NCBI GenBank assembly: GCA_036172245.1 | Contig: JAYWIR010000009.1 | Location: 2,914,001 to 2,978,000, forward strand | Reading direction: 5' to 3' | From: Raillietiella orientalis | Taxonomy: Eukaryota | Length of the DNA stretch: 64,000 nucleotides | Part shown: positions 1 to 64,000 of the stretch, piece by piece | Position numbering within the stretch: position 1 is the first letter of the stretch | How the letters are laid out: each line of letters begins with the position of its first letter | The notes under the pieces: model-generated | Told to the model about the DNA's origin: nothing | Database searches by the model: none | What the model saw: the letters and a program-made list of their open reading frames with translations, nothing else | Position numbers and translations under genes: made by a program

Positions 1-64
1 CAAGTCGTCGGGGGTTGTTGGTTTGGCCGTGCAAGGTGATCGGGCGGCAGCAACCGCACGTTGC

Positions 65-431
65 TGATTTCGAGCTCGTATCCTTGGTCACCTCTTTCGT
101 GCCTTCCGAAACGCTTGGCCAATTCCTCCCGGGCCAGCAGCAGGCGCACTGCCGTCCGTGCCTCCCGGCTGGTGACAGTCGTGCGCTTCTTGCGGTGCGA
201 CAAAGGGATGCTTCTCTTCTGCAGCGGTGTTCTCGAAGACGAGGCTGTTCATGATCGACATGCGAGATACCCGTGTGCGGGTGCACCTGCTTCGACACTT
301 TGTCGATGGAGATCGCGTAGCTTTCCTTCCCCTTCCGCTTTTTCTTGTTCTTCCCCTTCTTCCTTGTTCCCTGTCTTCTGAGCTTTACCAGCCTTCTTTG
401 CTGCTTTTCCACTTCCGGACTTGGGAGTCAT
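65..431 (-). pseudogene. H2B: Histone H2B pseudogene (frameshifts, deletions, lost stop)
   Basis: The minus strand reads MTPKSGSGKAAKKAGKAQK, then after frameshifts KESYAISIDKVSKQVHPHTGIS, KKRTTVTSREARTAVRLLL and VSEGTKEVTKDTSSK. These match invertebrate H2B end to end but in several frames. No clear histone stem-loop is visible downstream. Confidence 0.92.
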
Positions 432-539
432 CGTACTCTTTTGCACTCCTTCTACGCACTTTTCACTAGGCGAGAATTACGCGCTTCATACTACACTGTC
501 AGTCCCTTGAGCTGACCAAAGGGTGCATTGCCTAGGGCA

Positions 540-900
540 GACGCAAGATCTGTTGTGCAGGACGTACCCAGATCAATCGAGCGAGAGTTTTGTGGATTGT
601 GAGGTCACCCACACTTGTATGAATACAAAAAAAAAAGGTTGTCCTCGTGGAGTTTCTTCGAGGAATCGGTTAGTCTTGCAGTGGACGGTTAGCCTGCGAG
701 ATCTTTTCCTAACGAAGGACCATCGTTAACTGTAGTTCTGTAGGCACTTGTCTTGCACTCCATCCTTCAGTAATCTTGTTTGTAACGGAGTGAAGTGTGG
801 CAAAAATCTTCTCGAAGTAAAAAACGAAGGAGGCAAATTGTGTGCCCAAACAAGTGATTAAGGTGAACTCACTGGATAACCAGTTCCTCTGCACTGCACG
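540..900 (-). mobile_element. Decayed Ty3/Gypsy-like reverse transcriptase fragment
   Basis: TLITCLGTQFASFVFYFEKIFATLHSVTNKI resembles the LTR-RT segment TAFxTxxGxYQFxxMPFGLxNxxATFQxxxNx. A downstream D*SGYVL resembles YLGHxI. Heavily degenerate. Confidence 0.4.
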
Positions 901-2885
901 GCTGTCTCATCCTTTTAGACATACTCTGCCACAATAGTGCGTAACCCTTGGACTCTTCGATGCTCCCTCTTTCGACCCCTCGCAAAGCTGCTCTTTCCTT
1001 CTACACCACCATGTTGCTTCTTCCTTCCACCCTTCTACATCACCATGTTTCTCCTTCCTTGGTTTCATCTACAGGGTTGCCTTTCCTTCCTTTCACTTCC
1101 TGACACCCCCCATTGCGCTGTGGCTGCTGGAACCGCCCTACACGGTGCTGTTGTAAAACCTTCGACGCCACTGTGCTGAAGTGGCGGTGTGGTGGTTTGA
1201 ACCAGAACAGTTTGTGCTAACCACAGAATGCTCTTCAACTCCCTTGTACCCTGCGTGCGACGAGGAACGCAAGGAACTCGTGGAGGTGGTGAATCCCTCT
1301 CGTTCGCGCGCCGACGAAGCTCCTGCACGGATGTCGTCGGAGATGGGAGGTGCACTGCTGCTGCACGAACCATGGCGCTCCCAGGTTTCCCACCAGGGAG
1401 GAGACGGGGAAAGGAAGCGAAGCTCTCGCAAGCCGAGCGCCGGCGCTGGCTCCGGACTGTCTTGCTCCTGCCGAGCGCTCGCTCACCGCCTCTGTCTGCG
1501 CTTTCCTCCGGACCCCCCTTGCGTTGCAGCAGGAGGTCTGTTGGTGGGACGAGTCCCGAACTTTGGCCGAGGACAGATCCGGCAATTTCGTCTTCAGGCG
1601 ACGCATGCACCGAGTCGGACGCGGAGCGGAGCCCGCCGAAGTTTCCTCTCTCCGTCATCGCGCAGGTCATCGTCAAGGCAAGCACGCAGAGTCCTTTACG
1701 CTGCTCTGGGTGAAAGGGTGGTGAGCGCGCTCCTGTTTCTTCATGGAAGATTCTCGTCTTTCGCCCACGTTTCCCAAGAGAGCGACACGCCATCGATGGG
1801 CCCTGCAGAGTGCGTCGCGGAAGAACTCTTCTTCCTGACCACTCTCTAGCGGGAGCTGCACGTGCTCTTTCCCCGATCCTCCAACCTCCTGTTTCCAGGA
1901 GACCAGAGGGCGTGGAAAGCGGGAAGGGTTCATGGGAGCAGGATCCCGCGCGCTAGGCATGGGGCAACGCGGTCGTCGGACTGTCCACTCCGCTCGGGGG
2001 CCTACTCACGGGAGAGAGAGAACCACCTCCGTGCAGACCGAAAGGAAGGAAGAGTCAGGGCGTGTGCCTTTCGTCGCCTCCTGCGTCTGGACCGGTGCAG
2101 GAGTTTCTTTGCGGTGGCCTCACTTTTGATTACGAAGGGCTCGAGAACCGAGGACTGCACGCGAAGGGTCCGTTTCCACCGCCGGCCCCTTGTCCTCCAA
2201 GCTTTCCGACTCTGGCGTGCAAGAATCCCTTCCCATTGTCCTCGGAGTGCGAATTCGAAACCGACCTGCCTGTGCGCTCCTCTTGGGAGAGCGGGGGGTT
2301 CCCTTTCGTACCTTCCCGCACCCCTCAGGCAACCGCTGGAGGCATACACGACTCCGGCAAGGGCTACTTGATCGCCATCCCCGGAAGCGGTCGGGCGCGA
2401 AGGATCGGGTCGTCGTCGTCCCCATCTTCCTCTTTCTTGTATCCCTTCCCGTCTTGGTAGAATATCTCTGCATCACGTTCGCGGCGCCACCATCACCTTA
2501 GCTCGGCCATTTTCGTCACCCGTCGTCGAGCGTTGCTGCAGAGGTCATCGTTTGGGCGGCAGGGCTCCACGGCCGAAGGCCCTCTGCGCCGTGACCCAGC
2601 AGTTGCTGACCTTCGCTTTTTCTCTTCTGCCAAGCCGAGGTCAATTGCCCTCCTTTAACGTGGCTCCGCTCGTGTCAGAGACGGTAGTTTCCTCCGCCTC
2701 GTCCGGGAGCTGCAACATCACGGGTGTTCATTATGGGAAGGGGTGAGCGGGCAGTTCGGTCCCCCTCCTCCCCCCCCGCGCTCCTTCTTCAATTCTTTTA
2801 GCCTTTCTAATCGGAGCCGCTTCATGACCACCGCCATTCTTTTCTGTGTTCTTCTGCACTCACGTTGGCTCTGCTCTTCTTTAAG

Positions 2886-3479
2886 TCAAGCCCGAGATCG
2901 ACCGGTCATCTCCGTACTCCAAGGCCGCCAGCGAGAACGGTGGCACTGCGCTACTCGTCTGCAAGGCCGCGGGCGCTCCGAACGTGACCTTCAGCTGGTC
3001 CCGCGAGGGCGCCCTCCTTGACACCAAGAGTAACGGCAAATACGAAAGCGAGGAGCGGCCCGTGGGCTTCACCACCTGGGAGGGGCGGCTGCTGGTGAAG
3101 AACGTCGGCGCGGCGGACTACGGCGGCTACGACTGCATCGCAAGGAACGAGCTGGGCTTCACGACTCACTGCGTGATGCTCAACGTGACCTCCGCTCCAG
3201 ACGCTCCCAAGTCCCTGAGAGTCCTCAACACCACCCACGACGCCGTCGCACTGCAGTGGACCCCAGGATTCAACGGTGGCCTGGCTCAGTACTTCCGCAT
3301 CCGTTACCGTCCAGTGGGAGAAACGGCCTACAAATATGTCGACGTCCCCACTGCAGAAGAGAACGCCTACGTGGTGGGAGACCTCAAGCTCGGAACGGAA
3401 TACACCTTGGCTGTGATGGCCTTCAACGAAAAAGGGCAGAGCGCATTTTCCAACGGGATGACCAAGGCGAAGACTGCCA
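2886..3479 (+). CDS. sns: Nephrin/sticks-and-stones-like cell adhesion protein, exon encoding last Ig (I-set) + FN3 domain
   Basis: Acceptor ttctttaag| at 2885 and donor |gtgagt at 3480, both phase 1. Open frame KPEIDRSSPYSKAASENGGTALLVCKAAGAPNVTFSW...DYGGYDCIARNELG (Ig C-W-DxGxYxC), then PDAPKSL...LQWTPGFNGGLAQYFRIRY...LKLGTEYTLAVMAFNEKGQS (FN3). Upstream exons not identified intact in this window. Confidence 0.93.
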
Positions 3480-4053
3480 GTGAGTACTCTGCCGTCCATC
3501 TCTTTGCGCGCGCATTTTTTAATGGCCCAAAGCGAAATGCGGCGCTGCGTCCCGTGGCCCCGTTCCCCATCAGCACGACGGTCGCACGAAAAGGAGCGCG
3601 CTCCGGATCCCTTGCTGCTTCTGCTGCTCCTCCTCTTCTTCCCGGACTCCGAGCATCCGTCTAAAGTCAACCTCTCCAGCATTTCCTCCTCTTGAAGCAA
3701 GCCCGGATTCTCTTCCTGCTTGGCCCTGAGTGTAGCAGCAGCTGCTGCTGCTAATTTCTTTCTCTTTCTCACAACCACCACCACCAACTCTTCCTCCTCC
3801 CTCTCCATCCTCTTCCTTATCACCACCACCACCAACAAGAACTCCTTGACTTCTCGTCTTCGTTTTCCTACTTTGATCACCATCTCTTTCCTTCTCATCG
3901 TTTTCCTGCTGCTCTTCGCCGTCGTCGTCGTCGTCGTCGTCATCTCTCCCCCCCCCCCCTCCTGCTTCGCCGCCGCTGCTGCGCTCGCCCGGCGTGATGC
4001 ATGCAGAAGATTCCAATCTAACCATGGGGTTCTCTCTGCATGGTTGTCTTCAG

Positions 4054-4221
4054 GTGTGCCTCCTCTGTCTTCGGTCGCTTCCACCGACCGCCCCCTCGCT
4101 GCTACGGGCGTCCCGAGCCAGCTCGTTCTCGTGATAATCCTCGTAGGGATCGCGCTCTTCTTTTTCAACGTTGTTATCGTTGTTTGTTTCTTGCAAAAGC
4201 GCCGGAGAAAGCGGATTCCAG
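4054..4221 (+). CDS. sns: Nephrin-like gene, transmembrane exon A (168 nt, phase 1-1)
   Basis: Splice sites ttcag| and |gtgagt. Encodes VPPLSSVASTDRPLAATGVPSQLVLVIILVGIALFFFNVVIVVCFLQKRRRKRIP, a hydrophobic helix followed by a basic stop-transfer cluster. Confidence 0.82.
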
Positions 4222-4252
4222 GTGAGTCGCACGCTTTTTTCCTGTCTTCCAG

Positions 4253-4432
4253 AAGAGTATCCGTACAGCGCCAAGGTCGAGCTAGTCAGCTCCATATTCC
4301 GGGAGAAGAGGGAGATCGCCGTGATGGTCATCGTGGGCGTGTCGGTCCCCGGCGGCTGCCTGCTCCTGCTGAACGTGCTCTTGGTCGTTTTTTTCCTCCG
4401 TAGGCACCGCAGAAAGCGCTCCGCGTCCGTGG
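4253..4432 (+). CDS. sns: Nephrin-like gene, transmembrane exon B (180 nt, phase 1-1)
   Basis: Polypyrimidine ttttttcctgtcttccag| acceptor and |gtaag donor. Encodes EYPYSAKVELVSSIFREKREIAVMVIVGVSVPGGCLLLLNVLLVVFFLRRHRRKRSASV. Confidence 0.85.
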
Positions 4433-4619
4433 GTAAGGACGCAGGCGGGGAACAGGAAACAGACAGACAAGCAAACATGGCGGCGATCCGGGATCCGAGC
4501 GCGCAAGCGCCCTCGCCCGGCCTGCCGCCCTGCCTTCCCCAGTTGTAGCAGCAGCAGCAGCAGCCTCCGCCTCCTTGTCGCTTTCCAGACCTTGACCTCC
4601 GGTCCTCTTTGCTTTCCAG

Positions 4620-4762
4620 TGAGCGAGCGGGAGAGCAGCAAGTCCGCCACCATGGAGATGTACGTCGCCAGCACGTACAACGAGACGGTGACCGGGGAGA
4701 CGGTCAGCTCGGTGTCCGAGAAGACGGAGAACTACTCTCACGAGGAATCGGTGGACTACGGG
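4620..4762 (+). CDS. sns: Nephrin-like gene, cytoplasmic exon 1
   Basis: Acceptor gctttccag| (phase 1) and donor |gtacgt (phase 0). Encodes SERESSKSATMEMYVASTYNETVTGETVSSVSEKTENYSHEESVDYG. Confidence 0.85.
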
Positions 4763-4855
4763 GTACGTCGCGGGATGGCTTCGTCCCTTCCCGCCCCTCC
4801 CCTGTGGGAGGAACGATGCACCACCCCTCACCCGCTTTCCTTTTTGCTCCTCAAG

Positions 4856-5078
4856 GACGAGGTCGCCAAGAAGGCCACCAGCACGTACCTGGTGGACAAC
4901 CTCGACCCTCCCAGCTACACGGGCTTCCGGCAGAACGAGATGTACGCCTCCAGGACCCTGCCGTTCCCCTGCGGGAGGACCCCCTACGGCGAGAGGGACG
5001 GCAGCCGCCACTACGCCGAGACTCTGCGCAGCGTCGCCGCCGCCGCCGTCGTTGCCCAGCAGCAGCACCAACCGAGCG
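4856..5078 (+). CDS. sns: Nephrin-like gene, cytoplasmic exon 2
   Basis: Acceptor tttttgctcctcaag| (phase 0) and donor |gtgag (phase 1). Encodes DEVAKKATSTYLVDNLDPPSYTGFRQNEMYASRTLP...HYAETLRS...QQQHQPS. Confidence 0.8.
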
Positions 5079-5141
5079 GTGAGACCACTCTCTCTTTCGC
5101 GCGCACGCGCCCGCTCCCCTGACCTGACACCTCTCTTCCAG

Positions 5142-5476
5142 GAGAGTCGCCCGCGGCGAGGGGAGTCGCCACCCCCAGGAGCGGACGTGACTTCCACACG
5201 TACCAGAGCGACGCGCCTTACTCTCCATACCCCTCCCAGAAACTCCTGCCTCCTCTGCCGTCCCAGACTGGCCCTCTCAACCACCTCCACCACCACCACC
5301 ACCACCACCATCACCTCCGGAACGGGACCGTGCCCAACGGCTGCCTGAACCGACCCCAGATCGTGTCGCCCTCCCCCGCACTGCCCCCCGCCGTCCCCGT
5401 GTTCAGCACCTTCAACAACTCGAACGTCCCCCACGACGTGTCTCCCGCCGAAGAACTCGAGGGTCACCTCGTGTGA
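5142..5476 (+). CDS. sns: Nephrin-like gene, terminal exon ending in GHLV PDZ-type motif
   Basis: ctgac branch-like motif and ctctcttccag| acceptor. The open frame has Pro-rich and poly-His tracts and ends EELEGHLV-TGA (5474-5476). C-terminal GHLV is characteristic of nephrin (human ...LRGHLV) and its arthropod orthologues. Confidence 0.9.
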
Positions 5477-5881
5477 GCTTTCTTGGCGGACTGGAGGTCC
5501 GCACCTTACTTCCCATCCCCACCTGCCCGCCTCCTTCGCCGGAAGAGGCTGGAGCCACGTGCAGGGCGCTGCTCGGGCCCACGAGCGCATCCTGACCAGC
5601 AGCCTCGGTTCGCCCCACCGCCGCGGGAAGAAGAACGCCAGCACGCCTCCCCAAGTAAAGGAAGAGGAAAGGGGGAGCTCTCCCGCGTCCCTCGGCACCC
5701 GGCAGCGACAGACGGAAGGAGCTCGGGTCCTCCTCGGGAACGGTTGCGGGAGCTCGTCCCGGGGGAGACGATTTTCTTCCCACGACCCTTCCGTTGGTCG
5801 GCTCCGTGCCACGCGCCCACGAAGGGTGGGGTCGCTCTGGCGATGGGATCGCCGATCTAGTCAGATGATGACGTCAGCAAA

Positions 5882-5887
5882 AATAAA
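5882..5887 (+). promoter_or_regulatory. Candidate polyadenylation signal of nephrin-like gene
   Basis: AATAAA about 400 nt after the stop, followed by GT/T-rich ttgttagttttt. A second AATAAA occurs at 6530-6535. Confidence 0.55.
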
Positions 5888-6949
5888 GCGTTGTTAGTTT
5901 TTGCTCGTCGCCGCTTGCAGGCGGTTGCGAGTCGCGCGAACGTGCCCGCTCGTCGCGGGAAGGGCTGGACGTCATCGAGGTGTTCGCGGGCGCTTCTGCA
6001 TCGCCGTGCGCGCGCGCGATCGATGCACGGGAGAGGGAGGGAGGGAAGAGGACGTGACGTCATCGGGGAGGACAGGAGCGCCTCCGTTCGAGAGGGATTG
6101 CGAGGAGGCTTGGGGCGAAAACCTCCCTTCCCCGGAAACCTGCGCCGGTAATCCCAGCCTCCCGTCCCCGGGTGCAAGGCGGACGCGGCCGACGCACCGT
6201 TACAGCGGAAGGGGGGATTCCGGCTTTGCAGGCTTCCTCCCGGGGATTCCGGGCTCGACCGAACCGGCGGGAAGCCTCGGGGCGGCAACGGGAATCGACT
6301 CGAGCGGAAGGAAGCATGGAGTGACCTCGCATGCAGACATGCCCAAGTGCTTTCCAGGAACCCAAGAAAGACGAGTCGGCGTGCACGCTGCGACGGACCC
6401 GTGCCCGTGCGGACGTCCGCAAAGAACGTCTGGTTCAGCAGCGCGTAGTCCTGGCAACCGTATCGACTGCAAGTGGATTCGAACGAGAAGGCAAGGGAGG
6501 GGGGGGGAGGGAGGTGGAAGAGAGACGTAAATAAATGAAAGTGAAAGCGCTCGTAGATGAGCTGCAGCCGTTTACGTGGCAGAGGTGGTCGGGTGTTTCG
6601 CGCAATCCAAGGGCCGCATTGCTCCCGTCGGTAGTAGCCATTTGGTTCCGGGCGGCTCGACCTTTTTCTCCAGGAGTCGACTTCGACAGGAACCAACGAA
6701 TTCGGTACCGCAGCATCTGTGGCGTGCCGCAGTTTCCTGCTCTCGGAGCAGATGGAAACCGCAGAAGCCGTCGGCCACACAGTTTCAGCATTTCAGTTCT
6801 TTCCGCGTGGTATTCTTTTGTGCCCCAGGTGGGTGAAGGACATTCCTGCGACGGGGCCTTGGCAGCGGCGTGTGGAACTGCCCTACCAGGTGTTTCATCT
6901 TGGAGCTCCTCCCCAGCTCACCATTCATCCGAGGGGCTCCTCGCTTGCT

Positions 6950-7640
6950 TCCTTGCATGGTAGCAGTCCCGGACGGATGGGGGTTCCCCGCGTTTTTAAG
7001 CAATGTCCTGTACCGAGAGGGTTAGGGCAGCGATGGAACCCAGCGTGGGAAGCATGAGACATGACCTCTATCTGACTCGACCACTCTTGTCTCCCCTGCG
7101 CACCTCACTCGCCAGCAACGGTAAGGTCGAGACTGAGAAGCTGCTGCGAGGAAGGCGACGGAGGACCGCCACCTGCCCACAGGGCTAAAGCAAAGAGAAC
7201 GAATCCGAGTGCGTACGGTTGGACACTAGGGAGCAGCCCGAGGACGAGCTGCTTACGCGTCAGCAGCGAAACTCCCGTGCAGGAGGGGCAGGGACGAGAT
7301 CCCTGGGCTCGCGAGCGACGTGCAGGGAGTTCACCGTCTCGCGCCACACGCGGGTGTGCACAACTGCTGGGCGCACGCCATGCTCGGAGTCGCTGCGCCG
7401 GAAGGGTAGCTTCGCACCCATGTGCACCAGCTGCCCTCTGCGGCACCCAGTCGTCGCGGGTTCCGATCCCGCCCGGGGAAGACTCGACGTCGAGAAATTG
7501 GAGGTGCGTCCTGGAACGCAGGACGGCGCTGGTTGGCCATTTCGGGTGCCCCGTTGACCAACCGGGACTGGAAGTGGTCTTTCCGGGTCCTTCCAGGACA
7601 ACCCGCACGAGGGTGGAGGGAAGTCGTTCCGTGCTGCAAC
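6950..7640 (-). mobile_element. Decayed L1/Tx1-type non-LTR RT fragment
   Basis: QPAPSCVPGRTSNF resembles the Tx1 QxCxVPGRxI motif. AKLPFRRSDSEH resembles DxEKAFDRVxH, and PSVQPYALGFVLFALAL resembles GVxQGxPLSxxLFxL. Frameshifted. Confidence 0.6.
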
Positions 7641-7649
7641 TGTCCGCCG

Positions 7650-8440
7650 GTCCTTAGTGTGCAGGTGGGCTGCGTGGATGTCGCTGGAGTACCGGATGCA
7701 CGAAGCCGCCGCCCGGTGCCTCATCCTCCCCGAGTTCTTTTTTCGAACTCCAAGGTCCTGTAGGACTTCCTCATTACCTGGACCCAAGGCTGCCAGAGAA
7801 CCAACGAGGAGAGCATGTACCCTCCATTGCTCCCCCTCTCTGCCTAGCCGGAGGGCTACTTCCGTGCGCTTTGCCCGTTTTCTCCTAGCTGTGCTGAACG
7901 CCTCTCTTCCATCCTCGTACGGGAAGCAGACGTCCAGCACCGTAAGCCTTTTTTCATCACCAAGTCTGGCCTTGAGAGGGAATTCGTTCCGGAAGCTATC
8001 TGGTAGTTCCTGGACACTTGGATCCACTTTGCTTCATCCGCTGCGGCCTTAATCATCTCTTGAATCGCGTCGTGTCGCACGTTCGACAGATGAGTGTGTC
8101 CCCTGCATCTGTTCAATATGTGAGGCAACGCTCCCTCTGCCGTCCGGTAGCACCGACACGCGCGTTCTTCTGGTTTCATCCTGGCTCCAGTCCTGACTGG
8201 TGGGACGTTCGATACGACTGCGTGGATGGACCGGTAGTTCCGGGATCTCGGGTGATCACCATTGGCGAGGAAGAAGCTTGAGGCACGGTGCATGCCCAAA
8301 CAGCTCGGCACATTGCTAGCCAGTTTCCTTCCTCCAGACGATCGGGAACCTCCCCCTGGTCAGCTGTGGCCTCCCTGTGAGCCCTTCGGTTGCGCAAATA
8401 GAGCCATCTATTCCCTGGGGAGGAACCCTCTATCGCGTAC
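7650..8440 (-). mobile_element. RLE-type (NeSL/Utopia/R2-like) non-LTR retrotransposon C-terminal fragment
   Basis: In order: DQGEV; SSFFLANG..YRSIHA..NVPP; CCHC finger CRCYRTAEGALPHILNRC; RHD; RPDL; LDVCFPYED; LLVGSLAALGPGNEEVL; CIRYSSDIHAAHL. This is the restriction-like endonuclease PD-(D/E)xK region, with frameshifts. Confidence 0.85.
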
Positions 8441-8449
8441 CATGGAGCT

Positions 8450-8990
8450 TTTTGACACCGAAGTGTCAAAAAGCGCGCTGCTTCTCCCTTTTTGAGAGAA
8501 CCCCTCAGTGAAATCGGGAGGTGTCCCTTCGGGGTTCTCTTCAGAGGAGGGAAGGAGCAGTCCGGAGTGGTAATTCAAGGAGCGGATCCTTTCTGGTTTC
8601 CCTTCGGAGAAGAAATGCGGAGCGGCCCCCACAAACCGGGAAGTCCCTCCGGAGAGGATAAGGGAGCGATTTCCTTCGGGGTTCCCTCCCAAACGTGAGA
8701 GAGGGACGGATCCCTTCCTCCGGAGATTTCCTGGATTCATAGGGTGGTCCCTCCGGTGTTGCTCTTAAGAATTGCCCTTGCTCTTAAGAATTACGCGTAC
8801 CCCCGGGTAGCGTGAGCAGTGCGAAAGAGCTTCGCCGGCGCCTCCCCCAGGGAGGCGGACGGTTCTTGAGTACTCGGAGATCCCCCAAAAAGAAAAAACA
8901 ACTGAAAGGAAAGCAACGAAAGTAGAGGAACCCAAAGCGATTTGCAGCACCCGGAACCCATTCTTCTCTCTCGCCGGGATGGAGTGCAAG
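8450..8990 (-). mobile_element. Decayed Tx1-like RT central/C-terminal fragment (same family as 58780-59155, 52800-52990, 53190-53480)
   Basis: Shares DNA words with those loci (ctggattcatagggt..ccctcc, cttcggggttctcttc). At 58.4-58.8 kb the family continues into the L1-type post-RT motif PEGRISILTS. Confidence 0.55.
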
Positions 8991-9039
8991 CGAAAGGTGG
9001 ACCGTGACTTCCGGGCCGCGGAAGGGTCCCTTCGAACCT

Positions 9040-9880
9040 CTCCTGACGAGGGAGTTGGTTGGTTGGACCACGGGCCAGCTCACAGACGCTGCAACCCCAA
9101 GTGCCCCACCGAAGGGACTATTGCACTGGGGTGAGCTGCTGAGAATCCCGCAGGAAGACCTCGAGTGGCCCCCAGTGCTGAGGAACGATCGTGCCCTCCC
9201 ACTGAAGTGGCAGGAGTCGGCACTCCTGCTGTTGCACTGAAGTCTCCCGTGCAGCGCCCGCTGTTCTCGCTGGACCCGGAGGAATGTGGACCCCGACTGC
9301 TGTAGGTGCGAGGAACTGGAATCCTTCCCCTACCGCACCTGCTTGTAGACTGTGTTGCCCTCTGGATCCTGTACTTCGATTCGCAATGGCCCTTGGTGCA
9401 CCAGTGAACGCTGCCAGTGACGTGGTGAAACGCCTCTTCGTTCGTGATGCCCTTTCGCCTGCCGCATCCCCAGCAGCTCTTTGCTGCTGCCTATGCGGGG
9501 TTGTGGCGGTCTGGCGCTACGCGAGGGTAGGACGGCACGATAAGACGCCACCTGCTACGTCCTGCGCTTCATCAGGACGACAGCAAGATGGCCCACCTGG
9601 GGCATACTCGGATGGAACTTGCTGGCATCCTGGAAAAAATGCAGCGAACGCCCTCCAGCACCCGGTGATCCCTTCCCTAGCCCTCTTAATTTTTGCATAT
9701 ATATACTTTATTTTCTTTTGAATTTTGTTTGTTCTTTGGTCTTCCTCTGCCGAGGCGAACCTCTCCGGCCTGAGCGACGGTTATTCGGCAGGTTCCGAGC
9801 ATTTCCGGACAATGTAGGGAGATGACCCTACACTTTGTATGTATATTTTTTATAGTAAACATCCCGGCATGACCGGGTGA
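9040..9880 (+). mobile_element. Tx1/L1-like element 3' end, copy A (zf-RVT region + 3' UTR)
   Basis: LEWPPVLRNDRALPLKWQESALLLLH*SLPCSARCSRW..VDPDCCRC..HLLVDC resembles zf-RVT, followed by ARWP and terminal DPFP, a T-rich tract and a structured 3' UTR. Clearly homologous to 59160-59975 and 31270-32030. Confidence 0.8.
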
Positions 9881-10639
9881 TAAACCGAACATCTCCTGAG
9901 GTCTCCTGAAGCCACCTGTTGGCCTCGCGATGCTCCTGCAGCGCTGCTCACCTTCGTCCGCCGTCCTTCCACGGAAGGCACCGCGCGACACCCTCCGGTG
10001 GGGCGACGTAACCGCGGGCACCAAGCGCGGTGTCTCCTCCCCCGCGACGTGCGAAGTTCGGGCTCGACTCCCTGGATTTGGGAACACCCTGTCGGCGAGG
10101 ACAGCTTCGAGCTCCGTGATGACGTCATCTCTGGCTTGCGGAAGTTCTTAGGAGGGCTGGTTGCACTCGGTCTCAGGAAGTAGCGCTAGTGAAGCTTTGG
10201 CTCCAGCGATAGCTGCGACCCCTTCCTCTCACCCCACCTTCTCCCTGCATCCTTCTTTCGTTCCCGAGGCGGCGGCGCTTCGTGTGCGCGTACTCGATCG
10301 GCAGTGCTGCCTTCGGACAAGCCACGATGTTTCCTGGCGCGCATGCCTCAGCGATTCTGGCGCTTTGCGGATGAGGGATGGAGCTAAGCAGGCAGCCGCC
10401 GAGTCCAAACATCCATGCAGCATCCGAGATTTTCGTGCCTCTGCACCGCGTCGTCGCCTGTGGCGCTTCTTCGTGCAGGGTACCAACTGCAGATTCCTCT
10501 GCCTCTAGCGGACGGAAAGGAATCGGAGGCAGCTGGTCGGGGAGGCTGCCGGCTCATCCTCATTAGAGGAACCCTTTTCCGTGGCGATCATCTTCCGGGC
10601 TACACGAGGCGCAGGAGTTCATGACTGGAAAGCCCGGGG

Positions 10640-11130
10640 CATCGCCTTTGGCTTAAAGAGTAGTAGATGAAACGTGTGGATAGATGCCCTTGCAGCAACC
10701 ACCACCTTCTTATGGCGCACGGGTGCTCCAATGGTTTCCACCACCTCTGAAAAATGCTGCTGGAGGTCCTCATTTTTTGCCCAGTGGTCTTGCCGTGGGC
10801 TGTTGGTGGTCTTTTGTTTGATCGGGCGTAGGCGGGCGGCTGCGGAGGTCACAGGAACTTCTTTCCCGGTCGAAAGTGCGTGGACCGGGACGGCAGTGGG
10901 AAGAGCGTTTTCCATGGAAAACGCTCAGCAGCCAGCATATAGCTGGCCAACCTCTTTGATTCCGACCTCCCCCCGGATTAGCCGTGTGACATCCCCCCCT
11001 GTCAGCATATTCTTGAGGAGCGGCGCCCCGGAGGTCAAGAATTTCCCAGACTCCGGTCTCTGGAGAGTGCGCTGCCAAAGGGCATTTTTCGCTGGAGAGG
11101 TAGTAGGGTAGGAATGGGTCGCCGGCTATC
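10640..11130 (-). mobile_element. Decayed non-LTR RT fragment
   Basis: GRNQRGWPAICWLLSVF resembles GVxQGxPxSxxLF, followed by GKEVPVTSAAARL in the YADD region. Frameshifted. Confidence 0.45.
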
Positions 11131-12549
11131 TGCACACACTACACTCGAAGGAGGAAGGGGAATGGCAAGGGCAAGGGATTGGAGATGGAGAAGGAAGATG
11201 GCAGAAGGAAGACAAGGAGGAAGAGGAAGAGAAGGAAGAGAAGAAAGATGGCAGAAGAAAGAGGGGGAAGGTGACGGAAGGGGAAGAGGTGGAGGAGTAG
11301 GAAGGTAACAAGCAAAAAGGGAGGAGAAAGAGAAGAAAGGGGTCAGATATCGCTCCCAAGTTTTCAAACACGCTTCTCTTTGTTCTTCTTTTCTGTTTCA
11401 TCCTCAGTGCCAATACTCCGCGTCCGAACGGGAGTGCCCACCTCCGGCTTCGGGACTGGCGCCTTCGTGCTTCTAGGCTTCCCCCATCGAGTGGCCATCT
11501 CTTTCGTACCTTCCGAGGCGACTCTTTGGACCGGTCAGCAGCATGCGTGGCTCCTCCTGCATTTGCTGAGCGTAGTGGGCACTCGTCACGGTGCGGCCGG
11601 CGGGAAGGGTTTGCTGAGGGACACATTCGACGGCTCGTAGTAGGAAGCTGCTCGTGATGTTTCGGCAGGCCTTGCTCAGGGTGCACCGTGCTCTGCCTCA
11701 CCCGGTAGGGTGCAAACCCCAAAGCCTTCTCTTCCTCTTCCTGCGGTGCTGTCCAGGCTTTCAGAGAGAAATGGAGAGGGAGGGATTTTGAGCAGCTTCA
11801 GCAACGCCTTCCGTCTGTCCACCTTCGTTGTCGGTTGTGAAGGGCGTTCGCCAAGAGGATGTTCAAGGGTGGAGGGGCGTTCCTCGTTGGGGCGGCAGCA
11901 ACGCCAAACTGTTTCAAGCCTCGAGCGACCTCTCGGCGCCCACAGAGTTAGTGCCATCGGGACAGAACTGCATGCTGGAATTTCCGCGTTCTAGAAGCTG
12001 GTCTTACGGTGAGCCGTCTACTTGGGTCTGCTCTTGTTCGTTCCAAAAGTGCCCTAGGCGTTGCTTTTAGCGAATGTTCCTCTTGTGCCGGATGTTGAAC
12101 AACGTCATCGTTGGCTGGTACGGAAGCGTAATGGGCGTTTGCCTAGGGAGGGCAGCAGACCGTTATTGCCTACGACGCGTTCGATTGAACCCTGAGGAAG
12201 CGGAAGTTTGCATCGAGCGTCCGTGACCTTCATCTCGGTCCAGAAGCGGATCTTCTGGGTAGAAAGTCTCATGAACCAGAGAGAAGAGACGTAGAGCTGA
12301 AAAGAAAGGAGCTCCAGCTACTTCCTGGCTTCAAGGCAACGCGTCCTCCGACTTGCAGATGGCACGTTCCTCCAGGCTTCCCGTCTCGGCGTACTTGCGG
12401 TTAGATCTCGATGCAGGAGACGTCGGGTCCGGGGTCATATGCTGCCCCGCGCTTGCAGCGCTCTTTCGAATGCGTTCGGCGATACGGGGACCAGTGAAAG
12501 CAGCTGGGAGACGGTGGTTTCCTGCGGTCGGTCGAGCCCCGGGGTGAAT

Positions 12550-13900
12550 TCCCGTTTCCTTCCAGATGTGGCGCTGCGCAGGGGGGGATGAGGGGGAAGG
12601 ACCTGGAAGCGTTCTTTCCTTGACACTTCCTGTTTCTTTGAGAACATCCCTGATGCATTCGGAGGTGCTTGGGAAAGGAAGGATCAACCACGCTCCTCCG
12701 CGTGGACCATGGACGTTTGGGTGACCGTCAGAGACCAAGTCGTCGGCTCCCTGGGGTGCTGGCATCCCCGAAGTAAAGAGAAGATGTGAGAGATGGAGGT
12801 CCAACGGCCACGCTTTGGTGGAGGAGGCTGCATGCGGTTGAACCCATGCACTCGGACATCCTCGAGACGAAGAATTGCCGGAAGATTGATGCCCAAGAGA
12901 AACTGATCCAAACGGATACGGATGTGACAGAGGATTCTGGCTAGCGGCACCACAGCTCCACATGGGCAGGAAGATGGGCGGCACTCGAAGACTCTGAAGA
13001 ATGCGAAGGTCGCCTCCACCCCTTCTTCCTGCGAGATCCCTCTGTTCCTTGGATCGAGAGGGCCGGTTCGCGTTCCTTGTCGGCTCTCGCGGGGCATCGC
13101 TGTTCCCGGCACTTCGGAACTATTCCAATGACCGGACGGCGAACGTCGACCCATAAAACACCTTGGGAGCACGGGACGGTCCTCGCCTCCCCAATGCGTT
13201 TCCATAGATGCAGACAAAAGCGGAGGGTTTTCCAGACATCCTCCATGACAGCCTCCACGAGTCCTTCCCTCTGTCGCTGCAACTGCGCGCAAATAAGTTT
13301 GGGTTCCCAAGGATCGAAGGGGAAGAGCGCGCAGCTTTAATGCCCTTCCTCTTTTATTCCGCACGCCTTCTTCAACGCTGACTGCGGACTTCCAATGAAA
13401 ATCACGAGTTCAGTACCGACGACTTGACTCCCTCTAATCAGGAGAAGGTCAGATCCCAAGGGCATTGCCTAGAAAAGTAGACACCCTTGCTGACTCTTCG
13501 GTGAGCTTCTAGCCGTCCAACCTCTTTCCCCACCATCAGGCCCTCTGGTGTACTCTCCGGAAGAACGTGCAGCACCCTCGGTGGTTCCGGAATGCGGCGA
13601 AGGCCTGCTGATGCTCCCATCCGTATCCGAGCAGCCTGGAGACATTGCTCCAAGCAGTCTCCCAGTCCTCAACATCCTCTACCGTGAGGATCGATCTCAG
13701 GGCTTCCTTACGCATCTTCCCACACGAGATACCGCACCCGTCCGTCCTGGAAATGCAATCGGGAAAGGTCCAACCATCCCTCCTTCCCTCACGGGAACGT
13801 CCTGCCACCGGAAATCCCTTTTCCCCAGGCTAGCGACCCAGCTTTTCCTCCAGTGAAAGTTTCGCGGTGCTGATCCTCCATCCCCTCATCTTCTCCAGCT
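12550..13900 (-). mobile_element. Decayed non-LTR RT, interrupted by an APE-like fragment at ~13000-13330
   Basis: RSILTVED..SRLL..EHQQAF (RT N-terminal), SRGCPSA (QGCP) and GADDLV (YADD). 13141-13330 is DNA-similar to the APE segment at 15760-15880. Confidence 0.55.
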
Positions 13901-14334
13901 ACCAGTTGTCAAACCCTCTTCCTCTGGTTCAGGAAGGATCCACCACCCTCCTCCCCCTCGTTCAGCTTCCTGCCCCGATGACCCCAAGAGCGAAAGGGGG
14001 GAAAGACAGGAAAAGCCACCTCCGCCGGTTCTCTGGAGCAGAAAACAGCGTGCTGCCATCTTCCATGGATTCTCACTTTCCGGGCATCTTCTCCGGGAGA
14101 GGACCACTCACTCTAACTTGCATCTCATCCCAGGTAAAGGCGAGGAGCGCCTGCTACGATGGTGGAATCCTCTCGACGAGGATGGCCGGTTGATGCTGAG
14201 CTGCTGTTTATCTAGAAGGTGTGGCAGTGAAGATGCCTCCCTTCCCCCTTCCACCTTTTCCCATCCTCTTTCTTCCTCTTTTCTTCCTTTTCCCCCCTTC
14301 CTCCTCCTCCTTTGCTCCCTTCCTCCTTCTCCTC

Positions 14335-14790
14335 CTTCCTTCTTTCTCCCTTCTTCCTCGTCTTTCCTTCCTCATCGTATTTCTTCCTTGTCCCAATAAA
14401 AAAGGGTCCAGCATTCGCTGGTGCGAGAGCAAGGAAATCAAACATTCCATCACTGGGGGCCATGAATAGGAAGGAGGTACTGCGTGAGGAGGAGAGTGCT
14501 ACGAAGAAATGAAGAAATAGGGCGGACCAGCCTCGGGGGCTGGATGGTTGCCGTCCCCTAAGGTTCGCGTCGCTCAGGAACGGGGAGCAGGAAATCTCCG
14601 TCGGAGACCCGATCGGTGACCGATCTGCCTCGAGGCCCCCATCCCTTTCGTCCCATCCCTCCGCTCGGGCCATCCCGGGGCGTCCCGCACGAGGGCGATG
14701 GAAGGGGGGACATGCGTCGATGGCGGCCGCGTTCTCCTTTTGCTCTGGCGGTGCCTGAGGAGGCTGCTGACGCCCGAGGAGGCGCGCAGC
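14335..14790 (+). repeat. Inverted-repeat arm 1 (RT N-terminal fragment) paired with 21045-21508
   Basis: Antisense ORFs 14212..14943 and 20494..21594 share about 150 aa of near-identical sequence. The sense reading has QPRGLDG (PGxDG) and GDMRRWRPR (NWRPI). Confidence 0.85.
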
Positions 14791-15269
14791 AGTTTCTTCC
14801 CAGCAGTTTCTTTCCGATCCCGCTTCTGCGTGCCCCGGATGGATTGCGGGAAGCCCCGTCTGACAAGAGCAGCCAGGGAAAGGCGCTAGAGATCGCCATG
14901 GTGACGAGCCCGTCTTACCTCTGCTGAATTGCCTGGCACTCAACGGCTATTTCAGAGACCATTTCCAGGACTCCTGTCCGGTTTCCTTGCACAATCGCAG
15001 CCTTCGAGCCGATCTTCCTTAGTGATCACATCCCAAAGTCGTGGATGACGTTGTGTGCACTTTCTACGGGACGCGGCGGGCTGTGTGGAGGTGGTTGCGG
15101 CCTCCCCTCATACGAGGAAGTGGTCCCAGCGGTGGTGGAAGGGAAGACTCTGTGCCGATGACGTCGCGGCCACGATCTCCCGAGACCTCGACCTCTTTGC
15201 CGGACAAACCCTCTTTTTTCACGGCGGTGACTGTGCTCTGGTCCTCCTTTGTCCTCCAATGTTTCCTTT

Positions 15270-16550
15270 ACCCCCTTAGGAGAGACCTTTCGTCAGCAGC
15301 GCTGGTGGGATGCTGCTGCGTCCTCCCTTCACGCCCCGGCATGGGTTCCCCGTTGGCCAGCCTCGTCCGGAAGGAGCCAGCGGGGGGTACACGCAAGTGG
15401 CCCTTTGGCGTCCATTTCCGTTCGACAAAGGCCCGGTGGGACTGGCATTGGCGAGGCCACAGGTCCACCTCAGCCCCCTTCTGGAGTCCTATCTTCTTGG
15501 TCTCCTGGGCGAGCCCGGCCTTCGCGCGAAGGAGGTTGTCCCTCCTCGCTCTCCTCTCGGAAGGCTGCGCTGCGGAGCGCCCGCCGCGGGATGGAAGGTT
15601 CAGCACCCTCTGCCAGGCACTCATCCACATCCGGTCCAGAGATCTCGTGACCCCATTGCGCGCGTCGGCATTCTTCCCGTGGCGAAAGCAGGGAACGCGC
15701 GATCGCATCCCTGGGAAGGATTATCCTCCCCCTCTCCCCGGGACGGGGGACGACTTCCAGTTTGGTCACGGAACGGTCCTCGCCTCTCCAAGGCATTTCC
15801 ATAATGCTGCGGGCGAAGGCGAAGGGCCCTCACAACCTCCATGCGTTCTTGCCCACTGCTGCTGCAGCTGCGCCCATGGACGTTGGACCCTGGCTCCCCA
15901 TGTAACGCTCGTCAGATCTCATGGACAGATGGACGGTGGCCAATTTAAAAAATCTCTGATAACGAGAAGGGATGGCTTTCCCTCCTCGACGAGGACAGAA
16001 TAAGGGGAGGAGAAAGTAGGACGTTGAACAAATGCAAAAATAGGGGATGGAATAAACCCACCTCACGGCGATGACCCCGATTCTCAAGGGTCTGCACTGG
16101 GCAGAGGAGAGCAAAGGCAGGGAGGTGGTTGCTGCCCCCTAGTCCGTGGCCAGTAGTCCCGCCATCTTTCTGAGGACCCCCTGCGCCCCTCGTCCCACCA
16201 GTTGGCTGCAAGTCCTGCCTCATTGCCTTTGGATGCAGGAGCTGGCAACTGCCACCAAGGGCTCTTTCCGGGACGGTGGTCACCACCTCCCTCCGTCGCG
16301 AGCGGTTCACCGTCGCTCCTGCGAGGCAGAGGAGACAACTGAGGAGCCTGGAGAAGAAGACCTGTTTTTCAACATGTCCTATGGTCAGGCAGCATGTAGT
16401 CCTATGGGCAGTCCTTCCAGCAGTCCTATGAGGAAGAACCGAAGTGCCTACAAAGATGCGCTCCCACCCCTACTGCAGTCTTTGGAGCATTCCGAAAGCA
16501 CGTGCGGTAGGGTCAACCACCATCCCGGAGTGAGTAAATTCCTTGTGAAC
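15270..16550 (-). mobile_element. Decayed APE-endonuclease region of L1/Tx1 element; 15690-16550 is an inverted copy of 61105-61950
   Basis: KCLGEARTV (GDFN region) and TRSLDRMWMS (SRIDRxxxS). The 84-aa ORFs 16084..16338(-) and 61316..61570(+) are identical. Confidence 0.7.
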
Positions 16551-17429
16551 CTCCCTTTCCGAAGTGTGTGCCACCGGGATGCAGGTGCAGCCCTGCCGCA
16601 GCCTCGGATGCGGCCCAGAGGCACCGCTGCGGAGTGGCCCACGCTATCCCGCGGTGTTGGGTGGGATGAGCTGGGCGGCCCCCTCTGTTCCCCACCGCGT
16701 GCCCAACAGACGCCCGCGCGGAGATCGACTCCGCCGCCAGGGCGGAAAGAGGCAGGAGGATGGAAGAACTCCCTCTACTCTTCATCCTCGTCTCCCTACC
16801 CCTCGTCCTTCCATTCATCCTCCTATTCCTTGTTCCCCTATTCTCTCCCTCCTGTTCATCATCGTCCCCCCATTCTCCATCCTCATGTTTGAACTTCATT
16901 ACGGAAGCCGCTTTTGCGAAAAGACAGGAGGGCACTTCTTGGCTCCACGGGGGGCGCTCCATCCGCACGCGGTCGTCTGCGGCGCATGCGAGAATGGGGC
17001 GACGCCCGCAGCGCTTTCTCTCGGGCAGCGGCGGCGGTTCGAGGCCCAGCCCTCGTAGGCGAAACGCGCGGCGTACCGAACTTTGTGCGCTTGTGGTGGA
17101 GTCGAAGACAGCTCGAAGACAGCGGCTCGGCGGCGACCGCACCAGCAGGCGCGGTGCATGCCAATGCCACCAAACGGTCCAAGGGCGGGTTTCGCTCCTG
17201 GAGGGTACATTGGGTCCTCGGATCAAGTTGGGGGCCGAGGTCAGATGAAGCTGGGTTATGTTTCCTCGGTAGGCACTGCTCGCAAGGGTGGTAGCAGCTT
17301 CTGCCTCCCCGACCGCTCCCTCTTGGCAGATGACCTAGACGGTTTGACCGGAGTGCGTCTTGGCTACGCATCACGTCGGGTCGCTCCACCGTCGACCTCC
17401 AACGGTCTACCGTACGCGTGAGGGACCTT

Positions 17430-18300
17430 GCACTACCTCAAGACTTGGGGCTGTTTCCCAGGATCACCTCCAGCACTGGAACCAACTCGAACGAAGGAAA
17501 ATAAGAGTGCCGGCTTCCGGCGTTCGGCTTCCTCCCTTTGCTGTGTGCCCTCAGGAGAAGTCGCCGATCTTTCCAGGGGCAGCGGTCAGAGAGGATGGCG
17601 GAGATTCCAGGGCGACGCGCTGCTGCCGCGTGGACGCAGCACAGCGTCGCCAGTGGTCGGCGCAAGCGAGACTGCCGCCTTCTCACTTTGCCTCGACAAG
17701 ACCAAGGAACCTCTTCAAGGATGGCGGAGGGAAACCCTCCGCCATGAAGAGGTCATCCTTCGCTCGCTGCGGTCCACCGTAGGGGACTCTCAGTGCAGCG
17801 GCAGGTGCAGAGCAGCCCTGCCCGTGTCATTCCTCGGGGAGCGGAGCGTTCCCTCTCGTCCGACAGTGGTGCCGGTCTCGTCAGCGGGACCAGAGCGTGG
17901 CAAGGCACTTCGTGAGCCCACCCCACTTTTAGAGGACCCTGGAAGTGCCCCGCATAAGGTCTCTTACCTATGTCAGGGGCTGGAAGGGGACGCTGCCTGA
18001 GGCCGCAGGGACATTGAGAGGACGCAAGTCAAACAGCCGGTGGTCCACTCGCTCTTCTCCTTCCCACTCTCCTCCCGATTCCGGTGGACAAGAGCACCGA
18101 TGATCCTCAATTCTGGTGCGAGACCTCGCGCGCGTCTCAACAGCGCCTTTTCCGAGGGCGGCTGCCCTGCTGCCGGTGACCTTCTCGAACCAAGTCGAAA
18201 GCTGAGCTCCAGCGCAGAATCCTTGCTCAGCGGCTCCCCCCATCCCAAGAACCCAGGAGAGCAGAGGCATTTGATTTACCGCTTTCCCGAGTGACGCATT
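17430..18300 (+). mobile_element. Decayed L1/Tx1-type RT fragment
   Basis: In order: KSAGF (KSPG), LQGWRRETL (NWRPIxL), SVPSR (VPGR), EDPGSAPHKVSY (DxEKAFDxV), EGGCPAA (QGCP). Confidence 0.65.
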
Positions 18301-21044
18301 CAAATTAGGGAAGCGTCCCTCCCTCCTCCTCACTTCCTTCTTCCCTCTCAGGGAATGAGCTCGCAGCACTCCTTGGAAGATTCTCCCTGCGAGGCACGTG
18401 GTGTTCCTTTTGCCTGGTTCCTCCTGACTTCGTTATCTCTCGGGAAGTGATGCATTGCTCTTGATCGAGAATCAATTACCGGGAGCCTAGGAGTAAAGCG
18501 GTGTAAGCGGAGAGAGAATGCAGAGGAGGAATGAGTCGGGGCTGAACCAATTCCAACCGATCTCCTCGTCCTTCTCCCCTTCCCTCGTTCTCCTCTTCAT
18601 CTCTCTGCTCCTCATCCCCCAATTTCTCATCCTCCTCTTCCTCGTTCTCCTGTTACTCATCCCCCCATTTCTTGTCCACCCCTTCTTCATCCTCTTTTTC
18701 CTCATCTCTCTATTCCTCGTCCCCCTAGTCCTACGAAGCAAAAGGTACGATTAGATCCCAGCAGCTGAGATGGTCGGGCCTGCAGGATGTTGGATTCTCC
18801 TCATGATACCTCACTTCCCCTCGAAGCACCTCGGGCCTGGTTGCATGGATCCAAGGTGGATCCTCGAGTGTGCAACTTGAGCAAGCACTAAGCAACTGAG
18901 TGAAGAGGAGGTCTGAAAGGCGGGAGGAAGAGAGGTATCCGCTCGACAGGGACATCCCAGTTGGGTCGGGGACTCCAGCCATGACCTCACTCGGCGAGGG
19001 GGAACGCGACAGGAAAGACCCTGAGCTCTGGAGGCGGCTGCAGTGGGTGCACTCTGTGCAGCCCGGAAAGGGAGGACGGCGGCCAAGACGGATGGCGGTG
19101 GAGCCGGCAGCAAAGGATCTCGGCTGTGCGCTTCGTGATTACTCCTCCCAACCAGGTCAGCACGCTGACTTCAGGGACAGAGGAGCGAATTCGATTTCTC
19201 CTCGTGCGTCTCCAGGGTCAAAAGTGAAAGCGAGGAAAATGATGGAAAGCTGCGGGGATGGATTTCTGGAGCAGCTTCAGGAGCGGCGTCCAGGCGGAAC
19301 TGCCCTGAGGCGACGCGGCCATTCTGTGAAAAGGCCGGGCGGGGATGGTTGCCTGCGAGGGCGCCGGCATGCGACCCTTGCCGGGTTTTCGCGTTCGCGA
19401 ACCGTCGCGCGAAGCAGCGGAGATGGAGGGCGTCACCGCCACACGGGTGTCGTCCCGAGCAGCCGCAGATGGGGGAACCTGGACCACTGGGACGAAGTCG
19501 GGGAGATGCCGGTCGCTTTCCGCTGGGGAAAAGCCGGCCTTGCAAGCACGCCGGACCCCTGCTCGGATCCCGGAGGAGGCATGGAGCTGACGGTTGCTAT
19601 GGATGCGAGGCACTCATGGCAGCCCCTGAGAAAAAGCCGGACCCTCTGTCGCCCAGCTGAAAGCGTGGTGTTTGCACAGCGGCATCTCCGTAGCGGCCAA
19701 GCATCATTTTCTCCAAGGCGACGGGAGGACTCCGCTCGAACGACAGCTCTGGGAAACGTCCTGAGCCCAGCCTGTATTCAGGAAACCGAATCCGTGGGCG
19801 CCTTTTCTGTTTGCCCGGATCCCGACTCGGAGGAAAAAATGGCAGGGAGTTCGCCCGTTCCCACGCGCTTCCGCTTCCGGATTGCTTCTTTCCCGAAGAG
19901 TCGCTGAGGCAACCCTTCGTGGACCACTACGTGTCTTTTCACCGCGTGTCCGCCACGCCCCAGTCAGGTGGGTGGGGTGGCAAGGCAGTCCCCTGTCCCG
20001 GCTGGCTCAGCGAGCACTCCGTGGGAAAACCGGGGTAGTGGGGAGGGGTAAGGGACGGGAGGGAGATGCCTTGCTGCGGGCGCCTCTCAGAGCCGCTCCC
20101 GCCTGCTTGAGGGGACGACGACAAGAGAGGCATTCCCAGGCGTCCCCTTCTCTTTTCACCAGGGCTTCCCCGCTGACGTCCTTCCGTCGCGTGACCGATC
20201 CTTGCCCTCCCCCTCGGTTTCGCGGCAACCGGTAGAGGAGCCGGCGCACGCTTCCAACAAGGAGCTCGCCCAGCCCCTTGGGTCTGCACCTCCCCGCCAC
20301 CACCCGCTCCCTCCCGGTTTACTCGCTCACGGTCCTGGGGTAGGGGGGTGCGCAGTGCGAAAGATCCGCCTTCCTGGGTCACGCGGTCTTCGACGTTTGC
20401 CTGGAGCAAAAAGTTGGCCCTCCAGCCGAGCGCGTCCAGGAGTTCATCGAGTATGAAGTCCTGCGGCGGCGGCATGGAACGAATTGCCGGATTATGAGAC
20501 GCCATGGGGAGGGATTGGATGCACGGAGCGGAGGAGAAAGGGATGCCTTCGTCGGCACTTCCGGCCATCAAGCGGCATCGGCGATCCCGGACGGAGCCCC
20601 GTGCCCGGCAATTAGCCGCTGTTCTATGCACCCCGTCCGCGGCGGTTCCTCTCTCGAGACGTGCCCCGGGAACGCGGGAAAAAAGGAGAGGGGGAAAACC
20701 GGGGGTGAAGTCTCCTTCCCTCCCGCTGAGGGCGCCCCGAGGTCTGCGTGGCGCACAGGCATTTGGGGCACGGAAGGAAGCTCTCGACTCGTTAGTGAAA
20801 CTGGGTGTTTCGGGTCACAAAGAGGCCAATTCTTCCCTTCCCTAAGAGACCGCCGGCTGGGGAGCCCGCCGCTCCGGGACGCGCGGGAAGAAGGGGATCG
20901 CGCGCTGCGGACGAGGCGGAGGAACTCGAGCGCCCCGGAGCAGCGAGAGGCAGACCTTGCCTCGCAGGCGCTTCCGGAGGGGCAGGGTCGGAGACCGCGG
21001 CATAGCCGCAGGCGTACACCGACTCCCGCACGCGACCTGCTGGA

Positions 21045-21508
21045 AGGGCGCGCGCCTCTTCGGGCGTGTCAGCAATCTCCTCAGGCACCGCCGGAACGAA
21101 AGGAGAACGCGGTCGCCATCCACGCGCGTCCCCCCTTCCATCGCCCTCGTGCGGGACGCCCCGGGATGGCCCGAGCGGAGGGATGGGACGAAAGGGATGG
21201 GGGCCTCGGGGCAGATCGGTCACAGACCGGGTCTCCGACGATTTCCTGCTCCCCGTTCCTGAGCGACGCGAACTTTAGGGGACGGCGACCGTCTAGCCCC
21301 CGAGGCTGGTCCGCCGTATTTCTTCATTTCTTCGTGTCACTCCCCTCCTCACGCAGCACCTTCTTCCTGTTCATGGCCCCCAGTAATGGAACGTCTTGTT
21401 TCCTCGGTCTCGCACCAGCGGATGCTGGACCCTTTTTTATTGGGACAAAGAAAGAATACGATGAGGAAGGAAAGACGAGGAAGAAGGGAGGAGGTAGAAA
21501 GGAGGAAG
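21045..21508 (-). repeat. Inverted-repeat arm 2 (RT N-terminal fragment) paired with 14335-14790
   Basis: Reverse complement of arm 1, including the flanking CT/GA-rich tract. Confidence 0.85.
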
Positions 21509-24256
21509 TGGAAAGGAGAGATCTGGCTTCACGAGGAAGCTCGATCCTGTCCCATTACTCTCGCCTACAGCGTACTGCCCTCCTCTTCATTTAGAATCTT
21601 GAATAAAGGGCTCCGAGTCCAGGGATGAAGGTGTTGTATCTCTCAACTTTTGGATCCCCCAACTCTTTGGTAAGGAAGTTTACCTGTTTGAGATGCAAAA
21701 GCCCAGCACAATGAGCGTTTTCTTGGGGGGACCGCACAGTCCAAACTCCAAAAATACCCTCTCCTTCGTCTTCTTGAGATGGTCCTTCTCGGAAGATGAG
21801 GAACCGTTTCCAGACGATGGATGTCAAGGACCTCGGAGGATTTCCCCGGAGCTCCAGCTGGTGGAGTTCCGGCCTTCCTCCGGTACAAAGGCATCACGAG
21901 TTTCATCTTCCAGTGCAGCACCAAGTTGCCGCATCGTGCAGATGTTCCTCAGATGATGCGGGACCTTTCTCCCCTTGGCCTCTGTGGTTTCCTCCACCGT
22001 TGCCCACCAGGATTCTTTCCTGGAGCCAGGACTGAGCTCACATAGCTGCTGAGTCTCAGCAGAGGGAATCGGTTGTCCCAGATGACCCTTTCTTCCTGAT
22101 CCATCCAGCGCTCAATCCGAACTGGCGTATCCACCAGACGTGCTCTTGGACCTCATGGACCACAAGCAGCTGGTGAGAACTCCTCGTTTGGAGGAAGGCG
22201 AAGCGCGCAATACGCAGCAGCGGCTTCTGGAGAGGAACAGGAATCTCTTCCTTTCTTCCCGTTCCAAAAGGATAAAATCTTTGCTTTTTCTGAGAAGAAG
22301 AGGCTTTTGGCATCGTCTCTGATGGAGGCCTCATTTGGGAAGCTGGCTCTGAGGCCACCATATTGACAATGAGGTCTTTGGCTGTTCCCGAGAGATGATC
22401 TTGAGGATAAGGGAAGCCGAATACACAGTCAAGCGGCCAGAGTCGCGCTGAAGGAGGGTGGCCTATCGCGAGCGAAATCCATGTTTACGGCAGCGTCCCT
22501 TTCGCTGCCTCTGACGAGAAGACGAGCCCAAGAAGTCGCACGCGCCTATCGAAGGAAACCCTCACAGGTTCTGGTTAAATCTGGGGACTGCCCCCTGGGC
22601 GTTCCCAGAAGGCGGTGCGCGGGGCAATCCTCGGTCCAGCTGTTGGTGCATCAGAAGGGGGGGTGAGTTCCAAGAACTCGAATGCCCCACGCGGCTTGGT
22701 CACTCGCCAGGAGGAAGGATGCGTTTCTGGGAAACGGGGACTGAAGCGTTGGAGCAGACAGGAGCGTAAGAGGACCGCAGATGATAGTCACGCTCTCATG
22801 GAACTGTCGGCAGCAGGCGAGACCTCCTTGGAGAGGAGAGCCACTCCAGGGAACTCCCCCTAGCACCCCTGCGAGAGGAGCGAACCCATCGCTCCAGGGG
22901 ACGAGCCCCCCTGTCGGCTCCCCCAGAGCGGTGCGGTGCGCGTCGCTTCCGGCATGCCCCTCCTGCTTGTCCCACGAAAAACTCCCGCCATCTCCCTTGA
23001 ACGCCGCTGGACCATCGTGTACAACTACCGTTCCGAATCAGCGACGTCAGCGTCATAAGAGTTGTTGTTGTTTTCGTGTTATGATCACGTCAGAGCACCC
23101 TCATCGTCTGCGTCGTCACTACCGCTGCCAGCACTATTAGCCCTGGAGGCGGCATCGCCACTCACCCTCACCCTTCTTTCCCCGTGGAGTTCGCTGTGGA
23201 CCGTTTCAGACGAGGCGAAGAAGAAGGGAGGACCCCGGGAATGGGAGCCCGGACCCGTGTCGATCCTTCCTCCTTCCTTTCCTTTCCTCCGTGTCCCGCC
23301 GCACCCAAGCCTCGGATGGCGCGCCTGCCGGGAGAGCAGGCGCTCCGCCGGTGAGGCGGGAAGTTTCGCGCGTTCGGCAGCGCCGCCTGCAGCGCCTCCC
23401 TCGGCGACGGTATCGATCGACGTGCTCAGCCGCTCCCGAACCGGAGGGAGCAAAGGGATCGGCGGAGCTCGGGAGAGCGGCGGAGGGAGGAGGAAGGGGC
23501 CAGGGAGGAGGGAGGAGAGAGTTTGCTTCCGAACAAGGGACAGCCTCGGCTCCTTTTGCGGGAGCGCAAGGACGTCTGGGCCCCAAGTAGGGACGGCTCC
23601 CGGCCCAGCCGCTGATGAAGCCTCCCCTACCTGAGCCGCAGGGACATTCCTTTCGGTTCGCCTCCCCGCACCTGCTGGTGTCTCCAAGCCTCCAGAGAGC
23701 AAGAAAACTCGTCGCAGGGTCCAGACGAAGCTTCCGCGCTGCCGCTGTGCACTCTCCGAAAAGAAATCGAAGTCGCCTTCGAGCTGCCCTAAAGCCTTCA
23801 TCTGGAAGACTCTCCCGGAAGACTTCTAACGAGGATGCGCCCTTGGAAGGAATGGACCCGAGTACGCAGGTGCCGAAGGGGAGGGGAAGGGCGAAGGAAG
23901 CGAACGGGAAAGCGGCCACTCCGGGTGAGCACTGGAGGAGTCGCCGCTCTCCCGGCGCCTGCGGGTGCTCCAGGCGAGATGGAAGCGCAAGGAGAGGGAG
24001 GAAGAGGGAGGGCAACGGGAAGAGAGGCGGCTCATTTCCGCAGGGCGGCTGTCCCTCCCCCCACGCTCTCCGCGTCGGACCGCAGCTCGCTGCGGAAGCC
24101 ACGCGATGTCCGCAAGCGGGCGAGGTCTGCGGACGGCCGCGCGGCTGCGAGGATAGCGCCGAGTTGTTCCGCCATTCCTCGGTCCGTCCAGATCTGCAAG
24201 AGGGAGAGACGACGTCCGGCGAACCGTCCAGCGGGAACGGTTCGGGCGCAGCCCCT

Positions 24257-24421
24257 TTCCTGCAGCCGGAGGACGGGGTGACTGACCAGCCTTCCGAGAC
24301 CTCGGACGCAGCGTCCTCTTCCTCTCCGGCCCCGTGGTACAATTTCCTGAAGGGAAACGGAGTGGCTGACCAGCGGACCGTGTCCTCGGACGCAGCGTCC
24401 TCTTCCTCTCCGGCTCCGTGG
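24257..24421. repeat. Two-copy 84-bp tandem repeat
   Basis: ctcggacgcagcgtcctcttcctctccggc occurs at 24301 and 24385 (period 84). A partial inverted relative lies near 25185-25215. Confidence 0.8.
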
Positions 24422-26229
24422 CGCGGCTTTCGGCCGCGGTCCTGCAACAGTCTGAGGACTCCCGGCTCGCGATTCTGGTGTCGCGAAAACTCACTGTCCT
24501 GTACGACCTGGCGCGGGATGGCGCAGGAGCGCTCCCGAGATGGTGATCTGTAGACAGGTGTAGCCTCCGCATGTGGCTCTTGGAGCGCTCGCTGGGAGAG
24601 GACGCTCATAAAACGGCCACCGGGCCTCGCACCGGATAGGATGGGGAGCAAACAAATCGGCCGTAGCTCTGGAGCCCTGGATCTTTGGGAGAGCCGTCTC
24701 CTTGGAAACGCAGCTAGGAGGAAGGGTCAGACCTTCTCTGTTGCTGGAGATCGGGAAAGTCTGACTTATGTCGCAACTTTAAGTAACATATGTAAAATGA
24801 CTTAAAGTTTTCACACCTGGATTCGACGGATAAGAGGATTCAGATGATCCGACGGCTAAGAGTGATGACGCATGGGAAAGTCGTCTGCCTGTCCGGAGCG
24901 GATCTAATCTTTCCATCTCCCAGTCGCCTTCCCCCAGGGTTGGAGTCTCGGAGAAGGTAAGGAAAGCGGGGCAGCGTCGTCCTCAGAGTTTCCCCCACGT
25001 CCGCGGAAACGCACCAGAGGAATTTCTGGACTGCCCGAAAGCGCGAAGACGGCGTCGCGTGAACGCGATCGCCGGCGGAATCCCGGGAGCGCTTTGTCGG
25101 TCGGAGGCCTCTCAGGTAGTCGTAAGACCGCGGCCGGAAGCTGCGCCACGGCACTGGAGAGGAAGAATATGGACCACTCTTCGTCTGAGGGTGCGGTCCG
25201 CTGGTCAGTCACCTCATCCCTCTCCAGGAACTACTCCATGGCACCAAAGTGCCATCCGGGAACGATCAGGAAGTTAGTGTCGTCATGCAACCTTGCGAAG
25301 TTCCTCGAGCGGCTAGGAACGGAGATCCAGCGTGGCCCGGTTGCCTGGCAGATGAGCAGGCTGGGACACTCCCTGAGCCACCGGGTGCAGATCACTAGCA
25401 GCCTTCAGGCCCAGGGCATGGAGAGGGTCAAGGCAGCGAGCGTGATGCAGTGGCGAAAGACCCTCCGCTATCGCGTCGCGGGCTGGGGTCCCAGCGGCGA
25501 CGGACAAGAAAAGGCGACACTCAAGTCCGTGGAAGCTGCCAAGGATCCCTCACCTCCCGCGTCGCTCCACATGTCCCCTGCAGCCGTGGTCTTCCTATGA
25601 GCTGCTGCTGCTGCTGCTGTGTGGTTCGGAAACCCTGGCTTCCTGCCTCAACACCAAGAAGGACGCATCCCGATCCCTGAGCTTCTTGCAACTCACGATC
25701 ACGGGGAGGGACGTCCGCGCAGGAATGAAAGAGATTCCGGTCCCAGTGGGAAGCCCTCGCAGAAATGCCCTCGGGAACGGCAGCAGGAATGGAAACGCCC
25801 TTTGTTTCAGGGGATCAGAGGGACACTGGCCTGACCACACGAGCAGCGCCTTGGCGAGTCTCCCGTGGATGGCAGGCACGAAGCAGAAAGGGCCCTTCAA
25901 GCAGCCTGAGGCATGCATCAATCATCGCGCTAGAAAAAATGGTCTTGACCTGAACTGGCAAAAAGTCAGACGGATTCTTTGGGTGAAAAAAAAGGAAAAA
26001 ACCTTTTTTTTCTTTTTCAATTCTTACAGGAAGCTGGAATGTCACGAATCTCCATGATGTCTCGGCGCTGCTTCCAGGTCACATTCACACGTACAATCAT
26101 GCGTTATGCTAGCGGCATGGTCCACCTTCTCCGTGACCAATCCTGTCTCTTCCTCTTCTCCTACTGTCGAAGGATGCTGTCTGAGGTCGACTTAATCCTG
26201 AATGGGGGCATCTCGTGCTTCCGGTTCAG

Positions 26230-26680
26230 GTGTCCCGGGAGTGCTGCGTGTCCGAGCACACAGCATTTCTCTCCTGGTGTGCCTCCGGATGCTCCCTCCT
26301 TACGTCGTCGGATCCCAGACCCCGTGAATCCAGGGATCCTGCGACGAGCATCCCAGGACTCAATGGTACCCACACAAGTCGGGCGAGGAAGTGGAGAAGC
26401 CCCTCCGGTTCGTCTCCTCCAGGAACAAGTAGCATCCAGCGTAGTCGCTCTTTCCGTTGCCCCGAGGCTCCAAATCCCGTCGCAGCTTCGAACCCATTCC
26501 CGGAATGCTCACGAGGCCGGAAGCAGCTTCTGGTCTTCTTGAGCGGTCCTCCTAGCCATCGATTCGCCGCGCCTCTAGGTGATCACCCCCATGTTTCCAT
26601 GGCTACGATTCCTTCTCACCACACGCCTTGTGCACGTGATATTAGCTCCTACGCTAACCACACCATCAAATGAGCCGACC
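26230..26680 (-). mobile_element. Second RLE-type (NeSL/Utopia-like) C-terminal fragment
   Basis: SKLRRDL (RPDL), TLDATCSW (DVTCPFE), LVAGSLDS (VGALGSW) and VCSDTQHSRDT (CVSDTIxxSRD). Frameshifted. Confidence 0.65.
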
Positions 26681-27049
26681 CACGTGGAAAAATAGGCCGT
26701 TCTCAGAAATGGAACGTTTCCCATCGAGCAGAAACAGTGCTGGAAGGAAGGGAGGAGAAAGAGGGAGGAAGGGAGAGAGAGGAAGAAAAGAGGAAGAAGG
26801 AAGGAAAAACGAACTGTGTCTGACCCAAGGCATGACCTCTCCTTATACGAGTGCTTCGCGGTGGGAGAAAGCATAGCTTCCTTGGTCCGGATCATCCGCA
26901 GAAAGCAGGCGATTTCCTTCCTACGTACCCATCGGAAGCTTCATATCCGGATCTGAGCTTCAGTCCACTTTCTTTCAGAACCCATGTTGTCTTCGCTCAT
27001 CCACCGTCCGGATGCTGCTGGAACTGTTGATGTTTCCTTTGGTGGACGA

Positions 27050-27800
27050 CCCTGGTTGTCTTCTTCCGATGGAGACCGCGGAGGAGCTCCAGAAGTGAGC
27101 TTGATGATAGTCAGCAGCACAAGCCTGAGGCAGTATGAAGGCGACCTGCGTTCTCAGCGGAGAGCATCGAATATCGTTGGGACCTCTGGGCGTACCGGAT
27201 GATGAGAAAGGAGGTCGCCTCTGACCCGCTTATCCTCAACACAGATAAGCAAGGCGCTACCTGATAAGCGGATGGAGGCATCTCGAGTTCCGCAGCACTG
27301 CGAGCGTGAGAGAACTAGAAAAGTGTTTCTCCAGAAGCATCAACAATCAAAGAGTTGTCTCCTGGGAAAACTCCTCCGCATCCAATCGCTTCTCGGCCTT
27401 TTGGCTAAGATCAAAGTGTAGCAAGAGAGGGATGGAGAGACCCTCGTGTAAGATTCAGGAGCGTCCCGGGAACGCTTAGAAGGGAGCCTTTCCGGATGAG
27501 CAGGAGCTGGAATGCTTTCCATAGTCCCCGGTGGCTCTATGGGGTTCATTTCGAAAAGGTTTTCGCCCTAATGTTTCAAGCTTGGCGCTCTGGACCAACA
27601 ACGATCAGCGTGGATTCTGATCCGTCTAGGAAGATGCGAGTGATTTCTCAAAAGGGAAAGTTCCGGACGAATAGCATCCAGGAATCTCGAATGATTTCGT
27701 TGGTGGACTTCAGTTCTTGAGGTCCACAAATCCCTCCATAGAACAGTCCACGAAAAATCCTCAAGATGAAGGTCGCTTTTCTACTCTGACTTAAGCAAGA
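27050..27800 (-). mobile_element. Highly decayed APE-like fragment surrounding the U2 piece
   Basis: PQELK (LQE), IPAPAHPER (YAP), LLSHHPV (LSDHxPV) and PSYCLRLVLL (GYWKLNxxLL) occur in the expected order. Confidence 0.4.
27385..27421 (+). ncRNA. U2: U2 snRNA 5' fragment (nt 1-37), 3'-truncated pseudogene
   Basis: ATCGCTTCTCGGCCTTTTGGCTAAGATCAAAGTGTAG matches the U2 5' end (stem I up to the branch-site recognition sequence). The expected continuation TATCTGTTCTTATC is absent. Confidence 0.93.
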
Positions 27801-29379
27801 CACGAACCGTAGATCAGTTTTGAATCGCCTCCTCCCTTTTTTCTCCTCCCTCCTCTTCCTCTCCTCCTCCCTTCCTTCCTTCCTTCCCTTCATCATCATC
27901 ATCATCCTACTACTATTATTATTATTAGTCCCTTCTCGGAGGGTCCGGGTAAGCAAGTGGTGAGGAGGGGGGATTAGGCGCAGCATGCGAATGCAGGGAG
28001 ACGCAAGAAATCAGTTCTTTGACAGTGATGAGGCGCGGATTCTCTGAGCAGCGATGGAAGCAGATTCTCTGTAGCGAGGTAGTCAGTGGTGCAGCGACGG
28101 GAGCGACCAGGAGCGTGCAGCAGAGACAAGATTCTGCTGCGGCTCTTACTCGCGCGTCTCAACGGCGTCCCCACTCCAAGATGAACAGATGTTCTCGGGG
28201 AAAAAGGACCAACATGGAGAAGAGGGATGTATTGGAGCAGACATGACGGGAAGAACTGATGAACTCGCGAGCGGTGCAGAGCTGCCAAGCATCTCTGCTG
28301 GTATGGCAAGAAAGGAAAAAAGGAAACTGGACAAAGCAGAGCAGCAAAAGCTCTCGGCTGCGAAAATAGGAGGTCAAGGCGGCTTTCGATTCGAGCACGC
28401 AAACCGCAGCGCATAGCCCCCCGTCGGCCAAAGAGGAGTTCCGAATCGCCGTTCCTGGCCAGGAGGGACGAGCAGTTAGGGGAGCGCAACTCTGCCAAGA
28501 CCAACTGACAGAGCGCCCGCTCGAGAGACCGGGGTCCCCTTTGGAGCGACGGAGGCACTTGCACCGGGGCAAAGTCTCCTGTGTTTCCCCTGACTCCCCC
28601 AGATCGCACCCCGAGCTCAGCGGCGGATTCCGAGAATCGCACGCATGGCGCAGTTGCACTTGGCTATCCCGAGCTCCGGCCGAGGGAAGAAGGTTCCTCC
28701 TCCTCTCTTTCTCCTTTCCCTCTCTCCCTCTTCCTCTTCCCTTCCTCTTCCCCCTCTTTTCCTGCTCCTCCTCCCTTCCGAGCCGAGGGAAGGAGGTCAG
28801 CGACACCACTCTCTCTTCAGGAAGAGCTCTGGCTCGCTTCTTTCCTTGAGCCGCTCTTCTCCGGTCCCTTCGTACCTTTTAGGAGGTGCTGCTTAGACGC
28901 TTGAAGACGCTGAGATTGGGACATCAATGGCACTCCGTTTTTTGCTACTCTCTTTGCAACTGGTTGGTATTCTTATCCTGTTGGTGGTAAGGGTTCGAAA
29001 TCGGAGCGGAATAGGAGCGGTCGAGGTGGCTTCGCCGTCGGTGGGTCCTATGAGGAAGCTCCACCCATGTCGGGCTGCCTGAGGTCTTCATCGCTCCCTT
29101 TTCTTCCTCCTCCTTTACCTCCTATTCATCGTTGTCTTTGTCGTCATTCACAGAAGTAGCAGCGGCACCGCACAGTTTCTTGAGTCCACAGAGTTACCTC
29201 GTGGGCAGTCTCCAAGAAGCGCTGTCAGTCTTCCGCTCCTGGTTCCTGTCCCCTCCGTGCCTTGGGTGTTGCCAGCGCTCTTCTCTGTGAGGTGCATGGC
29301 AAGCGGTGGGCAACCGCACCCACGATTAAGAGCGCGGCTTCTCCCCTCCCCTTCTCTTTTTCGCTTCCTGCGCCTCCAG

Positions 29380-29700
29380 GCGAATGCTGCGGTAGGATGG
29401 CCAGAAGCCGGCTGCTTCCAGCCCTCGACCACGGAAGTGCTGTCGAATGGCTCCCTGAAGACCACATTCCTGGAGGACGGAGTCCTCGTGGCTGCTCTTA
29501 CCGTTCCGTGCCGCTCTCTGGTGCGGTGGGCCACTTGGTGGATGCGAGCTGAGCTTCCAAGTAGGACCTGCTCTTCGTTTCTCGAGTCTACCTCCTTTCC
29601 GGGGACGTCGGTTCGGCAGCAGACCAGTAGGGCAGTCCAACAGTGAAGTGAGCGAAAGAACGCAAGAAAGGCCCGGATGTTAGCAAAGAGCAAGTCCGGA
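29380..29700 (-). mobile_element. Decayed APE N-terminal fragment
   Basis: LFANIRAF (xNxRG), TDVPGKEV (DxxxLQE) and SRNVVFR (SxGVxxL). Confidence 0.45.
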
Positions 29701-30299
29701 ATATCCGTCGAGGAAGGCAGACTTCACTGGAAAATGCACAAGAAAGTCTCTTGTGTCCCCTGGCCAACGAGAGTCGTTCTCCTTGAGCCCAACCACTCCC
29801 CGTCGAGGGAAGACCACATGGAACAGAGTGGGAACACTTTTCTGCGGCAGGGGATACAAGGGGGTCTTGCGTGACTTCTCGTCCGTACGAGACAGGCCTA
29901 CTCGTCACACAGGCGGAATCTCAGGTGCAGCCTCCCGCAAGCATCCTGAAGCGTTCCTTCTGCAGCCAACCTCCCATCCCACGTCTACAGCAGATGCGCA
30001 TCCGAAGTTGGTGGCCTGATACCAGTCCACCACACCTTGGCGTTCCGTTGGGCGTGTCACTTTGGACAGGGCGATAACTTAAGCCCTTTGCTCTTCAGCA
30101 TCTAGGCTGAGTTGGTGCCGAAGGCGTACGGACTGATCTTGACCAGCCTGCCCAGCTCCTGTCCGGGAATGCCGGGGCGTGGCCGCTTGCGCGGACACCT
30201 TGCCTCTCCTGTTGTCCGCGCCCACCCCGGAGGGTACGCTCGAGGACTTCCCCGAGCGCAACCGCCGGCTTCTTTGCGGGCGTGAGGGTCAGCAGAAGG

Positions 30300-31130
30300 A
30301 GCCTGGTCGTCTCCTTGAGCGCGACGTGGGAGGGGCAGTCCCACTCGATCCGTCTGGGGGACGGACGAGTACTCCAATTTGAAAAACTCGGCCTTCAAAT
30401 GACCTTGGAGTTTCGTTGGGTGACTCCCCTGTTGCAGATGAGCGGTCGGAACGCCTTCAGAAGGCTGAGGTGGCTGCCGGCCTGCTGCTCGACGGCGAGT
30501 TCGTCTTACCAGAACGGGCCGTCATCTGGGACATTCCTGTCGCTTCCTTCCTCCGCCCCTAATTTTTTGTTTTTCCGTCCCCTTATTCGGTCAAGATCCG
30601 GGCGCATTGCTCCTTGGAAGAGTCCTATGGGGCGCTGCAAGGTCCCCGATGCTCCAAAAGACTTGGTGACGCTGTGCCAGCATTCCCGCTGGGTCATCCT
30701 GATCACCACTGAGTCGGACTGCAGGTGCAGTTCCGACTTTTAACCCTTTATGGAGAATTGTGAGCTCGTCACTGGTGCGATCTGGCACGCCACATCCACC
30801 GGCAAAGCACCGCAAGCGTAGGACGTCTTTCGCTGCTGCCGCACAACCCACATAGGGAAACTGGATTTGTTTGCCCCCTGATGCATCTGTTCCCACTTCC
30901 GGTAGTCTACCGGTGGTTCTCAGGCCTCCCCTTAAACTGGAACGCCTGGCGGCTGAGACTGGAGTCCTGGGTTGCCTCTTTGGAAGTGCGCCCAGAGGAA
31001 CCGCGAAGGCGACAGAATCTCCTAGACAAACCTGCAGGAGATATCCCTCAGGAGTGGACGCAGTGGTCCGGGATGGCCATCCTGCAAAGCGCTGTCCGCC
31101 CTTAGGGTAAACCATGGCAGCAGCCAACTG
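30300..31130 (-). mobile_element. Decayed L1/Tx1-type RT fragment
   Basis: GVPD..LTILHKGL, IRMTQRECWHS (RGxRQGCPxS) and a downstream DD..F region. Frameshifted. Confidence 0.5.
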
Positions 31131-31269
31131 GTGGAATTGGAGTTCTCCTGCAGCATCGCAGGATAAAGAAAGAAACTCCTGGACGACTGCAAGACGAGCT
31201 AGCTGGTGAATGCCATTACTCCGCGTTTTCGGGCAACGGGACTTCTTCGGTGAAGCAACCTGCTTGGTT

Positions 31270-32030
31270 TAATACCCGGTACGGCTGGGACGTTTATTGT
31301 AAAAAATAAACATACATGTGTAGGTCCATCGGGCCTACATCGAAAATGCTCGGAACCTCCCGAGGAACCGACACGCAGGTCGGCGAGGTTCACCTCGGCA
31401 GCGGAGGGGGAGGGGGCAAACAAAAAATAAAAAATCAACAAAAATATATATACAAAAATTGGGAGGGTTAGGGAAAGGATCACCGGTGCTGGAGGTCGTC
31501 CTCTGTATCCTTTCCAGGATGCTGGCAAGTTTCATCCGATTGTGCCCCAGGTGGGGCCATCTTGCTGCCATCTGCAGGAAGTGCAGGGCGAAGCAGATGG
31601 CGTCCCTATCGTGACGTCATCCTCTCGTGTAGCTCCAGACCGCCATAATCCCGCGTAGGCAGCAGCAAAGAGCTGCTGCGGATGTGACACGAGAAGGGGC
31701 GTCGCGCACGAAGAGGCGCTTTGTCGTGTTCCTGGGATCGTCTATCGGTGTGCCAAGGTGTAACCCAACCACAGGGCCTGGAGGGCCACACAGTGTACAT
31801 GCAGGTGCGGGAGGGATTCCCGTTCCCTGCACCTGCAAGTGTGAGGTTTCATATCCCCCCGGGTCCATTGAGAGCAGAGGGCGTTGATGGGAGGCTCCAG
31901 TGCAACAGCAGAAGTGCCGACTCCTGCCACTTCAGGGGAGGGCCGGTTGTTCTTCAGCGCTGGGGACCACTCGAGTTTTTCCTGAAGGATTCCTAGCAGG
32001 CCACCCCAGCCCAATAGTCCTTTCGGTGGA
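31270..32030 (-). mobile_element. Tx1/L1-like element 3' end, copy C
   Basis: LEWSPAL..., CRCRERESLPHLHVHC, KRLFVRDA, AARWPHLG, DPFP, T-rich tract and the same 3' UTR motif as copy A. Confidence 0.8.
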
Positions 32031-34384
32031 GCACTTGCTTGCAGCGCCCTCGCCTGGAGCAGAGTCCTTCTGTTTCCTGGTGCTCGCCTCGTTGCCCCGG
32101 AGAGGTCGTCTGCGGAGACGACGTCCTTCGAGAGCCCATTCGCAGTCTTCGCGTTCCAGCGCGGACAGCTTTCGTCTCCAGGATGACGGCGGTGCTCGGT
32201 CTCGTCTGCGGCGGCGTCTGAAGAAGAGGGCCGACGGCACTTCGGGCGGGGGAATCCATCAACCGTTCGACCCCCTTCCCTCCTCCGGTCGGGTGGAGGA
32301 GACGATAGAAGCCGGCTGCGCTGCAGATGACAGACGACTCCTCCGGCGAGGCCTCCACCCCGCCTCCTCGCAAGAAGGCGCTACGCCGGACGTGGTCGAG
32401 GGCGATCCATCAAGAGAGCCCCTCGGATAGAACCGGCAGCGGATCGCCGCTTTCATCCATCTACTCAGGGCCGGCGCCCTTCAAGTTCCGTCCGCGCCAC
32501 GAAGAGGGCGCGGCGGGAGGGGGAAGGAAGGCCGATTGCCGCTTCTTGCCGCTCCCCGGTGTTGCTTCGAGGGAAGCGAAGGTCGCCTCCGTGCCCCGAG
32601 GGCATTCTCTTTTCGGTACCCCTCTGGGATGGGGTGGGGGCGACGCGGCTAAGGGAACGGGAGCGCCCCGGAAAGGCGCGCCGAAGAGGCGAGGCAGGAA
32701 GGATTGCTCCCCGGGGTCTCAAGGGATGCAGGAAAAGGAATGGGGGGGCGAGGGAAACGCCTACGCCTAACGCCCGCTCGGGGTCTCCGGAGTGGGCCTT
32801 GTGGCTCGGTCATCTCCAGCCTGGTCTCGCTCTCTTCGTTGGAAGGGGCTCACTCAGCGGGCCGCCGTCAGAGCGGCGGCTGCAGCCCCCGGCGCTCCGT
32901 GGAGCCATCTCCCAGGAGACGGGGAGGACCGCTTCCGCTTCCTTCCGGTCCCGGGAGGCAGGGATGCTGCGGGGATGCTGTGTGGGAGGAGGGGACCTCT
33001 TCATCATTGTCAGCTCGCGAAATTTTTTTATCGGCGGGTGACGGAGGAATCTCCTCCCCGGCACGGACGCCGTCCATCGCTCAGCCCGAGCGGTCGCCCG
33101 AGCAGCCGGGAACCGAGCGGTGTTGTGCTGGGAAAGAGCAGACTCGTCCGCAGAGTGCGGTGGAGGAACCCGACGGTGCGGGAGCGAGGTGATGCTGCGC
33201 GTTTCCGGTGGAGTTGCGAGGCGGTGACGGAAAGAAGGGAGGCGAGGATGGGCGGAGGGCAGCAGGGAGACCGTCGAAGGGAGAGGAGGACCCTCTGGAA
33301 GGAAAGGGGCCGCACCCGCCTCTGATCTTAGCTCGGGAGGTAATCGGGGGAACAAGGAAGCCACCAAGCGCGCGCGAGAGGGAGGGAGTGAGAGGATTGG
33401 CTTAGCCGCTCCACGTGAGCCATTATTCCTGCCCACAGGGCCCGGGGCCGTGCCTTCGAAGCGGACCCTCCTGCAGCTTGCCTGGAAGGGCCGCCCGTTT
33501 GTCCGGAGGAGCAACGCGGCGCGCGTTGGTCGACCCGGCAGGGGCCTGGTGCCGCCGGCAGATGACTCCCCCTGAAGGCCAAGGCGACGCTCGCTCGGAG
33601 CCCTTGCCGTTTCCTCCGCAGCCGTAGGATGCCACCTGTTCATCCCCAGGGTCTTTAGGTCCGCGTCAGCTCCCGCGGAGGCCCTCAGGGTCGCCCGAAC
33701 AGGGCGCGTTTGAACCCACTTGTCCACCGGAACGCCGGCGGGTGCATCCCGGGGTCCGCGCGGCCAACCTGTCGCCCAAGTTCCTGAGCCAGCATCTGGA
33801 CCAGCCGGCTCGGAGCCGCGGCCTTCGCATTCGAACGCGCGGCGTCCACTGTGCACGCACCGGCCGCTTGCATCCATGCCCGCGCAGGCGCAAGCGAGCT
33901 TGCTCGCGGTGCAGGAGCCATCGGGCACGAACATGGCACCCAGGTGCTCAGGAGGAGAACGCACCTCAGTAGGCAAAGTGCCCATGATGGGTGGGTTACA
34001 CGGGTGCACACACAAACACGGACAGAGCACACGTGATGGATGCAATGAACACACGCGTGAGATGACCACGCACACCCGTGCATTCGTGTGTGCGCACTCG
34101 ATGCCGTGTGCACACATACAAGGATGTATATGTGATACACGAATACATAAGCAGAGAGCAGCTTCACAGATACACGAACGCACACAGGTGATGCGCGTAT
34201 GCAAGTAAGAGCGCCGATACACAGATGCGTACACTTTGTACGAATAGAACGCACCTGCACGGAGAAGGCCATGGACGTGGAGTGGAGTGCACCTTTGCGG
34301 ATGGAGCATGGATTGAACAAACACGCATCGGTAGATCACACATGCATTCACGGAAAAGGTGTGCATCTGTACAACAAACGTAAA

Positions 34385-34580
34385 TTCTTGAAACGGTTGA
34401 GTATTCGTGGAACATTCGGCCATTCGTGGAACGGCCGTCCATTCGTAAAACATACACTTAACCATGAAACGCATGCATTCGTAGACCAGTCGTTTATTCG
34501 TAGAACGGTCACCCATTCGTAGAATACTCGTCGGTTCCTGCAACAACACGCATTCGTGGAACGCTGGTCCAATCGCGGAA
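34385..34580. repeat. Degenerate ~19-bp tandem array with core YATTCGTRGAA, inside a CA/TG-rich low-complexity block (33960-34780)
   Basis: Cores start at 34385, 34404, 34423, 34442, 34478, 34497, 34516, 34535, 34553 and 34572. Confidence 0.75.
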
Positions 34581-35899
34581 TCCATGTGCAGTGGTTGCAT
34601 TCACGTGCGCAGATGAAGCAAACACATGTGAGCTGCGTAAGTATGCTCATACACGGACAAAATATTCATACGTGGCGATACCCACATCGTATGTGAAATA
34701 AACGTGCGCAGGTGAATCCCACATGCGCGTGTGGAGTACGCGTGAAGTGGTTGCAGGCGTACGCACACGTCTGGACGCGACGGAAGTCCCGGTGTTCACG
34801 CCCGTGCCACATCGGCGTGCGCGAAGCGCTGGCGCGCATGTCGGGATGGAAGCGTTCCCTTGGCGCAGACCTTCCGCGCCGGCGCGCGTCCGTCCGGAGC
34901 GCCTGGGAGCGGCTCCTCCGTTGGGAGCGAAGAGACGGGGCTGGAGGTGGAGGAAGCCTCCCCCTCTTGTGCGAGGGGGAGGCTTCCTCCACCTCCGGCC
35001 CCGGGAACGGAAGAAGAGGTCCCAGGAACGGAAGAAGCTCCAGGAAGGCCTGCGGGATTACTCACGGGAGAGTCTCGGGTCGGACGGTGCGTGCGTGAGT
35101 GCGAGCGAGCGAGCGCTCGAGGAAAGATATCGACAAAGCGGATGGTCGCTCGTGGGAGACCAGCGGGCCATGTCCAGTCGAAAGGCTTGAGGACATCAGG
35201 TGGATCGAAGACTCCGGAACCTTTTTCCGGATGCTATCCCACTTACCCCTTTCCTCCCCCCTCTTCCCTTCGGAAGGTTTCCGTTGAGGATGGGGAGGAG
35301 GGGGAATGGGGGAATTGCCCTCCGCTCCCCCCCCCCCCGCGATGATGGCCGCGTCTCCGACCGCCGCGGAGGGCAACGCGAACCTCACCTCGCGACCTGA
35401 CCCGTCTGCTATCCTCGAGTGACGCGGCCCCACGGCGCCACGGATTAGCCCCCACTCAGAGCCCGGGCAGGACTTAATGACCCTGCTGCTAATTTCTGCC
35501 GCTGCACATGAAGATGCGGGGCGAGATGACGGAGGAACGCAGATTGCCACTGCAAACGTCCACCACGGAGGTCCCCGTGCACGGCATGTGCCGTTCCCGG
35601 GGCGATGAAAGCAGGAAAGCAGGATGAGGTGCCCTCGATCCTCAGCACCCTACCCAGCGGGCGTTCCCCTGCGCGCTCCCTCCTAGTGGGATGAGGATCA
35701 GGTAAGGGCGTGCCGGGTTCGCTCGCCCGCACGCCCGAGGCCACCGGTCAGTTCGCTGGAGGTCTGGTTGTGTCATTGAGGAGCCACTTCGCCGAGGATA
35801 CTCTCCACGCGCCGCATCAAAGGAACCGCGGGTGGTGGGCGCGGTAGACCTCGTCCAGGCGACAGCAAACCGCCGAGCGGCCCCTGGAACACCGTGTGA

Positions 35900-36800
35900 C
35901 CGGCGCTCTTCGGGTAAGACCCCCGAGCTGGACGCCTGCGGGTCCCTGGACTTGTTCGATCGGTGGAGGGCGAAATGGCTGCTGGTCGTGGAGGGTCAGT
36001 GGCGGGGAATCAGCAAAGGAGGAGGTGGGGCAGTCAGACGGTCAGAAGAGCAGCGATCGCAATTCACGAGTGGCGAGCAGCATCCAGAAGGAGAATGGAC
36101 CACTCGGTTTCCTTGGCAGGCTAGGGGGCTTTGGAGGAGGGCATCCTTAACTTCCACGGTCCCTGGGAGAGCAGAGGAACAGAGACGTAGGCAGTACATT
36201 TGACCGTAAAAGGAGACTATGCGCAAGTTGCCCCGTAAGAACTTTCGGGGACCATCGCAAATCGGCATCCGAGTCCTCTGCACTTCAGGAGAACCAAACT
36301 ACCCTCCTAGGCTGGAGGTCAGGGCCTGGGGTTGCGCACTCGGCGGGGCCTGCCAAAGAAGCCACTCAAACGCTCAGCACGGACTAGCATCCTCCTCCAC
36401 CTTTTCTTCTCCCGTTCCTCCTCATCATCAGCATCTTCGAAAGCAGCCTACCGCAAGCTGACTTCCTAGTTGACCTCCGGGTATGCCAAAGAGTCCTTTA
36501 AAGTCTCTTGGGGACTCCTTGCCCTGCCACCCTTCCAGTAGCCGACCTTTATGAAATTCGAATGCCTGCGGTTTCTGTTAGTCGGAGCTCCGTGGGCCTT
36601 CGGGGCGTTACCTGCGGTGACCGCTCTGCAGTGTTCGGATAACTGGATGACGATTAATGGGGGCAAAAATTTTTCCGCAACTGGATGGGTAGCATCGATG
36701 ACCTTGAAAATCCATGCGCTCGCCGGGATCATATGATCACTTCGAGCCTCCCGGATCGAGTTTCTTATCAAGGTTTCCACCTTTGGAGTCCCTTCACCTC
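35900..36800 (+). mobile_element. Decayed non-LTR RT fragment
   Basis: In order: SEEQRSQFTSG (QxGFRxG), AQHGLASSSTFSSP (QGxxLSP region), MTINGGK (GLxxNxxK), VSYQGF (YLG). Confidence 0.45.
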
Positions 36801-36914
36801 CCTGAGAACACCCCAATCAGGAGTTGCTTTAGAGGTCTCATTCCTGAGGCAGAGGGTCTCTCCATATGCCGGTGTTCGATTTCCTCTTTCCCATAACGGA
36901 TCTTAACTTCTCCT

Positions 36915-37320
36915 TGTTTTCTCCCTACTCCCTTTCTTCTCTTCCTTCTTTTTCTCTCCCTTTCCTTCTCCTCGTTTCCTCCTCTCCCCCTTTTCCTCCT
37001 TTTTTTTCCTCTTCCTGCTTCCTTCCTCCTCTTCCTCCCTTCCTTCTCCTCTTCCTCTCTTTCCTCCCTTCCTCCTCTTTCTCCTTTTCCTTCTCCACCT
37101 TTTTCTCTTTCCTCTTCCTCCCTTCTTCCCCTTTTACCTCTCCTCCTCTTTTTCCTCCCTTTTTCCTCTTCCGCCTCTTCCTTCCTTCCTCCTTTTCTCC
37201 TCCTCCTCTGTTTCGTGCTCCACTCTTTTTCTCTTTCCTTCCCCTTCCTTCCTTCTTCCCCCCTTCCTTCCTCCTCCTCCTCCTCATTCTCATCCTCATG
37301 TCATTATTATCACCATCATC
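36915..37320. repeat. Long degenerate polypyrimidine (TTC/TCC) tract ending in (CAT)n; largest of many such tracts
   Basis: Almost pure C/T for about 370 nt. Similar tracts occur at ~960-1100, 11140-11340, 14240-14390, 16770-16890, 18560-18730, 27830-27930, 28700-28860, 43620-43860 and 51660-51750. Confidence 0.9.
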
Positions 37321-38799
37321 AGCCCAATGATACTGCTGCCGCGACTGCTTATCCCTAAGTACGCAGCATATCCGTCGACCGACGCACCATCTCATTCGCA
37401 TTTCGCAGCAGCTTTTCGTTGTGACCGGTCGTGGCTTCCTGCGAGGGGTCAGCTGTCATCTCGTGTATGACCGACTTCGCGTCCGTCCACCCGGTGGAGC
37501 GTCCGCGGTGTGGAAAGCCGCGAGCTGCTGCCCGCAGTTTCTTTCCTTTTCCTCCGCTCGAACATCAGCAGTATGGAGGGCTGCCTCCCTGGCCGCGGCC
37601 CTGACCACTGCCGGAGGCAGTTAACATCGAGAGGCGTGCCATTGGGTCACTCTCCCCCGACGGTTCCCTCTCTCCATGGGCCTACTCGTTCTCCTCCCCT
37701 GCAGTTTCTCTTCGTGGGAGCTGCAGACCGAGGTGTGAGTCCGAGTCCCGGAAGCGAAGGAGGGGGAGGGTCTTGGAAACCCGAGGCGCTCTCCCTCGTA
37801 AGGGATCGTCGGCGTCCGGATGTTTGAGCGGACTCCGCATGAAGGGCATCTCGACCGGGAGCAAGGGGGCTGCTTCCGGTCGAGAGCCGACTGGAGTGCA
37901 GAAGGGGGCGCTCCGACCTTCGCCGCCACCGCGAAGGATGGGTGCGCCGACCACGGTGGTCGATGGCTAGGAACCGGCGCGCGCGCGCGGTAGAAGGGGA
38001 CGCAAAGCGGATCGCGGCGCGGGAGAGGAGGGGGTAACGGTCCCCAGATGTAGCTCGAGGGGCAACCCTGGAAGTGGCGCGCGAGTCAACTCGAAGCGGA
38101 GTGGCCTTCCCGGAGGCAGCGGGAAAACAGACGAAGGCGGGAGCGAGCAGTGGCTGCTTTCTGAAACGAGGAGGGGGAGGGGAAGATTCATTTCCTTCTG
38201 CTTTTAAGGGTGGGAACGAAGGGTGGTGCTCCGTGCTCCCCTTATGGATGTGGACGTCCACATCTGCTGCCTCTTTTGCCCTCTCTGTTTGCTTCCCATC
38301 TCACAGTCGCGGGAATGCTGGCCGGTTTGGACCCCCCACATTCCAAGAATTGCCCTCATCGTAAGGACCATTCCCTTCCGATTTAGGCAAGCAGCGAAGA
38401 TGCAGCATCCCCGAGAGATTTCCGATCCGATCCGGAATCCGGGAGAGGGCGGTTCCGGGGGTGCACTCCGGTTTCCCTTGCGTGCAGGGCGCTCCCGGAG
38501 GCTTGGTTGTGAGACCGGGGCGTCCCAGGATCGGGGTCGAAAGCCCGTTTTTCCTCCTCCTCTCCCTTTTCTACTGCTCCTTCTCCTTCCTGCCTGCTCC
38601 CTCCTTACCCTCCATCCGTTCCTCCTCCTCCCACCCCTACAGGCCCCGCATTCTTTGAGATGTCCGGGAGTCTGCGCTTCGGGCGAACCTGGCGGACGGC
38701 GACGAAGCGTCCTTTTCTGGACCAGGAGTCCCACGGGTCTTCCTTTGCTCTCCCGCGGAAGGGCCGGGGAAACGCGGACCTGCCTCTGGGGCTAGGCTC

Positions 38800-39600
38800 T
38801 GGAAGCGCCGCCGGATCGCCCCCGGGGAAGTGCAGTGCCCTCTTCAAGCACCGTCATGCAACTCCACACGCAGCTTCTCCATCCCCCGGAGTGGGAGGCG
38901 TCCATGAAGCTTTCTCTGCGGGCACCCCTCTTCGGTCTGAGGCTACGTCGTCCGCTCACGCCTGGGGCTGCAGAGGGGAAATCCCCGCCCCCCTTTCCCT
39001 TCGAAGCTGGGCGGGATGCCTTAATGCCTGAATGGGGCCTCTCTGCACTTGCTGACTGTGCCCCAGAGTGCATATGCACCGCGCAAGGTCACGACTCCCT
39101 CCGGCTCTAGTCGGGCTGGGAGCGCGGTCCCCGGATCGCTTCGGAGTTTGCCGGGCAATGGGCGTCCCGGCCTGCGTCGTTCCCCCGTGACCCCTGACGT
39201 CTCTCGGGGATGAATGGAGAAATGGTAGGGTCCGCGCTGTCTACAGAGCTCTGGAGTGCCTCTGTGCGTAACGACAACGCGTGCCCAGCCAGGCAGAGCG
39301 CAGAAACCGACCCGGGGCCGGGGAGTGAGGTGGTCGGTGCTGTTGCGGAACCGCTCCCGCGAGAATCTGCAGCGTCCGAGGTCAGGTCTTGCGCCCGCGG
39401 GCGACAGGAAGAGGATGCGGAGTCCCGTCTTTCCTAACGGCAGACCGCCAGAGGGACCGCGTCGCGTCAGACGAAGCGCAGACGGCGCTTCCCTCTGACC
39501 CCGACGCTTCCTCGAGCGGAATCCGCAGAAAGAGAAAGCGCCACCGAGGAAACCACGCGAGAGCGTCCTTGAAGGATCGCGTTGCATCAGTTGCCGGTGG
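38800..39600 (-). mobile_element. Decayed non-LTR (RLE-type) RT fragment
   Basis: PRVGFCALPGW (QKGFxPxxGC) upstream of A*ADDVA at ~38960 (YADD with a stop). Confidence 0.55.
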
Positions 39601-40444
39601 CGATGGTTCCTCATCCGATGCTGGATAGCAGCGCGCCAAAGAGACGAGGACGGCAGCTTCCCGGATTCCTCAAAAAGTGAAGAGCTCGCGAATTCGGGAA
39701 CGGAAGGGTGGATTCGCAATTTGTGGAGGAAGGGGATGGAGCGCCGTTAGAAATGGATCCTCTCCTTCTGTCCAATCAATTTCGTTCCTCGTCTAGAGAC
39801 CGTGAAGCATGGACCAGAAGACGGAGCTCCGAGCCCGCAGCCACGCCGGGGAAAACTGACCTTTCTCCCGAAACGTCTCGTCGGAAAAGCAACTGGAAGG
39901 ATTGATGAGGCTGCAAGTGAAATTAGTGGACGATAAATGGCGTCGGCCGAACCAACTGGGAAAACCAGCAACGCGCCGTTACACATGCACGACAGGGGGC
40001 GCCTTCGAGGCAGAGCCGCGCTCAATCAAAACGCTGGACCGTGATGGGCGCTCCGGAAACGCGTTTTCCGCCGCGGATAGTGCCAGGTGGCACGGCACGC
40101 GATTTGGGGAAGGTGGCACATGGCGTCCAGCACGTAAGTAGCAGCATGTACGTACCGTGCTGAGCCACGGTACGTACAAGGCACATAGTGAGTATAACAT
40201 GATACGTGTGACCCGGTGCGAACGAGGACAGTTTCGTGATGCCAGAAGATGGACGCAGAGCAGGGAACGAAGGCACTCCCCGGGAGGCGTGGTGATTCTC
40301 CAGAGTCTCAGCAGATCGTAGGAGCTCCTGCTGTTTCCAGGAGGATGATCTGGATGATTTGATCCGAGAAAAACTTCGCTTGCGAGGCGAATTCTTTGGT
40401 AGGTCTCCGAAAAGAAATTTCTACGGGAATTTTCCTATTCCAAC

Positions 40445-40681
40445 GTGGAGCTCCGCGAAGAGCGCTCACTTCCCTCGGAGGAGGAAGTGGGACGGGCATA
40501 GCAACACGTCCCACTGCTTTCATGGCAACGAACGGGAATGTGCTCTAACCGCGGATTGTGGACAGATTCCTCCGTGAAGTTGCAAGCTGTGTCGTCTTAG
40601 ACGGCCACGTACGGATCCCCACTGACACCACGAAGGAAGTTGCAGCGCCCAAAGAGGCGTTCCCATGAAGACTGCGCTCTT
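40445..40681 (+). repeat. ~240-bp direct repeat copy 1 (possibly Gypsy integrase N-terminal remnant)
   Basis: Aligns base by base with 42086-42322. The translation RNVDGFLRKVASC..P..APKEAF weakly resembles the integrase zinc-finger/rve junction. Confidence 0.8.
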
Positions 40682-40959
40682 GTTCTTCGAAGCCCCCGGT
40701 CGAATGCTTGCGGCTCCACTTCAGGAAGGGGGCCGCTGAGCAGGCATGCTGATGCCGACAAAAATGCTCCTGGAGTTTTTTTTTTTCTTCGATCGGGCAA
40801 AGCGTCCTAGGAAGCAATTACCCTCGCAATTAAGTAATAACTTGCTTTCCCAGGAAGTCTCCTCTGAGGAAGAACGCTCATGCATCACGGAAGCTGCCTA
40901 GCAACCTGTTTCTAAATTCCGCTTCATGACATCGCGGCTCTGTGGGCTGAATTCAGAGG

Positions 40960-41500
40960 CGTGGGTGGTCCTCTGAGCCGGTGAGCGTCATTTCTTGTTT
41001 ACTGGTGGTCACCTGAGATTCTCCGGTGTCCTGCCTAAACCTGCCACTCCACATACGTGGCGGCCATTCAAAGATGTGGCGGTGTGGAAGGCGCCATTGC
41101 CGCGCGCCTTCATCTGTCATTTGCCGAAACCATCGCGTGAGAAATGCTGGTTGCCGTCCTCAAGGTGATCCGGTGAACCCAAGCCAAAGGAGCGGGCAGT
41201 CTCCAGCACAAAACCTCTCCGAGCCATCGCCCTCGATACCACCCGTCCTTGCAAGGGCTCGAGAGGGACAGCAGAGGAGAGGAATCGATGCAAGGAGTAC
41301 TTCTCACCCAGAGGAGCCCCCGCAGTATTCCTGGAAGCTCTGCTTTCAGAGGAACATCGGGATGCCGAGAAAAGTCGAGTGGTCGGCCTCATGCACGCGA
41401 AACACACGAAGTCAAGGATGGAACACAGCAACAAGCAACATCGCAGCCGGGGATGTGCCGTCTGAGCAAGAAGACTAGCACCTGTGGCAACGAGGCCGTT
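40960..41500 (+). mobile_element. Decayed non-LTR RT fragment
   Basis: RPQGDPVNP corresponds to the QGDPxSP motif. The surrounding sequence is frameshifted. Confidence 0.5.
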
Positions 41501-42085
41501 TCCCTGGACAGCCTCGACGGATTGTCGACATGGAAGACATTTTTTTTTTGTATGCCTTCAAACTTTGGGTGAACGCTCCGTATCCTCTTGATGGACATGC
41601 TGCCTCTCCAGGTGGAAGGCTGTATGAACCTTCTGAAGAGAAGAGGACAGTGGACGATCGGGCATGAGAGTGAAGGTCTCGCCTAGTCCTGGAAGCTTGT
41701 GTCTCCATCGCTTGGTGAAGAAAGGTGGGGAAAAGTTGGGCAGAAAATCAACCTACAATCTGTTCCGAGAGAGGTCTCAGGAAAAGGAGATGGATGGGAA
41801 GATTTCCAGAATGAGCTATCATCTTCTGTTTCCATGTAGCCTTCTTTTATGGTGGCTCTCTGGTGGAGAGAAAATGGCTGAACCTTCTTCCGGTCCGGGA
41901 GGTTCTCGAAGGGGACATGGCGCCCCTGACCGGCACTAGACCGCTGGATGACGGAGGTGAGCTTCCGTTTCATCCTGGTACGTGGAACTTGAGGCCACTG
42001 ACCCGCTATCCCCGTCTGCCGGCTGCACCCCCATGAGCGAGGAGTCCACAAGCTTTACCTCCCATCACCGCCAAACCCTTCAAAA

Positions 42086-42322
42086 GTGGAGCTCCTCGAA
42101 GAACGTGCACTTCCCTTGCAGAGGTAAGTGGGACGGGCATAGCAACACGTCCCACTGCTTGCATGGCAACGAACGGGAATGTGCTCGCACTGCGGAATGT
42201 GGACGGATTCCTCCGTAAAGTTGCAAGCTGCGTCGCATTAGAGGGCCACGTACGTATCCCCACTGACACCACGAAGGAAGTTTCAGCACCCAAAGAAGCG
42301 TTCCCTTGGAGACTGAGCTCTT
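42086..42322 (+). repeat. ~240-bp direct repeat copy 2
   Basis: Homologous to 40445-40681. Both copies keep the hairpin agtgggacg-N12-cgtcccact. Confidence 0.8.
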
Positions 42323-42859
42323 ACCCCTCGAAATCCTTCCAAAGGCATTACCAGACGTCCACTGTCTCGGATCTTCATCCTCGAGTGAAAGTTGGGAAAG
42401 GGTTTCTGTGCGCAGCATCTCGGTCCAGAGATCTTTCAGCAGTGAGCAGTAAAGATCCCTCCTCCTCCCAAAAGCTGTACTTTCGACTTACGCCCTCCTC
42501 TTCAGATCGACTTCTAGTACGTGTGCACTGCTTGAAGACATTGCTTGCTGTAGTGATTTCGGTCGTTTACCTTCTCTCGGACGAGTCCGCCTAGCCACAT
42601 CTTCGAGGGTTTCTGCCTTCTTCTTGTGAAGGAACGGCCCAACCTCATTTCTTTTCGGAAACATTTTGGTTCAGCTGCAACTTGCAGAAGAGACGATGTC
42701 TTTCTTCTGGTTTGTCTTTGCCACTTTCTTCTCCATGTAGTCGAAGTCGTTTCCTTTGACTTTAGCCTTTTCGTACTCCAACGGCTGTCAACTCTTTAGG
42801 ATGAGAGGCCTTCCTCACAAACGCAGGATAGCTGAGGTGAAGGAGGGGTAGTCATAGCA

Positions 42860-43480
42860 TCAGCGTGGGTGGGAGAAAGCTGCCGTGTCCGATGGTCTTC
42901 TAGAACGAAGAGGAAGGTCAGCGTTGCTATGATAGGGACTCAGGATGTGGCGATTCCTGGGAGCATTCTCCGGATTGGGAGGAGGGCGAGAGAAGAAGGA
43001 ATGTTGAAGTAGGGTGGGCACCCCTGCTCGACAGAGTGCAGGAGACATTGTGAGATCGGCGACGACTTTATAGCTACGAGACTCTCGATGGCATCGACGT
43101 CGCTAATGACCGCGCAGCTTCTGTCGAAACATATCTTGCGCGACCTCTGTGAAGGTTGGGAGTTTGCTGTGCTGCCTTGTTGCAGTGGATGAGCAGCTGT
43201 CACTCCCAGGTAATCCTTCCACATGTGCACCTCGCTCATCGTCATGGCACCTGTCAACTGGCACCCGGGTAATGACTCACGGTATGCGGACGAAGTACTA
43301 CAGTACGCGTAGCGTCTGCCACCTAGTGGGTGGAGCACGGCGCCCGAAACCTGTGGTTCGCCAGTGGTCCAACACTGGCGAGCCGCAGGGAGACTCCCAA
43401 GGGAGCAGCCACGGTGGCTGAGGTGCTGCTTCCTTCCGGACCCAGAAATCCCCTCGGCCGAACGAGTGCGCCACCAAGGA
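42860..43480 (-). mobile_element. Decayed non-LTR (RLE-type) RT fragment
   Basis: RESLPGC, VEQGCPPYFNI (GVxQGCPLSPxLFNI) and HSNADL (YADDL). Confidence 0.6.
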
Positions 43481-43939
43481 CGGATTCGATTCCTAATGGA
43501 TGTGCTCCCTATCTGAACCCGCTCTCCCTCCGGCTGTTCCTTCCATCCTCTCATCCAGCACCGGCGGTCCGGAAATCGAAAGAAACAGGAAGCCGTCGAG
43601 CTTTTCCTCGTCGGGGAGGCGCGCTGGGATCTCGGTTTCCTCCTTTCCGTTCCTCCCCTTCCCCTCGCTACCACTTTTTCGGATGCTGAGTCTGCACTCT
43701 TCTCCTTCGGAGGGAAATTTCCCCTCCTTTGTCTTCCATCATTCGCATCCTCCCACAGCGTCTGCTCACAGAGACCTCCTCTTCCTCCTTCTCTTCACAT
43801 GTATCCCAACTCCTGTTTATGCTTTATGGAACTCCTCTCTCTCCTCTCCTTACCCTATTCTGTCCCTAGTGGGGCATGCTTTTCCCGTTCAGGCCGGCAC
43901 ACGATCCTCAAGAGTTTATTATTTTTAAATAGGTGGACC

Positions 43940-44400
43940 AGAAATGAGAGAGTCGATGACTCCGGATGCCACCTGTAGGTTCCCTGTTTCTCTTCCTTTT
44001 GCACCTCTGCGAAGACTAGGTGACCAGAAGAGAAAAATAGGAAGGGGACCGCAGTGTCCATCAACACTTCCTTGGATTATCGTTGCTGGAGATTATGGAG
44101 CGTCTCGGCAAAACAGGAATCTACGGGATCCTAACGCGGAATGGTAAGCAGCGGTCACACAGAGAATAAAAAGTGCGAGTGGAGGGATTCTGGACGATTC
44201 GAGACGAAGAGGGACCTACGGAGGGTAGGCTGTCCTGTTCTTGACGACAGGACGCCGTACGAGAACACGGCAACAGGAAAAAACGGCCAAGCAGGTGATG
44301 CCACGAGGCCACTGTCGGAGAAACCACGTGGAAGGTTCCCTCCCTCCACCGAGCTTCTGCCATGAGCCACAGTGCAAACCAGACCGGCGCGGCAGCCAGA
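43940..44400 (+). mobile_element. Decayed APE fragment
   Basis: PWIIVAGDYGA (xIxxGDFN) with a downstream CHEP (SDHxP). Confidence 0.45.
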
Positions 44401-44639
44401 AAGCACGGGAATGGATTCTCCTTGCGTATGCCTGAACCTCCCTCAAGATGGCCTCGCGGGCTGAGGGTTTCGAGGTGCCCATCAGGTCATGCCGGGGCAT
44501 TTGTCCAAAGAAAAATGGTCAGACAAGTTGGAAACGCAGCTCCTAGAGGAAAGCGGAAAGAAGTTCAAGAGAGGAATTCACAGGCACGCAGATCAGCCAT
44601 TCTAAAAGTGCGGCATGGACGCAAAAGGACTTTTTAGGC

Positions 44640-45200
44640 TTCTATTGTTTCCTCTTCCTAGAACTGGCGCTGGATGTCGGCGATCTCTGACTAGACTTCT
44701 CTTTCCTTTAGGTGGGGCCACCTCGCAGACGTCCTCATGTAGGCGGCTGCCATGCGGGATGATCCCGCATTCTGCATCCGAGACTCCAGCGCGTGGCGGG
44801 CTGTGATGATGGAGTGGAGGCGGCATCTCTTCGCAGCCACGGTGCCTGTCGAGGACGAAGAATCATCGCAGCAGCGAGTTCTTGGCAGCGTGCTTGCTTC
44901 TTGGCTAAGATCAAAGCGTGGCGCAGGAACGTTGGAGACAGCCTCCCCCGCAGTCCGCGGAGGACACCGTGGTCTAGCAGCAGGTGCGGGAACCATTCCG
45001 TAGCCCTGCACCTTCAACAGCTTTGGGACACAACTCCCTCCAGAGACTCTTAGCGACATCCGGGCGTTTTCGCAGGCGCCAAGGGAAGCGCACTTGGTTG
45101 CGGCGGCACAGCACGGCGTCGCATGGAAGACACCGGGAGTAGCAGAAGGCGCTCTTCGGGATCGTTCGATCTGCGACAACCGTGCGAGTCGAAATCCCCG
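44640..45200 (-). mobile_element. Diverged Tx1-like 3' coding fragment, copy E
   Basis: RTSARWPHL motif, homologous to the C-terminal segment of copies A, C and G. Confidence 0.5.
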
Positions 45201-46299
45201 AGAGGATACGCGCAAGCCGTCGTTCCTGGAGATTCGGCTGCTCCCTGAGGCATGTGTTCTCACCACGGGCAGCCCAATCGCCCACTTCCTTCCAACCCAT
45301 AAACCGGAACGCCTAGCGGCATCCCATTTTGATTGCACTTCAAGGGGAACACTACAGTGTCCACGCAAAGGCCACACATTCTTCAGCGCAGCACGAAGTG
45401 GTTCGCTCCGCTGGAGACATTCCTTCGCCTTGGAACGGGGAGTGGCGTCGTCCACCAGCCAATGCAATGCCGCAAAAGAACACCTACTCCGCCGGCTGGC
45501 GACTGTCGCTGCATGCCCTCAGGGCAGGCGGCGTTTCCGCAAGAAGTGCAGGGTCACTTCTCGTCCCGTCTTGCAGCACGCTCAGGGGGTAGCTCAGGGG
45601 AGATCTCAGGGGATCGACTCCCCGCGGATGAGTATTTCCAGGTTCGCAGCCCGGGACACAGCCGCCTCATGCCGCCAGGCATCGAACTCTCTGGGTCACA
45701 GGAGACCCGTCGTCGTCTTCCCAAAGCGAGGGCAGTTGCTTCAGCGGGAATCGCGTGCTGGCGGAAGGTTGGCAGCAACTAGCGTCGCTACCGACACGCC
45801 ACATCCTTCGGCGATGCGATCGAGGCTCAGGGCTTCTTTCGCTTCTGCCGCGCATCCTACGGCGTAGGTTGCAGATTTGACTGCTTACTGAGACATCAGT
45901 CCTCACTCACTTCTGGTAGCCCACCCGCAGTTCCCCTGTCGCCCCATAAACAGGCACTCCTGACTTCAGAAGGCTCTGGAGTCGTGGGTCACTCTTTGGA
46001 AGTTCACCCTGAGGAACTGGGTCCGCTGCAGAATCTTCTGTACAATGGATATATATCCCGCAGGACTGGACGCACTGGTCCCGGATAGCCTTCACGTCCC
46101 TTGTCGCAGCACTGTCTGCCCTCAGGGCAAACGACGACAGCAGCCAACCGGCCGGATGGGAGTTCTCCCGCAGTATCGCAGGAGTCGAGAAACTCCTGGG
46201 CGGCTGCAAGGCGAACGGGCGGGCTGGTGAGCGCCACCACTGCGTCGGTGGATTGAGCTGCTTGGTGCATCCCTCGAAGAACTCGTGGTCCCTCCCCTG

Positions 46300-46590
46300 G
46301 GTGTGGACACCTCCGTGTTCCCGCTCCGGTGGAAACCACAGGATGTCCTGCTGTTTCTGCAATGGGATTACTAGTGCCATCAGTGCAGACACCCGATTTC
46401 CGGGTGAGTTGCCTCCCCGAACTGTTCCAGGTGCGGGGCAATGGGATCGCTCCCGCACCTCCTGTTGGACTGCGGTGCCCTGGAGGACACGAGGCAGAGA
46501 CTGTCTTGGGCGCTCCGACAACCGCATGACCACGCTTTGGACGTGCGGCGACGCCTGTTCGCAGAAAGCGGGCTAAAGAAGGGCGTTGTG
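46300..46590 (+). mobile_element. zf-RVT fragment truncated by copy F
   Basis: PNCSRCGAMGSLPHLLLDC..DVRRRLF. Confidence 0.7.
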
Positions 46591-46599
46591 ATTTCACAT

Positions 46600-47450
46600 T
46601 CGGGTGCTCCGGGGCGTTTATTACTCTTACAGGGATCGATGGAGCCAAAAGGCTCACCGATTCCAATTAATACAACGAAAAAAAGGGGTAAGGCCATGGT
46701 CAGCCACGTCCAAGAAGGGAAAGGGGGATGAAACAAAAATAGAAAAAAAAGGAAACAAACAATAAAAACTTACAAAAAAATTAATTTGGGGGAAGGGAAG
46801 GGATCACATTCCGTGGTGGGTGAGGCGTCTGCATCTGTTGAAGGATACCGGCGAGCTCCTCTTCCTTCCTTTCCAGGTGGGACGACCACCTCGAAGCTAT
46901 CCTCCGGAAGCAGATGGCATGCAGGACAGCCCCCCTCGCTCTGACCTCTCTCGGCGTCGCACTTCGCCGCGATGACACCTCGCACGCAGCACAGCGCTGC
47001 GATTGCGGCTGCGGGCGTCATGGAGTCCCGCGCGAAGAGGGGCCTCAAAGAGTCTTTGGGACCGTCCACGGGGTGCGGAAGGGACTCAGAGAAACCCTCC
47101 CACAAGCCCCGAAGGGCGATGCACTGCACTAAGAGGTGGGGGAAGGTCTCCTTCTCCCCACACCTGCCACAGTTCGGCGATGAGCTTCCCCTCGTGCAGC
47201 GGCCCCGGCGCGCATTGCACGGGAGACCCCAGTGCGGTATCAGCAGCGCCGATTGCCGTCACTTGAGGGGAAGCAGCTTTCTGTCCGTAAACCCGGGGGC
47301 ACTTCTAACTCTTCGGTCTGAATGGAGAAGAGTCCGCCCCAACGTTCCAGCCCTTTGGATCCGGTTCTTGCTGTTGCTGCGTAAGCCAGCTGTCTCGTAG
47401 TCCAACCACCGATAGGCTTCCTGCGGGCTGAGATCTCGCAGGAAATCTCC
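46600..47450 (-). mobile_element. Tx1/L1-like element 3' end, copy F
   Basis: SALLILHWGLPCNARR..PNCGRCGEKETFPHLLVQC, DPFP, T-rich tract and AATAAA followed by a degenerate terminal hairpin. Confidence 0.75.
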
Positions 47451-47479
47451 CACTTCGCTGGTAGGCAGGTGCCATGTAC

Positions 47480-48240
47480 CTCGATAGCGGAGGACAACGC
47501 TGCGGCAAAGGGGGTGGCTGGTGGGTAGGTCAACATAGTCAGTTCACTACCCACCGCCTCCAAGGTTCTTCCGCTGTTGTTCCGAAACTCCCGGCAGAGG
47601 GTGACTTCCGACGGGGCCCGGGTGAGGTGGACCCACGTCCTCACTTTCTCTGGCGCCAGGCCGGAGTGTCCGTAGGGCTGCAGGAAATCCACGTGTTGGC
47701 TTTCACCAGAGCAGCGATGCACCGGAGGGGGAAGCCGCAAGATGGGAGGCGGAGGTGGTGGCACGCAAACAGGGTTGCGAGCCCTTCACCAACGACCGCC
47801 AGCCGGGAGAGCGAGCGTGCAGGCGCGGTGACCGCAACGAGATGTTGCATCCGAGACATAGTGACAGTCCGCCAAGTGCCGGGGTCGGGTTCGTGGCGAA
47901 GAGAGACCACCAGTATGGCAGCAACCCTCACGAGAACAGCAGCAAGGTGGTCCCATCTGACAGAAGTCGCCAAGCAGATCGCCACCGTCCAGAGCAGCTT
48001 CTAGAAGGAAAGGAATGTCGTTAACCAAAGACCCCTGTCCCCTCCCTTCCATCTTTTTTTATTTATTTATTGTCCCCTCCCTCCGTCTCCTACTTTTCGG
48101 AAGCCGGCCTCGTGCCAGTGGTTATCCCGGATGAACTTTTTGTTTTTGGCTTTTCTCGTTTTTAAGAAGGACTCTTCTTCCCCTCTTTCTTGTAGTTTGT
48201 TCGTTTGTTTTTACATAAACGTCCCGGCGTCTTCGGGTAA
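47480..48240 (+). mobile_element. Tx1/L1-like element 3' end, copy G (head-to-head with F)
   Basis: RTAARWSHL, DPCP, T-rich tract and terminal ataaacgtcccgg-cgtct-tcggg hairpin at 48223-48237. Confidence 0.65.
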
Positions 48241-51200
48241 AAGTCGTCGAAGCGCCGAAAGATAAGGTGCACAGGCACGCACGGCGGACTGGTCCACAAC
48301 TCAGCATATAGTGCCAGCTGCCGGAACTGCACCTGCATCCCGATTTCATTCCCTCTCCGGGACGCCCCGGCCAGCATCCCTGGCACGGTGCCCTTAAGCC
48401 TTTGAGGCAGACCGTGGACCTCTGGGATCAAGGAGGGACGCATCGCTTGAGCGCAGGGACGATGTCTGATTTTCAGATCGAATGATGGTCGGCGAGGCCG
48501 TTGGTCCCGCTCTCTGGAAAGGATGACCTACAAGAAGTCCCTTGCCAAGTCCCACCACTGAGGGTATCCGGTCCTTGGCGGTACCTCGCCACCTATTTCC
48601 GGAATCCGCCCTCCGTCTTCTTCCATGGCAACGTTTCATGATGTGAGGGGCTCTCTGGAGCTCCTGGAGCGATGCCTTCGTCCCAAGCGAGATTCCGTCT
48701 CTGGTGCTCCTGGAGAGGCGGCACTTCGAGAGGTTTCCGAGATCTGAAATCCGCCTGGCTCTCATCTCCCAGTGAGTTCCAGGAAGGTCTTCGGAAGCAA
48801 ACTCGCTTCCGGAGCCACTATGGACAAGGCTGGACGAGAGCTGCCGCTGCCGCAGGATCGTGGAAAGGGCAGATCAGGGAAAGTTTCTCCCAGAACTTTC
48901 CATCAAAATTGCGCTCACGTTCAATCGCCCAAAACCCCCAACAGGAGCCGCAACATCTTCGAGATTAATGGCAAGTAGCTCTGGGGAGCGGGGGGGCGGA
49001 TTTCTCGGGCACTTTGGTGAGAGGTATTCCCTCGTCCCGAAAGTTCCTTGGATTTTCCTTGGACGTGCGTGGAAGGGAGTTGGGGGAGGCACGTCGGCTT
49101 CCAGAAGCAATCTCGAAGAGTGGAAACTGAGCAGCATCCGAGATCTGGACGACGCTGTCCCATCCCTGGCAAGTGGCCTCATTTGTTCCTATTGATCGTT
49201 GCCGTCGCGCTGTCACCTCGGCGACCTCACTCATTGTTGTCTTCGATTCGCTGCGACCGTCGCGTGGTCCTCGCGCACCTCTCCCGTCCATTGCTGCCGC
49301 TGCACCGCCTCCATCTTTTCCTGTTCGTTGTGTGAAGGAAATGCCGTTACACGTGCGACCGTCGAGTGCTGGAGGAGCAGGCGGATCATCCGTTCCGAGA
49401 CGCCACGCAAGCTGAGCGTGGAAACCCTCGAAGGAGAGGGACCTGAGCAGAGTGACGTAGCACGCGCGACCTTTGACACGCTTCCCTTCGTGGGCGCCCT
49501 CGTCGCCCGCGCAAGAGACAGATCCAAATGATCCGAATCCATCTCTCTCCATCCACCCGATGCCATCCCGATGGGGGGCTTCCTGCGAGGGAGGGAACAG
49601 TTCTTGCGTCCCCCTCCGACTGAGGTCCCGGAGACGGCAGGTGCGCGCCATCGGGCAGAGTCCCAGTCCCAGCCTCCAGAATGAAGGAGACCCTGCTGGC
49701 GCGCGATCTTTCCGTTTCCCACGACCCTCTTCCCATGTTCCAGGGGAGATTTTTCCGGGAGTGCTAGCATGTCTCGACCCCCAGACAGCTTCCGCTTCGA
49801 GTACTTCCTCCTTTCCCTCCCTCCCCCCCTGCACATTCGTTTTTGAACGGCTCGTTACCTGGGAGGAGGCTGGACGTCCTCTGCCGGGGGAGGACGCCGC
49901 GGCTGTCGCTTGCCGGGCCTGTCTGCCCGGGGCGACCTGGTCACGGAGGAAACCTCGGAGAACCGGCGCTCAAGAAGGAGGGCCGAGGCGGGGAAGGAGG
50001 AAGAGGAAGCCGGATGTGGGATCCGGCCGCTGTTCGGGGCCGCATCAGAAACATCAGCGGAAGGTAGCGACAACAGAGAAGGGCGGCGGGGCTTCAAGAG
50101 CGCGGAGAGTCGAGCTCACCCCCTCCTGGAAAGTCGACAGGAGGTCGGGCCATCTCGGGAGCAGGTCGCTCGCAGCGGGAAATCTCCGGAAAACTGTGCG
50201 GGCTTTTTCGGGAGGACGGCGGCGGCTACCGGGTCGCCTAGGGAACGGGGCGTGACTCATCTGTCAGGGAGGTCAGCGGTAGAGAAGGGATGGAGCGTCT
50301 CGGAACGTCTTCGTCAACAAAGCGCCCCGGAAACAAACGCTCCCGGAAGAGGGGGAGACTTGGAGAGGGGGACAAAAAGCGGGGCATCAGCGAATTAGAA
50401 AGTGCGGAAGATTGGCGTGTGCTGCTCTTTCTTATCCGTTCTCCTCCTCTTCCTCTCCCTCCCTTTTCTGATCCTCCTCGCCAACTGCCCTACCTAAATG
50501 ACCCAAGGATTTGAGTGGGGTCATCTTTCAGCGAGAGTTCCTTATCTCTTCCGATGACGGAACGCCCGCTGTGCGTGCGTGCGCGCGTACGCGCGTTACC
50601 ATGATTCCCCCTGCCAGAGGCTTGATGGATCGCCGCGGGTGAGTGAAAATCCACGGAATTCCGCCTGGAGCCGCACTGCGAGGGAAGACGACCCCAGGGG
50701 GAAGACGAGGAACAGAAGGGAAGCAGCACAAGGGGGGAGGAGGGTCATCGTGACCAGGAGAGTCTCAGGAGAAACGGCGGGAGAAGCAGCACTTCCGCTG
50801 ACCCCACCTTGGGAAGCCACGCGCCCGCCAGAGAGAAGGCGTCGAGGCGCCGTAGGTGCGGCGAGCCAGCCGGCGGACTCAGGGAGGAACGAGGGACCGT
50901 CTCCGGGGACGCCCCGTGGCGCAGGAAAGACTGGACCTTTCCAGGATGAGAGTGGAGCACAGCACCCTCAGAAGGCCATTCTGCCCGGGGCCTTATCGTG
51001 AAGGCGTGCCCGTTTCGGAGGCAGGGGGAAAGGGGTCCAAGGAATCCCCCTTGGCGTTGGCATCGTCTGGGTCCCTGACAGGCAGCTCTTCTGCCGGGAG
51101 TGGGAGGGACCAGAGCGGCAGCCGGCGCGGAACGGACCTTAGCGGGCAGGGACCCGTCGGCCTTGGGCGCTTAGGGACACCGACTGGAAGGCGCGAGACG

Positions 51201-52619
51201 TGGGCCACGATCCCCTCGCGGAGAGGAGAGGCGGGCGCTTTTCTCCGGTCAGCTCTCCTGGCAAGGAGACGAGGAAGGACCACAGGAACGGAAGGAAGGC
51301 GAATGGAGGAGGAGGAGGAAGAGGGAGAATCCACTCATTCCCCCTTCTGGAACCGGCGCTGCAGAAGGACCCGGCGCGTCCCTGTTGCTTGGGAGCAACC
51401 GTGGTCAGGGGATAAGGGAACCAGGAGTTCTTGCTTCAGGAGACCCGTGGCAAGGAGGACCGGAGGTCGGTTATCAGGGAATACGGTAGCGGTCCCTGCC
51501 GGAGGAGCTCCAGGCTGCCCTCTGGAGAGAGACGCATGGGTAGCGAGGGGAGAAGAAAAAGAAGCGGGGAGGAGTGGAGCATAAGCCGCCCACTCGAAGA
51601 AAGGGGAGCAGAGAATCTCATCCAATTTTTCCCTCACTTGGGGCAAGGTTTCTTCTTCTTGAATTCCTCCTCCTCCACTTCTTCCCTCCCTTCCTGCCTT
51701 TTTCCTCCTGTTCCCTCCATCCCCCACCTCTTTTCTTCCTCCTCCCATAGCAAAAGGTGAAGAAGATGGAAGGTGGACGCCTCCCCCTTCGACTTCACGA
51801 GGGACAGTGGAGCTCCGGCTCCCTTGAAGGAGAGCCAGGCCCTGTCCACTCATCCCGCTCTACTCCCGGTGGGGAATTCCGAAGTAGCACCTGAGGCTGC
51901 AGCGGTTCTCCCTCAAGGGACCGCTGAGGACAGGGAAGAATACCTTCGGCCTGCCGCTGGATCTTCCAGTCAGAGCCCAGAGGTTCCTCGCGGCGGAGGA
52001 ACTTCCGTCTCCGAGGTCCTCCCCCGAGTCAAGGGCCTGTGGTTCTTTCGTCGCGTGATTGATTCCCGTTAGGAGTCGCCGGCGGCGACCCCGCAACGGA
52101 CGGCTCGACCCGAAAGCGCGCAGCGGTGATTCATCACGCCTGCGCCACCCCTCCCTTGACCGCGCGCCTTATCGACATCAGCATCTCGGCAGACCGCCGT
52201 GCACAGACCCATCCGGCGCCTCTCTGCCTTCTCCTCCTCCTCCCCCCTTCCTCTCCCTTCCTCTGGTCGACCCCGACCTCCCGGACACTGGCGGCAGCAC
52301 CTCTCTCGGAAAGGCTGCCGTCCCGCTGCGAGCGCTCCGGAGGGGAACCGAACCTTCGTGCCCAGTCCAGTAGTAGAAGGGGAGGGCGCTCTCAATTCCG
52401 ATGGAACGGAGATGCCCTCCCTGGCCGCAGCGCACGAATTCGACCGACGGAGGCAGCGCCGCCCCACGGATCCTCAAAGACTCCATGCCCTCCCTTCGCC
52501 GTGGGCGCTGCTGGCCCCGAGATTACAACTCCCGAGGCGCCGGCGGCGCCCGCGCTGCGCGGGAGTGAGGGCGTGCGCCATCCTCTGAGAGAAACTCGCG
52601 CTTTCGTCGCAAATGCCCA

Positions 52620-53650
52620 TGTGGAGGATCGACGCCAAGAAGGGAGGTGCGTCGTGGGTTTCGAGTTACTCCTCAGGACCGTACCGACTGGCCTCGGGTG
52701 GTGATTCAGGCGTTGACTGGCTTCGGGGATTGAAAATTGACCGTCCGGGGTCCTTCCAGGAATCAATAAGTCCTTCGGAGTCCTCCTCCGGCTGGGAAGA
52801 TGGAGCCGTTCCACGGAGCTCTTTCGGGCGTGCCTCTCCAGAGTGTTGTAGAAGGCCGCTACTCCCTTCGGGGAGCGCCCTCCAGAGAAACTGGGAAGCG
52901 TCTCTTCGGGGTTCTTTCTTCTTCTGAGGAGGAAACCAGGAGAGAATCCTTTCCAGAAGTCCTTCTGGGAAGAACGAGGAAGAGGAACTCTTCCTCGAGC
53001 AGAGAGAAAGGATGGCGGAAGTCCTCTTGAGCTCATCTGCTTTCTCTGCTTTCCTCTGGACTTTTCTCTTTTTCGAGTTCCATTCTTTCTGAAGCATTCG
53101 CCAAGGGGCGAAGAGACGCTTCACCTCCTTGGGTAGACCCACGGAGCTCTTTTAGCGTCATGCACGCCAACGAGAGCACATGGGACCCTGGAAGGGGACT
53201 CCCTATGAATCCAGGAAGGCTCCGGAAGATGAAAGTGTTCTTTCCTCATACGCCCTGGTCGTCTCCTAAGGAAACCAGAAGGGAGCCACATGTTCCTCAT
53301 TCTCTCCGGAGGTATCCCCTCCGGGGGACGCTCCTGGAATTTCTTCTCCAAAGGGAGCCCGCAAGGAAACCGCTTCTCATTACCCCACTGAACCCCGAAG
53401 GAGCGCCTTTGAATTTTGCTAAGGAGTGCTCTCCGAAAGGAACAGCGGGCTGCTGACATTCTGGAGGGTCACCCTCTGAGGGAGAAGGACGGGTATGGCC
53501 TCATTTTCACAACTGGAGGGGAAGCCCGAAGGGTTCCTTGATCCCTGGAAGAACCCCGGAAGATCAACTTACAATTCCGGAGGCCAGTCAACGCGGGCAT
53601 CACCACCCAAGGCCAACCGGCGAGTCGAGTCGGAGAGTCGAGAGTCGAGC
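52620..53650. mobile_element. Head-to-head pair of homologous Tx1-like RT/post-RT fragments (52620-52990 minus, 53190-53650 plus)
   Basis: GLIDSWKDPGRSIFNPRSQST (-) versus GFLDPWKNPGRSTYNSGGQST (+). Both match LWKHPGGSNFNPDQST at 58768(-). Confidence 0.65.
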
Positions 53651-53849
53651 CATCGTGCTCGCAGGCTACTGCCAGCTCGGCCGTGATGCTCAGTGAAAGG
53701 CGGCAAAAAGAAGGAGAGCAAAGACCAGCGGCTTCCCCTGCCTCCCGATGTCATAGCAGCAACGGCGTTGGTTCGAGCATCCTTCGTCAGAACCTCGAGA
53801 ATCCAAGACTCGAAGTGCTCCTAGCACCGCAAGTCCATCAGGTACGGAA

Positions 53850-54360
53850 AGCAGATGATGAGACTCGACGGCACGCATCCCAGCCGTGGCCTATACTGGT
53901 CACACGTCCAAGCCACCGGTCACGATGGACGGTGCCTGCGATGTCCATGAATTCAGCGTCGCTCTCCTGACCAGGCATCATCAAAGGGTGGGGAATCGCC
54001 TCAATCGCCGCTTTGCATGCCAGCACTTTCGACGAAAAGAAATGGTGTACCTGTGAGTGCACCGTGGGTGTGCCGACGACAAGAGCTTGCTCTGCAAATG
54101 GGGAAGAACGAAACTGTGCAGCATGGCTGCTGAGCTTGAGTTCGGCAGCGCGCACCAAAACAGCGCTCTTGTCGTTCTCCATATTCTTGCGACCTTACGT
54201 GTGAATCTGGACACACACGTACGTGCTTGTGCATGGTCGATTACGCTAATTTGTGGTTTTTCTGCACATGTATGTGGAAGCATGAGCTCATGCTTCTCGC
54301 AGCTTCCATGATCGGGGATGCTCGGATTCTTACACCTTATAAATAGCGACATGTGCAATG
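53850..54360 (-). mobile_element. Decayed Gypsy-like integrase core fragment
   Basis: CVSRFTRKV (VDxFTK), VGTPTVHSQVHHFFSSK (FGxPxxxxSDxGxxFxS) and PGQESDAE (PQxxGxxE). Confidence 0.5.
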
Positions 54361-54481
54361 AACTTGTGATTTTCGATATCTGGAACGGATGGCTCTGAGC
54401 TTCGCTCTCCTGCGTTTGGTCAGCTGTGTTTCTTCCTAGACAGGCTGAGTCGAACAGTCAAGAGTGGAGAGTACTGCAGTT

Positions 54482-54694
54482 TTCTCAAGCAACAATGAAA
54501 TGCTCCGTGCTCCGAGGTGTCTCGCTCTCAACAATGGGAACATCCGTGCTTCCGACTTTCTCGCTCTCAACAATGGGAACATCCGTGCTTCCGACTTTCT
54601 CGCTCTCAACAATGGGTACATCCGTGCTTCCGACTTTCTCGCTCTCAACAATGGGAACATCCGTGCTTCCGATTTTCTCACGCTCTCAACAATG
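54482..54694. repeat. 39-bp minisatellite, 4 near-perfect copies plus 2 partial/degenerate
   Basis: Unit ctcgctctcaacaatgggaacatccgtgcttccgacttt at 54521, 54560, 54599 and 54638, with no spacers. Confidence 0.95.
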
Positions 54695-57564
54695 AGGCTT
54701 TGTGTATTCACTGATTTCTACGTCTGTTGGGAACGCCCTCGAGATAATTTTTCGGAGGTTCCGTCAATCACGCAGCGATCCTGACGACTCAACGCACAAC
54801 CCGATGACCTTCCGGCACGTCCCCCGTCCCCCCTCGTTTCGAGTCTCTTCCTTCGAGCAGACAGGCCTTTCATCGAAGTTTTCGTCATAGAGGTCGTTTA
54901 GGGAGGCCCCACACGTCCCGAAACCGGAGAACACGAGATTCCCGTCTCCAATTCGTGGTCCTCGAGATGAGAGAGATGGGAAAGAAAGGAGAAGGCACAC
55001 CACCGGTTCTCCTTAAAGGCCGTCCGCTTGCCTTCTCCGTGTGACGAAATCAGACTTCCCTTGCCTGGGAGGAAGAGAAAATGGTTGGCGAGGAGAGAGA
55101 ACGAGGTTGTCACGGTTTCTCTGTCTCACATTGAGGTCGAAAAACGCTTTCGAACGCTCCACTCCTCCTCCTTGCCCCCCTTTTCCTTTACCTTCTTTTC
55201 TTCTCCTCCTGTTACCTTCTTCCACGACGATGGGCAGTTTCGACCGCTGGAAAAAGCCTCTGACGACGGACCTCACGAGCTGGGAAAAGGAAGTCTGACC
55301 TCCTAGGTTCCTTCCTGTTCTCACGCAGACCTCTGGCCGTCGGCGTTTCCCCTCTTCCGCCCTCTCGAGATGAGACCCTGACGGCCTTTCCGCGCGCGTC
55401 TGAAAGAGCCGCCGCCTGCCTCCTCTCCACCTCCTCGTCCCACAGATGGGGTCGTGAGAGCCGCCGCTCGCGCAGGTCCCGTGAAGGGACACACAAAGCG
55501 ACGCCCTCGGTCTTGGGCCGCGGGGGGAAGAGTGGAGCTCTCGTCGCTTCCAAGCAGCCACCGCTCCCTGCTTGAAGGGGGAAGAAGGAAAAGGGTGCTT
55601 CTCGGCTTAAGTGATGGCCGAACGCCCCCTTCCCCCGTTTCGAACCCCTCAAGGAAGGGAGCAGCAGGGAGTTTTGCCGTCGTTGCGCTAGACCTGCGAA
55701 AGGGGGGAGGAGACAGAGAGGAGGGGGGAGGGAAGGGAGGACTAGTGACCTCCGCTGCGAGCAGGACTCGAGGAGGAAAGGGAGCAGGGTGCAAGGGAGG
55801 GACCACAGGCGAGGCTTTCGCATCGCGTGGAGGCGAGGAGGCTGCTGCTCCTCCCTCTGACTTCCCCTCCCCCCGTAAAGACGTTCCCGTCTCGGTTTCC
55901 CGAGGGAGCGAACGGAGGAGGTGGACAGGAGAGAAAGGGACGGCACGCGGGAAGAACAGAGATGGAGAAGGAAAGGGGCATCCCTTCCTCTCTCGTTCCT
56001 CCTCCCATCCAGGAGCCCCGCGTCCGCTCCCTCTCCCGCCGCCTCGCTTTCGCGGACCCGGGAGACGCGCTCGGGCGCCGCCGGAGATGCGTCGTCCGGA
56101 CGGGGATCATCCAGGAAGCAGCGGTGCGTGAAAGCGCGTCCCGATGCCGGGAGGGAGGACGGTTATTACCATCCCTTCGCTCCCTTCCTCTCCGTAGCTC
56201 GGAGGGAGCTCCTGGAGACGGGCGGAGGGGAGGATTCCGTCTCGGGAAGATCAATCGGAGCGGGGAAGCTGCGGGGCGGAGGAGCTCCCGTCCGCCTCCA
56301 GATCGATCCCGGCTGATGGCGCCTGGGTGGAACGCGGGAGGTGGTACTGGGCCCAGCAAAAAGGCCAAAGAGGGACGCGCCCCAAACCCTTATTTTTTTT
56401 TCCTCTCGTCCACCCCTGGAGGCTCCCGAGGGGTCTCGAGGACTCTCCCCCTTCGGGAAGCCGGCCCGAGGTAGAGACGGGAACCGCCCGTCAGGGCATC
56501 GTGGACCCGCCGCTTCCACAGGTTCTCTTCCCCTTCCCTTCCTTCACGTGCCTTCGTGTTCTTTTCTTCCCCCCCCCCCTCCTCCCTCATCCTCGTCCCG
56601 ACTGTCGACCTCCGAGAAGGGCATGGGACAAGCGGCGTTCCTCCCTGAGAAGCCTTCGTTCCCGAAAAGGCAGGGAACGGTCCTAAGCGCTCCGACACCT
56701 TCCGGGAGACAGTGGCGCCGCGCGCAGGGTGCCGAGGCGCAGGCGCTCCTCGCCAGCCTCTCAGGAAGCACGCTTCCCACCATTTCGCTGCCAGAAGCGT
56801 CCTGGCGGTCGGAGGGCTCTGCAGCAGGGGCCGCCCGGAACCATGAAAGGGACTGCTTGGGGGAGGAAGCGGCCCCCTGAGCAGATCTCCCAAGCAGGAG
56901 GTAGCGGGGAAAGCGGAGCGGAGCAGCCTCGATGCAGAGGGCGCCTCCCTGCAGAGGAAGCTCCGCCTGTGGAAGGCGGAACGGAAGGACCGCCGCGGAG
57001 GACAGAGCAGGGGCTGGTGAGCGCGGGAGGTGAAGGAGGGAGGGCAGCAGAGGATCGCAACGTCCTTCCACCGCGACCTCCCGTCCTTCCGCCGACCTTG
57101 CGAGGCAGCCGAGCGCTCAGAAGGAAAGATCGGATTCGGAGGCTGCATGGGTAGCGCAGATTGGGCTGGATCAAGTTGTTGTATGAACCACGCACGCACA
57201 TGAGAGTGGAGAATCCGACAGCCGGAGGCCTCGCAAGTGCACAAGTGAACGTCGCAGGGTCGACTTTTGCAGTCTTCGCATGACCCACCATTCCCCAAGG
57301 TCGTACATACCTTCCACAATCTCAGCACACGAGAACGAAGCACGCCTGAAAGCAAACGAAGGGACAGAGCTATAGGGCTGCCAGAATGAAGCCCGCGTCC
57401 GAAGACATGTGGCTGCTGAGGTTTCCGCGCATTGCACCGAGCGTCGCGAGTCCGAATACTCAAAAAGAATCGACGCCGAGAGATGGGGGTGCGTCGTGGG
57501 TTCGAGTTCCTCCCGCCAGATGACGCTGTCTGGCTTCTATTCATTCGGCTGCATCACTGGTTGA

Positions 57565-59155
57565 CATCCGGTCACTCCGGGGGTTTATTGATAGAAAAAT
57601 AGTGTTTACATACGCCTGCAGTAGGACATTCGATCCTGCCAGGCTGCTTATAGTTACGGAAAGGAACCTGCAAGGAACTGGCACATAGACCAGCTGGGTT
57701 CGCCTCGGCAGCACAGGGCAAGGGGAGGCAAAGAAAAAGAAGAAAAAATAAGACAAAAAATGTACAGTTAAAAAAAGGAGGGATGGGGAGTCGGGAAGGG
57801 ATTACTGTGTGCTGAATGGTGTCCTCTGCATCCTTGTAAGGATGCCGGCAAGTTCCTGTTTCAAGACTTCCAGATGAGGCCATCTTGACTCTGTCCTCAT
57901 GAAGAGAACGGCAGAATAGATGGCGTGCCTGTCGTTCTGGCCTCTGGAGTTGCTGCTCCATGCAGCCACGGTCCCGCAGCGTAGGCAGCAAAGTGCTGCT
58001 GGGAATGCGACCTGCGTGCGGGCATCGCGCTGCTAGAGGCGCTAAAGTGAGTCTCTGGGGTTGCCACCGGGGATTCCAATGGTTGCGGCAAAGAGTCCCC
58101 AAAGGTGCCGGAGAGCAACACAGTCTACCAGAACTGTGCGGAAAGAGTGCCCTCTCCCCTCACGTTGCACAGTTTGGGATCACACACACCCGTGTCCACA
58201 GATGCCGGCGGGCGTTACACTGGAGGCCCCAGTGCAGCAGCATCAACGCCGACTTCTGCCACTTCAAGGGGAGGGTGCGGGTGCTGATCAGCACCGGGAG
58301 CAACTGCAATTCTTTTTCCGGAATACCCAGTAGCACGCCCTAGCGCAAAAGTCCACGGGGTCAAGCACTCGGGGTCCCAGCGTCGGTGAGCTGGTCCGTC
58401 GTCAACCCGCCCAGTCTTTTTGGCCCTTCGGAGATTTCCACAGTAACCTCCCATCTGGCGGTAAGGCTGCTACCCATGTGCTCCCTGAGGGAGGGCAGCG
58501 CGGCGGCGAGGGTGGTCCTGGTTGTCCGCGCACTCTCTCCACGGGATCTTCCAGGATCTCCTGGAGCTTGCAGTTGTTGTTGTGCGCGTACAGGAAACGT
58601 CGCACCTGTTCCACGCTTGGCTCTTGGATCCCCGCCCATGTGCGCATGGTTCTCTGCAACCGGGCACCACCGTTCGCGGTGCGGCACTGGTAGAAGACGA
58701 AAGCCCACGAATACCATCGTCGACTGGTCAGGATTGAAATTCGACCCTCCGGGGTGCTTCCAGAGCAACTCAAGGAGCTCCGGTGCCCTTCAGGGTTCTT
58801 CTCCGGTTGCGAAGGGCCCCCTCCCCCTCGGGGAGAGGAAGTGTTTCTGCGGAATGTTAAGAATTAGCGCCACTCACTTCAGGAAGTGCCCTTCAAGAAA
58901 TTGGGCGTCCCTTTGAGGTTCTCTTCGGAGGAACACCAACAAAGAGCGATTCCCTGCGGGTCCTCTCCCGAGAAGAAAACAGGAGCGTCCATCTCCGGGA
59001 GGTCCCTACGGAGGGAACAAGGAAGAGGAGGTCTCCTTCGAAGTTCCCCTACCAAGCATAAGAGGAAAGGACTCTCTTCCTCAGGAGCCCTTCCTGGATT
59101 CATAGGGTAGTTCCCTCCCGGGGTACCCGTATCTTGAGATCGGTGGAAGTGCGAA
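57565..59155 (-). mobile_element. Tx1/L1-like element, copy D (RT C-term, post-RT, zf-RVT, 3' UTR); upstream part resumes at ~60025-60340
   Basis: PEGRISILTS (LSxxGR), a zf-RVT segment homologous to copies A/C/F, the DPFP-equivalent gtaatcccttccc and the 3' UTR motif at 57567-57711. 60025-60130 matches 8830-8950, which directly adjoins the same RT segment at the 8.5-kb locus. Confidence 0.75.
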
Positions 59156-59159
59156 AAAA

Positions 59160-59975
59160 TTAGGTGGGTAGACCACCGGCCAGCTCACGGACGCTGCGAT
59201 CCCAAGGGTCCCACCGAAGGGACTCTTGCGATGAGGCGATCTTCTAAGAATATCAAAGGAAGACCTCGAGTGGCCCCCAGTGCTGAGGAACGATCGTGCC
59301 CTCCCGCTGAAGTGGGAGGAGTCGGCGCTTCTGCTGTTGCACTGGGGTCTCCCGTGCAGCGCCCGCTGCTCTCACTGGACCCAGGGAAATGTGGATCCGA
59401 ACTGCTGCAGGTGCAGGGAACGGGAATCCCAAATTCCTCACCTGCTTGTAGACTGTGTTGCCCTTCCGGCCCCTGTGGTTGCCTTACGCAGTGGCCCTTG
59501 TGCACCGACGGACAATCCCAGGGACGCCTCTTAGTGCGCGATGCCTTTACGCCTGCCTCATCCCTAGAAGCTCTTTGCTGACTAAGTGGGACTGTGGCGG
59601 CCTGGAGCTACGCGAGAGGAGGATAGCGTGATCGGGGCGCCACCTGCTACGCCCTGTGCTTCCTGCGGACAGCAGCCAAATGGCGCCACCTGGGGCATAC
59701 TCAGAAGGAACTTGATTCCTTGATCCTGGAAAGGATGCAGAGGACGTCCTCCAGCACTGGGTGATCCCTTCCCTAACCCACCCAATTTTTGTATATATAC
59801 TTTCTTATTTTTATTTTTGTTTGGTCTCTCCCCACTCTGCTGCCAAGAAGGACCTCGCCGGCCTGAGCGACGGTTATTAGGCAGGTTCCGAGCATTTCTG
59901 GACAATGTAGGGCGATGACCCTACACTTTGTATGTTCATTTCATATAATAAACGTCCCGGCGTGACCGGGTGGTA
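59160..59975 (+). mobile_element. Tx1/L1-like element 3' end, copy B (5'-truncated, nested antisense in D)
   Basis: LPLKWEESALLLLHWGLPCSARCSHWTQGNVDPNCCRCRERESQIPHLLVDC, DPFP and the 3' UTR motif. Closest relative of copy A. Confidence 0.85.
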
Positions 59976-61104
59976 ATCCTACTTTGAAGAATTAAACACA
60001 ACCTCGGGTGGCGGGGAGCAGCGTCGAAGCTGCGTGAGCCACCAGGCGCGCGATGGCCCTTGAGGTACTCAGAGAACCAAAAACAAAAATGTAAGGAAAA
60101 CAGCGAAGACAGAAAGAAACCCGAAATGGATTTCCATCATGGATTTCAAAGTAGTTGAAGCACCGTGTGGCCAGATGAGCTCTTCGTCTTGTCCTGCTCC
60201 CTGAACGCAGACGTCCGTTGTCCAGATGTAGACGTCGATCCCACCCCCTGAATCGAGGTGGACGGGCTTTTCGAAGGGCCCACAGAAAAGGAAACCGCTT
60301 TCGACAAGTGTCCTTGGAGCCACTGCGCTCCACGGACACAACGGCGGGCAGCGGGGAAGCAGGAAGCAGGATGGGATGTTCGCAGAGACGCCACCAGGAG
60401 TGCTTAGGCGGAAGGCGCTCCTCCAGGTGTCGAGTCGCGGCCTCTGGTCGTCAGCACTTTCTCAAGGGGATCGACTCCACGAGAGGCAAACGGATCACGA
60501 GTCAACGGGTCCCCCGCACAGCCTGCGACCGCGAGAAGCCAGGTGCGCGGCAGTTGTACGGGCCCAGCATTCCCCCGGTGATCGCGAGAGAAGACGGGGA
60601 GTTTCTCCTTTCGAGAGAGGTGTCCCCCCCATTCCGAAGAATTCACTATGCCTGCCACTGTAGGTCAGCTACCTCCGGGAAAAGGCGGGAAGAGAGCTCG
60701 ACTGAGAGGACCCGTATTGAGTCTTCAAGAAACCGCAGCAGTTCCTGTCGATGACAGAAGAAGACGCTCGACGAGCTTCAAACGACGAGGCATCGCAGGT
60801 CAACACTGCAGCCCGCGCTGAAGAAGAATCTTCGGCCATCCAGAAGCAACCGAAGTTCCGTCTGACTGAGGATGTTTCCGGAGCCAGAGATTGCAGCTGC
60901 TCTCTGTGTCGCAGACACGTTGGTTTGGACGCGATAGACCGCTGCAAGGCCGTGGGGTGGGCAAGCGCGGCCTTCTCGTAAGCGGGATACGCGCTCGCAG
61001 ATCGGGGAAAGGTCACGCCCTACAGTTGAACAGAACTTTGTCACCGGGATGCTCTTCATTTTTCGGAACCATAGGAATTCGTACTCACAATTCAAGAAAG
61101 ACAG

Positions 61105-61950
61105 TCCACAAAGAATTTACCCACTCCGGGATGGTGGGTGACCCTACCGCACGTGCTTTCGGAATGCTCCAAAGACTGCAGTAGGGATGGAGGCGCATCT
61201 TTGTAGGCACTTCGGTTCTTCCTCATAGGACTGCTGGAAGGACTGCCCATAGGACTACATGCTGCCTGACCATAGGACCTGTTGAAAAACAGGTCTTCTT
61301 CTCCAGGCTCCTCAGTTGTCTCCTCTGCCTCGCAGGAGCGACGGTGAACCGCTCGCGACGGAGGGAGGTGGTGACCACCGTCCCGGAAAGAGCCCTTGGT
61401 GGCAGTTGCCAGCTCCTGCATCCAAGGGCAATGAGGCAGGACTTGCAGCCAACTGGTGGGACGAGGGGCGCAGGGGGTCCTCAGAAAGATGGCGGGACTA
61501 CTGGCCACGGACTAGGGGGCAGCAACCACCTCCCTGCCTTTGCTCTCCTCTGCCCAGTGCAGACCCTTGAGAATCGGGGTCATCGCCGTGAGGTGGGTCT
61601 ATTCCATCCCCTATTTTTGCATTTGTTCATCGTCCTACTTTCTCCTCCCCTTATTCTGTCCTCGTCGAGGAGGGAAAGCCATCCCTTCTCGTTATCAGAG
61701 ATTTTTAAATTGGCCACCGTCCATCTGTCCATGAGATCTGACGAGCGTTACATGGGGAGCCAGGGTCCAACGTCCACAGGCGCAGCTGCAGCAGCAGTGG
61801 GCAAGAACGCACGGAAGTTGTGAGAGCAGATGCCCGGAGGGCCCTTTGCCTTTGTCTGCAGCATTATGGAAATGCCTTGGAGAGGTGAGAGACCGAACCG
61901 GAAGTCGTCCTCCATCCCAGGGGGGTGATCTTTCCCAGCGATGCGACCGT
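61105..61950 (+). repeat. Near-identical inverted copy of 15690-16550 (APE-region fragment)
   Basis: ORFs 61092..61508(-) and 16146..16892(+), and 61344..61823(+) and 15945..16310(-), differ at only a few residues over their shared lengths. Confidence 0.92.
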
Positions 61951-62399
61951 GTGGTCCTTCCTATTCTGCCCCCAGTGAGGAGGGCAAACCCCTCCGTTTC
62001 GGGCCAGCACACGTTGGTTCTTCATGAATTTCATTTATGCTTGTTTTTAAAACAAGTGACCCGAGCCCATAGCAGGGTCTCCGAGAGAGCAGCGCTTACT
62101 AGAAGCAGCATGGACTGGGTGTCATGGGGTCCTTCGCATCCTCAGTCAACGTGAAAGTGCTCCGACCTCTGCAGACATCCCACTCTCCGATGAGCGTCTG
62201 GTTCCTTCAAGCAAGAGCTCACGGAGCTGCATGCAGATGGGGGAGAGGAATTTCTCCGCATCGTGGGCATCCTCTGTACGTACGAGGAGGGAAAGAAGGA
62301 GGGAGGGAAGGCGACCGCATGTGCAGGAGGCATGCAGAGAGCCCCCGCAGCGCGCGATGAGCCACTGCACGATCGGCAGCGGCTCGCAAACGCCACTAC

Positions 62400-63130
62400 G
62401 AGGCGGTGCAGGCGCGCAGGAGAACGGCGGTGGCACTCCGGGGACGAAAAGGCTGCCATGCAGCTAGACTACCCCCCGTAGAGGGCTCTGGACTCCGACT
62501 AGACCTGGCACCACAGGGAAAAAAGCCAGTGGCGGCACCCGACGTCGCCCGTCCCTCCCCCAGGGACGTGGCCAAACGCCTTTTCCAACTCGAGATACCG
62601 CGCGGCCAGCCTAGTCGTCAGCAGCCACTTCGCGCTTTCCCGGGGTTGTGGCGGCCGACGAAAGAGGCCGCAGCGAAATCAGGGATGCTGTTCGCTCTCC
62701 TCCATCCGCTTCCTGAGGATGACAACAAGGTGGTTCCAAGGTCAGGTGGAAAGGCGGAAGGTCCGCTGATCCTTGAAAGTATCAGAGAACGCCGGACAAC
62801 AGTCGGTGGTCCCCATCCGCACACTCGAGGTTTCCCATTTATTTTCAGTTTGTCTTCCTCCTCCTCTCTCTTGCCAAAGTGAACCTCGCCAGTCTGCGCA
62901 TCGGCATCATGGCAAGTTTCAAGTTTATTTGAACGTGGCAGGACCCCCACATTTCCATCAGTGGAACTTGGAAAGAGGAAGAATGGGCAACGCCACCGAT
63001 GATCATTCTTCGCTCCTCCCCCCAGGTGCTAATTCGGGCCGCAGCTTTTGTTTTTGGACCGATAGCATTTTCGTACTCCGCACGTTTGTTTGTGTATTTA
63101 CATAAAATAGGTACCCTCCGTGACCGGGTC
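62400..63130 (+). mobile_element. Diverged Tx1-like 3' end, copy H
   Basis: RDVAKRLF, TTRW, the 3' UTR motif tgccaaagtgaacctcgcc...ggc..tggcaagtttc (62872-62920) and terminal gtgaccggg. Confidence 0.55.
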
Positions 63131-63639
63131 AAGTGGCATCCGATACCGAAGGTGCACTCTGAATGCTGGCCTGACCTTGGGCTTCACGCTCTGGGGGCAA
63201 AGAGAGGTCACGCGTCCAGGTCGGAAGACCTGGTGGTCCCGCGTCGGGGTGGCAGTCTTGGTGTCCCGACTCTTGGACGAGTGGAGCATCAGTCCCACCG
63301 AAGACCTGCCCCAGAGGTGATGCCATGGGATAGCCTCGTGGAATGTAGCGCCTCCTCCCCTCCGAGGGAGCGACCAGCTACGAGACGGACCGACGTGGCT
63401 CTTCCTCAGCAGCCACCACACGCTCCCCACTGCGAAGGGAGGGAGGGTATTAGCTTCGGTTGCCCTGGTAAAGGAACTTCTGGAGGAACTTCTGGACCCC
63501 CTACCACTCCGCGAGCTGCAGTGTCCGGTTTCAGGGAACAGTCGGCGTCCGAAGAGCAGCCGGGGCAACGCGCGCGGCCTGCATCCATTCCAGGAACGCT
63601 CTTCGTCCGTCTCAGGAGACCCCGATGACTTCGGGAACC

Positions 63640-63970
63640 CCTAAAAGGAAGTCCTGGGCAGTGGCACACCACCAGCAAGGTGATATGCGACCTATACCCT
63701 TTTGGCAGACACGATCCGAATGTCCCATCCAAGCGGGTGTTCCGCTGGCCAGAGCATCCGGGCATCCCGCTCGAGGTGCTTCGATTGCCTGAGGGATATC
63801 CCTCCCCCTTTCTCAAAGCTGCAGGATTCTGATGTTGCGTATAGTCTGATGTACCCAGAGAGACCTGGAAGTGGATGTTCTAGAGGCCAGTAATGACTAT
63901 GCGCGACGGCGAACAGTTTCCATTCAATGGCGACTCCCACAAGATGCGACTGTTTCGCTACGCGCAAACC
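63640..63970 (-). mobile_element. Decayed Gypsy-like RT fragment
   Basis: VAIEWKLF..HPLPGL (xCxDYRxLN...PxP) and TRLDGTFGSCLPKGY (TxxGxYEFxxxPFGL). Confidence 0.45.
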
Positions 63971-64000
63971 ATGAATGGAAGATTCACCAGCAGAACGCGA

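Follow-up and report, generated by a model that had tools for sequence, protein, structure and literature searches.

Exons 2 and 3 of alpha-tropomyosin are the classical case of exons that exclude each other by proximity of a donor to a branch point. Vertebrate nephrin is known with a single transmembrane (TM) exon rather than a pair, and a soluble form of the protein is made by skipping of the TM exon. Two alternative helix exons are described for Dscam1, where, in the available excerpt of PMC9880076, the choice between exons 17.1 and 17.2 (TM1/TM2) sends the protein to dendrites or axons. The available sections of Hatje et al. (2017, PMC5740500) give a steric criterion for mutually exclusive exons, a donor-to-branch-point distance of <50 bp, and argue that pairs of helix-encoding exons cannot be cassettes, since everything downstream would flip to the other side of the membrane. 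For sns, the excerpt of PMC3385985 places the gene, without detail, among those mis-spliced when TDP-43 is altered, and the excerpts of two papers on Sns (PMC9000958, PMC10084454) make no mention of isoforms. A full-text literature search returned no paper on alternative helix exons in sns/nephrin; Bour 2000, Kocherlakota 2008 and Hatje & Kollmar 2013 (with supplementary lists), which may bear on the matter, lay outside its scope.

The gene discussed here lies in the window (the whole 64,000-nucleotide stretch of DNA that was analysed) and, by sequence homology, is the 3′ end of a nephrin/Sns orthologue. Its layout, with the evidence for each part, is as follows.

2886..3479, + strand: constitutive Ig/FN3 exon (last Ig and single FN3), from Pfam and homologues; AG at 2884-2885; ends with one base of a split codon
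3480..4053, + strand: intron before exon A, 574 nt, from sequence; pyrimidine-rich, of low complexity, with a CTAAC branch-point-like motif at 4018-4022
4054..4221, + strand: predicted alternative exon A, 168 nt, from translation, the A-type profile and its place in the A clade
4222..4252, + strand: spacer, 31 nt, not a multiple of 3, from sequence
4253..4432, + strand: predicted alternative exon B, 180 nt, from translation and the B-type profile
4433..4619, + strand: intron after exon B, 187 nt, from sequence; CAG run at 4546-4564
4620..4762, + strand: constitutive exon with the conserved start of the cytoplasmic tail (..SKSATMEMYVASTYNETVTGETVSSVSEK..), from an RNA contig of a relative and a motif common to arthropod nephrins
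4856..5078, + strand: cytoplasmic-tail exon after a 93-nt GT..AG intron (4763-4855), from the 4762>4856 joint in the relative's RNA contig and from sequence
5142..5476, + strand: last coding exon after a 63-nt intron (5079-5141), from sequence and frame; ends ..EELEGHLV, stop at 5474-5476

We consider it likely that this is the 3′ part of an Sns-type nephrin gene from Pancrustacea, which carries its lineage's conserved pair of homologous anchor exons, and that any one mRNA takes either A or B.

The Ig/FN3 exon matches the Pfam families fn3 (E = 1.5e-12) and I-set (E = 9e-11), and Ig_3 matches it too (E about 1e-10). All ten of its best database matches are nephrin-like proteins, of which nine are arthropod and one nemertean, with identities of 40-50%, a coverage of 99% and E values between 1.6e-59 and 6e-48; matches to this exon include Artemia, ticks, a millipede, Orchesella and Pollicipes, and fish RPTPs rank after the nephrins at 28-29% identity. 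The order of an Ig and then one FN3 domain, followed in coding order by the helix exons, is the layout of the nephrin family. The window also contains a cytoplasmic start motif (..SKSATMEMYVASTYNETVTGETVSS..) and a C-terminal ..EELEGHLV-stop, both common to the nephrins of Artemia, tick, millipede and barnacle. The assignment to the nephrin/sns family, which the original prediction had made, is thus confirmed by the Ig and fn3 domains and the nephrin-like best matches. It rests on the 3′ part of the gene, the upstream exons (which in nephrin/Sns-Hbs encode eight to nine N-terminal Ig domains) lying outside the window. A run of nine histidines is encoded in the cytoplasmic tail at 5275-5310 (..NHLHHHHHHHHHLRNG..), in the frame of the last exon.

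Sequence and translation bear out the core of the prediction, namely two adjoining exons of 168 and 180 nt that each encode a TM helix, have the same phase and GT/AG sites, and lie 31 nt apart. The upstream Ig/FN3 exon ends at 3479 in the donor CCA/gtgagt. Exon A has the acceptor ..gtcttcag/G and a consensus donor, CAG/gtgagt; exon B has the acceptor ..ttttttcctgtcttccag/A and the donor TGG/gtaagg. The spacer between them (gtgagtcgcacgcttttttcctgtcttccag) accommodates the gtgagt donor of exon A as well as the acceptor AG of exon B with its polypyrimidine tract. Exon A encodes an extracellular stalk rich in Ser, Thr and Pro, then the TM helix LVIILVGIALFFFNVVIVV and a basic stop-transfer tail, KRRRKR. 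In exon B the stalk is charged (EYPYSAKVELVSSIFREKRE), and its TM helix is followed by the stop-transfer tail RRHRRKR. Both helices are strongly hydrophobic, with Kyte-Doolittle means over 19 residues of 3.21 for exon A and 2.52 for exon B. Because one base of a split codon stands on each side of A and of B, messages with A, with B, with A joined to B and with neither exon are all in frame. Retention of the spacer shifts the frame and reaches a stop at 4401-4403, so that the stop predicted at 4403 is also confirmed by translation. In third-position G+C, exon A (0.65) lies below exon B (0.88), the Ig/FN3 exon (0.80) and the exon that follows the pair (0.96).

The two exons have similar lengths and the same phase, adjoin each other and are homologous in sequence, which are the features of a tandem-duplicated cluster. 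Their local BLOSUM62 score is 67, from an alignment of the helix, a mid-helix Asn common to both, and the tail, and none of 1000 shuffles that kept the stalk, helix and tail blocks reached that score (mean 35.7, sd 6.7, maximum 64). BLASTP with composition adjustment matched the basic tail alone (E = 0.2). Each exon also scores on the profile of the other type (the profiles are described below), exon A with 27.3 bits on the B profile and exon B with 26.2 bits on the A profile, where block shuffles average 3.3 and 3.4 bits and the helices of unrelated fish RPTPs give 0-6 bits. Convergence of two unrelated helices was considered in place of duplication and rejected on the block-shuffle tests and the mid-helix Asn present in both. 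At the DNA level, A and B align over 35 nt only, so the duplication is old, and the DNA alignment gives no sign of recent gene conversion between them. No third copy of the TM exon was found in 3480-4620, where the intron before A was searched in all three frames.

The same two types recur in other species. Among the nephrin-like proteins retrieved, 15 pancrustacean species have annotated isoforms that contain A only or B only and are otherwise identical. A protein search with the Artemia A/B region gave 103 proteins, and nine of the 15 species (the beetles, the decapods and Hyalella) came from ten further protein clusters. The RefSeq set of Artemia franciscana comprises five nephrin-like isoforms, of which X4 and X5 have the A-like segment only, X3 the B-like segment only, and X1 and X2 both in tandem. 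In Drosophila, “nephrin” X1 and X2 differ solely in the A/B segment, with identical flanks, and A/B isoform pairs were found in D. sechellia, D. santomea, D. guanche, D. kikkawai and D. ananassae. RefSeq holds further pairs for the beetles Sitophilus, Onthophagus, Aethina, Agrilus and Coccinella, for the decapods Macrobrachium, Penaeus vannamei and P. japonicus, and for Hyalella, whose first exon is weakly A-like. The nephrin models of a barnacle and a sea louse have a single (A-like) helix. The A/B pair is therefore already in public RefSeq/GenBank isoform sets, and the pair in the window, judged by its sequence matches, is an orthologous, real but ordinary example of it. The original prediction had suggested that the arrangement is undescribed for nephrins; no paper on it was found, but the suggestion was overstated given these deposited isoforms.

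We built an A-type profile from six A-only isoforms and a B-type profile from eight B-only isoforms, with the window sequences excluded. Exon A of the window scores 46.4 bits on the A profile compared to 27.3 on the B profile, and exon B scores 40.0 on the B profile compared to 26.2 on the A profile; in 300 block-preserving shuffles, the maximum was 25.0 for A on the A profile and 15.5 for B on the B profile. In gene models with two helices, the first helix scored higher on A and the second on B in 11/11 cases. A helix was detectable in 130 of 135 nephrin-like proteins, and these comprised 56 with B, 39 with A, 24 with A then B, one with an unclear helix then B, and 10 unclear. The orders B-then-A, A-A and B-B did not occur among these 130 helix-bearing proteins, the order A-B being found in 24/24 of the classified two-helix models. 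Uninterrupted open reading frames derived from Logan contigs of 3-7 kb, which were taken to be cDNA, contained one helix in 11/11 cases (three A, four B and four tick-like and unclassified).

Some annotated models depart from a simple choice between A and B. RefSeq also contains in-frame A+B models, namely X1/X2 of Artemia and models from nine species of Drosophila (bipectinata, erecta, ananassae, yakuba, simulans, subpulchrella, suzukii, sechellia and santomea). In Artemia and Drosophila the pair thus behaves as two cassette exons in annotation, and the spacer must splice there. Isoform X3 of Hyalella azteca nephrin (P0167, RefSeq) has the FN3 exon joined directly to the cytoplasmic exon and lacks a membrane helix; by analogy, a double skip of this kind in the window (3479>4620, which is in frame) suggests a possible secreted form. 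Another isoform, X3 of Drosophila sechellia nephrin (P0135), ends about 40 residues past helix B in unrelated sequence, and would be a tail-less membrane form, as though the donor of exon B were unused. Since models with A+B and with neither exon exist, the pair is not strictly exclusive in annotation. What stands of the predicted mutually exclusive pair is the alternation of A and B types in annotated isoforms of 15 species; strict exclusivity across the family does not hold in annotation, in view of the A+B models (Drosophila, Artemia) and the model with neither exon (Hyalella).

A maximum-likelihood tree was calculated from 67 helix segments over 64 columns, with a nemertean root and bootstrap values that had not fully settled. 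The A type forms a clade (starred; support 95/90) of 30/67 rows that holds exon A of the window and every first helix. Outside it, in a basal grade that the tree does not resolve, are the B types, exon B of the window and the exons that occur singly in ticks, horseshoe crabs, a scorpion, a sea spider and a millipede. The exact placement of the two window exons is unsure, as their branches are long (1.69 and 1.42 changes per column), and exons A and B are at most 36% and 42% identical to any other row of the tree. The simplest reading is that A would be the derived copy and B would keep the ancestral character, and that the duplication would predate the split of branchiopods, malacostracans and insects.

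The two types also differ in the stalk. In the 20 residues before the helix, the fraction of S/T/P/G is 0.54 in A types (n = 33 distinct segments) and 0.28 in B types (n = 52), and that of D/E/K/R is 0.14 in A types and 0.30 in B types. The window stalks follow their class, with 0.50 S/T/P/G and 0.09 D/E/K/R in exon A compared to 0.20 and 0.40 in exon B. From these compositions, the switch would replace a flexible and probably glycosylated stalk with one that is charged, along with the helix.

A search for RNA runs gave none from the organism itself and a single metatranscriptome (share 0.09), which holds contigs of a relative that are 90-99% identical to the window, depending on the contig. 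They cover 2886-3402, 4620-4762 and 4856-5083, and none lies on 4048-4567, so neither A nor B is reached. One contig starts at 2886 with a non-matching end spliced on, and this upstream exon end has no match within the window; another has a loose end that resembles the start of exon 5142-5476. A 201-nt contig begins exactly at 4620 and is spliced onward, which could reflect a graph break at a branching junction or low coverage; as evidence of splicing, this start is too weak to count. A protein search for transcripts of close relatives with the 47-residue cytoplasmic exon gave none at E <= 0.001 (10 candidates). The one locus that a metagenome scan returned was considered as orthologous DNA and rejected as unrelated: its G+C is 42%, its resemblance is confined to an FN3 piece of 41% identity, and nothing in it matches a helix exon above 8 bits. 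For the window organism, we infer alternative use of A and B from their kinship with the annotated types.

Elsewhere in the window, 12 long open reading frames had no Pfam match, and the many long frames are in line with chance expectation at 59% G+C. Near-identical translated stretches occur in opposite orientation at 15948-16889 and 61095-61820, and at 14562-14924 and 20795-21274. Their recurrence suggests dispersed repeats or transposon remnants, and the long frames tested at these stretches had no Pfam match.

The proposed choice between A and B would yield two type I membrane isoforms with identical Ig/FN3 ectodomains and cytoplasmic tails, which would differ in the stalk, the helix and the first cytoplasmic residues. 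Exon A would supply a flexible Ser/Thr/Pro-rich stalk with its helix, and exon B a charged stalk with its helix. The pair would have arisen by tandem exon duplication before the sampled pancrustacean lineages split, A having diverged and B having kept an ancestral look. Since the same 31 nt hold the A donor together with the acceptor AG and polypyrimidine tract of B, a branch point for B has to be no more than about 10 nt away from that donor, or else inside exon A. U1 bound to the A donor and U2AF/U2 bound to the B acceptor would probably exclude each other, and the products would be A joined to 4620, or 3479 joined to B. An mRNA that included both exons would keep the spacer, shift frame to the stop at 4401-4403 and be a likely target of nonsense-mediated decay.

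The spacing can be compared with known limits. At 31 nt, the whole spacer is shorter than the 50-bp limit on donor-to-branch-point distance (Hatje et al., 2017, PMC5740500, in part), and the other introns of the gene in the window measure 63, 93, 187 and 574 nt, the shortest being 63 nt. From these two points together, 4222-4252 would be unspliceable, and the spacer probably forbids in-frame A+B in this genome. The claim that the spacer is too short to splice holds in that its length is well under the limit given in the available sections of PMC5740500; that splicing is prevented in this genome, we infer. By eye, no canonical branch-point motif (CTRAY) for exon B was seen in the spacer or just upstream of it. 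Local RNA folding around the spacer shows no excess of stability over shuffled sequences (z = 0.65; 141/200 shuffles fold as well). A search for intron pairing of the docking/selector type returned only CUG/CAG simple repeats. CUG-type runs at 3613-3634 and 3735-3753, in the intron before A, are complementary to the CAG run at 4546-4564 in the intron after B (12 nt at 100%, 19 nt at 89%). Pairing between them would loop out both helix exons together, and the runs may be mere microsatellites. The stretch 3600-3960 of the intron before A is pyrimidine-rich and of low complexity, with CCA/CCT runs, a GTC repeat and a C12 run near 3948-3959.

Three other readings of the locus were weighed against this one. 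It is unlikely that one exon alone is still used, the other being a silent relic and the gene producing a single membrane isoform. Such a history would accord with the failure of the relative's RNA contigs to reach A or B, with the strong divergence of both window exons (at most 36% and 42% identity, on long branches), with the third-position G+C of exon A (0.65, below 0.88 in exon B and 0.80 and 0.96 in the flanks), and with the barnacle and sea-louse models that have one (A-like) helix only. However, A and B both have an open frame in the correct phase, with a consensus donor on A and a strong acceptor on B, and each scores far above shuffles on the profile of its own type and has the stalk composition of its class. 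Both types have, moreover, been kept across branchiopods, malacostracans and insects, which argues against decay of either one.

Slightly less probable again is that A and B are used alternatively but kept apart by tissue-specific splicing factors or by RNA pairing between introns, so that the 31-nt spacing is incidental. Species annotated with A+B still have A-only and B-only forms, so that regulation beyond spacing must operate in the family; the intron before A is a long low-complexity stretch rich in pyrimidines, and CUG/CAG runs flank the pair. Yet the trinucleotide runs could pair by chance and would remove both exons rather than choose between them, shuffled sequences fold as stably as the region of the spacer (z = 0.65), and a 31-nt spacer is by itself under the 50-bp criterion (PMC5740500, in part). 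It is very improbable that both exons are constitutive, with the 31-nt spacer spliced as an ultra-short intron to give a protein with two helices. A joined to B would be in frame, and two-helix models have been deposited for many species (24/130 helix-bearing proteins), but many of these entries are GenBank “hypothetical protein” records, taken as ab initio models, and a single helix was found in 11/11 of the uninterrupted Logan-derived reading frames. The other introns of the gene, at 63-574 nt, also speak against so short an intron, and by the argument in the available sections of PMC5740500, the conserved tail with its GHLV end would come to lie outside the cell if the protein had a second helix. 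The reading we prefer remains a conserved A/B pair of which each mRNA takes one member.

For annotation, the locus is best described as two alternative exons, and not as a two-helix protein or a 31-nt intron. Automatic gene callers err at this point, as the 24/130 helix-bearing nephrin-like proteins modelled as A+B illustrate, many of them GenBank “hypothetical protein” entries. The points of some interest are the 31-nt spacer and the depth of conservation. The spacer offers a clean natural case for exclusion by crowding of a donor and an acceptor, and two alternative stalk-and-helix modules would have persisted in the Sns-type nephrins of insects and crustaceans from a time before these groups diverged. 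Should the anchors be unlike in sorting, shedding or lipid environment, the choice would matter for how a single receptor can act in nephrocyte filtration, myoblast fusion and neural wiring; an effect of A or B on sorting or shedding is suggested by analogy with Dscam1 TM1/TM2. Tentatively, the A/B switch may be an ancient device, possibly Cambrian, for which no paper was found, and it may direct one and the same receptor to distinct membrane domains, partners or fates of shedding according to cell type (the nephrocyte slit diaphragm, myoblast fusion sites, neurons), much as TM1/TM2 does for Dscam1. This genome would hold its most hard-wired form, in which the A donor and B acceptor overlap, U1 competes with U2AF/U2 and double inclusion is frameshifted.

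The closest counterparts of the pair in the window are the annotated pancrustacean A/B pairs, for example X1/X2 of Drosophila sechellia, X4/X3 of Artemia franciscana, X2/X1 of Penaeus vannamei and X1/X2 of Sitophilus oryzae. The window pair resembles them in gene family, in position between the FN3 and cytoplasmic exons, in the A-then-B order, in the stalk classes and in the Asn within the helix. The annotated pairs are known as database models only, several of them from species with A+B, whereas in the window the 31-nt spacer should bar in-frame A+B. Skipping of both A and B in the window would keep the frame, as predicted from its exon phases, and would resemble soluble vertebrate nephrin and Hyalella X3. 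Dscam1 17.1/17.2 is likewise a pair of alternative helix exons in an IgSF adhesion receptor; it is a different gene, for which no homology is claimed, and a role of nephrin A/B in localisation is suggested by analogy only. In its proposed mechanism, the pair would resemble exclusion of the alpha-tropomyosin type, in which a first donor and a second acceptor region lie too close together (31 nt here) for the stretch between them to be spliced.

Follow-up and report, generated by a model that had tools for sequence, protein, structure and literature searches.

A conserved, structured motif lies in the 3' untranslated region (UTR) of a group of L1/Tx1-type LINEs of Raillietiella orientalis, the copies of which end without poly(A). 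We propose, at a probability of about 0.52, that the whole tail may serve as a nested multi-hairpin, stringent-type template signal for ORF2p, of which the motif would be an auxiliary, remodellable module. A preliminary description of the window (the entire 64,000-nt stretch of DNA analyzed here) had noted letters in the order a-b-hairpin-a'-b' and had read them as a functional cis element built on an H-type pseudoknot. The letters are there in copies A (9748-9795), B, C, D, and H, at the positions given below, and the conserved structured LINE 3'-UTR element stands; the H-type pseudoknot is unsupported. The second hairpin that had been seen after the motif in copies A, B, and C is also present in D. 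A terminal hairpin, a hairpin over AAUAAA, and a 3' UTR of subfamily E were overlooked in that description. The features of the window are as follows.

9033-9046, plus: 5' target-site duplication of copy A, 14 bp, 1 mismatch relative to the 3' one
9047-9885, plus: copy A, a 5'-truncated subfamily-A LINE (ORF2 C-terminal remnant and 3' UTR), no poly(A)
9666-9668, plus: ORF2 stop TGA of copy A, inside TGATCCC; DPFP is out of frame
9688-9747, plus: 3' UTR tract of copy A, U-rich and then C-rich
9748-9754, plus: stem a of copy A, 5' strand (5-bp core, 9748-9752)
9757-9761, plus: strand b of copy A, the proposed pseudoknot partner; pairing unsupported
9764-9781, plus: inner hairpin of copy A, 6 bp, conserved CUGCGW loop at 9770-9775; decayed here
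9784-9790, plus: stem a of copy A, 3' strand (a'; core, 9786-9790)
9791-9795, plus: strand b' of copy A, abutting a' directly
9813-9832, plus: hairpin 2 of copy A, covarying between lineages
9838-9860, plus: U-rich/poly(A)-signal hairpin of copy A, decayed; hexamer AGTAAA at 9854-9859
9863-9884, plus: terminal hairpin of copy A, CCCGG-loop-CCGGG (9863-9877), then a short A run, the element end
9886-9899, plus: 3' target-site duplication of copy A
31275-31400, minus: tail of copy C (motif, 31353-31400; hairpin 2, 31319-31339; terminal hairpin, 31275-31289)
31290-31313, minus: poly(A)-signal hairpin of copy C, intact
46591-46806, minus: subfamily-E 3' UTR with AATAAA and terminal hairpin
57567-57710, minus: tail of copy D, subfamily D (motif, 57664-57710; hairpin 2, about 57618-57642; terminal hairpin, 57567-57581)
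59841-59970, plus: tail of copy B (motif, 59841-59888; hairpin 2, 59906-59925; AATAAA, 59947-59952; terminal hairpin, 59956-59970)
62872-62919, plus: motif of copy H, a rare lineage; terminal remnant near 63100-63129

The element group, its copies, and its targets

In L266, a full-length copy, the ORF1 frame spans 682 aa and includes a zinc knuckle, and ORF2 encodes endonuclease, reverse transcriptase (RT), and zf-RVT domains. RVT_1 scores above the Pfam cut-off, zf-RVT and zf-CCHC score near or just below it, and Exo_endo_phos (E 6e-5 on a 141-aa piece) falls just under it; the closest solved protein to ORF2 is human L1 ORF2p (E 3e-30). The combination of an APE endonuclease, an RT, a C-terminal zinc domain, and a gag-like ORF1 is that of L1/Tx1-type non-LTR retrotransposons, and the copies show the variable 5' truncation and target-site duplications of non-LTR elements. 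The nearest named database proteins are L1-type ORF2s at only 24-29% identity, with no named Tx1 reference among them. Judged by these comparisons, the L1/Tx1-type assignment stands, and a placement in Tx1 proper, in line with the target preference described below, is putative. A metagenome protein, P0031, is very close to ORF2 (E 8e-236), so that relatives do exist outside the R. orientalis assembly; searches for relatives in other organisms, by protein or by motif pattern, gave none in metagenome contigs. We found no account of this tail in the literature covered, which excluded Repbase and most subscription papers.

All DNA evidence on the tail comes from one genome, the 210-Mb R. orientalis assembly, in which tail searches gave 1256 first-look candidates with the A tail as query, 1448 with the D tail, and 288 with the E tail. 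An exact pattern of the motif's 3' part has 559 matches genome-wide, and a pattern of AATAAA plus the terminal hairpin has 1809; reversed-pattern controls gave 0 for both, indicating that the motif is not due to chance. For closer examination, 293 distinct 3' ends were collected with a profile of the coding end, a set that is enriched by the queries and non-random. Seven subfamilies account for 222 of these ends (A, 42; D, 37; J, 31; K, 29; F, 28; E, 28; G, 27), and the remaining 71 belong to rarer lineages. A tree of the coding end alone recovers the subfamilies, with low support for A. The usual order of the tail is stop codon, U-rich and then C-rich tract, motif, variable linker, hairpin 2, U-rich stretch, AATAAA, terminal hairpin, and 2-5 A's.

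The "DPFP C terminus" from which the motif had been located turned out to be mostly a frame artifact. ORF2 ends at the TGA of TGATCCC in subfamilies A (24/26 copies), D (21/23), F (26/28), G (26/26), and J (20/24); DP.. is in frame in K (24/26) and IP.. in E (19/21), so that DPFP itself is read only in K and, via a 1-nt deletion, in copy C. The word TGATCCCTTCCC at the ORF2 stop (window positions 9666-9677) is conserved in all subfamilies despite three different frames, which points to noncoding constraint.

Insertion sites differ between the subfamilies and are in many cases precise positions within ORF2 of sister LINEs, entered in antisense orientation. Flanks antisense to ORF2 follow the 3' end in 18/28 F, 20/25 G, 10/25 E, 6/23 K, 5/21 A, 3/23 J, and 1/26 D copies. 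Target-sequence preference of this kind is a trait of the Tx1 clade, for which a preference for other transposons is known; Tx1D, Keno, Kibi/Koshi, and Tx1-Mar, like the elements here, belong to the APE-type L1 group and have subfamily-specific targets that include transposons (Kojima 2015, PMC4494074). Unlike theirs, the targets here are exact antisense sites in the ORF2 of sister LINEs. The available parts of that Tx1-clade account give no tail structure.

Insertions of F lie at "ITIVNADAK," those of G at "AVDLxKAF," those of A at "GLLxW," and those of K at "QESAL." In the window, copy C and the subfamily-E copy both sit antisense inside the ORF2 of a relative, with 3' flanks at 31100-31265 and about 46400-46590, respectively. 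Because the target continues into the distant flanks, comparison with them is no independent control. The F copy L266 has an altered sequence at its own F site (L266:1525-1540 and 7425-7440), hinting at self-avoidance. Next to a G tail that lies inverted at the KAF site, L265:5030-7240 has an F-like RT start followed by G-type sequence; this may be a recombinant or the product of an inversion during insertion.

Conservation and covariation along the tail

AAUAAA and the terminal hairpin are the sole near-universal piece of the tail. This terminal module (the hexamer and a CCCGG/CCGGG hairpin) is present at 230/293 ends, in all seven subfamilies, and also at 11/28 ends without the motif; its hexamer is AATAAA in 182 of the 230 modules. 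Of the 202 ends that continue with an A run, 199 have its first A 20-22 nt past the hexamer. A conserved 3'-terminal stem-loop with such precise ends is the pattern of stringent-type elements. One K copy, L251, has A15 exactly at the usual end, the sole long A run among the 202, suggesting that its template was polyadenylated. The terminal stem is nearly fixed, and the loop depends on the subfamily (CGTGA, CGCAC, CGAAAC, and CATAT); since the stem barely varies, its pairing is without proof from covariation.

Conservation within the motif is uneven. Among five subfamily consensuses (J excluded), identity is 100% for the stem-a strands and 93% for the loop, followed by 68% for b/b', 66% for the inner stem, 51% for the linkers, and 32% for the bases just downstream; the fastest codon class, taken as the third position, is 60% identical among five subfamily consensuses. 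All five core pairs of stem a form in the consensuses of A, D, F, G, and K, and one of the five forms in J.

Covariation was assessed on two sets of lineage representatives by shuffle tests, which ignore relatedness. The first set comprised 37 representatives (6 subfamily copies and 31 singles); left out were 8 near-duplicate or truncated singles, 2 without a usable reference, and 2 more. The second set, of 61, added 24 of 40 further tails. Of these 40, 32 had been selected because their terminal loops were unusual and 8 came from the motif list; 9 were dropped for want of the motif, 3 for deletions, 3 as redundant, and 1 for an insertion. The covariation claimed from a few copies holds in these larger alignments for the inner hairpin and modestly for stem a; there is none for stem b. 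Hairpin 2 was assessed on a set of its own.

For the inner hairpin, 0/500 shuffles scored as high as the observed alignment on either set, and its closing pair among the 61 representatives is U-A in 38, C-G in 7, G-C in 6, and U-G in 6. Under a tree-based null, in our own re-implementation rather than R-scape, pair 24-31 alone passes in 237 copies (E 0.003 over the 18 proposed pairs but only 0.18 over all 1176 column pairs). RNAalifold recovered the inner hairpin alone from the 37 representatives. Hairpin 2 also covaries (further pair types, 1/500 shuffles), in a set of 23/64 rows chosen after folding and hence biased toward pairing. By eye, the seven consensuses show no consistent complementarity between the loop of hairpin 2 and the terminal loop, and a kissing interaction of the two was dropped.

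Stem a is highly conserved, and its covariation is modest. Cells changed on both sides exceed expectation (6/500 shuffles on 37 representatives, 0/500 on 61), the stricter counts are not significant (pairs, 223/500; types, 97/500), and few lineages, related to one another, account for the both-side changes. Within just the 25 new tails, pairing is 94% for the inner stem, 88% for a, and 76% for b.

The individual compensatory changes named earlier fared unequally. The C-G to U-A change in the inner stem is real and fixed in subfamily D (34/37 copies). The inner "A-T to G-C" change between copies C and D dissolves on comparison, as A-U is rare (2/42 subfamily-A copies) and the A consensus has G-C. 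The stem-a change of copy H from G-C to A-U recurs, being found in 3/37 representatives, H included. That pair is CpG linked, and decay is mildly raised in subfamily A only (0.129 versus 0.074 transitions); we therefore set aside CpG decay as the origin of the apparent compensation, keeping it as a minor confound for this one change.

Some lineages have moved with parts of the tail remodeled or gone. Subfamily E lost the 3' half of the motif and hairpin 2, gained another long hairpin (L068-L097), and reads ORF2 past the usual stop, yet it amplified; the motif is dispensable in E. The E-type 3' UTR of the window keeps a relic of the motif's 5' half at about 46691-46711 and has the other long hairpin at 46633-46664. 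Subfamily J, with its single stem-a core pair, likewise amplified. The same 9-nt deletion, lying between two CCCGG words, has cost L272 and L297 one inner arm and may mark a small lineage that moved without the full motif. In the distant lineages L277, L298, and L098 (near 4420), the inner hairpin and its CUGCGW loop are kept amid unrelated flanks, which suggests that the hairpin may be the oldest part; L277 and L298 have neither a nor b.

The window copies are decayed: A keeps 4/6 inner pairs and H keeps 4/5 b pairs. Eight copies were folded one by one, and none clearly outdoes its shuffles (z, -1.6 to +0.6).

Template signal or 3'-end processing

It is demonstrated that the tail is conserved, that the inner hairpin and hairpin 2 covary, that the copies have precise ends and target-site duplications, and that some lineages have lost parts; we infer every mechanistic step that follows, with protein binding taken from precedent. 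The RNA would fold as a nested chain that starts with an interrupted stem-loop, in which stem a closes an internal loop over the inner hairpin, and continues with hairpin 2, often a hairpin over AAUAAA, and the terminal 5-bp hairpin. For ORF2p, the tail would be a template signal of the stringent type to which it binds. Reverse transcription would begin where the terminal hairpin directs it, at the initial 2-5 A's that lie 20-22 nt beyond AAUAAA, and from such a start no poly(A) would be copied. The upstream stem-loops, including the originally described motif, would add affinity or lineage specificity and could be remodeled, as in J, or lost, as in E.

Known systems, as far as the cited sources describe them in the parts available, offer precedents. 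Eel UnaL2 and zebrafish ZfL2-1 and ZfL2-2 share with the present tail a short stem-loop by the 3' end, a conserved stem, a family-specific loop, and the lack of a long poly(A), and in ZfL2 the stem is read generically and the loop specifically by the protein (PMC4176376). Those are L2-clade elements with one stem-loop; the elements here are of the L1/Tx1 type, have three to four hairpins, place AAUAAA directly before the terminal hairpin, and end in 2-5 A's, and their protein binding is predicted. The 3' core of R2Bm likewise has stem-loops with unequal roles, two being needed for binding, the upstream ones adding affinity and the 3'-terminal one positioning the template (PMC11194090); the corresponding roles here would be analogous. 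R2Bm belongs to another clade, and the consulted portion of that account describes no AAUAAA module. Stringent tails are also known from L1-clade lineages: LINE1-1_ZM and L1-1_CR, compared here by description, have a conserved 3' hairpin with compensatory changes (Ohshima 2012, PMC3472496). They are elements of plants and algae with a single hairpin, and L1-1_CR ends in poly(A) repeats. In vertebrate A-clade R2, a proposed pseudoknot followed by a stem-loop ends a site-preferring non-LTR element, as it might here (10.1101/2024.11.11.623112). R2 belongs to the RLE elements; its knot, situated in the last 65 nt, is bound by ZnF3, and compensatory rescue proved the pairing. The knot stem here, by contrast, lacks covariation, starts >100 nt upstream of the element end, and is missing from subfamilies that amplified.

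Several observations weigh against the template-signal reading. The terminal stem is almost invariant, pair 24-31 reaches only E 0.18 over all column pairs, and the hairpin-2 set is biased toward pairing. The motif starts >100 nt upstream of the end, beyond the last 65 nt resolved in vertebrate R2 (10.1101/2024.11.11.623112), subfamily E amplified without it, and stem a fails the stricter counts.

L2, R1, and R2 elements provide familiar examples of structured template signals, whereas few have been documented in the L1/Tx1 group. The lineages that kept, remodeled, or lost single modules while holding one terminal hairpin form a natural series, and comparing them could reveal what an L1-type ORF2p requires of its RNA if poly(A) is not copied. 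Newly added here are a test of stem b at the level of subfamilies, which goes against it, the recognition that E and J lost parts of the motif, the corrected ORF2 frame, and the hairpin that buries AAUAAA.

That last hairpin bears on an alternative that we regard as unlikely, namely that the tail acts mainly in 3'-end processing or stability of the RNA. The U-rich tract and AAUAAA would drive cleavage, the hairpin would tune cleavage, as the HIV-1 polyA hairpin does, or permit read-through into the target site, and the upstream stem-loops would protect the RNA or position it for host factors. The presence of AATAAA in 182 of the 230 modules, its constant spacing from the element end, and the one A15 copy are consistent with this, as are the precedents of the HIV-1 polyA hairpin (PMC2645353) and of R1Bm, which requires downstream target sequence for accurate initiation (PMC7265360), each as far as the cited excerpts go.

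The hairpin over AAUAAA directly precedes the terminal hairpin and differs in length and letters between lineages. It buries the hexamer in the consensuses of A, D, G, J, and K (≤4/200 shuffles; ≤8/300 under a 34-nt local shuffle), and burial is above the shuffle mean in 26/32 other copies. With shorter shuffle windows, however, the signal is weaker for D and lost for J, in which the partner strand to the hexamer lies further upstream. The partner word is also antisense AATAAA, which could account for the signal without pairing. The hairpin is absent from F and E, both of which have precise ends, and F is strongly targeted. We keep the template-signal reading as the preferred account of the tail.

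Stems a and b and the less probable readings

The strands of the motif are complementary in the crossing order a-b-a'-b' of an H-type pseudoknot. The model of the preliminary description was that a and b form together; in its viable version, a true pseudoknot that is shortened (about 5+4 bp) or kinked would be bound by ORF2p, like the pseudoknot-hinge-stem of vertebrate R2. We consider this quite improbable, and as a pseudoknot discovery the motif is weak, its defining stem b being unsupported.

An H-type pseudoknot calls for covariation in both stems and for loop lengths that let both stems stack, and neither was found. Both-side changes in b fall below expectation (391/500 shuffles as high on 37 representatives and 484/500 on 61, with 7 observed versus 10.7 shuffled), and 352/500 shuffles match its covariation score; b varies more than a and still shows no covariation. 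The five pairs of b are complete in the A and D consensuses, and 4/5 form in F, G, K, and J, so that four of these six consensuses have a mismatch in b. Where a lineage changed one side of a Watson-Crick b pair, pairing was kept seven times and broken six times.

The geometry is equally unfavorable. With no nucleotide between a' and b' (loop 3, 0 nt) and 2-4 nt in loop 1, the loops are the opposite of those of a classical H-type pseudoknot. On idealized A-form geometry, a coaxial stack of 7+5/6 bp needs 34-38 Å, and two nucleotides reach 14 Å; a 5+5-bp stack is borderline, and 5+4 bp or less fits. Folding of A, F, G, and K gives stem a, with a b probability of 0.0, and a plus the inner hairpin beats b plus the inner hairpin by 6-14 kcal/mol in these four, as computed by a program that cannot score pseudoknots. 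In no lineage is b seen to be required together with a.

On the other side, b and b' are about 80% complementary over the 61 representatives versus 20-57% in slid registers, older K copies show a C-G to U-A change at the junction (depending on the alignment), the 5+4-bp form is sterically reachable, and R2 provides a precedent with compensatory rescue, as reported in the accessible part of 10.1101/2024.11.11.623112. Other partners for b within the motif (columns 22-26 and 34-38) were tried and rejected, as they pair at 0.73 and 0.63 versus 0.81 for b'.

In subfamily J, where a is reduced to 1/5 pairs, b extends outward to 6 bp and folds in its place with a probability of 0.95. Together with the opposite preference of A, F, G, and K and the additional potential partners of strand b within the motif, this could mean that a and b are mutually exclusive closures of one inner hairpin, as a conformational switch or as two lineage-specific solutions. 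We hold that to be very unlikely, given that b shows no covariation and that the sister lineages of J have a G-G mismatch in b (read by eye).

A bolder combination, which we rate as a long shot on a par with the pseudoknot, would make the tail a switchable module new for L1-type elements. The shortened a/b knot or the a-to-b exchange would be the docking site of ORF2p, and the hairpin over AAUAAA would let some transcripts read into the flank, so that the RNA would carry a copy of the site that its lineage uses in sister LINEs and pair with the nicked DNA. If true, tail structure and antisense targeting of relatives' ORF2 would be one mechanism.

We find it scarcely credible that the conservation reflects a DNA element (a repeated CYRG half-site or a promoter-like sequence) or mere inheritance without function. 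The inner and terminal arms are built on self-complementary CCGG, so that direct and inverted repeats coincide, and E keeps the 5' half of the motif without its partner; against this, compensatory changes fall both inside and outside the CCGG word (C-G/U-A/G-C at 24-31), the G-U wobbles agree with the sense RNA strand, and the stem-a strands and loop are far more conserved than the linkers.

Topological resemblance to the 5' half of HDV, in the order P1-P2-P3-P1' and in an 8-nt loop that ends in CG, is all that speaks for a self-cleaving HDV-like ribozyme, to which we give virtually no credence: b' directly follows a', leaving no room for P4 or a J4/2 strand with the catalytic C; the inner stem has 5-6 bp, and the 3-bp P3, L3 consensus, P1.1, and J4/2 of HDV are lacking; an HDV P3-L3-P3 descriptor matches 4/293 UTR stretches, none at the motif in sense; and the UTR stretches contain no hammerhead core. 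Rfam 15 gave 0 matches at the gathering threshold in the window and, at E ≤ 1 on 12 loci, one subthreshold match outside the tail. On these descriptor and covariance-model searches, HDV-like, hammerhead, and Rfam families are rejected, and self-cleavage is unsupported.

Several features of the window and of other loci are unrelated to the tail or lie beside it. A short direct repeat (about 16 bp, twice) is located upstream of copy A at 8759-8793, outside its target-site duplication. Locus L264:3-3650 has two long AT-rich ORFs (868 and 268 aa) in GC-rich surroundings, with no Pfam match above the cut-off. Three repeat pairs of 88-92% identity (14330-14787/21050-21506, 15692-16550/61104-61957, and 40438-40681/42079-42322) are unrelated to the tail. 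Fragments at 7076-8360 on the minus strand read like what we take to be the C-terminal part of a restriction-like-endonuclease LINE. A host gene exon at 2885-3664 on the plus strand encodes Ig and fibronectin-III domains (Pfam), and further likely exons extend to about 5900.
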